Source: Oculina patagonica
Taxonomy: Eukaryota
Assembly (NCBI RefSeq): GCF_052425735.1
Contig: NC_135760.1
Location: 12,214,001-12,278,000, forward strand
Direction: 5' to 3'
Length of the DNA stretch: 64,000 bases
The position numbers and the translations under genes are program-made. Below, in pieces: positions 1 to 64,000 of the stretch (position 1 is its first letter; each line of letters begins with the position of its first letter). The notes beneath the pieces were generated by a model that was given only the letters and a program-made list of their open reading frames with translations, made no database searches and was not told where the DNA came from.

Positions 1-307
1 AATGTATAATATGTAGTTTTTTTAAAGCTGAGCCACCCCGAGCGCGCGGCCCAGAGGAAAAAAAAAAAAAAGAGAAGGGAAGGCAATGACACAAAAAATG
101 TCACCCACGCTGCTGGGCCACGACGTGACCCCCCATGCCGCCGTGAGACCACCGCCGGCCCACGGACAAGCGAGGACCGGCCCCAGCAGACCCCACACGA
201 CCGCGCCCACAGAACGAGAAAACGAAAAAAAAAAAGGGGATGGCCTGATGATTTATTCGTGTAGAAATAAAGATTACCATTTTCAATTAATTTTCTTTCT
301 CATATAG

Positions 308-2593
<2,286 letters not shown>

Positions 2594-5326
2594 TGTCCTT
2601 TGGTTTGCGTAGGTGAAATCATCGCATGCTTGTCTAGTTTACTCAGTTAATTTTTTTTTGCACAAATATTGTATAATACTATTATCACAATTTTAAACAG
2701 TAAATTTGCTTAGAAATTTATCTGCAGTTTATTTAGCATAAATATGTTGAATTACACACATTGGGTGAACTACCAAGGCAGTTAAAACAAGAACAATAAT
2801 TCTTATTGTTGAACATACAAGATCTTCAAGACCACTAGCTTAGTTTTGAGAAACCTTGAAATGTGTTAGGAAATTAAGTAGTTTGCTAAATGGTGATTGT
2901 CTGCTATGTTTGATGCATACTTGTGCCCCATCAGTTTGTTGGTTTGCTGATTGCAAGTGGATTCAATAAGCTATTATGTTAATGATATAACTGATAAGAC
3001 ACCAAATTAATCAGACTACACTCTGGTATATCATAAACCAATGTATAATCAGCAACAATCTGATTCAAAACAAAGTGAGCCTGTAAAATATTAGATCATT
3101 TCCACTTATTGTAAGTTAGATGATTTTGTATAAATTTCAAATTTGCACCAGAAAAGTAATTATTTTATTTCATTTTTAAAGTTGTCAGATTAGATTTAAG
3201 ATTATTGATTTTCATTTTATACAAAAGTACAAGGAATTAGTTATTAGTAAGCTAGACTTTCATTAGTTTGCAACCAAGAGTATACAATGTGCATGTTCAT
3301 GTAATTTTCTTCTCCATAGGTAATAGTAAGCTGCAACATTTTTAACTTGTAAAATTAAGTTAGATTAATTAAGACAATGTTTGCAGCTGTGTTAATTATT
3401 TGAAGCTTTAATTGATTGTCATATTTTGTCAATATAACTACGAAGTTATTAAGGAATTAGTCAAAATATTTTTTAAGGTAGGAAAAGTAAGCATTTTTCA
3501 TTTTTTCTAGTTTGAATAAGGAAGGGGTGGTGTATTTCCAGCAAATTTATCTGCGTTGAAGTGCAGATAAATGGCCTTAAGCATTTCAGAATCCATGTTG
3601 TGGTTTCAAATTTCATTTGTAAAAAAATTGCACAACTTGGAAGTCAATTCAATGTCTTCAATGAAACAAACAAACACTGAGGATTTAAAATGAATGGTTT
3701 CCAAATTTATATACGATACATTGAGTCAAGTATGGATAGCTGTTCTAGTAATACTAAAGTTGAGTAGAGAAAACAGCAGCATGTGTACACACAATGTGTC
3801 ATTCATTGTCATAATAGACCAACAATTCATGTGGGATTCAAGGGGTTAGTACAGTGACCTACTGTAATTGATTTAGATGAAGATTTTAAGTAGAAAGTGT
3901 AAATTTTCTTCAAGATGGTTGTATTGCTCTTTTAGAAGAAAGGAGAGCACTAACAAATAATTAAACATAGTTTGCTTTCCATGGTTGAGGTGTTGGAGCA
4001 AAAAAACTATTGTTTCTGATTGCCTTTTTAAAAGCAATAATTGAACAAAAAGACAATCATTCTGAAAGTTGTCACTTTAGCTTGTGCCATTATTATGTTG
4101 ATGTATGGTGTTATCATTCATTTCAAATGGTGTCAATGATCAATGATTTTTAGGTACTTCATCTATTGTACAGGCAGACACAAGTCCTTTCGTAGTAGTT
4201 AAATTTATTAATGTTTCAAACCATGAAGGATTGGAAGGATCGGCTGTCTGAGATCCCTTTTTGGATTACAGTTTTCATGTTTGTGATTAACAAAGGTTAA
4301 CAGAATTAGTTAAATAAATAGTTATTTACATCAGCCCAGTTTAGTAAATAGCCCTCATCATAACTGTCATTTGAGCTAAACCTTTCTCTTCCACTAACAG
4401 CTGCTTATATCTAAATATTCCTTTTGTTTTGATAGCAACCGATTTGTTCCGTCAGCCAAAAAACGAGTTTCAATCCACAGAAAAGCAGCGTAGTTACTAA
4501 GTGGAGTAAGAGGTGTATTGTTCGGTTAGTTTTCATTATGACAACAACGTGATTGAATTTGTTCGTTGCTGTAAGTTGTCGTTCTCTTTTACAGAAACAG
4601 GCAGCAACACTGAATGATGTCGCCTACAATTTAATGATTTTGTTAATTATTTCGCAAATCACATTTCAAATATTGAAGAGTTTCTAATGATAAACAGAAA
4701 GGTTTATTTCCTTTCTCTATCCCATATGGTTTGTTACATGTGTTTTCACTGAGTCCATTTTACATTAGTAAGCTATTTGCCACATTGGTAAAATTCACCG
4801 AATTTTATACCTTTGATTCCAATTTATAAAATTCAAGCTGTGATTGGCTTATTTCTTCCACATAGGAAAAGTGCTTGGGTTTAGCAGTGAATAGTGGGGA
4901 GAAATCAATGATGGACAACGACCCTCATGACAGAGCAGTGCATGATAACTAATTAAACTACTTGAATGATGTTTCTGGAAATGTGAAGGGTGCAACAAGC
5001 AGAAGATAGTCATTCTTGTCTTCAGTTGTTCTCTTTACTCCCTTCCATGAAGCACTTTCAAGTTTTATTTACAGTTCACAAAGGGGTTAAAACTTAGTAT
5101 AGCATTATCGTTTTATATTTACTCAATTGTTTTATGCATTCCAAGGTAAATTCCTTTGTTATTTTGCAAAGAAAACATACTAGATATAGAAAATAATTTA
5201 GAGGAATGAATATAGTCTTTGTGTAGATAAAGCAAATTTTTGTGGATTCAGTGAAGCTATGTTTAGTCGCTGATGCAAACTTCATTAATTAATTGAAGTA
5301 CATAATACATAGTTGTGTAGTGACCT

Positions 5327-5508
5327 AAAGACTCCATGCAAAAATGGCTGCCAATTTTAAAATTCTTTTGAATGCATAATAGCCTCACTAACCTTGTTTT
5401 TGAGTTAAAAATTCAAAAGAATTTTTGTTCTAGAACGAGGTAAGTGACTCTAATTTAAATGCATACAAAAGAATTTTAAATTGGCAGCCATTTATGCATA
5501 GGATCTAT
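5327..5508. mobile_element. Short MITE
   Basis: Inverted arms atgcaaaaatggctgccaattttaaaattctttt / aaaagaattttaaattggcagccatttatgcat. Confidence 0.6.
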
Positions 5509-5869
5509 ACACTTTAATTGGAAATTTATATTTCTGTTAGTTTATTTTTATATCAATTTGTAAATAAAAGAGTCTTTAATAGTTAGTTGCAAGAGTTGAA
5601 CTTTATTTGGAATTCCTGCTCATTAAAATAATATTGTCATTTCTAATATCTCTCAAAACATATTTCTAAATGTTTTGAAATGTTTTGATTCAAACATGTT
5701 ATCGCATCTTTGTTTCTCACTAGTAACTTGCTTTTTTGTTTCAAGCCCATCTTTGGACTCCTGAATTATCACAAGGGGTGACAACTCATTAATAAATTAT
5801 TAAATGCTGTTTCAGAAGAACAGTAAGTTAAATTTGGCTGGGAATTAAATGAAACTGCCAGGAATAAAA

Positions 5870-6020
5870 AAACCAGCACACCTGGAGATTGGTGACAATG
5901 GCAGAGTTGGGAGACAAAACACCTTACATGTAGAGGTTACTGCCCAAAATAGGGTTAGGTGGCGCGCACTAGTTGAGGAGCTATGTTCCACTTAGGAACA
6001 AAGGGTATTAAGTAGTGAGT
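5870..6020 (+). mobile_element. 3' fragment of an RTE-clade LINE
   Basis: Degenerate translation ...AQNRVRWRALVEELCST* resembles the RTE ORF C-terminus and is followed by a short tandem tail. Confidence 0.5.
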
Positions 6021-6527
6021 AGCCAGGAATTAAGAGACTTCAAAAATGTAGCACGGAAATAGAAATAAGATATTGGTGCATTTGCCAAAAGTATGAGGAA
6101 CAACACGAAATTTGATAAAAATAAATTAATGGGAAAATGCTGAGCATTTAAGACTTTTGCATGGTATTGTTTAAATGCCTTCTGTCAGAGTTGTCACCCT
6201 TTGTATGATCTGGAGATTGGTTTTGTAAAAATTATTTACGTTGCTCCCTTTGGAAAAGAACTCAGACTTCCCACTCCATTAGCCAAGGTTAACATTGATG
6301 ACTGTTTACAACCATTCTGTTTCCTCCAGAAGAGAGTCGTTGTTCAGCAACACTGTTTTCATTCCATTGGTACCATGATGTATTTTGATGTTTCAAAAAC
6401 AAGACTGTGCTCCTAGCACTTCTGCATTGTCTCAGTTTTGTAGAAGAATTATTATTGCACTGTCTACCACCTCAAAAAAATTCACACAATGAGATATCAA
6501 GTTAAAGTCTTGGCCATTTCAGCCAAT

Positions 6528-7621
6528 TCAAACAGGCATAGGTTGATCTACAGCAGTGTATTGCCCTCTGACAGTCCTCTTCCTGGGTTTGTAAATGTAA
6601 ATTGCCATCCCAAGAAACAACACAAAAAGTCCAACACCAATTCCTACAGTCAAATCTGAAATAAAGAGAGTTCTGTTTAAGTTTTATTTGTTAAGAACTG
6701 CAATAAAAGACATTTTTTGGACAGATAAAGACCTTCAATCATCCCCATCACTTAATATCCCGAGTACCCCCCTCCCCCCCCCCTGGGGATAAGCCTCCAT
6801 CTGCCCTCTAAATATCAATCTCGTTCCAAGGGCCTGCATTCCCTTTAACCAGTGGTCAGGAAACTCAACAGCTTCGGGCTAATCCAAAACTGGAACCAGG
6901 AAATCCTGGTTCCATGTTTGATAGTGTGCATGTGCAACAAGTTTTCAACAGCCAATCAGATTTGGTTGCCTTTGTGGTGGGCTTTCAGATCAGCCCAGAA
7001 GTCCCGATAAATGTTGGTTTGCAAGTAACAAGTTGTGACTTGGATTGTGGGCCAAAGAAAGGGAGGTGAGGTCTGGGTTAAAGCTCAGCCAGGGTCATTA
7101 TGATCACTTACACACAACCAAGAAGGGCCACCCAAAATATGCCATGGTTTTAAAAGTCTATACCAAGGTTCTCCGTTAATCATAACTGTAACATGGCCCC
7201 TTCCCCTGATAATATCACTTCTCAACTGAACACCCACCCACCCCTTCCTCTTTTCTAGGGGTTCTCTCCATCATTTTTATTTTTTCCTTGAGGCTTTGCT
7301 CCCTTTCACTCCCCCCCCCCCACCCCCCTCCCTCTTTGTTTTCATTTCAGACATAATTGCTACGAAAATTTGATACCTTGTTCATTTGTTTCCAAAATCG
7401 TGATACCCTGTGAATAGGAGTCTACCCGGAATCTACTTGAGGCTACAAACACTCCCGGAAACCCGCAGCAAATTACGCTTTTTCTCACCAAGTTGAGGTT
7501 TTCCAACAACCGTGTTGCTATCTCTCGGTAAACCTGAATCGCCAACTGTTTCTTGATAGTAGTTAAAGCTTATCAGTATCAACAAGAACGTGTACAATCG
7601 GTTATAAAATCCCTCATACAT
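6528..7621 (-). CDS. Uncharacterised 86-aa type I single-pass membrane microprotein
   Basis: Exon 1 is 7621-7489 (ATG...CTT G|gtgag). Exon 2 is 6655-6528 (ctctctttatttcag|AT TTG...GTT TGA). Phases match. Protein: MYEGFYNRLYTFLLILISFNYYQETVG DSGLPRDSNTVVGKPQLD LTVGIGVGLFVLFLGMAIYIY KPRKRTVRGQYTAVDQPMPV. Confidence 0.75.
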
Positions 7622-7777
7622 CTTTCCCTTGTTTGATCCGGCTGACAATCCGGCTAAGCTTTGCAAATACTTTTCATGTATGACACACCAAGTATCCCAT
7701 ATAACACGAAGAGAGGGGCTGGAGCGATTATACGGGATATTGCTGAAGGCTTCATCCGGGTACAACTTGGAGTTAAG
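7622..7777. promoter_or_regulatory. Compact bidirectional promoter (microprotein / COX5B)
   Basis: 156 nt separate two divergent ATGs. A YY1-like AAGATGGCGGC overlaps the COX5B start codon. Confidence 0.6.
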
Positions 7778-10700
7778 ATGGCGGCTTCGCTTCGTATATT
7801 GGCAAAAGGGAAGTTGTCGACCATGCAGCCTGCTTTGAGAGCAATTGTTACCAGAACGTGCCCAGCAGTTTTTTCTAGGGGACTCTCTTTAACAAGTAAG
7901 TTGAATAGTTCCCTATTTGCATCATGTTTGGACTGGGAAAGAAAATAGACATGTATCAGCGATTCACTTTCACTTTGCCTGGTGTCATATTTACTAGAAT
8001 ACTGTACGACTCTAAAATATAAATAGCTTTCTTTCTCTTTAATTTTACAATGTTTAGCGTTATCCGGGTTTTTAATATTTTCTAGCGAAAGGCTTGGATA
8101 TGAATTGCTAGGACGTGATCATTGGCATGGCGAAATTAATGAATTAATGGCACAACTCATGCATAACTTTATATCCAAAACGTACAGTGTACACAATACC
8201 AACCTGAAAGGACAATTTTAACAACGTGTTCAGTAAAATCACCAGTCTAGCTGTAGGATCCAGAAATTAAATTTCGCTGGTCAACATTATTTGACTTTTT
8301 TCTACAACAGTTAGACATGATAGACATTCTTCTAGACATGCTTCAGGGGGAGGGGGGGGGGGGGGGGGGGGGGGGAGGTGAATAGGTTCATGGATCGACA
8401 AATTTGCCCTTAAAATGAACCTGGACTGCAGACTCTGCGATACATGGAGCAGCTTCTCAGATTTTTAAAATACAGCAGATCACAGATTAACTGAGAATTT
8501 TCCTGCGGATTTCAGTCTCTTCATGTCAGGAAACTCTGATAGTGGATATTGAACAAAGTTTCGATCACTTTGGGCGGTCTTCATCAGTACATTGGAGAAA
8601 TTGTAGCAAAAACAAGCAATAAAATGAAACCTTAAAAAATTGGCATATTACCAGCATCTACCATCGAACGGAGATGAAACTATACAACACAAAGTTTTCA
8701 AGGAATGCGGATTTGGATTTGATTGAAAATAGTGGCGGATCTACAAATTAGGCCAAAAAATAGCACAGATTGGCAGATTTGCTTACCCCTATCCACCCCC
8801 TCCTCCAGGGCAGGTAGTGGGATTGGCTTGTTAGTTTTACACCAAATATGATTAACCATGATCACATTGACCACACAGAGACTCCTTAGGAAAAAAAAAC
8901 AAGCAAATCCCAAAATAAGCAACCCTCCAAAAACCTGTCTAATGTACCGTATTTACCCGTGTATAAGTCAACCTTTTTTCACCTAAATATCGGTCCAAAA
9001 AATTGCCCTCGACTTATACATGGGTCAAAATTTTCGACCCAAGTACCAGTTAAATAAATTCTGCATAATTAACATAACAATTGTTTTAATATGTTAACAA
9101 AACCTGAATGTTGTAGAGAAGCACTGGCACAAGACTTGAATAAAGAGCTGACATTTTCCACTAATAAAGCTGGTAAATCCACTTAAGGAAAACATCTTCA
9201 TGCATGATCTTTCTTGCTTCGAACTTCGCTACTTAGTAACCTGGCATGATGCAAGCACGTGTAGTTATCAGTTACCAGTACCTCACCGTTTTGTAGCTTG
9301 GTTACTAAGCTCCCCAAGCAAGCTTAGCACTTTGACATCGAGTGGTTTTTAAAGATTTCTGATGTTTCTTGGTGTTTTGCTTGTCTTCTAAAGCCGGTAC
9401 TATCTCTCCACAATTAGAAAGGTTTGTTTGTATTTAGTGTGTTTGATTTTAGAAGCCTTTTTCAAAAATTGTGGACAAAATGCTTGCATAAACACTTGTT
9501 GTTTAATAAAACGCTTGAGTAAGTACAATAATAAACATCACATTGAAACTTGCCGTGATTTTTTCGTTAAGTATCTCTACCTGAAACAAAATTCTAAGTA
9601 ACACAAGGTTAATTTTCCAAGAAAATTCTAACCCAGAAATAAAAAAACTTAGTTTCTGGCCTCAAAAATAGGGGTCGACTTGTACACGGGATCGACTAAT
9701 ACACGGGTAAATACGGTAATAAACTCTAGCCGAACGTGACTTGTTAAGATGAAACAATGGAAGTAGCTGATAATAACAAGCTGTTCAAAACTGATTAGAT
9801 ATTTGAAATGGATGACCATTCTCTGTTTTAATACAGTATAAATTTTTTGCAAGATAGCTCATTTTCATCAACATATTTTTGGAGATATTTGCAACACATT
9901 TATAGCAAAACCTGTGCACAGATGTGTAGAAAGACAAAGCTAGATTGCTTGATTTGTGTGATCTTGTTTGATTTATCAGGCACAAGATCTGCTGCAGGCG
10001 ACAGCATTCCAACTGATGCAGAACAAGCCACTGGTCTAGAGAAGAAAGAATATGATGCTATGGCTGCTGGTATTGAGGTGTGTTATCCTGTGTGCCTTTT
10101 TTTGGAAAATCATAACAGCATCCCTGTCTCCTGTCCTCACGATTTGTCCCCTCATGGTTGCTTTCCTAATTTGTGTATAAATGTTTTGGTTGAAAAAACA
10201 CACTAAAGCAATAGGCAAATAAAAATGTTAGACTTGATTATAGTATGTTTGTTGAAGCTGATCAGGCATACTTGTTTACATGCAATAAAGCTGTATTTAA
10301 ATGTTCACAAGTTTTCCAAACAGCCTTAACATATTGTTCTCATTGTTGAAATATTTAATTCTATAGGATCCATTCAACTTGAAGCCTTATGAAGGGCCAC
10401 CTGGAACCAAAGACAAACCTCTTGAAGTTTTGTCCATGTATGATGAACGAATTATTGGATGTGTCTGTAAGTGCCTTATAATCTGCTACTTTGACAGCAT
10501 TCTTTCCTAAAACAACATTATCAGTTTATGGACTTGAATATGTCGCTTTTCATTTGGCAAGCATTCTTTTCCTGTTCAAGAGACCTCAGAGATTGGACCC
10601 AGAGCGCAGCAGAGCACTGCTGAGATCAGTATTGTGTCGTTGACAGGTTCTAGTCTTCATGTATAAGTGACAAGTAATCCCACAGGATTCCCAAGCTCAA

Positions 10701-12600
10701 AAGTCGTCTTTTTGATGTGTGTTAAGAGCCCTTCGGTCGGCCAACTCTACATACGTGGTGTATGCGACAGCTTGTGTATATAGAGAAATGTATGGGAAAA
10801 TCACGGATTCTCTAAAATCGGGTAAATAACTATCTATTTTGAAATAAAGTTTATCTACCTCAAATGTGTCGCTTACTTGTGTCTTGTGCCGAATTCGAAG
10901 CCATTCCGACGCCATTTAGCGAAGTTATACGAAGTCGTTGTCTCCCCTTCTAAAAAGAAGGAAAGGCAGACCACTCCATCGATCGCTGGCTAGAGCTCAC
11001 TCCACAAATCGCTCTCTCCTCAAAAGGAAAAGTCCCGAATCGCAATAAAACTAACAGTTCCATAAAGCCCAATAAATTTTACTCCACATACGTGTGCTTC
11101 GGCGGTCGAAAGACTTGTAAAGAACAAGAAATTTTGCTTTAAATTCGCCTATTCGGCTTTCCAGATGTGCTTGTGACCGACCTCGCGCCAACGGTCGTTA
11201 CTCAACGACAAGTATCTGGTTTCATCCCCAACTCTGATTGGTCCATTAGAACCAAGTCACGCGCTGACAACAAAACAACAAGTTTCACGCTAGGGCTGAA
11301 GCCCTGAAGCCGCAATCATACAAAATGTAGTTTTTGATCGACGCGGTGATCGAACAAGATTTCCTGTGACTTTGGGATATTATCTTGTCTTGAATGCTCG
11401 CGAATATCTTGCTTTATTCTGCACGTGGAGGTGTCAGATTTATATTTACGCGGCTTTTCCCTGACATATGTAAACATGGCTGTGATTAGCGAACAATACA
11501 GCTTTCAGAAAACATCCCTTGGGATTCCTAGCGTGAAACTTGACCGTTGGCGCGAGGTCGGTCACAAACACATCTGGAAAGCCGAATAGGCGAATTTTGC
11601 AAAATTTCTCGTTCTTTACGAGACTTAAGACCGCCGAAGCACACGTATGTGGAGTGAAATTTATTGGGCTTTATGGAACTGTTAGTTTTATTGCGATTCG
11701 GGACTTTTCCTTTTGAGGAGAGAGCGATTTGTGGAGTGAGCTCTGGCCAGCGATCGATGGAGTGGTCTGCCTTTCCTTCTTTTTAGAAGGGGAGACAACG
11801 ACTTCGTATAACTTCGCTAAATGGCGTCGGAATGGCTTCGAATTCGGCACAAGACACAAGTAAGCGACACATTTGAGGTAGATAAACTTTATTTCAAAAT
11901 AGATAGTTATTTACCCGATTTTAGAGAATCCGTGATTTTCCCATACATTTCTCTATTTTCACAAGCTGTCGCATACACCACGTATGTAGAGTTGGCCGAC
12001 CGAAGGGCTCTTAAAACACATCAAAAAGACGACTTTTGAGCTTGGGAAGCCTGTGGTAATCCAAGAAACAACATGGATTTCTGTAGAGCTAAATCCCTAG
12101 TGTGGAATTTTTGGGTCAAATCTTAAGGCCTGGCAAAATGAGGAAACATGTTTCCAGAAAAACCCTTAGCATGTGCATGTTTCCCTGATGTTTTCCAGTT
12201 TTGCCACACAGGAAGCATTGTTGCGAGCATCAATTTTGTTTCCAAGAAGCAAAATTTGCTTCTGCTACAAAGCAGAAACATTTTGTGTTTCTGTGTGGCA
12301 TGGGAGCATGGCAAATGTGGAAACATGTTTCCAGCATGTTTCTGGAAACATCTTTCCTTGTTTTGCCAGGCGCTTAGATGTCGCTCAAGTGGGGGAAGAT
12401 TTGTACCTAAAAAGAGAAGTGCCTGTTTACTTTAATTCTTACCATTTTTTTTATCCATAGGTGAACCAGATGCAACTACCATAGTATGGAAGAAACTGCA
12501 TTTAAATGAGGCAACACGATGCGACTGTGGTCACTGGTTTGTCCTACGAAGAGGCAATCCTATTAAAATTGAGGTTGAGCAAGATGCAGCCCATCACTAG
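7778..12600 (+). CDS. COX5B: Cytochrome c oxidase subunit 5B, mitochondrial precursor
   Basis: Exons 7778-7895 (Arg/Ser/Ala-rich transit peptide), 9980-10077 (IPTDAEQATGLEKKE), 10367-10466 (DPFNLKP...GTKDKP...RIIGCVC) and 12461-12600 (EPD...RCDCGHWF...HH*). The Zn-binding cysteines are present and splice phases are consistent. Confidence 0.95.
8947..9716. mobile_element. Non-autonomous Tc1/mariner (Tc2-like) element in COX5B intron 1
   Basis: TA|CCGTATTTACCCGTGTAT ... ATACACGGGTAAATACGG|TA: perfect TIRs with a TA target duplication. Confidence 0.85.
10558..10675 (+). ncRNA. Candidate intronic H/ACA snoRNA
   Basis: Hairpin, then AGAGCA (box H, 10611-10616), then a second hairpin, then ACA (10670-10672). 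Folded by eye only. Confidence 0.25.
10681..12055. mobile_element. Non-autonomous foldback DNA transposon, P-superfamily-like
   Basis: About 515-bp near-identical inverted arms (10681-11195 / 11541-12055), CACAGG...CCTGTG termini and a 7-bp TSD GTAATCC (10674-10680, 12056-12062). Confidence 0.85.
12126..12373. mobile_element. MITE (PIF/Harbinger-like)
   Basis: ggcctggcaaaatgaggaaacatgtttccagaaa / tttctggaaacatctttccttgttttgccaggc, flanked by TAA/TTA. Confidence 0.7.
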
Positions 12601-12982
12601 TACTAGCATTACGAGTCTTCTTTCTACAGTCAAAAAACTCAATTCTAACAAGCAAAGTGTGCATTATATGTTGTATTATGATGTTTTAAAGGTTTGTGTC
12701 TTGAAATTAAACTTGCTTGGCTTCATTCTGAGTTCTAGTTATTTGAACCGCAAGGCAATGTGTCATTAAGAAGTTTTTGATTGCAATTAAATTAAATTTT
12801 AAGAAATTACTGTCTTTGTTGTGATACTATATTATATTTATGAAAATGGTCTTGAAGGGTAGTGTTTCTCAACTTAAATTCTGTGTGTTTGGCTTGAGGG
12901 GTAATGAGCAGAATGTGAAACATTCCAGACTATGCCGGTACATGGGCAAATGTGATGTACAATGCCATAAAATGTATGTAAT

Positions 12983-13166
12983 AGGCGATTTACATGATGG
13001 CGTCACATGACTACAACTACCAGAATCCTCCGCTTTGTCTTTTTGTCATTCTAATTAGAGCAATTGTTTTTCAAACCCCACTGGGAATTCAAAATTTGAA
13101 TAACAAAGGAAAGGCGAAATGAATTCTGGTATTTGTAGTCAAATGATGACATCGTGCAAATGTGCT
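12983..13166. mobile_element. MITE with AATAG...CTATT ends
   Basis: Inverted arms tgactacaactaccagaat / attctggtatttgtagtca and AT flanks. Confidence 0.6.
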
Positions 13167-13981
13167 ATTCCGTTCTTGTTTGGGAGACTTCATGAGTTTA
13201 GATTGAGTTCAAGATTTGGACAAGTTTTGGGTATAACAAGTCAATTTCTATGCATGAAAAAATTGTAAATAAAGTGCTTTTACATAATTTGTCTTGAGGA
13301 TCTGTTGTCTCAAAAGACAACAGATCCACAAGACATTTCACATATTTTATATCTGACAGCTCTATTTTATGATTTAATCAGTTCATGAAAAAAAAACTTA
13401 AAAAAAAAACATGAATCCAACCCAAAATGATTGAAAACACTTCATTTTCTGCAGCCCCTTTCCCTTTGCATGTAAAAGTGCCCTGAGATTGTCCCCGGGA
13501 ATAAGTTCTCCCGATGATAAGACTACGAGTACTTCCTCATTTTTAATTGATGACGTCATCGCTTAATGTCATCAAGCGAGTGGACCGGACCTGTACGTCG
13601 ATCTTTTTGTCTGTTGCGGGCGATCGTGAACATAAATCAAGATTAACTCAACAAGAAATTGCCGCGTAGAACACAGCAAAATACTCCCGGGCAGTTAGAA
13701 AGGACTTAAACAAAGTATAAACGAAAGTGACAAATTATAGTTGATGAGTTCTATCAGATAAGTCAACATAAATTCTTTTAAAACAAAAGGCCGGTGTAAA
13801 CAATATTTACCGTGTTTTTCCTTGCTCTATCGGATGCCACGCCAACCCACCCCACCAATGGATATTACGGTAAACGATGGAAAAGAGCATTTTAAAAACT
13901 TACCTCTGCGGTCCGTATTTCGCAATGTGGATGCAAAGATGGACCGCTCACGAATTACTTTCCACCTTTGCTTTATCAAAA

Positions 13982-14272
13982 TTGGAGGCGTGGTGGCCTA
14001 ATGGTTAGTGCGCCGTACTCCGGATCGAGCGGTCTGGGGTCGAGGCCTGGCCGCGGTCATTGTGTTGTGTTCTTGGGAAAGACACTTTACTCTCATAGTG
14101 CCTCTCTTCCCCCATGTGTATAAATGGTTACCGGCAAAATGCTGGGGGTACCCTGCGATGGACAAGCATCCCAATCAGGCGGAAAAAGAAATATTCCTAG
14201 CTGCTTAATGCTACAGAAACCGGGATAAGCTTCGACAAGTATGGGCCACTGGGCTTGAGGCTTTCCTTTTTT
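13982..14272 (+). mobile_element. tRNA-derived SINE, full length
   Basis: A-box TGGCCTAATGG and B-box-like GGTCGAGGCC, a T-rich tail, and a 15-bp TSD TTTGCTTTATCAAAA (13967-13981, 14273-14287). Confidence 0.85.
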
Positions 14273-14379
14273 TTTGCTTTATCAAAACACTATGCAAAAA
14301 GAGTAAAATACTTTCCAGTCGTGTCTGGAGGACGGTTGCGGTTAAACTTCGTGAAAGTGGCTTGAAATGATTAATCGTA

Positions 14380-14607
14380 CGCCCCCGGCGTTTATTTCAA
14401 ACTTGGCCTGGTGGACCCGGCGTTTATTTGATTTCTGCAGTTAATTTGAGCCAGATTTTCATTAACCAATGGTTTTTATTCGTTATTTTTGACAAAAATG
14501 TATCTGGCTAACGTGCCAACAGTTTATTATACCTTAAATAAATACCGGAGGAACTTTTTTTTTATTTCGTCTTGGAGACCCGGCGTTTAATCGAGAAAAT
14601 ACGGTAT
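14380..14607. mobile_element. Partial Tc2-like MITE end
   Basis: Three cccggcgttta repeats and a terminal gaaaatacgg|TA. The matching left end was not found. Confidence 0.45.
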
Positions 14608-14744
14608 GTATGCTTCCTGCCGTTGGGCACGCTTTTACAAAGAAGGAAGACAATTTATCAGCATAGTTTTAATATTTTATGGAACTAACTTATTTGCTAG
14701 CTAGTTTGTTAGTGGTTTGACGCTTACTGTTTTTTGATGTTATT

Positions 14745-14790
14745 TTTCAAGATGTTTCGGCCACTGCTCTTAAGCCTTCATCAGTTGAAT
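14745..14790 (-). ncRNA. Minimal type I hammerhead ribozyme motif (Penelope-like element remnant)
   Basis: Minus strand reads ttcaa CTGATGA aggc-ttaagagcagtg-gcc GAAA c ATC ttgaa. Stems I and II pair. Confidence 0.55.
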
Positions 14791-16511
14791 AATCAAACTG
14801 TTACACGCCGCGCGCGCTGCAAAAATAACGTGTAAAGTTTGAAATGTCATCTCCTGACTACAACTAGTTGTACCTATCGGTAAGTGCCAACGAGCGAAAT
14901 ACTCATGTTTGTTCATAAGAACAGATATTGAATGGTTTTTGATAGAACTATATTTGAAATGACCAAAATATGGTAAATTGTATTTTAGGTAATATGCGAA
15001 AAAAGTGCTATTTCCCTGGTGTTCATAAATGACACAGGCTTGATAGCCTGCGTAGCAGGCGCCTTAGTTTCCAGCGCGCGTATCCTCGCGATCGCGCACT
15101 CTTTTAAACACACTAAAAAACGTACACAGATGTCTGCTACGCAGGCTACGGGTTTGACAGATTGATAACTCTTGACAGATCTTTAATCAAATTTTTATTC
15201 AAGTTAACATTACATTTGCCGTTAGAAGCAAAAAACGTTTGACTTTCTTGTGTGTATGACATGCAGTAATTTTAGTGAGCGTCGCTTTGTATTGATGTTA
15301 TTCCTACGCGGAGCGAAAATGCGTGCCAAATAAAATATAAACGATATTTGATTTGGAATAAATCATCGGTCAAACAATTACTATAAACACAATCAACACT
15401 AAAAGGAAGCATTTACCCGACTTCAGCATTCTCGTAAGTCAAGAAAACTCTATTTGAAGTCAGCAGTCCGCTTTTGATTTTCATGTTCTCTCTTCGATCG
15501 TAAATCAAAGGACTCCAAAGTCGAAAGATTATTTCATCGCTTTGAAGACCTTGATGTTCATTTTTTCGGCGGTCGAATATTCTGTAGGGTATTCTCTTTC
15601 GATTTGTAATTCCCTAAAGGTGTATTTATCGGTAAAGGGATGAATGACCACATTGAAAATTTTAACAGCGAGCCGCGTGGACGCCATTTTGGTCATTTGC
15701 TTTCTAGCAAGGAGTGAGAGACTGGGAACCAGTTGGGAAGAACAATACAACCCAAATATGGGGTTTACTTACACCCAAATATGGTCAAAAAAAAGTCCCT
15801 TACGCAGAACTTAAGATTTTCTCTGCCTATACACTCATACGCACACGGCTCTATGATTCTGCCGCCTCGACAGCCTCGCCTCTTGGCTCGGCTGTCTCGT
15901 TGGCAATTACACTATTTTTATTTGGTAGCTATTGGGGAAAACTGGTCTCGTACAGACTTTCGTTATCTTCTAAATGTTCTAATAAGCTCGCCGGCGAATT
16001 CCTGTAAGATTTGGTGTAAGATTCTCACGCCTGGGTTCAACCCTTATACAAGGCGTGGAAGGATGAGTTCAGAAACTGAACTAAGGGTAAGTCGGAGAGA
16101 CGCAGCAAAAACTCCAAACCCCTCGCCTTTTTCCTTCCTCTTTCATGGCCTCTTCAAAACTCGCATTTTTGTCCCAAACTGGACTTGACAACTTGTTCCA
16201 GAAAATTTGCTAGGAATGATTGCGCCGCTACAGTGCAAAGTTGCGCGGGAAACTTCTCGTTTGGCTTCCAATCACGTGGTGATCAGTTGTGTCAAGAAAC
16301 CGTTTTAGACAACTAATGATACTGCTCCCATAAATACTCGCATCTGATTGGTGACAGCAGAACTATTTATCCCAAATTGTTTCGCTAGCTGATTTGTATC
16401 GCTCAGAGTTTCGCGCCAAAAACGCGGCTGCACCACTGTCTCAACTCGCTTCGCGGCTTTGCTGCACCACTCGTGGAAATTACTAAAAATCTTTCACAAT
16501 TGATCTCTAAT

Positions 16512-19500
16512 AGACCATTTGCATTATGACGTAAATCGCAAAGACTTCTGGTAGTTGTAGTTAGGTTCGCGGGAAATTTTGAATCGTCATCAAGCCCGCT
16601 AGCCCAAGAAAATCGTGATGGAGGTAAAGAAAATTACTCTCACCGAAGACGACGTCCCTGTGGCTTCATTTAAAGGGCAAAAAGCAACCTCTCAGTATAT
16701 TAAAAACCAAGTCCGTTAAAATGAAAAGAAAGTTATGCAAGAAATTGTATATTTGCTGGGTTGCGTTTTGTAGCGAAGTTTCAACGAGTGTTTCCTCCAA
16801 GTCTCAGTCGCGCGGTTATTCATTAAATTCCTAAAACTTTTGCTTGCCAGGTATTTTCAAATAATATACGAAGAGGCAATATTTTACCCTTTCTAAACAT
16901 GGGGGAGCACAGTACATGATGTCTACACTCGTAAAAATCTTTGAGGCTCACCTTTCGAGTTGCACAAGTAATCGTTCATCAACAAGATTATGGAAATACA
17001 ATTATATTTGCTCGCACGGCCCTCGCTCGGATTGAAACCACAACTGCTACTCGACGAGTTGACATTTCCAGTACAAAAACAAGAAAACTTCTTTGTTAAA
17101 GAATATTGCAATTACAGTTCTAATTTGACGAAAAAATACAATTTTAAGATAAAAACAAATAATCTGTACCGTATTCAAATGCACAGGGAAGTTTTGATTG
17201 ATCAGCTTGAAAATCCTTTATGATTGACCCTTCATGATTCATCGATGAAGCTCGATTAAACAAGGAAAATTATTTGACTCGTTTCTCTGTCTCAATGTAA
17301 AAATAAATTAAACTGACCGTCCCGCCGAGCAATCATGATATTTGGTAAATTTTCTAAGCTTTTCAGTGAAGAATTAAGAGGCTCCGACTGAGAATATGAA
17401 GAATCGTTGGACAGGCTGGGGAAATCGAAAATCTTGAAACTTTGCCTGAATAACACCTTTGGGGAACTATGTTCGAAAATATTATTCTCATCTTCTAGGA
17501 ATTTATGGTTTTCGAGAAATTAAGAAAAAACGAAAATAACGGTTTTAGCTCATTAAATATGCAAAAAATATGCGTAAAAATGGCAAAGTTCTCGATATTC
17601 CTATAAGAGCAATTTTCAGTGCTCTGAATCGAAATAAACTTAGAATAATAGCTTGACCTTTCTTCTACCAGGCAACATAAACGTTCAATTTTTTCCGGCT
17701 ATTTTGAGGTTTCCTTCGCCTTTTAAAATATTGCTTTATCAAGCACTTCGGGAAAGGGCAAAAATTGAGAAACTTTGGAGGCCGAAAAAGCACCTTGATA
17801 TGTCCGATATCGAGTCAAACTAAACACTGTGCAAAAGCTCGATGTCTCTTCTGTTATAATATCAAATAAAAAATCTGGGTACTCAAGATTCACACAAATG
17901 AGAAACGAAAGTTTACGACCTCCTCGTGTCTAATTTGCATAAAGCTAATTTTTGAATTCGTCCTCCGCTAAGTGATCTGGTCCGCTAAATTTAAATTTGG
18001 GAGCTATGATTTGCACAAAGAAAGCAAGTTTAAACTTTATTTGATTTTGTTGACGTCGTATGCCTATCAACAGGTTATATAAACGCAAAGAAAGAAGAAA
18101 AAACAGTAAAATTATCGACTGAGCTCATTGCGTGACCTGCGTCACGTTATAAATTTTCTTGTCAACAATTGAATTTGATTTGTTTGTTAGGACTCAGTTG
18201 CATTTCAAATTTAAGATTAAAGAATGAGATAATAATATCATTCACTTACCTGAAATTGGGAATGATTTGTACCTTTTATTTACTCTGGCGGGTAACTCAC
18301 GTCAAAGCCGTAACTTGCGTAGTACCGGTATTATTAATTTGGAAGTTGACTTCAGCTATAAACATAAACGTACATAAATATTATGAAAATATATCGCTGT
18401 TAGTTTCCGTTCAGTTGTCATTTTTAATGGCAATAAAATACGAAAAGTTTCTCATCTTGTTTTAAAACAACTATATAAAAGGTTTCGATCGTGCAAAAAC
18501 CATTCATTCATTTATTCAGATGCACATCACAAAATTAAATTAATTTATAATTCAATTTAAAGAGACCGAACACGTACACAGCGACAGAACTCGGCGCCAG
18601 GACATTTAACACAAAGCACAAAATTATTCGGCTGAAATTTAAAAATAGAATGACCCTTTACAATTGTGCCTCTCTTGTTGGTGGGGCTTCAGGAGTCCAA
18701 GCCCAGAAAATCCAGAATTTGTCCAGTTTGTAAATTACCATGCAAAAGCACACTTCAAATTTTGTTACATCTTGTCTGACAGATACTGAAAGCATCGATA
18801 GCGAAGGAAAATTGTTAGTTGCCCGTACAGGTAAGGTAATTTTGTTTTCTTTGAACCACATCTATGTTTGGGTAACTGAATTAATGCAAGCTTACCTTGG
18901 GATTTTTGTAGCGCAAGAATGCCAAGAACATATGACAGTTTGTCATAAATACAAGAACACGCTCTTTCGCTGGCGGACTGGAGAGCAAGATGTTCTATAC
19001 CAATGGAAATTGCGAGCCATAAGCCTTCTTTCACTCGGGAGGATCGCGGAATAGCAAGCAACCCTGCTCTGTTTTACAAGAGACGGGTATAGTTTGAGCT
19101 AGATCACATAAGCATTAACTTTCTGTTACTTAATTTAGGTTTAAGCCCACAGTAACAACTTCCAAGTAAAAATTTAATGAATAATAGCCCACATGATTAC
19201 TATAGTATTTCCTAGACTTTTAAGTTAAAACACTTTCTTTAATATTGTAAATTTAATATTGGTTTTAAGTTATAAATTGACAGTTGACCTTACCCTACTA
19301 GCCTTCAGAACAAGCGCTTGCTGTTGGGCACTTTTAAAAAAGCCCAACAATACCGCAGGCTAATCAAAGTTTTGCGGTTTCGCGACGTCTCGGGTTTCAA
19401 GTTACAAGCAAATAAGTAAAATTTTATCACAAGTATTAAATGCGCCTTCAACGGCAGAGTATTAGTTTTTATTGACTGTTCTATTAACTATGCTTTCACT

Positions 19501-21540
19501 TAACACGCATTCTACAACCCAAGATTTCACTTGTTTTGAAATCGTGCCCGGACGCTTGATTTTAATGAGCACAGGCAATGGAAAAATCACACGCAAAATT
19601 TAACTCATACCTGCTGAAAATTTTGTGACAAACTGGACAAATTCTGGATTTTCTGGGCTTGGACCAAGCCCCACCAACAAGAGAGGCACAACTGTTAAGG
19701 GTCATTCTATTTTTAAATTTCAGCCGAATAATTTCGTGCCTTGTGTTAAATGTCCTGGCGCCGGGTCCTGTAGCTGTGTACATGTTCGGTCTCTTTAATC
19801 TAATTTTGTGATGTACATCTGAATGAATGAATGGATTTTGCACGATCGAAACCTTTTATATAGTTGTTTTAAAACAAGTTGAGAAACTTTTCGTATTTTA
19901 TTTCCATTAATGACAACTGAACGGATCTAACAGCGATATATGTCCATCATAGTTTTAATAATTATTTACGTTTATGTTCGTAAAAAGTAAACTTCCAAAT
20001 TAATAATAACTACACGATTTATATTTTTGACGTAAGTTATGCGAGTAAATAAAATATACAAATCATTCCTAATTTCAGGTAAGTGAATGATATTATTATC
20101 TTAATCTTTAATCTTAAATTTGAAATGTAAGAGTCCTAACAAACACATCTTTCCTCCGATCTTTTTAATTTAATTATTGACAAGAAAATTCATACCGTGA
20201 CGCAGGTCACGCAATGAGCTCAGTCGATAATTTTACTGTTTTTTCTTCTTTCTTCGCGTCTATATAACCTGTTGATAGGCATACGACGTCAACAAAATCA
20301 AATAAAGTTTAAACTTGCTTTCTTTGTGCAAATCATAGCTCCCGAATTTAAATTTAGCGGACCAGATCACTTAGCGGAGAACGAATTCAAAAATTAGCTT
20401 TATGCAAATTAGACACGCGGAGGTCGTAAACTTTCGTTTCTCATTTGTGTGAATCTTGAGTACCCAGATTTTTTATTTAATATTATAACAGAAGAGAAAT
20501 TGCGCTTTTGCACAGTGTTTAGTTTGACTCGATATCGGACATATCAAGGTGCTTTTTCGGCCTCCAAAGTTTCTCAATTTTTGCCCTTTCCCGAAGTGCT
20601 TGATAAAGCAATATTTTAAAAGGCGAAGGAAACCTCAAAATAGCCGGAAAAAATTGAAAGTTTATGTTGCCTGGTAGAAGAAAGGTCAAGCTATTATTTT
20701 AAGTTTATTTCGATTCAGAGCATTGAAAATTGCTCTTATAGGAATATCGAGAACTTTGCCATTTTTACGCATATTTTTTGCATATTTAATGAGCTAAAAC
20801 CGTTATTTTCGTTTTTTCTTAATTTCTCGAAAACCATAAATTCCTAGAAGATGAGAATAATATTTTCGAACATAGTTCCCCAAAGGTGTTATTCAGGCAA
20901 AGTTTCAAGATTTTCGATTTCCCCAGCCTGTCCAACGATTCTTCATATTCTCAGTCGGAGCCTCTTAATTCACCTGCGATCGATGGAAGCGATCGTTTGT
21001 TGAACGTCTGAAAATAGATTAAGAACAAAGTCAATGGCTTGCCTTGCTTTCACTTGATTCCACACAAATTTAGTTATATCCTAGACTCGTCCTTTCAAGC
21101 AATCTGTTTCCAGTGCGCGATGTTTTGAAGCTGTGATATTAGGCTAAAATTATTTACGAAGAGAAGTTGTCGGCCGCGATGAATGAATTTCTACCAAGTC
21201 AACTCCGCCACACAACGTACATATTAAACTTACTTGAGCACGAACAACATTTGTCTGTCTTGGTTAAAACACAGAACTCAGTCAATTTCCATTCCAAAGC
21301 TATCATCCTGTTTTCTATATTTTTGACAGGTAACTGAAAAAATAAATGTATAAACAAATTTCGAAGCGACAACAGCGTAAACTTAGCAGCTCAAACTTCA
21401 GATCAAATTAAAAGACCTGGAAGTCCACCTTCACGCTTGGCTGCCCTTAGCCAATCATAAGCCAGAAGTGGTGTTTTCCCGCGAACCTAACTACAACTAC
21501 CAGAAGTCTTTGCGCTTTTACGTCATAATGCAAATGGTCT
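16512..21540. mobile_element. Internally deleted DNA transposon (ISL2EU/PHIS-like), host of a nested Sola3-type element
   Basis: About 65-bp TIRs AGACCATTTGCATTATGACGT...GTTCGCGGGAAA / TTTCCCGCGAAC...ACGTCATAATGCAAATGGTCT, flanked by AT. A truncated ORF start MEVKKITLTEDDVPVASFKG begins at 16618. Confidence 0.7.
17378..20964. mobile_element. Sola3-type non-autonomous foldback transposon
   Basis: TTAA|GAGGCTCCGACTG...CAGTCGGAGCCTC|TTAA with about 1.35-kb inverted arms (17378-18731 / 19627-20964). GAG termini, a TTAA TSD and very long TIRs are the Sola3 signature. Confidence 0.85.
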
Positions 21541-22169
21541 ATTGTCTCTCAAACAGGCCGTTTTCCTATGCTAATCATTATTGTGCTTTGGAGATAGTAT
21601 GTACGCGTACAGCTAGGGCGGTTTGCATCACCTATGAGGTGCCTTTGCTCATGATTACCAACATACCACTAGAAACGTACCGATTCTCTTTAGATCAAGC
21701 CATGGCATGTGGGGTTAAAAATATTGCGCACAACGAAAGTCAGAATATTGGTGAAAATTGCGGCAGCATATAATTAGAGGTTGTAGTAAAACGCTTTCGT
21801 ATTTGAAGAACGCACCATGGTTTGTTTTGTCAAACTCGCAGGAGAAACAAATTGGCGCCTGGAATGATTTAAAACGAAATAAATGATTAAAAATATAGTT
21901 CATCTAAATGAAGAGCACTCAGTTACAGCGCATTTTTTTTAAAAAGGAATTTTGTCCTTAAAACCACCCAATGATTGAATATATTTCATTTGTAGTTTCT
22001 GAAAGCAATAAGGTTTACTAGTTTTCATAAATTCTCATGGGTGGGTGGGAGGGGAACACATAAGAAAAGAACAGCTTGTCGTCTGATCAGCTGAGTTACG
22101 ACCTACTGGGGGAGGGGGCGGGGTCAGGAGTTGGGTGGATGACCGTACGGGAACATTTACATAGAGTAA

Positions 22170-22553
22170 AGGTCGGGACACACTAGGCGACAAGTTGCTG
22201 CAACGTGTTGCCTCGTGTGACACGGTGAATTTTTGTCGCTGCGACAGAATTTTGTCGCTGCGATCAGTCGCACGAATTCAAACTGGTTTGAATTCGTGCG
22301 ACTGATCGCAGCGACAAAATGAGCGAAAGCGCCGTCGTCGCAGCGTGAGTACACTTCTGCGACAACTCGCTGCGACAAAATGTAAATTAACCAATGAGAG
22401 AGTGTCGTGTATTTTTGCCATATTGAATTGGAAAACTAGCCACATTCCCACTCTTCAAAAGTCGCTGTGTACAACGAACAAGCGCCTTGTCGCAGCGACT
22501 TGTTTTGAGGTAGTACACAAGGAGCGACTTGTCGCCTAGTCGGGTCCCCGACT
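22170..22553. mobile_element. MITE (Harbinger-like) with tgtcgc/gcgaca repeats
   Basis: gtcgggacacactaggcgacaagt / acttgtcgcctagtcgggtccccgac inverted ends and an internal palindrome. Confidence 0.7.
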
Positions 22554-24287
22554 ATGACTGCTGAAGTAAGCCATTATTTTCAGTTTAAAATGTGGATAAA
22601 TGTAAGGGCGCGTTCTATTGGAAACAACTGTTTTCCGTAGTTTATTTAATTTATTATTTTCTGAGACTGTGATTGGTTCTCCTTGTCTAGACTTTCTCAA
22701 AGTCGTTCGCTTTTCGTTTCCGGTTTGGTGGCAGTAGACCCCGGTACTACTGTGTGCTCTCCTCGCGCTCTGTGAGCTTAACTTGTAGGCAAGCCTACTC
22801 CTTGTCCAACAGACTCGTTGAGCGAAAGAAACGAGAAAGAAAACAAAATGGCTGCCCAACAGTGTATGAGGTACACGAGAAGCTGTTCACGGCTCTATTG
22901 TTTTTCCCTCGCCTTCTGAACAAAGACTTTTAAATGTTTTGTTTTAGTTAAGAAGTATTAGGAAAACCATTCACTGATTGGCTGGTGTTTATTTTTTAAG
23001 CAAGTTTAAGAACTTTTAGTGTGAATAGACCATAAGGACGGTTATTTAAACTGTCTTTGTAATTTATTACTTTTTAGATTTTATCAGTTGGTGAGTGTTA
23101 TAGGTTTAGTCGTGTGTTACGATAATTATGAGTTCTCAGCGCGCTTGTATCTTGCGAGTTTAGTCTGTAAAGGTAAAGATAAAGGGAGTCCACCGCACTA
23201 ACCATTAGGCCACCGTGCCTCCAGAGTTTTAAGGGAAATGGTCAAAACTATTGAATTTAGACAGGATTCACCGGTCTGCAAAAGGACAGGTGGTCTCTTC
23301 ATGTACCCCTCCCCCTTCCCCACCGTAAAAGATGGTGTCTTGTTTGAATAGCCCCACTCTATCAGGAGTCAAAACTAAGAAAAAGATTCAAACCTCCTTG
23401 TGCCATTTCTCCTGCAATGCTAACCTGCGATCAGGCCGTTCTTTTTTCTTCCCCCGCAGCAGTAGTAGGGAGGGAGGGTATGATTTCAGGTTACTGCAAT
23501 GCAAGCTTCATGCACATTGAATATGAAGGTCTCAACTTGAATTTTAAGGCCAATAAATTTTGTCTATTTGCCTAATCAGACAGGTGGTGTCTTGCATAGC
23601 CCCCCTACCCCTACGAGTACACTTGTTATGACCACTTCCCTTAGTCTGTACTCCCGGGTCTGTACTTCATGGCAAATAAAACACCTTAGGCTGCCCTAGA
23701 ATATGTTCCCAAATCCGCCAAAGCTCAAAGACACTTCCAACCATAAGATTAAATAAAATTTCCCATAGCAAAATCACAGCAAAATGAAACATATCGACAA
23801 TGTATGTATATTTGTCTTCGCAAAATAACCAAAAATCAGGAATATAATTTTTCTGTACTAATTTCCTTTCATTTCTTTTCTAAATTGTAAATATTAATAT
23901 CTCGCGCTTAAAACGACTGAAGCTTACATTGATAATCAGGCAGATAAATCCATTATATTGCGTCTGTATTTCCTTGCTGAGGCATAAATATTTTATACAC
24001 GACAGCAATTTTATTGTGATATCAACTCGAAAACACGTAATAACAATTTGTCCCCTACCCTCCCTACCCTGTCGATTTTTTTTTCGGACTGATATCACCT
24101 ATGTCGAGAAAGTAGCGTAATTTTTGTCTTTCTTCTATGATTATAATATATTCTATACATGTTTATGGTCCGAGGACAGCAGCTTTGTAAGCCGATCTGT
24201 AATACCCTATCTAACTAAGCGATGAGTACAAATTCGATTTTCCTTCTTTGCTTTCAATGTACAATGAATAATATATATATCTTAAGA

Positions 24288-27200
24288 TCAGGCCTCGCCG
24301 TTTTTGACAATATTTTGATTTCTGCTTCCGGTGTTTCCGCCGGAAGTGACTGTTCCATCGTGGAATTTAAGCAGTTCTCCTAAGTATGCTTGGAATGCGT
24401 TCATGGCCGCATTGATCGCCGGTGAGCCAAAACCATGCGTCACGAGACCAAACTGATTGAGACTGCGTAAGATAGAGTCCGGTAGGTTACTGTTGGGCAA
24501 CCTGGTCTTTGGGTAGGGGTCCTGTGCAAGAACGTCTTGAAGTTCCTTTGTCAATTGTCTGGAAGAGAGGATGGACAATAACATTAACCACATATCGACC
24601 TGCTACGATCTGCTAAACGCCTTAAAGGGACAGTGTCGCCATGATTTAGTGCTACTTGAAAAAGTGCAATGAAGGTGTTGGTATTAATTGGAAATTCACT
24701 AATAGTAACCTGGCCTTGCTAAAATGTACTGTACTTGTCGTGAAAATTGTTTAAAGGTGGTTCGGCTATAGACGGATAGTGTCCTAAAACTTGATAGTGG
24801 CTTGCTTGATAGTGGCCTAAAACTTGAAAAAGTTGGGCCGACGGTTTTCAAGTTTGACATTGTCACTTGGAAAAAAACCCACTTAAAACCATTGATAACG
24901 TTTATTTACACCTTGGAGAATGAATTTTACCTTTCTTTTGTTGTTCAAAAAAGTTATGTTGTTGATAAATGAGTGCACCCTCGTAAAGCCTTGATGTCAG
25001 GATACAAATTGATGATGATGATGATGATGATTATCCTGACATGCGAACAAAACGCTCATAGAAACGATTATGAAATTGGCCAAGGCTTACGTGTTTTTAT
25101 ATAAACCTGAAAGATCTTAGGTTTGTATAAACTGAAGCTTTTATAATTGACAAAGCAGTACGTACTTGGCCGCAATAATTGCGTTTTTCCTGGACTGTTG
25201 TTGTGATGGTTCGGCATGTTGCCTGTACTGTCGCTCTGCCAGCTGCGCGGCGGGAAATTCTGATTCACACACGTAATCAAAGTCCGCAGCTAAATGAGCA
25301 GCCTCTCCTGCAAAGGATAATATAAATATATAAAATAAATTACCTTTATTAAGACACAATGAGGATTGAAGCTTTAAGCTCGTGGGGCCGTGTATTCCCG
25401 ATCGAATTGGAATCAGTCGGAAGTGTTGGTTTTTGTGGAGGGAGGAAAACCGGAGAACCCGGAGAAACCGGAGAAAAACCCTCAGAGCAAAGACGAGAAC
25501 CAACAACAAACTCAATCCACATATGTCGCCGTGTCTGGGAATCAAACCCGGGCCACATTGGTGGGAGGCGAGCGCTCTCACCACTGCGCCATCCCTGCTC
25601 CCCTAGTTTTAATTTTCACCTTTTCATCTTCTACAATGAAGGAGGATACCAAAGGGGGGTTCGTGATCCCGTTTCACGCACAAGTTTTGACCAAATTCAC
25701 GTGTCACGTATACTTGAAACAGCAGAATTCACGGATCACGTTTCTTTTCTAACTATTTTTCACGCGTCACGGTCTATTTTTTGCCGTATTTTCACGCGTC
25801 ACGGACTAATTTTTGCCCTTTTCACGTGTCACGCATAAACCCTTTGCCCCCCTCATGAAGGTGAAAGCAAAACAAAAATGGCCACGAGTCAGCTGAAAGA
25901 ACTCCGGCGGTTGTGTACAGCAGGAAAGACTTTGACGAAAGGGCTAACGCTCGAAACGTCAGCTTTTTCCAAATTTGCTTCGGAGGTTTATTTACCTTTA
26001 TCGACTGCAAAGTGATAATCAACTTAGTATATAAAAAAAACGCCCAGGGTAAATAATCTTTCTATGATGGTCCAAAACGGGTCATCAGTAGCCAATCCGG
26101 TTAGGATATATTGCCCACGTGACTTGAACTTCTAAGCCTGTGAACAGGCTCTCCGGTCGATGGTGGGGCGAAAGAAAGTGGAAAGAGAAAGGAGGGAAAG
26201 AGGGAGAAGAAAAAGGCGGGGGAAGGGGAAAAGAGAGAGAGCTCCCCTGCGTTTCTTTCTCCTCCAAGCCCTTCTGTCCCTTTTAGGCTCGCTTCGCTCG
26301 CCGATCTTTTTGGCCCTGCCCTGCCCCACTTGGGAGCCTGTTCGCAAGCTAAAACTTCTCGACAAGCTAAGCAAACTCACTGTTTCAACCACATCACAAG
26401 GGAAACATATTGTCAAGAGCTCCAAAATCTCTCCAACTTCACTTTTTTTTCAAACGTACCTTCTACTAGTGAGGTTAGTAGCGTGACTTGTGCTGCCTTT
26501 CTCCTTCCCGCCGGAAGTGACAGACCAATTTTTTCTAACTTGTCACGCAAGCTCTTACCACCATTCTTAGACTTGGCTCTGAAATAAAATAAAATCGTGT
26601 TAGTAAAACATCTTTGGCATGTTTGTCCTCCAGGCGTAACTATAAGAAAAATTCGCCAATCGATCTTAATAGAATGATTAAACCAGAAAATTTATGTGAG
26701 AGTTCGGTGAGAGTTAAATTGCCTTCGGTTTCCGAACCCAATCGGACCATCTAAAAATCACTTAAAGTATACCTGATACTTGAAAAGTCCGCCTTAATAA
26801 TAATAATAATAATAATAATAGAGAAAAGAGAGAAAAACTACTAATCAATTTCAACGGACAGTGGAAAACAAATCTAACTTCACTAGAGTTTCATTTGATG
26901 GCTTATTTTTATTGATCCGCCAACATAATCTTTCATAAACCGGCGAAACCTTAGAAAGGAAAACTCGGGGTGTGGCACTTGTATTCCCATGCCACGTCTT
27001 TTTTTAATCGAACGGAATCCAACGTCGAACATCTTTTCCAATCACCAAGCCATCAAAGCTAATAAATTCTTCGATTGCACAACTTAAAGTTTTGGAAAAC
27101 CTTCTTGAGAACGGCGATTAGATTTTATCAGATTTCATGTTGGAAGATCTCGACAAACCACCAAATTCTTTAGTCATGAAAAGTCCGAAAGTTTCGCTTT

Positions 27201-30200
27201 GACAAAAGGCGCAGAGGAAAAGGAGAGGAAAAAACCTGATACAATATATTCCTTTAAAGTAATCGACTTTTTACTAATTACGGAATGGTTTAACCTACCT
27301 TATTATAGGAAATTAACGATACATGTTATTAACGCGAATTTCAAAAATTCGCGTTAATTTTATTGATGTAAACACGTTTACTATAAGCATTTATCCAGAA
27401 CTTTTCTTAAATTCGCGTTAATTTTATTACGCGTAAATTTTGTTCGCGTTGTTAAAATGCTTCGTTATATTCCTATAATAAGGTATATCACTTGAGAAGC
27501 ATTCGTAAAACCCACTGCATCGCTCAGACAAGTATAGTAGCCGACCATAAAACACCTTATAATTAAATCACCTGAAAGCCAAATATTATGGGGACAACAG
27601 TTGGACAAATTGTAAAAACCTGAGGTTCACCTTTTCACGTGTGGTGTGATTCTTTTTTAAAAAAATTAGAATCCTATAGGTTGGCAAATGATTTGAATAG
27701 AGGAGGATCAGATGCTAGTCGAGTGTTGAGAATGTTACAACTCGGAATATAAATTCTCTTCACTAATTCTCATTCGCCGAAAAACAAAGAAAAAAAAACA
27801 CCCCTGGCACCCAGGGTGTGGTATGATCAATTATTTACGAGAATTTAGATTTGATGATTTCCCATATTCTCTTTACCTGTTTGTTTAGCAATTTATTGAT
27901 ATGGAAAGGCGAAAAAACATATTGTTCACTGGGCTTACCTCCTAAGCACGCCGCCCAGCAGCGAAGCATTCAGACACTCAGGATGTGAGAGACGCCTGCG
28001 GATCTCACCCACAGTAACTTTGTATTTTGATGTAGAACTGAGCAGTGACAATCTGCCTGGCACACAACAGAACACATCTGACGGATGAACAGGGCTGTCT
28101 GAGTCAGCTTCTTCCCGAGAATCGCGATCAACATGCTTTTGTTTGTGACCTGTGGCAAAGAAACAGGACACCCAACAAGAAAATTCAGTCAAAAGTCTTT
28201 GAATGCCTGTACTGTTTTAAGGGATGTTTGTGTAAACTAACACAGTTACAATCTTTTCGGATTGTCTAGCTCAATATTAAAGTAGCAGAAACTTTTATGG
28301 AACAAAATCTCGTTTCCCGATCGAATTTGCGAGCAGAAAATATAGACGGCAAACTGATCCTGACGGCTAAAGCGGTCAAAAATAATAAAGTGGATAAAAA
28401 ACTAAAATATATTGAAAAAACTTTGCCCTATATTTCAGTTTGCAATACAACTCTTCCTCAGGGGCTGGGCGGGAAAAAATGTGAGAAACGTAAAAGGATC
28501 ACAACAAAATTGCGATCGTTACATAGGATCGTTACAAATTTGTGAGCTGTTGTTAGGCTTTCCGAAAATCGTAGCTGGCGTTTTTCCATACACAAAACAA
28601 CATTTTACCTATCCGAAAACAACAACTATTGTATTTTCCATGTTACGAACGTTCGAGCCTGACATTTCACTAAAGACAATCAGAGGGCATAACAGGTCTT
28701 CCGAACAGATATCCAACGAAATGATCCTGTGAGTGCCTCTGAAAAAACGGGTTTTCTTCATCATTACACTATTATGAGCGAAGACGTCGTAGTTTGTCCT
28801 GCAGAAATACTTCGAGCAACCCTTAAAGCCTCGGTGGAAGTAATTTTAGTCTTTAGGCCTTACAAAACAAGGCTTTGACATTTTTTCAGTTTAAAATTTA
28901 CTGAAGTTCAGTTACGTCTTCATTTCAATTGTGCAACTTGGAGAACAATTGCATTTTCTAAAGTACACTGGCTTAAATCTAAAATTTGGCTATTTGCGTA
29001 TTTGAGGATTAAGTCACGGACTTTAACATTGTATTTTACATCAGACTTACACGCTAACGTTTCCTGGGTTTGCTTGTCACTCGCAAGATGCCGGCGTACA
29101 CCATTATATTGTAGCTTCTCGTTTTTATATACAACTGACTTTTTCGCGCTTTTGTTGTTTCTAACTTAAGTTTTTTGTCGTTTGTTTTAGCCGTGTGCTT
29201 CTAGCGCGCTTTTCTCTGATATCACACGATCATAGGACCTTAACAACTCAAAGACAGTTTACCCAGTTAACCGACGCGTAGCTCCAGACAGAACCAATGA
29301 AGGGTTAAGACTTTTTAGTTTTAGCTTCTATGGTCAAGTTTGATGCTGCATGAAGAGTTAAGTTAAGACCACTAAAATCTGAATTATGTATTCACCAAAA
29401 CCTTTCTTTTAACATGTTATTATAAATTCTTTTTACTGCTTTTCTTATATTTCTTTTAATGTTGGTTCTAAGAATTAAGTCAGGTTCAACAAGACAGCAT
29501 CCTCCAGTAGCTAGGTGATCTAATCACATCTCATTTTACTAACAATCTATTTTGAGGAAGAAAATTAAAACTCGACTGATTTGAAGATTCAGTTCTAACA
29601 ATGGCAAAGGGTTTTACTGTGCTTAGGCTCCCAGTATATAGGAACGTGACAAGCAATCCTGAGATAATTTTTTTTTAAACAGTTTTTATTATCTTGTTTT
29701 TTTTTTTTTTTTTCCCCCTTTTCCCCTTTTTCAACGCTTGAGAGAATATTTTGTCTGCTCCCGGCTTACGTTGCCATTAGTTTTTTTTTTTTTCACCGTT
29801 TGCGATCTAGAGCGTGCTAACCACACCTGAGCTACATGCATCACCAATTCTTTTTTTTTTTCTTAAGTGGAGTAAAATCAAGTCATATGACTTGAGGGTC
29901 ACTTATCTTGAAAGCTGAAAGCTGTATTACGTTTTACTGCCGGGTTTATTACAATGTTTTTAATGATTTAAGGTGCTTTTGGAACAAAGGTAGTGACCCG
30001 CCCATTTACACGACTCGTGGCTTTTAAATCTGGCAGCATGTTTCCCGGCGGTTAGTTCAAAGCTACCACTTTAATATCTACAAGCCTGTGAATAACTTTC
30101 CCCGATTTTAATATAGTTCTCCGAATTAAAGATCATTTAAAAATATCCCGGCATTAAAGGACAAAGCCTTCGGAACCGGTAGATCATAAACAGAGACAAA

Positions 30201-33200
30201 CGTTCATAAAAGAACGAATTATCTTGTTCTTGCTTTGACAAAAAATAAATAAATGCGGATATAAATTTAAAACGAAAACTTTATGGATTAAACTTTTAAT
30301 TATAAAATGGAGTTTACGAAGTTTTATTGCTTTATTAATTCGTTTTCGTTTTCATTTCACTATTTTTTGCCTATGAAAATTTAAGTCCATTGCAGTAAAT
30401 GTCACCGGGATTTGTCACAGTATTTCAACACTGTTTTTCTTCATTTTATAATTCACACCTATCTCAAAAAAAACGTTCATGTAAAATGCAGTGCTTTCAC
30501 TGTGAAGTTTTGCTCCGGACCTTTAAAACAGTTGACTCTAAAGATCGTTTTTGAGCAGTAAACAACTCGAAAGCTGTAATGTTGATGTTTTGGTATCTGA
30601 TTTAACATGCGCTATCTTGTGAGAATTACTTTGCCGGTAACCAAACATTGAAAAAAGTAAACGGTGAAACTTGAAACTTATTAATTAGCTAAAGAGAACA
30701 AAAGAACTGTACAGAAAAGGCAAACTTGAGAAGGAACGGAATATAGGATGTAATTTTACAAGCTATAACTAAATAAATCTCTAGTTATCACTGGAAAATT
30801 GAGTTGTTTATTTATTCGCGTGGAACTGAAGTGTTTAGGAATGAGACCAAAACGCACACGAGCCAGAAACAATGTGTTATTTATATTTTAGCGTAAAAGC
30901 TCTTGCCTAAAGCAGTCAACCCGGTGAATCATTGAAGCGTCTAATGGACATCAACGTTTTAACCAAACAAATGCCATGTTATTGCTGCAAGGCTGTAACA
31001 GGTTATATGGTAGAACAATTAAAAAACGAGGCTAAAGGCTTAAATAAAAGTGTTTTTAATTTGACCCTAAGGACTAACCAGTAGTAGTACTTAGCCTTAA
31101 AATTCAACATGGCGTGCTATTTATTCTAGCGTCGCCGCGTCTTAGCACGCAAGAGTGGGTTATAGCTAAAGCTGTGAGAACAATGGGACGGCGAGGGAAG
31201 AAATTAAAAGTGGTTTTAATTTGGCCCTACACAGTTACTAGGTAGCATTTAAGTGCTTTCTAAATATAAATTTCAATAAAGGGTGGGTGGATTGCAGCAT
31301 TCTAACTGTGCGCGCTGACAGCAGCCATCTCGAGGTCAAGTTCACCTCATTCTTACTGCTAAGCAGTGTTAAGAAGAAACAAGAATTAAAATGCGACTTA
31401 AGAAATGTGGTTTCTTGTCAAAACGAAAGACAAAGAAACACCTTCCCTTTGTTCGTTGCATAATGTTATGTCAGCAAGAACAACCAACGACCGCCCTTAA
31501 CGGTGTGAGGGCTATTACGAAGTTCCCAACAACGACAGGTAGAAACCCATAACGACAAAATTACAAATTCACAAACGATGCCGACACCTTAGAAAAATCC
31601 TAACAGCACTTGTTCTGGCGTCACCTCGATTAAGCTATGTTTTATGAAGGTATTTTTAGCCTTTGTGTTCGTTTAACGGTTCAAAGGTTTTTCACACAGA
31701 CATTTCACACCGTATTTCTAAGCGGGGAAAACAGTTATGTCAAAACCAGTTATAACGAATACTTAGCTTTTCTTGATTGTTGCTAAACAACTACATTAAA
31801 CTTGACTTTTAAGCAAAACATTTGATTTTGAGTGCGTTGTTTGCCCACAGTGTTCTTAAAAACAACAGGCACATGTGGATTAAAATAATTGTCTGAAGTG
31901 GGTTTTAGAAAATTCTCGATAATCTTACGAATCTTATGAATGGATGTTATATACACCATTTATCAACCAAGGGGCCTGCAAAGAACTCATCTGTTGCTGG
32001 AAAGAATTAACAATACAAATATCCAGGTTGTTTATGTTATCTAGAACCTTTTCTGACCTGACGGTTTTGAAACAGAGGGGGCATGTTTGTTTGTCTGTAT
32101 TTCATTCTTGGACCGGAGGAAAAAACTTATAGTTGCTCGTGAATTGTCTGCACTATGTCCTAGATACCAGCAAAGTATCTTATACTTGTCCGGTCAATAA
32201 GTGTTCTTGACAAAACAATAAAACACCTGACGCAAAGAAAATGCAATTTGAATACAGAAAGAAGGAAATAATCATGGTATAGGATTTCACAGAACAAAGG
32301 GTGGCTTGAAAAAGAATAGTCGAAAGAAAAGCACATGAATATTTAGAAGTAAGTGAGCCGATAGCATTGTTTGTTCTCACAGTTGGTGTTTTGGTTCAAG
32401 ATATCAAATCTTTCATCCTATAGTTGTTAGCACTTCAGTTGTCTGTAATTTGCGCGCAAGACTCCTTCAACAACAAGCTCAGTCGTCTTCTCAATTTCCC
32501 AAAATATCCGGCCAAGCTACATCTTTATCATGAAATATTTATAATTGTGTCGTTCACCTGTTCCGTTCATTTTCAACTTAAAAAGCGGCTTTCACTGTTT
32601 CCGCGCGACTTTTTCAGGCAGATGTTTTATATGCACCACGGATTAACATTGAAATAAATATAATAATAACGATAAGAATAAAAATAAAAACGGATAAAAG
32701 ACAAACAGGTTTTTTTTTCTTTTGGCAAGGCGAGCAGTTAAGACCCCGGGGTGTGAATGAAATGTTACACGGTGCAGAAAGCCATAAATGTGAAGAAAAT
32801 GTTAGTGACAACTCTTTGCGTGTGTGCAGCCTCTGGAAAATACATCAATAGTAATAAACTGTTTTGCAGAATAAAATTGCGAAAAGCACTGATATAAATG
32901 GTGCCGGTGGCGTTTGTATAGTATTAAACTGTCAACATTAAAAGTTGTTGAAAAGTTCTTGTAAAACTCGTGTCAATAAGTGTGTGTGTCAAAAGTAAAT
33001 AAATAAAATGCTTAGCTAGAGATAAACAGCGGAACAAATTGAACTGTCAAGAGCGATTTTCACATATTAATAAAAAGTGAGCTTTGGCCTTGGTTTTTGA
33101 ACTTCTCAAGTCTTAACTCGCCTGTAATTTAACGTTATTTTAATAAATTGTTCAGTAGAGAACAAGAATTCGGGAATAGCCGTTATCAAACGCCTCCAGT

Positions 33201-36200
33201 GAGTCAAATTTCACACAAATCATCCGGACATGCTAACTAGTCTAAACAGAACGAGAACCTCCAGTAGTTTGTGACCTTCGTTAATTCAATCACGTTTATA
33301 GATAAGACATACAGAAAAGATTCACACTTTGAGCAAACATTGACAGAGTCACTTTACAAGAGTATTGACAAAAGGTTAACGGAAAACTCTCGGGAAAGGG
33401 AGCGCAACTGAATATAACAACGAATAAATAATTATAGTAATAATAGTAAGCACAAAATAGGCCAATTAAGTTTTTAAGGGACGAAGCAAACTTTCAAATT
33501 GCTTTTCAACGCCTGGGGTTAACCTTTCCGTTTGTTACTCAAAATTTACAATCTTTTTCTCAAAATAAAACCAATGTGACATTTTACTTTGTATTTTTTT
33601 GGTAATGGCTAAAAATCGAGCATCAAGAAGAAGACTGTCGTTTTCGAGATGAATTTAATCTATTTGCCATTAAATGCGCAGCACAAAAAAGTCTCACTAG
33701 TAAATTAAATTTGAATTTTGCTGCTGATTTCGTAACGTGGGCAAATAAATATATTTTCAATATTTTAGTTTTAATTTTTTTCTACGGAAGATTGATGACC
33801 AAAGCTAAATATTGTCTCGTGATTAATGATAGTACAGATAAATAAAGTGCATGCATTACGCTGTAGAAAAACTGGCATCTATCTTTGTTGAAGGATATTT
33901 ATAGAAGTGTATGTCTACTATAAGAAGCCAAGGTTAAAGTGGACAGCCCGGAAAATTTTTTGGAAGCGGATCGAGAATATTTTGATCAAAGTGTCATAAA
34001 GATTGGTGTTTTTGTTTGGTTTTAAAATCCTACTTTAATCACTAATACAGGACAAATGTCCTACGCACAAGCCTGATAAACATGTTCCGTTTCCTCCTGG
34101 CTTATCAAATAGGAATTCAAAGAGAGCTTTTTAATGATTTTAAATCAAGCAATATTATTCAATTTTTCGTGTACCGTGCTTTTAGAAAACCTTCTCAGAC
34201 CTGCTAGCCATAACACTAACCTCGGCAATTTTTCTTGCCGTTTATCACAACCAATAAAAATATAAAAAATTGTAAGTCAGTTGAATAGAAGAGAAAAGTA
34301 TTAAGCTTGCAGTGAGTAAAGCACAATTTATCTAGCTTCAAATTTAGAAATGTTATAATATTTTGCCGCCGCCTGGCGCATAACAAATGGAAGTGTCTTT
34401 CATTAGTATCGCCCTACAAGTAAACAACATTTTGTTTTATATCCACATACCAAAAAAATAAAAGGGACACAAACATACAAGCTAAGGGAGTGGTCTAAGC
34501 TGTATTGCACTTACTTTCCCGTGAATTGTGGTTGCTGTGTGTATCGCCATTCTTGCTGTTAAGGGCTCCTGGTCGATGATTCTGTAGGATCGAAAAACCA
34601 AAATTTTAAACCTCTTACAAGCAGGAACAGACATTTGAAGAAATTGCGCCTAAACCTATCTCGACACACAATATAGAAAACTTATTCGCCATAACTTTGA
34701 TTTTATTTAAAATTTTACAAACAAGAAAGAATATCTAAAACCTTTGTGTTTTTCTATTACCTGACAGTCTTATTCCTTTATTGAAAAGTGTTCTTCGTGA
34801 TATCATTCCACATTAGGTGACAAAAAACTCTCTAATATAGGTGTTACTTATAACACCGTAAGATAAACTGAGCCACCTGAGAAGAAATCTATTATTGCAT
34901 GGGCTCGAAATGGGTTCGCTAATCGCTTCGTTTTTATTTCAAAGCCATGGATCTATTTAATGTCTTTCCGCCCTTTTATTGTAATTTCTGAAGCGCGTTT
35001 GGCCGGATGCCCAAGAGTTGCATTTTGTATTTGGTAATTGTCACGAGAAGGAATATTCTCAACGCGGCTTCTCGGTGTTAATCAATAAACTACTGTGCTC
35101 GCGTGTTTAAAAATCGCTTTTAAAGCTCTAAGCAAACTAAGTAAATGAGATTAGGAAACACAGTGGTATTTCACACGTTTAAAAGTGGCCGTGAAGTACT
35201 CTAGGGTCACGGTTTATGACGCTAAAACGAAATATGAATGCCTAGAAAACCGCTAAACACAACAGCCGAGCCAACTGTAAACATTAGCAGCTGGAAAGAA
35301 TTCTTTAAAGCGTTAATTCGGTAACACAGCGAAACACGAACGGGGCAAACGACCACGTTATCCGATATTCTGAATTGGATTTTTTTACCGGGTGAACAGT
35401 TGTGTGGTTGTTTTATTAATTGCTCCCCACTGCGAATCCAAAGTAAAGGCCGTCTAAACATAATCGAGACAGCCACGAGATCTGTAACCCATTCATTCCT
35501 CTTCTCGCGCCATTAATGGAAATCGAGAACACTAGTTGAGAAGGACAAATAGATTGGTAAAAATACAGTAAAAAGGCTTCCCAATATGCTGTGTAGTCCT
35601 TTCGTTTGTTAAAGCGAAAGACAACTGAATCGAGAGCATGACTTTCTCGTTTACACTTTTATCATACTAATGGATTTTTGTGGTTAGTCAGCCCAAAATG
35701 AGAACCATTTTCAAACATTATGTTCTTCGCCTTTCTTCTTAGCTTTGTCCAATGTTTGTTCTATCCTTCTTTTAAAAATCTTTAACAGCAAAGCAATTGT
35801 TACATCACTGTTTCAGTGTTTAAATCTTGCCGTTGTAAAACAGCACTGATAAACGAGTGTTTCGAATTTATTTACGTCTCCTCCCGGCATGGGGTACTTT
35901 ATGACTTCAAACAGGAGCATTTTGGTTTCGTTAAAATGTCTTTTCTTTAAAATAAGGACCTCTAATTCCGATCACACGATCTCAAGCAAGTCACGCATAA
36001 GATCTTTTGTTGGTTGATAGATTTTTTTCTTTCTTCCCATGAGTAATTTTCACCTGGAGGATCAAATCACCTGGAGGAACATATGACACGACCAAATCGT
36101 TTGTTAGGGTTTGTCGACAAAGTAGTTAGCATTTTGAAAGCTTTGTTTCCTATGAAAATAGCCCCAAGAACCATCGTTTATTAACATCAACAACGTAGCC

Positions 36201-38129
36201 TAGAAAAGCGTTGGAGCAGCGAGTGTTAGATAAACTTTTTCAATTCAAAACCGCAAGACTTCACGCTCTTGAAACCCGTTTTGTTTCGAAGGCTTAAGGA
36301 GCTCTTTGTGAGTTTTTGTTCTCGTGACTTCTGCTACCGAGTGACGTGTTATTGATCACCGCAACTGTTCCACAAAAACACACACATTGTTCAAAGTAGT
36401 AGGGAGTAAATTTCCTAGTTATCAAACTTTTTCGCGGCGCCGGTAACTCGTGAAAACAAACTAAAGTCGCATGACTGTCATCGGTTTACGCGGACTAAGC
36501 TTCGAAGGAAAACCCAAAATGTGATAAGTCGGATAAAAGCCAGGCAAATATAGCCTCGCTCATGAACAGATAGTCAAATAAAAAGGAAATTTGCGTTGAG
36601 TGTCGGCTATAAACTGCGGCAGGAATAACGCTACGGGCTTTAATAGATAATATTGACCGGAGGACTCGAAATTGTCACTTGCCCATGACCCTGAGATTGT
36701 CGCATAAGATGTAATGTTGCCCACACGCGCTTCATGGTTAAGATCAGTCAGCACTTAAATTTCACAGATCACACATGTTTACGAGTAAAACCTTATGCTA
36801 GTGGGCCTCTCAAAAACCAACTCATCTCGCATGTAGACGTTACAGGTTTGTGTTTTAAGAAAACGCCTGAGTTAAGCATTTTGTGCGAAGCGTTGTTTGA
36901 GATTTTTGCCATCGCATGTTGTTATGGCGTTGCGTCACTTTCTTTAAGTTAGCCAAATGGCGGCAAGAATTTGCCAAGCGCGCCAAGAGTACAGGTTTGT
37001 TATTCTTTAGGATTAGGAAAAGTGTGCAGTGCGTGACTACAAGAACAAGACTGAAATATTCCGTTACCTGCGATTCTTGCAGGTTTCCCGGTGCCATCAT
37101 ATCCGCGATCAACATGTCAGGCCTTCTCACGGCTGAGTAACGTTCCTCCATTCGCCTCGCGTGTTCCATGGCGGCTCCAGCAGCAAACTGATTCATGTGC
37201 ACTTGTTGTAGAGCGTCCATCCGAGCGGGATGTCTTGCTTGATGCTGCGACACTGGTTGAGGATGTGTTGGACCGGTCATGGTCGGATGTGGCGCTCCAG
37301 CTGATGCTGGGTGAAATCCCGCGGGTCCATTACCGAATTGCTGTGAATGTGCTGTTGGAAACGGCTCAAGAGGATGAGTAAAGTCGAACCTCGGCTGCTG
37401 TTGCTGTTGATAGTGTAATGGGTTATACTGCGGAGCATAGTACTGGTGTGTTTGAGGCTGCATCGGCGAAGGCAAAACCTCACGGAAATCGTGAGGCGGT
37501 GTGTGTGAAAGGCGAGGAGCGCACGAAACTAACCCTGCACTGGTTACATTGGCTGAAGGTGAACTCACGACTCCTGTTCCTCCGCTAACAGTGCTTACGC
37601 CATGTAGCCCAAGGACTCGATCCTGCGAAGCAACAAACGCATATGGGGTTAATAAGTCTATTATCTAATGAAAATAGCTTGCGTAGTGTTATACCGGTGT
37701 GACACTAGCGCGCTCACGACATCGGTTGGGAACTGAAGGTGGATTTCAAAGACACGGACCGCTAGTAATTTAGCTCACCGCCATCTGACGACTCGACGAA
37801 CGGCCGGTTTTGTGAGTCTGTTGAACGAGAAAACGGCTCAGGCTTAAGTCGCTCGTGGATCAAGTGTATTTTGACAAGTGTGAACAGCGATGAGCTGGCC
37901 GCCACTTGACATGGTTTACAGAATAGACTTATATCCTTACCTCGGAATCGATCAACTCGAAGGCGGATGTCGACGTTTCTGTTCGCTTTGAATGAGATGA
38001 GGAAGGAGATAGAGGAGTCAATGGCGGTGACAAGTCACGAGTTTGCGATCGTTTTCTCTTACTGCCTGCTTGCCTCGGTGCTGCTTGAGTTGTACTGTTC
38101 GTACCTAAAGGGCCCAACTGGGACGTCAT
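24288..38129 (-). CDS. TFAP2: Transcription factor AP-2 (TFAP2 family)
   Basis: Exons 38129-37941, 37622-37068 (DR...[12 protein letters not shown], Pro/Gln-rich), 34581-34515, 28149-27939 ([46 protein letters not shown]), 26578-26460 ([40 protein letters not shown]), 25307-25166 ([19 protein letters not shown]) and 24558-24288 (THGFGSPA...*). All phases are consistent. The choice of first exon is less certain. Confidence 0.95.
25325..25603 (-). mobile_element. tRNA-derived SINE in TFAP2 intron
   Basis: Minus strand GGGGAGCAGGGATGGCGCAGTGG (A box) ... GGTTTGATTCC (B box), a ctccggttttcctccc core and an AT-rich tail. Confidence 0.85.
25642..25854. mobile_element. MITE with ttcacg repeats and a 6-bp TSD
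   Basis: ATGAAG|GAGGATACCAAAGGG...CCCTTTGCCCCCCTC|ATGAAG. Confidence 0.6.
25928..25965 (+). mobile_element. Penelope-like terminal remnant with a degenerate hammerhead core
   Basis: tTGACGAaagggctaacgctcGAAAcGTCagc. Confidence 0.55.
26134..26350. repeat. Short (T)AGCCTG...CAGGCTA-type inverted-repeat element
   Basis: agcctgtgaacaggctctcc / gggagcctgttcgcaagcta. Relatives lie at about 15044-15148 and 58856-58931. Confidence 0.55.
27296..27485. mobile_element. Small TA-flanked MITE
   Basis: taccttattataggaa / ttcctataataaggta inverted ends with internal ttcgcgtt repeats. Confidence 0.6.
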
Positions 38130-41100
38130 AATTAAGCTTAATTCACGGTCGGTGCTAAATGTTTTATAACCCCGGGCCCTACCAGTCGGTGGCACAAAAC
38201 GTTATACTGTCACGGTAGGCTGTGCTTAGCTCGGCCTTACTCCACTCCACAGCGGTGAAAGTCTTCAAGTTTATGACAATTATCGCCCGAGGGAAACCTA
38301 CTTCACGTCGCACTTCAAATACGGTTTAAATTTCGTGCAGCGGCGATGCTTTGTGTTTCGTCAGGTCGCAGCGATCACTTTTCAAAAGATGCTTCTGGGA
38401 ATTGACAGGGGCTTGAGTGGCAAGCCAGACGGATTTTAATTATTTTCTGTCGTATTAAAGTTTCCAATTATTTGCAAATCAATTGAGGCCCCCCGATGGT
38501 TTATAGTACTTGTGTACTCTTCACCTTGTTGCCGATTGGCAGATTAAGAAAGCAAATCGTATAATAATGCCATCCAACACCCAATAATCTATGGTATATA
38601 AACAGGCAGGCGGGGCCATGTCACAATTTTCACTGAGCCTTTTGTGTGTTTGCGTTCTTTGTTTGTACCATGAAGTGGGCGTGAGGACTGCCGTCAAAGC
38701 CTCTTCCAAAGCATTTGTTCACCCCAACTCCACTATGCCGTCATTAAGCATGGTAATGCTGCAAAAATCCGCTAAATTTACCGCAGATTGTAAGAAAACA
38801 ACGCTGGCGATGTGAAGCGCATATCGGCCACGCGTGATTGGTTTGGTAAATGAAAAGTGACAAAATGTTTCCTGAATCGTGACTGAAAGTCGGGAATGGT
38901 TTGTGCTCTAAATTATACCAGATTAGATGTCGGTTTCCTTTGATGTTCATATGCGCAACATAACAAGATAAAAGGAGGCTCTGAGACTTTTAACTTTAGG
39001 TCAAAGAAAATTGCTAAGGCCTCAAAAGAACGCCCACAAAAGGCACGGGGCCATATGTTTATACGAGTTAAAACGATCGGCTTTTCTGGGTGATGAGAAG
39101 CTATTGCTAGACGTAACGCACTAGTGCGCGCGACCGACCATTAAAACATGTTTCTTGTAGGTCATCTATCTTTATATCTCTGTTTTGAAGTGCTTGTAAA
39201 CATTGAGTACTTTTAAGGCTAAACATTGGTGACTTTCTATAGTGTTCTTTTCTTACTTGAGGCCTAAATGTTGAACAGATTTGATTAATTATTCAATAAA
39301 TAGCTTCTTTTATTTCATTATGTCAGCAAGTTGTCGTAATGACTTCTACACTCAAAGCAAAAAAAACTCTTGGTCCCCTAAAATCCTTTCCGAATAAAGG
39401 AAACCGCTAGATGCTGTCTGATGTAAGGCTACTCGTGAATGGCTTAAAACATCTGTTGGGCTTGTAAAAGTATTCTAGAATCTTTGATCGATCAAGAGTC
39501 TCTCGCACGCGCTCACTGCCAGTTATTGCTAGATCACACAGTAATTGTTCCTTGTTTACAAGTGCTTAGAATTTGGAAAGCCGAGAAAATTGCTCGATAT
39601 AATTATCCCCAAAGGATAAGCCGGATATTTTGAACCAAAACAGATCAATATTGAACTGCAGATCACCAATATTTGAGATTGAGTTAGCCGACAACCAAAC
39701 AACTGTTTGCCAACAAGTACTTAAATGAACTTTTCGGTAAACATTTACAGCTTAACCTTTCAACAATTCCGCGCGCTCAGTTTTATGTGGCATTATAGCC
39801 TCTTTCAAAAGAGAACACACAACAAAACCAAAGCAACCATAATTGGCACACTGCTAGCGTGTTATTCAAATATAATGTTCATTCAAAGAACCCCGCAGAT
39901 GTAGGCTTTTGTCGTAGGACTTCAAAATCATGTTATTTATTCTAAGGCATGGGCCTCACGCTGTGTCGACATATCCACACTCAATTCACAGTCAAACACA
40001 AGTTTTCCGCAAAAAAATTCTGTCGAAGCCACCAAAAAAAAGGTGATCTTTTGTTTCTTAGCAGCTGAGGAAAATTATATAGCGGCAAAGTTTTGTAGAA
40101 ATAATCTATATGCTAATTTTATCTTTCAAGTTTGGCTACATCGTTTGCCGAGTCACGAAACATGATACATCCTTTGCGGGAAGATTTTCACACTTTGTGA
40201 TTGACAAATAACAATAATGAGATGATTGAAGACTATTCTCGGACAAAACCAAGAGGAAGAAAATGTCTTTTTTCGTTAAAACGTGCCTTTTCGTAGTCTC
40301 TTTTGCTATATTTGCATATTTCTCCGACACGTAGACAATGAATAAAATGTTTAGGCTCTAACCAGCGGAGCTGGTATAAAGAGAATTCAAAAATGTTTTT
40401 TGTCCCAAGATTTTAGGAGGCTAAGCCTTATTTGCACAAAGTTGATTTCCTTCCGATCTAAAAGTCGATTTCATTTTAGCTGTTTTTTAAAGGCGGACAC
40501 GATTTCAAAATAAAACAAAAAAATTCGAGCAATAAACTTCGATAGCACCTCAATAGAAGTCAACTTGCCCTTGCATGTAAAGCGAAAAGTTTTAACTGAC
40601 AGACCATCAATCATCAAACCAGACGGGAAAAAAATATAAATACATTTTGCTATATTTTTTTAGAGCTACAAGGATTGGTTTGTCGTGATGATTTATGTTA
40701 ATTGTTTGTTTTATCAATCCTCCCTATGCTTCAGTGACACTCTAACACAATATTTCAGTGTGCCGAACATTTTGTTTTGTTGATTCACAGCATAAGGCGC
40801 GCGACTTTGATACATCGAGGTTTAATAGCACACGAGTTCGCCTTCTTTTGTTACATGTACATACACATCAAACAAACACATGTTTAGCCAGCTTGATCGC
40901 ACGTCTTGTCACCGGAAAAAAGGTTTAGAGTATCGCCTTACTTGATTTCAGGTTTCCCTGTCAAACCTCTTACGTTTCAATCACACGCAGCTACAAAATC
41001 ACTTTAGCACACTTCGATACTTCTAAACACCTTGTAGTCCGTTTTATTTCACGAGCGGATTAGACTAGTCGCTAAATCTTCAGCGGAGGGGTTACAGGGT

Positions 41101-44100
41101 TGAGAGTATCGCGTTTCGACAAAGTACTTTTAGTGACGGCGCTTTCGAGTATTGTTTGTACAACACTTGTTGTCACTTCGTAATGGCTTATATAATAAAA
41201 CAACAAGCACCAAATCGTTAGAAAATTACGTGTAAATCGATAGCGTGCAGAGCGTGCCGTGATAAATTACACGCAAAATAACGGCTTCAATCTTCAGACA
41301 TTTTCTTTCCATTGAAATTTTTGTACGGAACGAAGGGCATTTTACTGAAAACTAAAAATAGAAGCTGGCGTCGATTGAAGGACGTGGGCAATATAAATGG
41401 AAATGATTAGTTTCCCTGAGCGACGTAGATGCGAGAGGAATATGTGGAATTTATGTTTTGTTTTGTCGCAAAAGACCGCTACTTCAAACAATGTAGAGAG
41501 TGTCGATTTTAAAAAGCAAACACATAAATTTTATTCAGAAACTTTTATCATTGTTTTAGTGGCTGAAAAAACGGTTTGACGTTTGAATGTGGCCAAGGTA
41601 CGCAAGGAGTATAGAATAAGCGTTTAGATTATTTCGATGACAAAAAGTTATTAATGTGAATCGTACCTGGTGCAAATGATTCGAGCGGTGAGCTTGACGC
41701 GTTGTTCTGCGGCCACCCTTGACTCTCTCACTCATAACGGTGGCTTGTTAAAGTCACACAAACACTGAACTGAACTGAAACCTCGCAGTTTCATGTTTCA
41801 CAAATAACGGAGCTCTTTCTCTGCCAGATGTTTTTCCACACAAAGATCTACCCCGGGAGTCTCTGTTAAACAGTTGCATTCAGAAGTCCGAAGAGAGCTT
41901 AAATGAGATCTTCTTTAAAGTCTATACGAGACCAAGGTTGCCATCTCGAGCCAAAAGGTTGAAGAATTTAAAGAAGTTTGTTATATCAATCGATCACTCA
42001 ATCATGACACAGCCGAGGCGGTTGATCACAAGGTAAATACGATGTTTTTTGAACGGAAGTAATACGTAGGAAGACGTTTGAACCAAAGTCGCCGCAATTC
42101 AGTTGTATTCATTCGCGCTAAGTGGAATAAATGTCCTGACTCATTACCGAATTTTTCAAAAGTATCCAAAGCATTAAAGTCTCTATTCGCACCAGGCAAA
42201 CAGCTCGAACAAACGCATTTATCAGCTAAGTTCTGTCTAACTTCTCAAAGTGTTTATCACCTAATTCCAAAATGATCCATTGCTGAGTTAGCTGTATTTT
42301 GCTTCATTGGCTTTGAAGTCGCTTTCTACTTCCCTTTTCTTTTCAGTGTTTGAGCGACATGCCAATACTCTCAATGGGCAGCCGGAAAACACTTTGTTTC
42401 AACAGACAAATGCTTACGACTTGACTTGAAATTCAAGTGCGTGACAAAATTGCTCGAATCTATCGCCTCGGAGGCATCTTTAAAGACGAGTTTGACACAA
42501 TCGATAAATTAAGAGGGATTCTTCAAAAAACCGTAAATATTTACCTAAGGATTACCAGCCGGTCAAGGGGTGTCACGAGAAAGCATTTGAGTGTTTGTAT
42601 GTATGTGCTTGCCGCAAGAAGAGGGAAGGGGAGGAGGTTTACAAGGGCCGACAACTCCACTCACATTCAGACACAAATGACGCACACAGCTTAACAAGAG
42701 GCAGGTAGAAAGAGGAGCAATACAAAGCTGAGAAGCGGTTTACAACAGGAAGTTGCTTAAGTGTTTGTCAGGGTAAAACAACAGCGGAATTTTCAGATTT
42801 TTGCCTACTAACCTTTCGTGGGATCTTCGCCGGCGGTTTCATCGACCCGCAACTGTAATCAGCGGCCGTCACATCGCGGGCTCCTATAATATCTTGAAAC
42901 ATGCACATGTTCATCTTGAAAAAGAGGAAAATTTTTACTTCTTATTACTAAAATTTTTGTCGTAGATTTTTTAGTTAAGCGCTTTTTGCCTATTTAGCTT
43001 CACTGAACATTACCAGTTCTGCAATGCCGCAGTGGTTTCAATTGATGTTTTTTATATGAATAGGAAGATTGGTCAGTTTGCTTGTGACCGACAGTTTTGT
43101 CTAATAATAATTATTCTGTACGTATGACCATTCAACGTGGGCGCGTGGCTTACCTCATGTTTTGATACTTAATATTTATAACAACTATAATATTTTTAAG
43201 GGCTTGGTCAAGTATGGCTTCTCAATTAAAAAAAGGTAAAATAAAATAAAGTAAAGTAACTAAAGCTAGACAAGTTGCATAATACAGAGAGCATCTTTTT
43301 CTATAATTCAGCTATTAAATTAAACTTGCAATGAAGAACCCTGTTGTAATCAGTGGGCCCTTCGCAGCTAACGGTTTCATAGCCTGACAATATTCGCCAC
43401 GCTGGAGAGCAAGCTACACGCCGGGAAAACAAAGCGACTTCAAGCAGTCAACTTTGACTTTTCTTCGGTTTTCAGGCCCGTAACTAGACCTTTACCATAG
43501 ACGAGGCAAGAATTTGTTACGGGGCTCAGGGGGCATGCCCTCCAGAAAATTTTGAAATCTAGAAGCCCTGAAAGTCTTTCAGAGACATTTTTCGTAGGTA
43601 TTTCTTGAGAAAAAACTATCTTGTTCATCTAAGGTTATCTTCCCAACAAAATATATTTTTTTGTTTCAAGTTTAAGTAATAATCTAGACGAGGGAAATGC
43701 CTCGTCTTGCCTCTTGCTAGTTCGGCCCAGTGACGTCCCAGTGCGTAGCTTGCTCTCCGAGCAAAGATAGATTTTGTGCCATGTGACCATTAGCTGCATA
43801 AGTCCCATTTCAACCTTTCTGAAGTGCCTGCCACAGAATAAGGGTATTTGAATTTTCAGCTACAAACGTTTCTGCTGACTCGATTTTATGCTCTGAAATT
43901 TGAGAATATAGAGCGGGAACCTTACAACTATCGCATCTTGTTGACAGAAGGAAAGGTGCAACATGACATCAACATTTCGAGAAAGGTAGATTTGGAAGAA
44001 CAAAAATTATGCGAAATCTGCTAATGACAACTATTAAGGGATATCAGTCTTCATGAACACATTCATGTTGTATTTTTGCAGTAGACGGCTAAAAACTGTA

Positions 44101-44393
44101 CCCGAAGTTGTATGACGCAAAGCTTCAGACCTTTCAATTTTCAAATCTTTTGCCGTTTACGACGTTTTCGTTGTCGTCGATGTGATATTTTGCTTATACC
44201 ATAGCTTTGTCGTGTGACGGAAAATTGAGCAAATATTAACGTTCTATTGTATATAGGCAACAGGGTAAATGATTTAACCAAAATGGTATTCCTTCTTTTC
44301 CACTGTCCGTGAACTGAACTCAGTGAAGATATCAGTGAAATTACCGTGTACTGATCTGTTGCAGATCAAATTGGTTTTTAGGTTAAATCTCTA

Positions 44394-44807
44394 CACTAAA
44401 AGTATAGTTGATTGTTCACATGCAAACCATTTTCAGGTCGCAATTCACTTGTTTTTTTCACTGGTTTAGTCCATATAGCTGGATGTATTGTAGTTTAAAT
44501 TGGTTTTCAGGGTTTTCAGGTTAAATGTTTTCAAGTTAAATCAACTTAGCTTAATCGGTTTCAACCTAAAGATAACAATTTACTGGACTTCCTTTTAATG
44601 AATTCAAGTTATTTTTTCCATTGTAAATATGTTATCTTCAGGTTGAAGCAGATTACTCTAGGTTGGAAACATTTAACCAAACCCTGAAAACCAATTTAAA
44701 CTACAATATATCCAGCTATATGGACTAAACCAGTGAAAAAAAAAACAATTGAATTGCGACCCAAAAATGGTTTGCATGTGAATAATCAACTATATATACT
44801 TTTAGTT
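44394..44807. mobile_element. Foldback MITE with CACTAAAA end (EnSpm/CACTA-like)
   Basis: About 120-bp inverted arms (cactaaaagtatagttgatt...ggttttcaggg / ccctgaaaacc...aatcaactatatatacttttagt). Confidence 0.7.
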
Positions 44808-46899
44808 TAAAGTCTTAAAATTGAAAAAGTGTTAAAGTGCTTTAGCGTTGTCATAGAGAGTAGGTTGAATCACTACTGGCTGTCCTTTAGCCGATCATTC
44901 AACCAAACTGCTATTACAACAAGCATGAAAATAAGAAAATAAAATCGTCAACCGACAAATGACTGTAATTTTAATCGTAAACTCTTAAGCAGGATTTAAA
45001 CGAACTTTAAACAACAAGTTATCACTGATTTTCAGGTTCCAGCCATCAACCGGCTTAAGGTCACCTGCAACCCTCGCCTCCGGCACACCTTAAACTGACT
45101 AAGTGGAAGTTGGGGTGATATGACTTTCAAACATCAAGACTGTGCTGCGCTCTGTTATGTACTACCGTCTTTTGCTACCATTAGTCAGTTTTTCTTTCTT
45201 GAACCATACAGTTTTGTGTAAGTATCACTTTTTACCACTGATGAATGGCTAAGCCCCAAACGTTTCCAAGGGTTTTTTATGAACTTAACTTGGCACTTTA
45301 AATAACGTTTATTCTCATTTTTCACAATTACAAGTGCCATGCAGCAAACGAAGATTCTTCTTTCAAACTAGTTTTTTGTATACCGTCACGTACTTAGCTA
45401 TTGTTTTTGTCATGGAACCTTTTTAATGACATTCTTGTTGTCGTCCTTGTCACGGTGTGGATTGCTATCAACAACCCCCTATTTAATCCGGCAAATCTTT
45501 AAAGTGTTAACATAACTGAACCTTCGAACTGCACTGCGCAACTACAATATTTTAACTTTTAAAGGATAAGGATTTGTGTTCCGGGACTGCTATTCTTTGA
45601 GGGGAGTGGTTGTTTATAATTTTACTGATATTTCCCGCAGGTCAACAAGTAGCTACGAGTGGTCTAAATGTAAAAAATAACGTGGTTGAGAGCAAAAGGT
45701 GTACGTTTGAATGCCTTTAATTACTTGTTTGCTGCGGTTTGCTGGCATTTGACAATTGGCCAAGCTTTTATTTGAAAATCAACCGACAAATGGCTCAACA
45801 TTTAGCTGGTAAAATCTCTACCCCGCCGGCTATCCAACTTGAAAAATGACCCATTTCTACTCCGAATCTAGACGAGAGTGGTCATCAAACGTACAGGACC
45901 ATACAGGGGCCAGAATGAGAATAAGCAGGGGAAATGACCATCTCTCACCATAGAGGCAAACTGTCTTGTTATTTTCAATAAATTCTCCCAGCTAATACTT
46001 CGAAAAGTATATGAAGATCTATAAGTAAAGAGAATTTTGATTTTTATACTGAAATTGGCGCCTTAAAGGGTTTACGTGCTATGAACCATTATGTTGGAGT
46101 ATTGCCTAAATAGGAAACCAATAATCGTTTCTTATCGCCTTTAGCGATTAGAACTTAAGGACTGAAAGTGCAAAATATTTACTTATCTACTTAAATTGTT
46201 TTTTAAACTGGCACTCAGCCTATTTCACGGTTTATTTATGGTTTCTATATTTATGCAGTTTATCGCTCAATTCCGAACGATCTTGATGTCAATATTTCAC
46301 TGAGGAGTCAACTGGGTCAAAATCGGCAAGATTTTTATGAAAATTGTGAAGGCGTGATGAACACAGTTAGCGCTTTGTTAATTTTCCAACTATTACGCCA
46401 AGGCCAAAAAAAGAAAGAGAGAGACTTTAAATTTTCGTGCGCTCTCGGTGACACTTGCATGCAACCTGCGTGCACTGCCGTAACCTATCGTGCACTTCTG
46501 AATGTAACGGGTTTTTGAAATGCTTCTCGGAAGAGAAGAGCTATTTTTGACACTTACGCTTAAATAATAAGAGCAGTCCCGTATTTCCCGCTACTCCATA
46601 ACTCAACGAACGCCAAGAACAGGTTACGAGCTACCAATGAAATCAGGGCCACTGTTGGAAAAATGAATTTGTCGAAGGATCGCACGTAACTTTAAACTTT
46701 TAGCCGAGTAAATTGTTTTTTATATATAGCATTTTTAACATAGTAGACACAATAATATTTTTAGGTAGTTTACATTTAGATTTTGATTTTTTTACATTCT
46801 TAGATTCTTTTTGTTTTCTTTTATTGTTATTTTAGTGGAAATGTAACTAGCATTCTAAGCAGTGTTTCCCACTTTAAATAAAGTATTGATAGGAGAGCC

Positions 46900-48260
46900 T
46901 TTGTCATTTTTCTGCAAGGGGAGGAATGGGGTTCCAAAATTTATCTTTGTCACGGTGGGAAACATAGCAGTCGCAGTCCTTTTCAATCCTAAATTAAAAG
47001 TGTCGGTTGAAAACATACTATAAAGCGAAAACAAATAGTCTGTATTGAGGATTTTACATTTCTATGTGCTAAAACTTACCATGTGCTAATACTTTACCAG
47101 CTCCTAAAATTTGGAATTCTCTCCCAATATCGATCACTGGTTCGATTAGCTTTTCTTCCTTTAAAAAAATAATGATCGAATTTTTAATGAAATGAGACTG
47201 AATTGACCTAGCCGCACATCCAAAACTTAATTACTAACATATTGCTAACCGTGGTGGCCTCCCCTATAGGCCTGGTGGTTTCATGGAGGTCACCTCGCCC
47301 TACCATCATGTTATTGCTGTAAAAGTTCGATTCTAAAGTGGCTAATGTAAAATGACAATGATGATGATGATGATGATGATGATGATGGTGGTATATTTGT
47401 GCACCGACTGATGATGCCTACGCACAAAGAGCAAGAACACTACTCGAGCGGTTTCCCGGGAAATATCATTGTGGGAGGGGATTTTAATTGCCCACTCACA
47501 AACGACAAAGAGGAAAGTCGTGATACATCTTTTAAAAGAGCGAATAAAGGAGATCTAACATTGGACTCATCTTTTATAATTAGACGACGTGTAGATGACG
47601 TTGCATTCAAAGGAAAAAAGAAATCACTTGGCGAACTCAAGATTTGAAAATGAAATGCAGATTAGACTTCTGGCTGATAACAAAAACAACTTTTGCAGAA
47701 ATCCCTCATGCACAGCTATTTCTTTAAGGGTGCGCTGCACTGCGATTATTGTTTGCTAACAATGGATATTTACCTGAATCGGGCACAGCACCCTAGAGGA
47801 ACGGATTTCTGGAAATTCTCCGTTCAGTACAAGGATGAATTACCTGAAAAGGTCGCTTTGTTGAAAACAAAAGACTTTATAGGAAATAATCAAAATGGAA
47901 GTTCGAATCTATTCAAACAAAAAGCCAAAAGTTTCAGGATTGACATGGAAACCCGTTGTAAGATACCCAGTGAGTTCACTGAAAAAGTAGTTGCGAGCTG
48001 CATAGCGCCAGAGGTTAATGTAGAGTAAGTATGACGGTCTTAAAAGAATGTACCAAACAAATCGTTCCTTCGCGACCGATCCTATAGCGCGTGTGTGCTT
48101 TCAAACGCCCGATGGTACGAATTTGGAGAATGAAGTTCCAAGTACCCTCTCAATCTCGAGAAAAGAAATTATGAAAATAAATGTATCACCATTTTGAGCA
48201 AAAACGACAGAAACACTATAGTGGAAATAGATAACAAGCTCTCCTGGTCAAATCCTGACC
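46900..48260 (+). pseudogene. Decayed L1/Tx1-clade LINE ORF2 (APE endonuclease region)
   Basis: Frameshifted motifs in the expected order: EWGSKIYLCHG, NIIVGGDFNCPL, RLDFWLI, RGTDFWKF, ARWYEFGE*SSKY.LNLEKRN. Confidence 0.75.
47085..47390 (+). mobile_element. 3' end of a CR1/L2-type LINE inserted in the Tx1 remnant
   Basis: KIWNSLPISITGSISFSSFKK...* followed by a 3' UTR and a (GAT)n tail. Confidence 0.6.
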
Positions 48261-48368
48261 ACATACCACAGTAAAAATCTGTACTGAGAAAGTGTCTTCT
48301 GTAACAATACGTTTTATGGTTAAGTTTTCGGACGCGTTTTTGCCCACCACTTGAGTGCTTGACAAATA

Positions 48369-48845
48369 CAGTAGAACCCCTATTAAGCGGCTACCCTCGG
48401 GGAAATAGCAACTGGCCGCTTAGTAAAGGTTGGCCGCTTAATTGGGGTTCGTTAGAAAATAAGGCTTTTTAGAAAGCCGGTCGCGTTAATTTCAACATAA
48501 CATAGCGTGAAAAGGAGTCATGGAATCACATAAGACGACAATTTTCCCGTGTTTGAGTGATTTTATCTGCCATCACTTTCTCTTTTAGAGTCTTGTCTGT
48601 CCGACCTTGTTGAAAACAAAGCCAAACATTGTATATTCCATTCTTGATGGCCGCTAAATAGGGGCAAAAATAATAGTTGAACGCTCATCGGGAGAAAAAG
48701 GTGGCCGAGGCCGCTTACTAGGGGTGGCCGTTAACAAGTGTTTTTTTTACAGTATTAAACTAAAAACAGTGTCGGGACTTTAATAACCGGCCGCTTAATA
48801 AGGGGTGGCCGCTTAACAGTTAGCCGCTAAAAAGAGGTTCATCTG
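48369..48845. mobile_element. Tc1/mariner (pogo/Tigger-like) MITE
   Basis: TA|CAGTAGAACCCC...GAGGTTCATCTG|TA with repeated GGCCGCTTAAT subterminal motifs. Confidence 0.8.
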
Positions 48846-50983
48846 TATCTCAGCTAAAAGCTTGGGCTCTTGACGGGTTGAGTGGATAATGGTTTGGCAA
48901 ACAGTGACCTTCACTGTTTGTCAAGCTTTGGAACTCTATTTGCTTTCTTTATTGTAGAGTAAACGTCGTCGCACTTTGCACTAAGGCTCATCACAGCTGA
49001 ACGCCAGGTAGTCGAGGTAATCATTAAGGTGATCGATTTGCAACAGTTAACGGGTTTTTTGTGTACTGTCCTAGGTAAATACAGATGTCTTTTGCTATTA
49101 ATGACTAGTACAAAGGAAATGTGATGTTCACGAAAGAAAGTTTTTTGCGGAAGATTGATGGTTTTTCCAAAACATAGTATTCTCATTGGCTGAGTTATAA
49201 TTTATAAAAAAAATCCCAGTTTAACTTTTAGACGTTTACATTGAGGAATATGAAGGAAAAATATAAAAGGTTTTATTTGAATTGCAAAGTCTATGACTTT
49301 CATGTTTTGATGGACCATTAACCTATTTGCTAACTTTAGCAGGTGTTCTTTTCAAATCATTTCTTAAAGTAAACTTCTGAGCTGTAACTATTGTAGCTAT
49401 AATTGTTCGAATATTGTTTATCAGCGCCTTTAGTCTATTCATGTTGTATAAGGGGCTTTTATGGCGATTTAACTCAATGACTTAGCGGGGAGTTGCCCAG
49501 CTACCTTCATGGGGCTTTTTATATCAAGTAACTCTAAAGTATCATCAAGGAACATGGTGTTTAATGGTGATCTTGACTCACTCGCTTACAAGATCTACGC
49601 AAAGTTATAAGGAAAAGGACAATTGCCATAACGAGTTGTAGCCAATAGTATTTCGACAACTCAAGCTTGTCTTCCGTAAGCTAAGCAAATAGAGGAAATT
49701 CTAAGGATAGTACTTTTTACGTCCTTTTAAAAAACCTAGAGCTCATTTCTTATTCGATGGCTTTGTTTTAAAAACAGGTGCAAAACACCTACACAACTAG
49801 CTTTACGATAACAGAAGGTACGGGTTTCAAAATCCACCTTTTTACCGAAAATGCCCCTAATAATGTGTATATTCCGTATTTTCTGGTTCTGAGATAATTT
49901 CTGAGTTGCTTTCCTTGGGCTTTCCTTATACTGAGTTCAGTTTTTTTTTTCCTCTCGTGACACTTCTGGGATAGGGATGATTAAGGCGGGGGGAAACGTG
50001 AATTTAATTGAAATTTTAAGAGGTGTTAAGAAGGGATTGAAAAAAAAAAAGAAATATTTTTGAACACCACCAGACAAATGACCACCACGCAAGAGCACCC
50101 CAGGTTGGGGACTGTTTTGTGTCCGTCTACTAATTTTTAATTTCAAATTCTAATTTTTTAAAATCACATTAAATATTAATACTTCTCAAATTTCTCTAAA
50201 TTTTACTAATCCTTTGAGAAAAACAATCTCCCAAAAATCCCCCAAACATGTAAAAACATGAGCATAGCGTTTTGAATGAATTGCATAAAACGAGAATGAG
50301 ATATTTGAACCGGTGGATAAACGGCCTTCTGGTGTACCCCTGCCTTAAGAAGGTGAGGCCGTATGTTAGTGTGAATACACTCTAAATTAGTCTTGCCGAT
50401 TTGCGATAATGTCGGAAAAAATTTTTTTTTTTGGTAAAAATAGTCCTTTTTTATTTTCCCTTTGGCCAAATCACCCCCAAATAAACAAAAAACTCCATCT
50501 TTTTTTTTTTTTTTGGGCAAAAAAAAAAAAAAAATTTTTTTTCCGGCCAAAAGGTATGAAAAAAATTTTAAATAAAAAAAAAATGGTTGTTATGATAGGA
50601 AATGCAATTCATAGTTTTAATATATCTTAACACGCTAACGTTGCCAATAGAATCCACGGATAATTTTCCTAGATAAGCCTTGTTATTGTTATTAAGATTG
50701 ACAACTCGCGAAAATAAACTACTCGACATTGAAACATGACCGATTTTGATTCTTACTTGCTATAGAGTTTAGTATATGTTATCGTTATTATTTTGCTGGA
50801 CACCAGCTCAAGTAAAAATACATTTAATTTTTTAATTCACAACTGTTAAGCGTCTAAATTCTCCTAGCTGTTTTTCATTCATCTTCTATAATCTCCTTGG
50901 GAGAATTTGCTTTCACGTTGTCCTTTGTACTTCGGATAGCTTTGTCAGCGGTTTACAACATTATCTTAACATCCCAGGCTGCA

Positions 50984-53900
50984 TCAGGACTTATGAGCCC
51001 GCTGTTTATGGTGGACAGCGTTATGATGAGTGGACTTCTTGTTGCCGCGCTTGGGCTTGGGTTTGGCAGTGTGTTTCGATGAAATACTGTATAACAAAGA
51101 AAAACAATAAGACAATTAAAAAATCAAACAAGTGGTTCGAATAAACAACGACGACGGGGAGACGGTGGAGCAGGAGGGAGGGCTAGGAGCAAGCCATTCT
51201 TCCCTCCCCTCCGCTTTTCGGAAAAGAAAACTTAACGATTTATTTAGGAATGACATTATTTGATGATCTCTTCAGTACTCCCCACAAAATTCGACCTTTT
51301 CAAACCCTACGCATTTTAAATCACGTTCCGCTGTCCCTGCCAGGCTAATGCTTTGTTATGTGTCGATTGTTTCGTGTTAAACAAACCTGCTTTTCTTGAA
51401 AGCAGTTCCAGGTTGCGCAGCTTGAACAGTACCAGGTGTTCCCGGGTAGCCTTGCACGGAGACCTGGGGCGTAACAACTCCCTGGAGAAACAAAAGCAGG
51501 AAGAAATTGAACAAACTTTATTCCGCCGAGGTTTCTGTTATTAAGAGGCGTGCAAAAGGCAACTCGTTCTATGTAGCCTTTAAGGGGCTATGTCACGCAA
51601 TTTCAGGCAAGTGAAATATCACAATAACGGCTTTAAACTGTAGAATAACTCAAAAGAAACTCAGAAAGACCAAAAAGGGGCATAGATTGAGCGAAATTCG
51701 AAAATATTAAAACGGATCAGTTGCGTTTGGGTAAACTTGAAAAACGTCGGCCCGACTGCTCTATACAGGGTGAGATATTAGCGTGTACGTTCCAATACTT
51801 GGTGTGCCCCTTACCTGTATCTCAACTTGACCATTTCCTGGATATGTACCAGGCGCTTCTACTGTGCTCTGAACAGTAAAGCCAACAGGTACTGCCATGG
51901 GGACTGGTGACGCTGCGGGACTGGCCCAGAGGACCTGGGCAGGACTCGATGGTAAAACAACGGAAGGGGGAACAGGGACAGGCGCAGCCGCCGGCGCCGG
52001 TGGAGGGGAGCCTAGGGCTTGAACTTGAGCAGGAGCAGGAGCTGGGGGCGAAACAGGAGGTGAAGGTGAAGAAACCTTAGGGGGCTGGGGAGGAGCTGTA
52101 TTTGGCTTGGTTGTGGCTGTATTTGGTCCATGTGTTGGAGTGGTAGGTGTTGAGGGTGATGGAGTTGTTGGACAGATCTTAGCGGCGCCAGGTGTGACTT
52201 GCTGCGTGGGTTGAACACACGGCTGGGGCTGGGCACCAGTTTGATTTTGCTTGTCCTTGACGTACTTTTCAAGCGCGTTTAAACGTTGAATCAGAAGCTT
52301 CAGTTCATTTGATTCACACTGAAAACATTCAAAAGCAAAGACAAGAGGGTCTTAGTTATTTCGAGTTTCAAACTCTTGTGCTGAGTTGCATGTAAGCTTT
52401 TATAATAAATCGATAAATCGGTCGGTCGATCAGTTATTTTATTCATAGTGATTAGCACGCTTAGCTTTCTTACAGAGATGTTATTATCTAGTTAACAGAA
52501 GCTCCTACCGCGTATGATCACATCCTGCATTCTTACGTTGATAACATTTGGGCTGAGCTGGCTAAAAACAAAATCTCCAATTTAATAATATTAAAACATA
52601 TTCACCTGTTCTTTGGTACATACTCCCGGTGCTCCTTTCAAACCCTGAATAGTAAAAATATTTTAGTCAACGATAAGCAATCACCCGGTTCTAGACCTCA
52701 CAAAAAAATACTTTGAAAAGCCGCGCTGCCAGAACATACAATAAAAGATGTAAATTAAGCCTAGTAGAAACGCCGGGGCTTTTGAGCGTCTACAAACTAG
52801 CAACAAAAACTGCACTCCCACTTAACGATTGTTCCTCGATTAAATGCGCGCGTGCAAGCACTCCTAGCTGGGTAAATATGAACGGTACGGACAACGAATG
52901 TCGTTGTTAGGAATCCTCGAAAAATGCCATTGCTGACTTTTCTTGTCTATTCAGAAACAATTCAAGCTCTTCGCAAGTTATCACGTCAGCAAGTTGCCAT
53001 AACTATCTCGTACCCAGGCGCTTATTGGGATTTTCGATCAAGCGCAAACGATTAAAAGTGCAAGGGATTAAGGAAAAGGTTAACCAGCGGAGGGAAGGAG
53101 TCTTTGCGTTTCTTTGCCCTTTCCATAATCCCTTGCTCCTCCGAAAAATCCTGCGTAGAAGAAGCGTTGCCTGGACACGACGTATTTGCCATAAGGCAAC
53201 ATCGTGTTGCTTTACAATTATTTCGACAAACGCTTCATGATCGCGGACTCGATCATATGTCGAGACACGATTCCGTCCGTGCCAGTGGAGGTACACTGTT
53301 AAACGTCTGTGTAGGCGATGTAAAGTTGTAAGACAACTGATAACTAATGGATATCTTACCGGTAGTCCTGGCGGCCCCCGCGGTCCAGGTAAACCTGGGT
53401 CACCCTGGAAAACAGAAAACAGGTTTTACCCGTTGAACAAAAATACTACAACTGAAGTTGCCTTTCCCAACGTCAGTAGAAGATAAGGAACACTTACCTG
53501 TGTGCCATTTTGTCCGCTCGATCCATCCTGTCCCTTTAACACGACTACCATGCTGTCCTAAACAAAACAAATGGACACCTCTCAAAGCATGTTAAAGTAT
53601 CAGTAAAATTAGGCTGGAGTCATGCTTTAACATGCTTGAGATTGGCGTGAACACATTTTGGCGTTCAAAAAGGGGCAGTCGGTGACACTCTTTAACTTAC
53701 TAATTTAAAGAGCCAGCGCAATTTAAGTCAGCGATGAGAAAACTCAGCTCTCGTAAGCTTGTAGTTTTTCTACTAGTCCTCTAGTGCATAGTTAGTAGAG
53801 GGAGACTATGTCTAGTGTAGCAGTTGCTTTTGTTTTTTGGGGCTAGGGGCATTGTTCCTATTGTTAATTCTATCGTTCTCTCGAAGGGTAACGAACCATT

Positions 53901-54106
53901 CATGTCAGACAAGTGACACTAGAAAATACGTTTTCAATGGAGAAATTAGTAGGTTAGCAAAATACAAATACCTCGTTCTTGGAATGAGCCAGGATGTTGA
54001 ACTTCTTAGCTGAGTGTACATCCTTCAAATGTGAATGCTTCTGGTGCCGAGCATGCTCTCTGCACGATATACCGCTGATAAGCACCAGGAGAATGGCTAG
54101 TTCCAT
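50984..54106 (-). CDS. Secreted short-collagen / coiled-coil / proline-rich protein with His-Lys-rich termini (326 aa)
   Basis: Coding exons 54106-53972, 53557-53498, 53404-53360 (a 45-nt pure Gly-X-Y exon), 52644-52606, 52318-51815, 51481-51387 and 51086-50984. All are GT-AG and in frame with no internal stop. Signal peptide MELAILLVLISGISC; 12 Gly-X-Y triplets. A 5' UTR exon donor lies at 54188. Confidence 0.85.
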
Positions 54107-56280
54107 AGCCCTAATGAATACATTAGGTTATAAAATTAAGGGAAAAGACGTTCCCTTTTCCTTTTGACCTCATTCGGGTAAACTAACCTGTTGCCGGTCC
54201 GTTGACAGTTTCACAGTTTGCTCGCCAATTTTCTCCAATAACTTATCATGAACGTGAACCACCTTAGTTTGCATTTGTTTTTTTTTTGCTTTTTTGTTCA
54301 TTAGCCGTTGTCGCCTTTACATTTATGTTTTGTAGTTGCGTTAAGATTCAATGTAATGTGGAATAGGTTCTCTCGTTCACCTCCAATTATTTATGTGAGG
54401 ATTTAAAATTCATTTGAAAAACTAGTGTTTCATTAGCAGCCATTCGAAAAAGGTTTCCTCTACAAACCAATAAGGAATAATTTATATATAAAGAATGGTT
54501 AAACTCCTGATAAAACATGAATTATTGTTTGCGATTAAAATCATTCTCATTTCGTCCTCTGCGCCTTCACTGCTACCCTTAAGCAGTAGCTGCCACGAAT
54601 CACGTGACTTTTGCCGCCACAAACAAACCGACTAGCAGGTGGTAGGCGGGTGGGATGTGGAATAGCAAAATAAAAATGGCGGAAAACTGTTACATGGAGA
54701 ACAGAGATAAAACTTGTTATCCTTTCGCTCTAACTAATAAAAAATGATTCATTTGAGGCGTGCTTGGTCTGCGGAGTAAAAACAACTTACACTACTGCAT
54801 CTTATGAAACTTTTTCGTTACTTCTACATTGTAGTTAAGATTAATTTATTTTGGATATAAACAAACAAGATTGACTAGAACTATAACGCTTATTAAGTGG
54901 AAATATTTTCAAATTCACAAAACACCAGCCTGGAGAGAGGTATAGAGAAAGCAGATTAACTTTGAAACTGGGTTTGACAGCAACACGTTTCAACCAAATA
55001 TTCCCCTGCAAAACCCTCCTCAAACAGTTACAACAATTATACATTTAGGTTGAGGTACGTTTGTCGTTTCGATTGTTACAGATTAACTTCCGGGCGTTAT
55101 ACAAAAGTTCCTCGCCACTTACCTTCCACGCATAGAGAGCAGGCGTCGACAAAAGCAGGAACAATCGGAAAAATGCAAGATAAACTTTGTTTTGATCTGT
55201 GAAGATCACTTTAGATCACTGCTAGTCACGTGAACTCATCTTCAAATAAACGGTCGATAGCCTCGTTTTGATTATTCGAGCTTGCGTTTGGTTTTTAACC
55301 CAACTTGACTCTCGAGACAAAAATAATATCATTAAAACGACGCCATTAAAAATCGTGAAAAAGTAGAGTTTCTGCGGAAGGGGCTGAAGCGAGAAATAAG
55401 AGATGCAATGTACATGAGATGATTTTTCTTGCAAATTAAGGACAATAAAAGTGGCAGACGAAATTACGCGCATTTAAAATAGTTTTAAAACCGTCTTTGC
55501 AATTTGCCTCTTAAGAATATGTAAGAAAACAATGGTAAACCACTGCGTGCAAAGTTGCAACGATGGTGTTCCTTTTAAGTGGCAAAACAAAACAAAATGA
55601 AACACAACCCGCTGTTTGTATAGATATAATTTAAAATTCGTTCGTATAGTGGAGACAAAGCACTTTAATATATTCTAAATGTGGGTATAAAACTTGGGAA
55701 GAGAAAAGGCCTAATAGAATGTCATTGTATATAATATGTAATTACGTAAAGACTAAACTAAAGACGATTTGTAAGCGGAATACTGCATTTCATTGATTAT
55801 GTACTACTGCTCGAATAAGGGCATTCTAAGAAACACGAAAATTAAATACGAAAAAGCAGTTAGAACAATGTATGAGATAGAGTAGAAAGAGAGAAGAGAA
55901 AAAGCTGCATTACTCCATGTTTCTTACAAGAAATAAAATCGTATAACAAAAAATTGGCTGATCTATAAAGCGCCCCGGATTTATGATCAAGTAAAGAGGG
56001 TTAACTCTATATGTCATGCATGAAACCAGCATACATGAAACTACATCTAGAAACGGTGACTGTCAATAATTTGAAGGACTATGTATGACTCATTTCTGTT
56101 ATAATATCTTGTCTCGCGTTTTGCCAAGCAAACACTGTTCCATAAAAGTTTGAAAATGACGAGTTAATATTCGTACGTAGAGAGGAGAGAAGTGAAAAAC
56201 TACAAGACTATAAATAAGTCAAAAGAGACGAACGAAATTAAGATAGGCCATATCCACATTTCCCCATGAAGAAGTTGTAG

Positions 56281-59200
56281 TTAAATAAAACTTCTTTTGG
56301 GAGGACGAGGCGGAAAATTTTCCTCTTCTTCTAATTCGTTTTCTGATACTCTTTCTTCATCTTCCTGTCCTTCAGAGTACTTCAGAATATCAGAGCAAAG
56401 TTCTTGAGCTATTTTTTCGGTGTAGCAGTCAATGTATTTGTCGATGTGACTTTGGAGGTATCCAAGAGGCGCGGATCCTTGGCTCAGAAGTTGATAATGA
56501 AACTCCTGCAAACTAAACGACTTCCCCAGTGCCCTCTCAACTTGTTTGCGCATGCTTACTAGTTTCAGTTTCCCTAACATGTAGGCTGTTGCTTGACCGG
56601 GGACGCTCTGGTACCTAGTCACCTCCTTCACTGCAAAATCTGTAGTATCCCAGGTATAATATTCAAAGTGCTGGAGTGCTTCTGACCTGATAAAAAAACA
56701 AAAGGTACACAATGTGTACACGAGGCTACGTGTTAAGTTTAGTTCGAATGCATCGGGAAAATAAGTTTTCAGTTTGTGATTCATTTACTTGATATAGAAC
56801 CACTAGTCTCTTTTTCGTGAAGGTTACTTAATTGTTTCTTATGCCGGATAAGAGAACTGGTGAATGAAGAGCTTTAAACTGTTACGTTTTGCCAGAGTTG
56901 TTTATATACAACAAGGCAAGTTAAAATTGAAATGTCTGGAATATACGAGTTTTAACACAATTTGTCGGTTTAGCAATTTTGATGACGCCTAGCCTATTGT
57001 TTCTATAGTAACCACTAAAGACCTCTTCACCTTGTCATTCCTCTGTAATGAAGGCCTGTGTCCACCACTAATCTTACGGCTCGCCATACCTAAACAGCAC
57101 AATGACAAATGTCAGAATCATGTACACTCTTTCTATGTTCATGTTCAAAAGGGGTCTCAAAACGCTAAACAAACTAACACCCCCTCCCCCCGCCCCACAT
57201 GCAAGATCTGTCCTCTGCTCGTGATTTTTCTTACAGTATCCGTAACACTAAGAACATCTTGCAAGTACCCAAAACCAAGGACTAAAACCAAGTACCCAAA
57301 ACCAAGGACCATTGTTTCGAATGGACTGCCATCTGAATTAAGTAAGCCATTAACCCTCACAAGATTTTGAAAGGGAATTAATGACTTATATTCCTCAACG
57401 GGCACTCACACGGCGAACTCGTAAACCAGTATTTTGCATCTTTTTATCTTTTCATACTGATTGTTTTTAACTGTGTCTAAATAAAGTTTGTCTATGTCTA
57501 TGTTCGAGAAGAAGCATTGCTGTTGTGGACAACTGTCAGAGATGGTCTGGGAACAAGTACCAGTAGATGGAGTTGAAATTTAACTTGTCTTTCGATCAGT
57601 TGACTTGTCTTTCGATCCGTCGAAAGACAAGCTAAATCTATGAACAGCAGCTAACACTAATGTAGCATAGAAACGACTAAGTGGTCGCTCTTATTTATTT
57701 CGGTGTAGAACACGGCACCTGTTTTGCACTGGGTGTGTATAACATATGATACAAACATACCTGCCATTTAAACATGCCATACAGCTGTAGCAAGTTGTTT
57801 TCATATAGCATAGCGTCTTGTGAAAGGAGCGGGCTCTCTGCGTATAGAGCCCAGCCTTCCTGGAAAGCGATGTACGAGGTTTTCTGATCAAGCCACCGCG
57901 GGACACCGCCACACTTGTCACGAAAATTTTCAATCAACCCTGTTTATCAAGACAGACAAATAAATAAAATGATTACCTTCGAAAGGGACTCATCGACTTC
58001 CAAAATCTCAACTTTGTTTCCAGGCGCCATAATTAAATTTTATGGCCAGTTTAGATTTCAATGACTCTTACAAATGATGATCATACGACTTCGCAGGCTA
58101 AACTGGGTAGCAGCGAGAATTTTATCTAAATGCAAAACTAGAAAACGAGACGGAGGATTAAGCTTTTCCGAAAACGCGGAGGTTTCCGTCAGCGAAGTTA
58201 CGACTGCATTGATACTTATTAGAGGATTCTGTTGAGTTTAGATAGCAGAACCAAGGATACTTGCTGAATTCTGCAAGACTTGACCCAAGGTTTAACCTTG
58301 GTCATTGTTGAAAATATCGTCACTTCACTGGTGCAGGGTTCATTGCATTGACTTTACTGGCTGTCACTTAAGGCAACTTTCAGCTATCTTTTCAGTCGGT
58401 GAGCAAGATAATTATGGAGAATGGCGGATGGTTTTTAGAACATGCTAACAATTGAGTAACGTTTTATTACGTATATGCCTCTCGCTGTTAATGTATTTGC
58501 GTCTGGTCTAGCATCGACTTAGCAAATTAGCTTATGAATGCAAGAGGAACGTAAGTTCCGCCCACAAAAGAGGAGTTTTTTTTTTGGAGATTTTATTTTT
58601 TTTTGGGTGGGTTATCGGCTTTTTAAGGTCTTTTTTATATGGTTCCCCCCCCTCCAAAAAAAAAACAAAAAAAAAAAAACAAAAAATCCCCTCTATCCCA
58701 AAAAAAAATAAACTCCTCCACTTGAGAAAAATAAAAATAAAAAATCAGGGGCTCCATTCTTTTTTTTTTTCGCCTTCATTTTTTTGGGAAGAAAAATTTT
58801 TTTAAAAAAAAAAAAAAATTTTTTTTTTCTCACCAAAAAAAAACCCACGATTAATGTAGCTTGCGTTGCAGCCGGACGTGTCACAAAAAAATCGCTATAC
58901 CACGGTTTACGTTCATCTGCTACGCAGGCTAAAATTAATGTTGAGTGTGTACGAAAACAGAGAAACATTCGAGCGGGTACTTCATAGCAAAAACATGAAA
59001 TATACCTTGCATCTGAGTATGGTGTCCAGGCCTTGACTCGTGCCCAATCACAGACCACTCCTGGAACTTTGGCCCATACCGCTTCAGGAAAAAAGGAAGA
59101 CCAAAATAACTCGGTCCAGTACAGTTCCCTGTGCTCGGCCGAAAAAACATGGCGCCATTGGACGGATTGTAGTGCGGTAACATTTGTATCGGGCAGCTAG

Positions 59201-62200
59201 CTGCGGTAGCCTTGGGACCAGTAAAGTAGAACATCGATTGAATCTTGGGATAGATCATGCTCATTACCGTCTCAATGTACTCGCTCCATTTCTCCACGGC
59301 CGCCCAGCGCTGTGGACAATTGATCTTGGCGGAGACTGGGTCATGACAAGCTTTGTACGCACGCTCGTCGCTCTCATTGGCTGGGAATGGTGCTGTATTG
59401 TGCCACTGGTCAGAGGCATTTAGTTGAATTTTAAAAGCCTCTACTGCTCTAGACCTTTTGTTTATGCCAGTCAAAAACTTTGCGATTTTATACACCTAAC
59501 ATAAAAGTAAAGCAGAAATAAGAATCTTAATTTATAGGCTTTATTGTTCAACAAATGCGCGCGTTGCCCATATATCGTAGATGGTATTGTGATCCGTCAT
59601 CCGTACATAACAGATATCTTGTAACAATTATCCTGCGAAATCGCGCGGTATATCGCCTGATACTTAGCCAACGAGGCCGTAGGCCGAGGGGGCATAACGA
59701 ACCGCAGAGAGGGATTTGTTTTTTATTCAACATTGTCAACGAAATACCTCCTGTAGAAGAAAAACTGAATATGCACCGCACAAGATCGGACGACTCGCAA
59801 CCTACGTATATCGCAGGATATCTGTTATGTACGGATGAAGATAACGGTAACTTTGACCATATATGGGCAGCACGCGCATGTGTTGAATAATAAATATATG
59901 TAGGTTGCCAAGATTTGTCCGACGTCTTGCAAATCGCTGCATAACCACAGTTTTTCTACATCCTCTAATTTTATCCAACTCGGCCTACGTCCTCGTCGGC
60001 TTAGTAAGTATCAGGCGATGTTCCGCGCGATTTCGCAGAGTAATTTACTGGGCGGAAATCTTACGTCCAGAAAAGGCTTGGTTTATATTTAGATTGGTTG
60101 TTGCATCTAAAACACTTCAAGCTGATAAGTGGCGCGACGTAAAACCATGAAATAACCTCTACAATCATCGATTATAATACTATAAATATATAGTAAACGC
60201 TCCGCAGGAGGGGGATTATAATCTTAATAAATAATACAATCCCTCGAGAATTTTAATCATCTCAGGCTTAGTAGGTAATTTTACGTTTGGATTGTCTTGT
60301 TATCGAAGAAAACTTTTTTGTTAAAGATTCGCTGTTTTGGCAGGAAGAGGAAAGGAGAATTATCTTCGGGGAGAGAGTTATTAATTGCTCGCTACAATAC
60401 AGCTAACTTGTTATAAACGACAGTTTACCTGTGGCAGGATAAAGGGGTTTCCCCGAAACATCTGTTTTATACAGCATTTAAAGCACTCCGAGAACAGTAC
60501 ACTATTGAAAACTTACCTGTGGCATGTACTTATTAAGCTGCTTAATTCCCTCGTCATAGATAGCGTCAGGCGTAATATTGAAAGTCGTAAAGTACGATAA
60601 GATCATACGGTATGTCTCGCTGCCATTTAATTCCCGTCCGGTACCCGGGAGAACTTTTGTCGTCCTATTCCCCAAATCCGGGACACCATCGGTGTACACG
60701 AAGTCGACAGGCAAATTTGCAAGACCGCTGGCCACTGTTGTGGGTAAGCAGTGACGGCTGTGTTCGTACTCAAGGAAATGAATCAGATTTAGTACTGGTT
60801 CTCCAAACCCCTTTATTAGAGCCTCTCTAATGGCTTCTCTTACACTCTGTCCTGAATGTTCACCCCGCCATCGCGTATTCACTCCTGAATCTAAGTTGGC
60901 TAGGTATTTAGGCTGGAGATAAAGTTTAGCGTACCACTCGTCCAGCACTCCTATTGAGTTATTAGCCTTGGCTATTTCAGGGTACTGCTCTTTAAAAGCG
61001 TCAAGACCTGCTTTACAGTCTATCGAAGAACGGACCATGCCGACTCTGACTCCCAGGGCAATATTGTCTCTGTTGATAGTAAATAAGTAAATACAACTTA
61101 TTAGTCGAGTGCGAGGTCCATACCGTAAGACACGGACCGTGGTTTTCCTGTCGCGGCCAGCGCGCTACAGTACGGACCGAGAAAACAAGGTTAATAAGAT
61201 GTTTATCTTATCTCTCAAAAAAGAAGAAAAACTTTCAAGCAATCAAGTAAGTATTGATAATTAAAAAAAAGTCAGTCAGTAGTCAGTCAGTAACTTTACT
61301 AAGTCTGGAGGAGCGAAAATTACGTATATGACCCACCTTCCACTTTTCCTACAAAAAGGAGACAAACACCCACCGCTCCCCTCCCTTCCCGCCAAACCGA
61401 ATCAAACCGTAGCTAATGACCAGTCCTTTACACCACCAACCTGTATTGATCAAACGCGTCCTTGTGTTTCATGATGGTGTCAATCACGTGCTGTACATCC
61501 TGATAAGAGCGCGGCTTCACGTGAAAGGCGAAAGCATTGACGTCATAAGACATGTAGCAGATTGGCTGCCAGCAGAAGTAGTTTGGACCCATCATCCAAT
61601 CACCTGCGTAATAGTTGACGTCAAACGGCGAATCAAACACGTGCTGTAGGAAGTGCTTTGCCTGTTGGCATGACAACAAGAGAAAATTTAATTACAACAG
61701 TGTGAGTTTCATTGGTATGTCGTTCTGTTTTCATTTACATACCAATGAAACTCATGAATACCAATGAAACTTCTGCGATCCGAGGCATTCTAAAGAAAAA
61801 TAGAACGCCTGATCGCAGGTTAGGTTTTCTTTCGCAAGTTGTCGTGATTTCGCAAGTTGTATGAATATCATCCTAGAGTTTTAAGTAGTTTTAAATTATT
61901 ATTGTATTTATTTCATTGTCTTTGAAAAGCCTCTAGGGGGAAAGTCAATAAAGTATGTATTGTATTGTATTGTATTGTATTGTATTGTATCTATTGTGCG
62001 TGGAATGCGCGCAAGCAAAATATAAATCTCGGGAGAAAAAAATAAATGGAGCTCACATGGATTTTAAGAATGAAGATAACCGTCACAAACATAACCTGCA
62101 TATTTCCATAAATGATCTCTTTTATACCATACAAGTGTAATCCAATTGGACGAAATTGGGGAATTTCAAAACTTTTTACTGTCTAGTTCTGCGGCTCAGT

Positions 62201-63853
62201 TCAAAGGCGAGTATAAGACAGATTCTGCGTCTAGACGAACTAGCTGCTAAGTGTGGATTAAACGACGCACTAAGAGGCAAGCTAAACGTTTACTGTGTCT
62301 GAGTTCGTCCTGATTTTACACTAGACAAAAAACAGCAAGCCCATCATTATCTTTCTCTACCGACTAGTGTAAGTATGACAGAAAAATGCGTGCAGTTTCA
62401 GTTGCTGAACTTTCAAAACTAAAAAACAAGACTCTAAATTGCTCTAGATAAGTGAATTATTTTCTATTAGCACACCTTTCAGCCGTGATAGGCTTTATAT
62501 TTACAGAGAGAGGATAATCCCGAGGAGATTACATACTGACCTGCCATAAAGCTTTTCCCTCCCGCGCTTTGAGCTTCCGCTCGTCCACTTTCACGTTTTT
62601 CAGTTTTTCCAAGAGCGCTAGCGCCGCGTCGGTTTTCCTTTTAAGGGACTCTGGGCTAGGGTCGTAAGGAAAGTATCTGTGAAGAGAAAGTTGTTGATAA
62701 ATTACGAAGTAGCGGCTTTGCGAGAAGAGAGGCTATTCGCGTGAGTCATAACAGAGACTTGACAAAGCCGGAAATCGCGCGCGAATAGCTATATGGCGTC
62801 CCATTGGCACCTAGTCGCGAATCGCGCGCGCACTATTACGCGAATCTAGCCTGCGTGGCCGGTGTCAAAGGGCCAAGGGGGAGGAGAAGGGGAGCGAGCG
62901 CGAAGCGCGCCGGCGCCGCGAAATCTCGGCTCGTAAACAAGGTACATGTAATATAATCTGTCTGAGGCCAGCGGAGGTCATCCTGTTACATCACACTTAA
63001 ACGGAAAGTGCGTTAGGCTCCGCAACTGTGAATCATTTCTCAACGCTTGACTTTCATCCCCTTTATCTGTTTTTACAGAGCTTTATCTTCTTCGCTTCAG
63101 AACTAAGCTTCCTGTTGATTAGAAATGCGATAAAATCCTATTTCTAGAATCCACTGCAGTATTTTATCCTTTCCTTGTCGCGGAAACTGTTCTTATTAAT
63201 CACCTTTAAAACGTCATCAACAGGACGTGCATTGAATTTTGTGCCAGAAAAAATACAACAGTTGACATCAATGTTGATGTTCAGTCTTGTCTTGATATCA
63301 TCAAAGCATAAATGAGTCGACCAAAGAACTGAAATACATCCTATTTGATGTCTGTCATCTTCTTGCTAACAATAGAGCGGTTCAGAATCGATAGGATACT
63401 TTGCGAGGTGAATTACAAATTTCACTCCAGAAGTGATGGGATCAGTTTAACCCTCAAACTAAATAGCGCATGAAAAAAACATCGACCTGACACTTAGTCC
63501 TACCTTGTCTTCACATATTCGACCCTTTTAATTCCTCTTACGTCAGGATTCCACGCCACATTGTTAGGATTGTGAGTAAAATACGCAGTTTTCACTTCTT
63601 CCAGTAACGCAGGCAAACCAACGCGGACAGCCTCAGCGGAGTAACTACAAAGCTGCGACGAAGGAGAAGCGATAATCTTTTCTGTGGAAGGCGTTTGACT
63701 ACATGTTTGTTCTGCAGCATGCAGCTTCACTGCGCCTACAATCACCAACACCACACCAAGTAAGACACAGAGCAAGCCAAGCGCTAATAACACCGTGTTA
63801 CTACAAATGGTTGTGTCCTCTTCACTACGTCTGTTCTGTTGCTTGGGTGCCAT
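56281..63853 (-). CDS. DUF885-family protein with N-terminal transmembrane anchor (797 aa), putative zinc metallopeptidase-like
   Basis: Exons 63853-63504, 62676-62541, 61661-61441, 61069-60517, 59495-59006, 57939-57761, 57089-57031 and 56686-56281, all phase-consistent. Motifs HESRPGHH, FQEGWALYAE, WRAVRLVVDTGLH and RY...PGQATAYMLG are characteristic of DUF885. Confidence 0.9.
57140..57503 (+). mobile_element. 3' fragment of a CR1/L2 LINE
   Basis: Decayed ...PKPRT...NGLPSEL... translation, a ctcacacggcgaactcgtaaaccag 3' motif, AATAAA and a (tctatg)n tail. Confidence 0.55.
59541..60045. repeat. Composite inverted-repeat element in DUF885 intron
   Basis: Pair A at 59541-59575 / 59858-59893 and pair B at 59627-59690 / 59978-60045. 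Confidence 0.55.
61870..61995 (+). repeat. LINE/SINE 3' tail ending in a (TATTG)n microsatellite
   Basis: gaaaagcctctaggggg...caataaagtatg followed by (tattg)n. Confidence 0.55.
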
Positions 63854-64000
63854 TGATGATGATATGAGCGGGGTTGATGACTAGCGCTTTGTAGTTGTGT
63901 AGTATAAAAGTGAAACTGACACTATAATTGACAAGGTCATGTCAACAAACGTAACTGACTGTCTATCAGTGTCTAGGCCGTTCACGTGCCGTGATAATGT

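What the first reader, a model, noticed from the sequence alone, without database searches (positions are those of the whole stretch)
50984..54106. Modular secreted collagen-like protein with His/Lys-rich ends: candidate self-assembling structural material
Seen, in order: signal peptide; His/Lys-rich segment (REHARHQKHSHLKDVHSAKK); 12 Gly-X-Y triplets; CTKEQC; an amphipathic heptad (ELKLLIQRLNALEKYVK); two further Cys; a long Pro/Thr/Ser/Ala/Val-rich spacer; YPG-containing Gly/Val/Gln segments; and a basic His-rich tail (KHTAKPKPKRGNKKSTHHNAVHHKQRAHKS). Known: minicollagens have similarly short triple helices but need six-Cys CRDs, which are absent here. Collectins have collagen plus a neck but end in a lectin domain, also absent. 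Mussel byssal preCols use His-rich termini for metal and pH-dependent cross-linking. Inference: an undescribed trimeric cnidocyst, adhesive or skeletal-matrix protein cross-linked by disulfides and His-metal bonds.
Basis: partly seen in the sequence, partly recalled or inferred. Interest (0 to 1): 0.75.

Follow-up and report, generated by a model that had tools for sequence, protein, structure and literature searches.

The report
Headless coral collagen with His-rich ends
This is a real, expressed coral gene for a small secreted three-chain protein (a short collagen rope, a zipper, floppy proline-rich arms, histidine/lysine-rich ends); it belongs to an unnamed family found from stony corals and anemones to a myxozoan parasite, and its function has never been studied.

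Summary
The minus strand at 50984-54106 carries a seven-exon coding sequence of 326 aa. An optional 11-base upstream coding exon gives the 331-aa NCBI model ACROYT_G009501 of Oculina patagonica. Spliced transcript contigs from three public runs join exactly at all six predicted introns and add no further domain.

The gene is single-copy. Close orthologues occur in Acropora, Montipora, Pocillopora, Orbicella and Desmophyllum. More distant relatives occur in sea anemones, a soft coral and a myxozoan. All are uncharacterised or carry automatic names that do not fit them.

The family shares a fixed cassette:
- a dibasic-Phe motif soon after the signal peptide;
- exactly 12 Gly-X-Y triplets;
- two Cys spaced C-x4-C;
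- a three-heptad neck.

After the cassette come a variable Pro/Thr/Ser spacer, a conserved 61-aa module, a [F/I]-K-K-x-x-I motif and a basic tail. In corals and anemones histidine is confined almost entirely to the two ends.

A three-copy model of the cassette scored 0.51 against 0.01 for the best control. A lectin-like-headed paralogue with the same cassette lies about 45 kb away.

Trimerisation and novelty are supported. A skeletal role is unlikely. A stinging-capsule role and His-metal cross-linking remain untested. This scan noted the same stretch once before (s1-310726), without follow-up.

The parts
55123..55133 (-). Optional upstream coding mini-exon (ATG CGT GGA AG, followed by GT) that adds MRGRA before the main start codon
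   Evidence: A pattern scan found a single match followed by gtaagt. It reproduces the N-terminus of NCBI model P0001. The X3 and X4 contigs leave the genome at about 54110-54112, while the X1 contig runs on unspliced.
53972..54110 (-). Exon 1. Start codon at 54106, signal sequence (54062-54106), His/Lys-rich segment ending in KK (54002-54061), and the start of the FNI hairpin
   Evidence: splice joint 53556/53971 seen in three runs; AlphaFold2 helix at residues 5-19.
53498..53557 (-). Exon 2: DSMVVVLK plus Gly-X-Y triplets 1-4
   Evidence: joints at both ends in three runs; residues 52-58 lie in the modelled trimer interface.
53360..53404 (-). Exon 3: triplets 5-9 (45 bases)
52606..52644 (-). 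Exon 4: triplets 10-12, including the invariant GLKG, the first Cys of C-x4-C, and TKEQ
   Evidence: invariant columns.
52238..52318 (-). Start of exon 5: the second Cys of C-x4-C and the three-heptad neck, ending in a conserved N-Q-T sequon
   Evidence: helix 96-124 in the monomer model; contacts at the a/d positions L104, L107/I108, L111, L114, V118 in the trimer model.
51947..52237 (-). Exon 5, middle: Pro/Thr/Ser/Ala/Val-rich spacer of 97 aa, holding two lineage-specific Cys
   Evidence: Composition and low conservation (0.44). Its length varies from 74 to 117 residues between species. It is predicted disordered.
51431..51946 (-). Conserved acidic C-module of 61 aa (from SPAQVLW to GYPGTPG), encoded by the end of exon 5 (51815-51946) and the start of exon 6 (51431-51481); the span includes the intron between them
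   Evidence: Mean conservation 0.77, with no Lys or Arg; invariant W, QST, AP.T and VTPQ columns.
51387..51481 (-). Exon 6 (95 bases, ends in phase 2): the end of the C-module, a short linker and the FKKS motif
50984..51086 (-). Exon 7: basic His/Lys-rich tail and stop codon (the tail starts at 51400 in exon 6)
   Evidence: pI 12 with 12 Lys/Arg and 6 His in 38 residues; conserved pattern K.K(R/H)..KKS.HH..VHH in corals.

Best explanation
The gene encodes a secreted, disulfide-locked, parallel homotrimer built like a collectin without its head.

Proposed mechanism:
- The three-heptad neck and the C-x4-C pair next to it bring three chains into register and lock them.
- A triple helix of exactly 12 Gly-X-Y triplets then zips up towards the N-terminus.
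- From the neck hang three flexible, probably O-glycosylated, Pro/Thr/Ser-rich arms. Each ends in a small conserved acidic module and a polycationic His/Lys tail.
- A second cluster of three His/Lys-rich segments sits at the N-terminal end of the stalk.

The molecule would therefore carry basic 'stickers' at both ends, whose charge can be tuned by pH or metal ions. I propose that it binds and bridges polyanionic partners in a secreted matrix, acting as a cross-linker or adaptor and not as a fibre by itself.

What is shown: the gene, its splicing and expression, the family, the conservation of each part, and a supportive trimer model.

What is inferred: trimer formation in vivo, glycosylation, polyanion or metal binding, and the site of action. 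My preferred site is the stinging-capsule (cnidocyst) matrix, whose matrix is known to hold poly-gamma-glutamate. I put that site at only about one chance in three.
For: Gene, splicing and expression:
- establish the gene model. It is single-copy in the genome.

Cassette conservation:
- All 28 cassette-bearing proteins examined, from stony corals to Hydra and a myxozoan, have 12 triplets followed by two Cys and a Leu-rich heptad stretch. The only deviation is one Gly-to-Ser change in Xenia.
- The C-x4-C pair, the neck residues and GLKG are invariant in 17 coral sequences.

Trimer:
- The three-copy model of residues 40-130 gave ipSAE 0.51 (three runs: 0.50-0.53), against a best control of 0.01.
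- The mark was reached by 21 of 30 solved same-chain pairs and by 0 of 23 solved single chains in the tool's calibration.
- Runs agreed in at least 97% of contacts, and the partner's pLDDT was at least 73.
- Contacts run along the whole collagen part and at the heptad a/d positions.

Ends:
- His is confined to the ends in every stony coral and anemone tested (p from 1e-4 to 2e-11). The tail's pI is 12.

Arms:
- The spacer is variable in length, poorly conserved and predicted disordered.

Pointers to a capsule site:
- The family is kept in the myxozoan Thelohanellus.
- A short segment after the signal peptide ends in KK, KR or RR. A propeptide ending in Lys-Arg is described as conserved in diverse nematocyst proteins (PMC4321713).
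- A basic tail is part of the canonical layout of nematogalectins and of many minicollagens (PMC4195985).
- Poly-gamma-glutamate fills hydrozoan nematocysts (PMC4321713).
Against: - There are no protein-level data and no cell-type data. I could not link any orthologue to a published cell atlas or proteome.
- A motif search of the Ceratonova polar-capsule proteome sequences found no relative.
- The trimer score may partly reflect the model's memory of collagen helices (caveat).
- The monomer model is of very low confidence (mean pLDDT 38), so the C-module has no fold assignment.
- The dibasic motifs at both ends could mean that the basic ends are removed, which would undo the proposed mechanism.
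- The myxozoan and soft-coral relatives have weak or no His enrichment, so the His ends are a trait of the coral and anemone branch, not of the whole family.
Confidence: 0.5

Rival explanations
1. Pro-protein reading. Both His-rich ends are pro-parts cut off at the conserved dibasic motifs (KK before FNI; FKK before the tail). The mature product would be the near-neutral collagen-neck-spacer-C-module core. The released cationic His-rich peptides would serve as sorting or charge-buffering pro-parts, or as histatin-like antimicrobial peptides.
For: The [KR][KR]-F-[NDT]-[ILV] motif lies 10-25 residues after the signal sequence in nearly all relatives. In the Hydra group it stays there although the collagen part lies 220 residues further on. 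The [F/I]-K-[KR]-x-x-I motif before the tail is shared by stony corals, anemones, soft corals and an unplaced relative. A propeptide ending in Lys-Arg is described as conserved in diverse nematocyst proteins, and its removal was shown for cnidoin (PMC4321713).
Against: Stony corals and anemones have KK, not the canonical KR. The tail shows position-specific conservation beyond its composition, which fits a part kept in the mature protein. No cleavage data exist.
Confidence: 0.25
2. Soluble defence collagen. The protein would be a headless sister of the neighbouring lectin-like-headed gene, with trimeric polycationic tails that bind microbial polyanions such as lipopolysaccharide, teichoic acids or DNA, in mucus or body fluid.
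For: A paralogue with the same 12-triplet, two-Cys, neck cassette (41% identity over 73 residues) and a large Cys-rich head lies about 45 kb away on the same strand. It has a Hydra orthologue (43% identity).
Against: The head's fold is not established here, because the single-sequence model failed and there was no PDB sequence match. No evidence of immune induction exists. Retention in a myxozoan, a highly reduced parasite, fits an immune role poorly.
Confidence: 0.15
3. Skeletal organic-matrix protein secreted by calicoblasts to organise aragonite deposition (one of the first reader's options).
For: It is secreted, collagen-like and well conserved in stony corals.
Against: Relatives with the same layout, including the His-rich ends, occur in the non-calcifying anemones Actinia, Actinostola and Nematostella. 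Relatives with the core layout occur in the soft coral Xenia and a myxozoan. The ends are strongly basic, unlike the acidic proteins typical of coral skeleton matrices (my own knowledge).
Confidence: 0.05
4. A member of an already described family: minicollagen, collectin, nematogalectin, CTHRC1 or a FACIT collagen.
For: It shares single features with each: 12 triplets (minicollagens have 12-16, PMC2687796); a collagen part plus neck (collectins); a basic tail (nematogalectins); C-x4-C after the helix (FACIT collagens, my own knowledge).
Against: The defining domain of each family is absent. Pfam finds only Collagen, and the transcripts add no exon. The exhaustive profile search found only uncharacterised cnidarian proteins plus generic collagen matches.
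Confidence: 0.03

Closest known systems
Collectins (mannose-binding lectin, surfactant protein D, CL-K1)
   Same: A secreted chain with a short N-terminal segment, a collagen triple helix and an alpha-helical coiled-coil neck that sets the trimer. There is a Lys in a G-X-K-G context, which in collectins is hydroxylated and glycosylated (my own knowledge). Cys lie at the helix/neck border as in CL-K1 (my own knowledge).
   Different: No C-type lectin head and no globular domain at all. The neck is followed by a disordered Pro/Thr/Ser arm, a 61-aa conserved module and a basic His/Lys tail. No sequence homology outside the Gly-X-Y part.
Neighbouring headed paralogue (G000:C3:12313728-12320059, earlier finding s1-270990) and its Hydra orthologue LOC100214365
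   Same: The same cassette: a hydrophobic strand, LKG.DG, exactly 12 triplets, two Cys and a Leu-rich neck. Identity is 41% over 73 residues. Same contig and strand, about 45 kb apart.
   Different: The paralogue has C-x6-C (C-x9-C in Hydra) and ends in a Cys-rich globular head of about 260 aa encoded by two alternative exons. This gene has no head.
Minicollagens of nematocysts
   Same: Cnidarian-restricted, with a signal peptide plus a short pro-part, 12-16 Gly-X-Y triplets, Pro-rich flanking sequence and often a basic tail (PMC2687796; PMC4195985).
   Different: Minicollagens are defined by six-Cys domains at both ends. This protein has only the C-x4-C pair, and it has a coiled-coil neck that minicollagens lack.
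Nematogalectins
   Same: The canonical layout is a signal peptide, a conserved N-region, Gly-X-Y repeats, a further domain, and often a Lys-rich basic tail. The family is pan-cnidarian and includes Myxozoa (PMC4195985).
   Different: No SUEL/galactose-binding lectin domain. The language-model look-alike score to the collagen + SUEL cluster is only 0.81, below the level the tool treats as evidence. I did not align the two directly.
FACIT collagens, COL1-NC1 junction (types IX, XII, XIV, XIX)
   Same: Two Cys separated by four residues directly after the last triplet, forming inter-chain disulfides. The spacing in FACITs is from my own knowledge; the disulfides linking the COL1 and NC1 domains are mentioned in PMC7034273.
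   Different: A single short helix and none of the TSPN, vWA or FN3 domains. The match is a motif, not homology.
Mussel byssal preCols
   Same: A collagen core with His-rich termini in a secreted structural protein (my own knowledge).
   Different: PreCols have a far longer collagen domain and silk- or elastin-like flanks (my own knowledge). Here the helix is 36 residues, the ends are Lys/Arg-rich as well as His-rich, and they are bounded by dibasic motifs. No homology and no metal-binding data.

Membership tests
Unnamed cnidarian '12-triplet cassette' family, KKFNI / IKKxxI branch (proposed here) | A [KR][KR]-F-[NDT]-[ILV] motif 10-25 residues after the signal sequence | tested here: met
   KKFNI at residue 39 of P0001. 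Present in all full-length coral, anemone and soft-coral relatives, and in the myxozoan relative.
Unnamed cnidarian '12-triplet cassette' family, KKFNI / IKKxxI branch (proposed here) | Exactly 12 Gly-X-Y triplets followed by C-x4-C and a three-heptad neck | tested here: met
   found by the exhaustive profile search with E-values from 1e-142 to 1e-9.
Unnamed cnidarian '12-triplet cassette' family, KKFNI / IKKxxI branch (proposed here) | A [F/I/V]-K-[KR]-x-x-I motif followed by a basic tail near the C-terminus | tested here: met
   FKKSSI in this gene. Variants occur in Actinia, Nematostella, Xenia and two unplaced relatives. The motif is absent from the Thelohanellus model.
Pfam Collagen (PF01391) | Score at or above the gathering cut-off | tested here: met
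   27.8 bits against a cut-off of 27.2, residues 59-92.
Minicollagen | Six-Cys cysteine-rich domains at both ends of the collagen part | tested here: not met
   Only five Cys in the whole protein, two of them invariant.
Minicollagen | A short helix of 12-16 triplets with Pro-rich flanks | tested here: inconclusive
   12 triplets: met. The Pro-rich sequence lies on the C-terminal side only and is separated from the helix by the neck (definition from PMC2687796).
Collectin | A C-type lectin domain after the neck | tested here: not met
   No Pfam match on exon 5 or on the whole protein. The transcript holds no further exon.
Collectin | A collagen helix followed by a trimerising coiled-coil neck | tested here: met
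   Helix 96-124. In the trimer model, contacts lie at the a/d positions; score 0.51 against control 0.01.
Nematogalectin | A SUEL-type galactose-binding lectin domain (PF02140) | tested here: not met
   The genome holds 118 matches to this domain elsewhere, none in this gene.
CTHRC1 | A C-terminal CTHRC1 globular domain after 12 triplets | tested here: not met
   12 triplets: met. No globular domain is predicted.
FACIT collagens | Several collagenous domains plus a TSPN (and vWA/FN3) N-terminal part | tested here: not met
   One 36-residue helix only, and no such Pfam domains. The C-x4-C motif alone is shared.
Cnidocyst (nematocyst) structural proteins, as a functional class | Expression in developing stinging cells, or presence in capsule proteomes | not testable with these tools
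   No orthologue accession was found in any paper text or in the supplements I could read.

The most novel reading that the evidence does not exclude
The family is an overlooked, ancient component of the stinging capsule, kept even by myxozoans. On this reading its His-rich ends work as a pH- or metal-operated switch. They would stay protonated and bound to polyanions (poly-gamma-glutamate, chondroitin) while the capsule is built, and change their binding when the capsule matures or fires.
Probability: 0.2. Interest if true: 0.7.

Novelty: new variant of a known kind. Interest (0 to 1): 0.45.

Why it matters
Collagen-stalked trimers are a main way in which animals present recognition or structural modules, and cnidarians have diversified them greatly.

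This work defines a family that nobody has named. Its stalk length is frozen at 12 triplets across several hundred million years, it occurs from reef corals to a myxozoan parasite, and it comes in a headed and a headless form that sit side by side in this coral genome.

If the headless form proves to be a capsule or matrix cross-linker with pH- or metal-tunable ends, it would add a new part to the short list of conserved cnidarian matrix proteins. It would also give a compact, naturally trimerising scaffold for materials work.

If it proves ordinary, the automatic names now attached to its members still need correcting. These include 'kinase nek3', 'cuticle collagen', 'collagen XVII-like' and 'nematocyst expressed protein 3-like'.

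Tried and rejected
1. Cell type and proteome evidence.
- Accession numbers of nine orthologues were absent from all paper texts.
- They were also absent from the supplements of the Nematostella matrisome paper, two myxozoan nematocyst papers, the Actinia fragacea proteome and the Nematostella cnidocyte transcriptome. No supplements were held for an Acropora single-cell paper.
- I could not map the Nematostella orthologue to an NV2 gene number, so the 'NvCol-like' expression data cannot be used either way.
- No Stylophora orthologue was returned, which closed the route through the Stylophora cell atlas.

2. Structure.
- The AlphaFold2 monomer model had mean pLDDT 38 and is unusable for fold search, so no fold search was run.
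- A single-sequence model of the paralogue's head had pLDDT 30 and is also unusable.

3. Solved structures by sequence. Only generic collagen matches appeared for the cassette. Nothing appeared for residues 94-331 or for the paralogue's head.

4. Direct comparison with nematogalectin. The genome has 118 SUEL-lectin matches. In four candidate loci I found no run of six or more triplets within 9 kb upstream. I dropped this line; it says nothing either way.

5. ESM Atlas look-alikes. All scored below 0.9 and were generic collagens.

6. Rfam and tandem repeats. Nothing was found in the region.

7. Myxozoan gene. It is a single 537-base exon without a called signal-peptide exon or basic tail.

8. 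Rejected readings: minicollagen, collectin, CTHRC1, FACIT and nematogalectin membership (defining domains absent) and a skeletal-matrix role (relatives in non-calcifiers).
Full report
**The gene.**
Translating the minus strand of 50900-54200 in three frames shows seven open pieces that join through canonical GT..AG introns into one 981-base frame.

| Exon | Window coordinates |
|---|---|
| 1 | 54106-53972 |
| 2 | 53557-53498 |
| 3 | 53404-53360 |
| 4 | 52644-52606 |
| 5 | 52318-51815 |
| 6 | 51481-51387 |
| 7 | 51086-50984 |

- All junctions are in phase 0 except the last.
- The public protein collection holds the same model as 'hypothetical protein ACROYT_G009501 [Oculina patagonica]'. It has 331 aa. 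Its five extra N-terminal residues come from an 11-base coding mini-exon at 55123-55133.

**Expression and splicing.**
- Contigs of three public runs from three studies, guessed to be RNA, cover the exons and not most of the introns.
- They join at exactly the six predicted junctions, each with CT..AC on the plus strand.
- The 1871-base contig of run X1 equals the seven exons plus 533 bases of 3' end and about 320 bases of 5' end, so no further coding exon is spliced in.
- X1 runs unspliced through the 5' acceptor near 54110, whereas X3 and X4 leave the genome there. This fits two alternative 5' ends.
- A six-frame search of the whole assembly with exon 5 finds only this locus, so the gene is single-copy.

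**The family in stony corals.**
A word-indexed search and a profile search return about 20 clusters. Cluster look-ups name them:
- Acropora millepora, A. muricata and A. palmata;
- Montipora foliosa and M. capricornis;
- Pocillopora verrucosa, Orbicella faveolata and Desmophyllum pertusum.

All are labelled hypothetical or uncharacterized, or carry automatic names that do not fit them: 'collagen alpha-1(XVII)-like', 'cuticle collagen 2C-like', 'mucin-1-like', 'nematocyst expressed protein 3-like'.

In a 17-sequence alignment the invariant positions are:
- the 12 Gly of the triplets and the GLKG Lys;
- both Cys of C-x4-C and the neck Leu/Ile/Arg;
- a Trp and several residues of a 61-aa C-terminal module;
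- the two Lys (K-K) of the FKK motif, whose Phe is nearly invariant;
- two Lys of the tail.

Mean conservation by region:

| Region | Mean conservation |
|---|---|
| Neck | 0.80 |
| Collagen part | 0.77 |
| C-module | 0.77 |
| Tail | 0.62 |
| N-terminal segment | 0.52 |
| Spacer | 0.44 |

The spacer's length ranges from 74 to 117 residues. The two Cys after the neck are missing in Acropora, Montipora and two other lineages.

**The wider family.**
An exhaustive HMMER search of 1.84 billion representatives gave 23 hits below 1e-10. Beyond generic collagens it found single-stretch matches to proteins that cluster look-ups place in:
- Actinia tenebrosa, Actinostola and Nematostella vectensis (A7RLU8; automatically named 'kinase nek3');
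- the soft coral Xenia;
- the myxozoan Thelohanellus kitauei;
- Hydra vulgaris (LOC100214365).

Aligned and counted, all 28 cassette-bearing proteins have 12 triplets (Xenia has a Gly-to-Ser change in the first) and then two Cys. The spacing of the Cys differs by group:
- C-x4-C in anthozoans and the myxozoan;
- C-x6-C in the headed coral group;
- C-x9-C in the Hydra group;
- C-x10-C in one unplaced sequence (P0129).

A neck with conserved Arg and Leu-Glu follows.

Two further motifs mark the branch of this gene:
- [KR][KR]-F-[NDT]-[ILV] lies 10-25 residues after the signal sequence.
- [F/I/V]-K-[KR]-x-x-I lies just before the C-terminal tail.

The anemone proteins also have His-rich N-segments and long basic His-rich tails. 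In Actinia there are 16 His at the ends and none in the 320 residues between (p = 2e-11). So 'the His-rich ends are not conserved' is not met either, at least for stony corals and anemones. In soft corals and the myxozoan the enrichment is weak or absent.

**A linked headed paralogue.**
- One profile hit (P0145) combines the cassette with a Cys-rich C-terminal domain of about 260 aa. It is 43% identical to Hydra LOC100214365 over cassette plus head.
- Searching the Oculina assembly with it gives 94% identity at G000:C3:12313728-12320059 on the minus strand. That is about 45 kb from this gene, on the same contig and strand.
- There are two successive head exons. This is the locus of earlier finding s1-270990.
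- The cassettes of the two genes are 41% identical over 73 residues.
- The headless gene of this finding and a headed gene are therefore old paralogues that are still neighbours here.
- I could not establish the head's fold.

**Structure.**
- The AlphaFold2 monomer model is poor (mean pLDDT 38). It shows only the signal helix, a hairpin at 42-58 and a helix at 96-124. That is what is expected for a chain that folds only as a trimer and is otherwise disordered.
- A three-copy model of residues 40-130 scored ipSAE 0.51 (runs 0.50-0.53) against 0.01 for the best of three controls.
- The tool's mark was reached by 21 of 30 solved same-chain pairs and 0 of 23 solved single chains.
- Runs agreed in at least 97% of contacts, and the partner's pLDDT was at least 73.
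- The tool warns that a pass can come from memory of similar solved complexes.
- Contacts cover residues 52-95 and then L104, L107/I108, L111, L114/E115 and Y117/V118. This is a 3-4 heptad pattern, so the model places a triple helix continuous with a three-stranded coiled coil, with the two Cys at the junction.

**How it probably works.**
From established knowledge of collectins and of collagens with C-terminal cystine knots (my own knowledge), a neck of this kind nucleates and registers the trimer. The adjacent Cys lock it, and the helix folds from the C-terminal end towards the N-terminus. Fitting this, the Pro-rich, more stable triplets lie next to the knot and the Pro-poor ones at the far end.

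The rest of the chain would form three flexible arms:
- 97 residues with 32% Pro and 22% Ser/Thr, and a conserved N-Q-T sequon at the base;
- a conserved acidic module of unknown fold;
- a tail with pI 12.

The molecule would thus have a trivalent basic cluster at each end. The simplest function is binding and bridging polyanions, with histidine making that binding sensitive to pH or metal ions. This step is inference.

**Where it acts.**
Three points favour the stinging capsule:
- A myxozoan retains the family.
- A short pro-part ends in a dibasic pair, and a propeptide ending in Lys-Arg is described as 'conserved in diverse nematocyst proteins' (PMC4321713).
- Basic tails are part of the canonical nematogalectin layout and of many minicollagens (PMC4195985).

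The capsule matrix also offers an obvious polyanion, poly-gamma-glutamate (PMC4321713).

Against it:
- I found no relative by motif in the Ceratonova polar-capsule proteome.
- There is no expression evidence at all.

The linked lectin-like-headed paralogue gives some weight to a soluble defence role. The dibasic motifs give real weight to the rival reading that both ends are cleaved off. A skeletal role is unlikely, given the relatives in anemones, a soft coral and a myxozoan.

**Comparison with known families.**
- It works most like a collectin stalk and neck, but has no lectin head.
- It shares triplet number, Pro-rich sequence, pro-part and basic tail with minicollagens, but lacks their defining Cys-rich domains.
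- It shares the overall layout with nematogalectins, but lacks the SUEL lectin domain.
- It shares 12 triplets with CTHRC1, but lacks its globular domain.
- It shares C-x4-C with the FACIT COL1-NC1 junction as a motif only.
- Pfam recognises nothing but Collagen.

It is best filed as a new, unnamed cnidarian family: a new variant of the collagen-stalked trimer theme.

**Verdict.**
'Undescribed' and 'trimeric' hold, 'skeletal' is unlikely, and 'capsule' and 'His-metal cross-links' are open.
- Interest is moderate. The family definition, the frozen 12-triplet cassette, the myxozoan retention and the headed/headless neighbour pair are new and testable, but the function remains inferred.

Noticed in passing
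G000:C3:12313728-12320059 (about 35.7 kb beyond the window's end), loci L018-L022: A paralogue with the same 12-triplet, two-Cys, neck cassette and a Cys-rich head of about 260 aa encoded by two successive alternative exons. It lies on the same strand, about 45 kb from this gene. Hydra LOC100214365 is its orthologue (43% identity). This is the locus of earlier finding s1-270990.
   Followed up: partly
window 55123-55133 (-): An 11-base coding mini-exon with an in-frame upstream ATG. Transcript contigs show both a spliced and an unspliced 5' end, so the gene has two alternative 5' ends and possibly two start codons.
   Followed up: partly
window 51580-51760 and 53746-53960 (introns 5 and 1 of the gene): Two intronic stretches reach 100-fold or higher summed contig depth than the exons in all three contig runs. 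Many variant contigs and small indels are present, and a few poly-A reads also map there. They look like members of high-copy, transcribed repeat families. Neither has a second copy inside the window.
   Followed up: partly
protein P0020 (Acropora cluster, 155 aa): A transcript-derived protein that joins the end of exon 4 directly to exon 6, skipping the whole neck, spacer and C-module exon in frame. This is a possible minor isoform with only the helix and the basic tail. No such joint was listed for Oculina.
   Followed up: no
whole genome G000: 118 matches to the SUEL/galactose-binding lectin domain, with dense arrays on C4 near 54.5-54.7 Mb, C14 near 3.75-3.83 Mb and C2 near 43.95-44.06 Mb. 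This is a large lectin expansion.
   Followed up: no
proteins P0219/P0220, P0046, P0022, P0024: Automatic RefSeq names of the orthologues do not fit these proteins: 'probable serine/threonine-protein kinase nek3' (Nematostella), 'nematocyst expressed protein 3-like' and 'mucin-1-like' (Pocillopora), 'cuticle collagen 2C-like' (Acropora muricata) and 'collagen alpha-1(XVII) chain-like' (A. millepora).
   Followed up: yes
window 50500-50560: An odd low-complexity stretch of alternating long T and A runs about 430 bases downstream of the stop codon, within the span that the X1 contig's 533-base 3' end would cover if it is collinear with the genome. It was not examined further.
   Followed up: no
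L023 (Thelohanellus kitauei JWZT01001269.1, 4001-4537): The myxozoan relative is called as a single 537-base exon that starts inside the pro-part, with no signal peptide, and ends without a basic tail. The model is probably incomplete at the 5' end.
   Followed up: no
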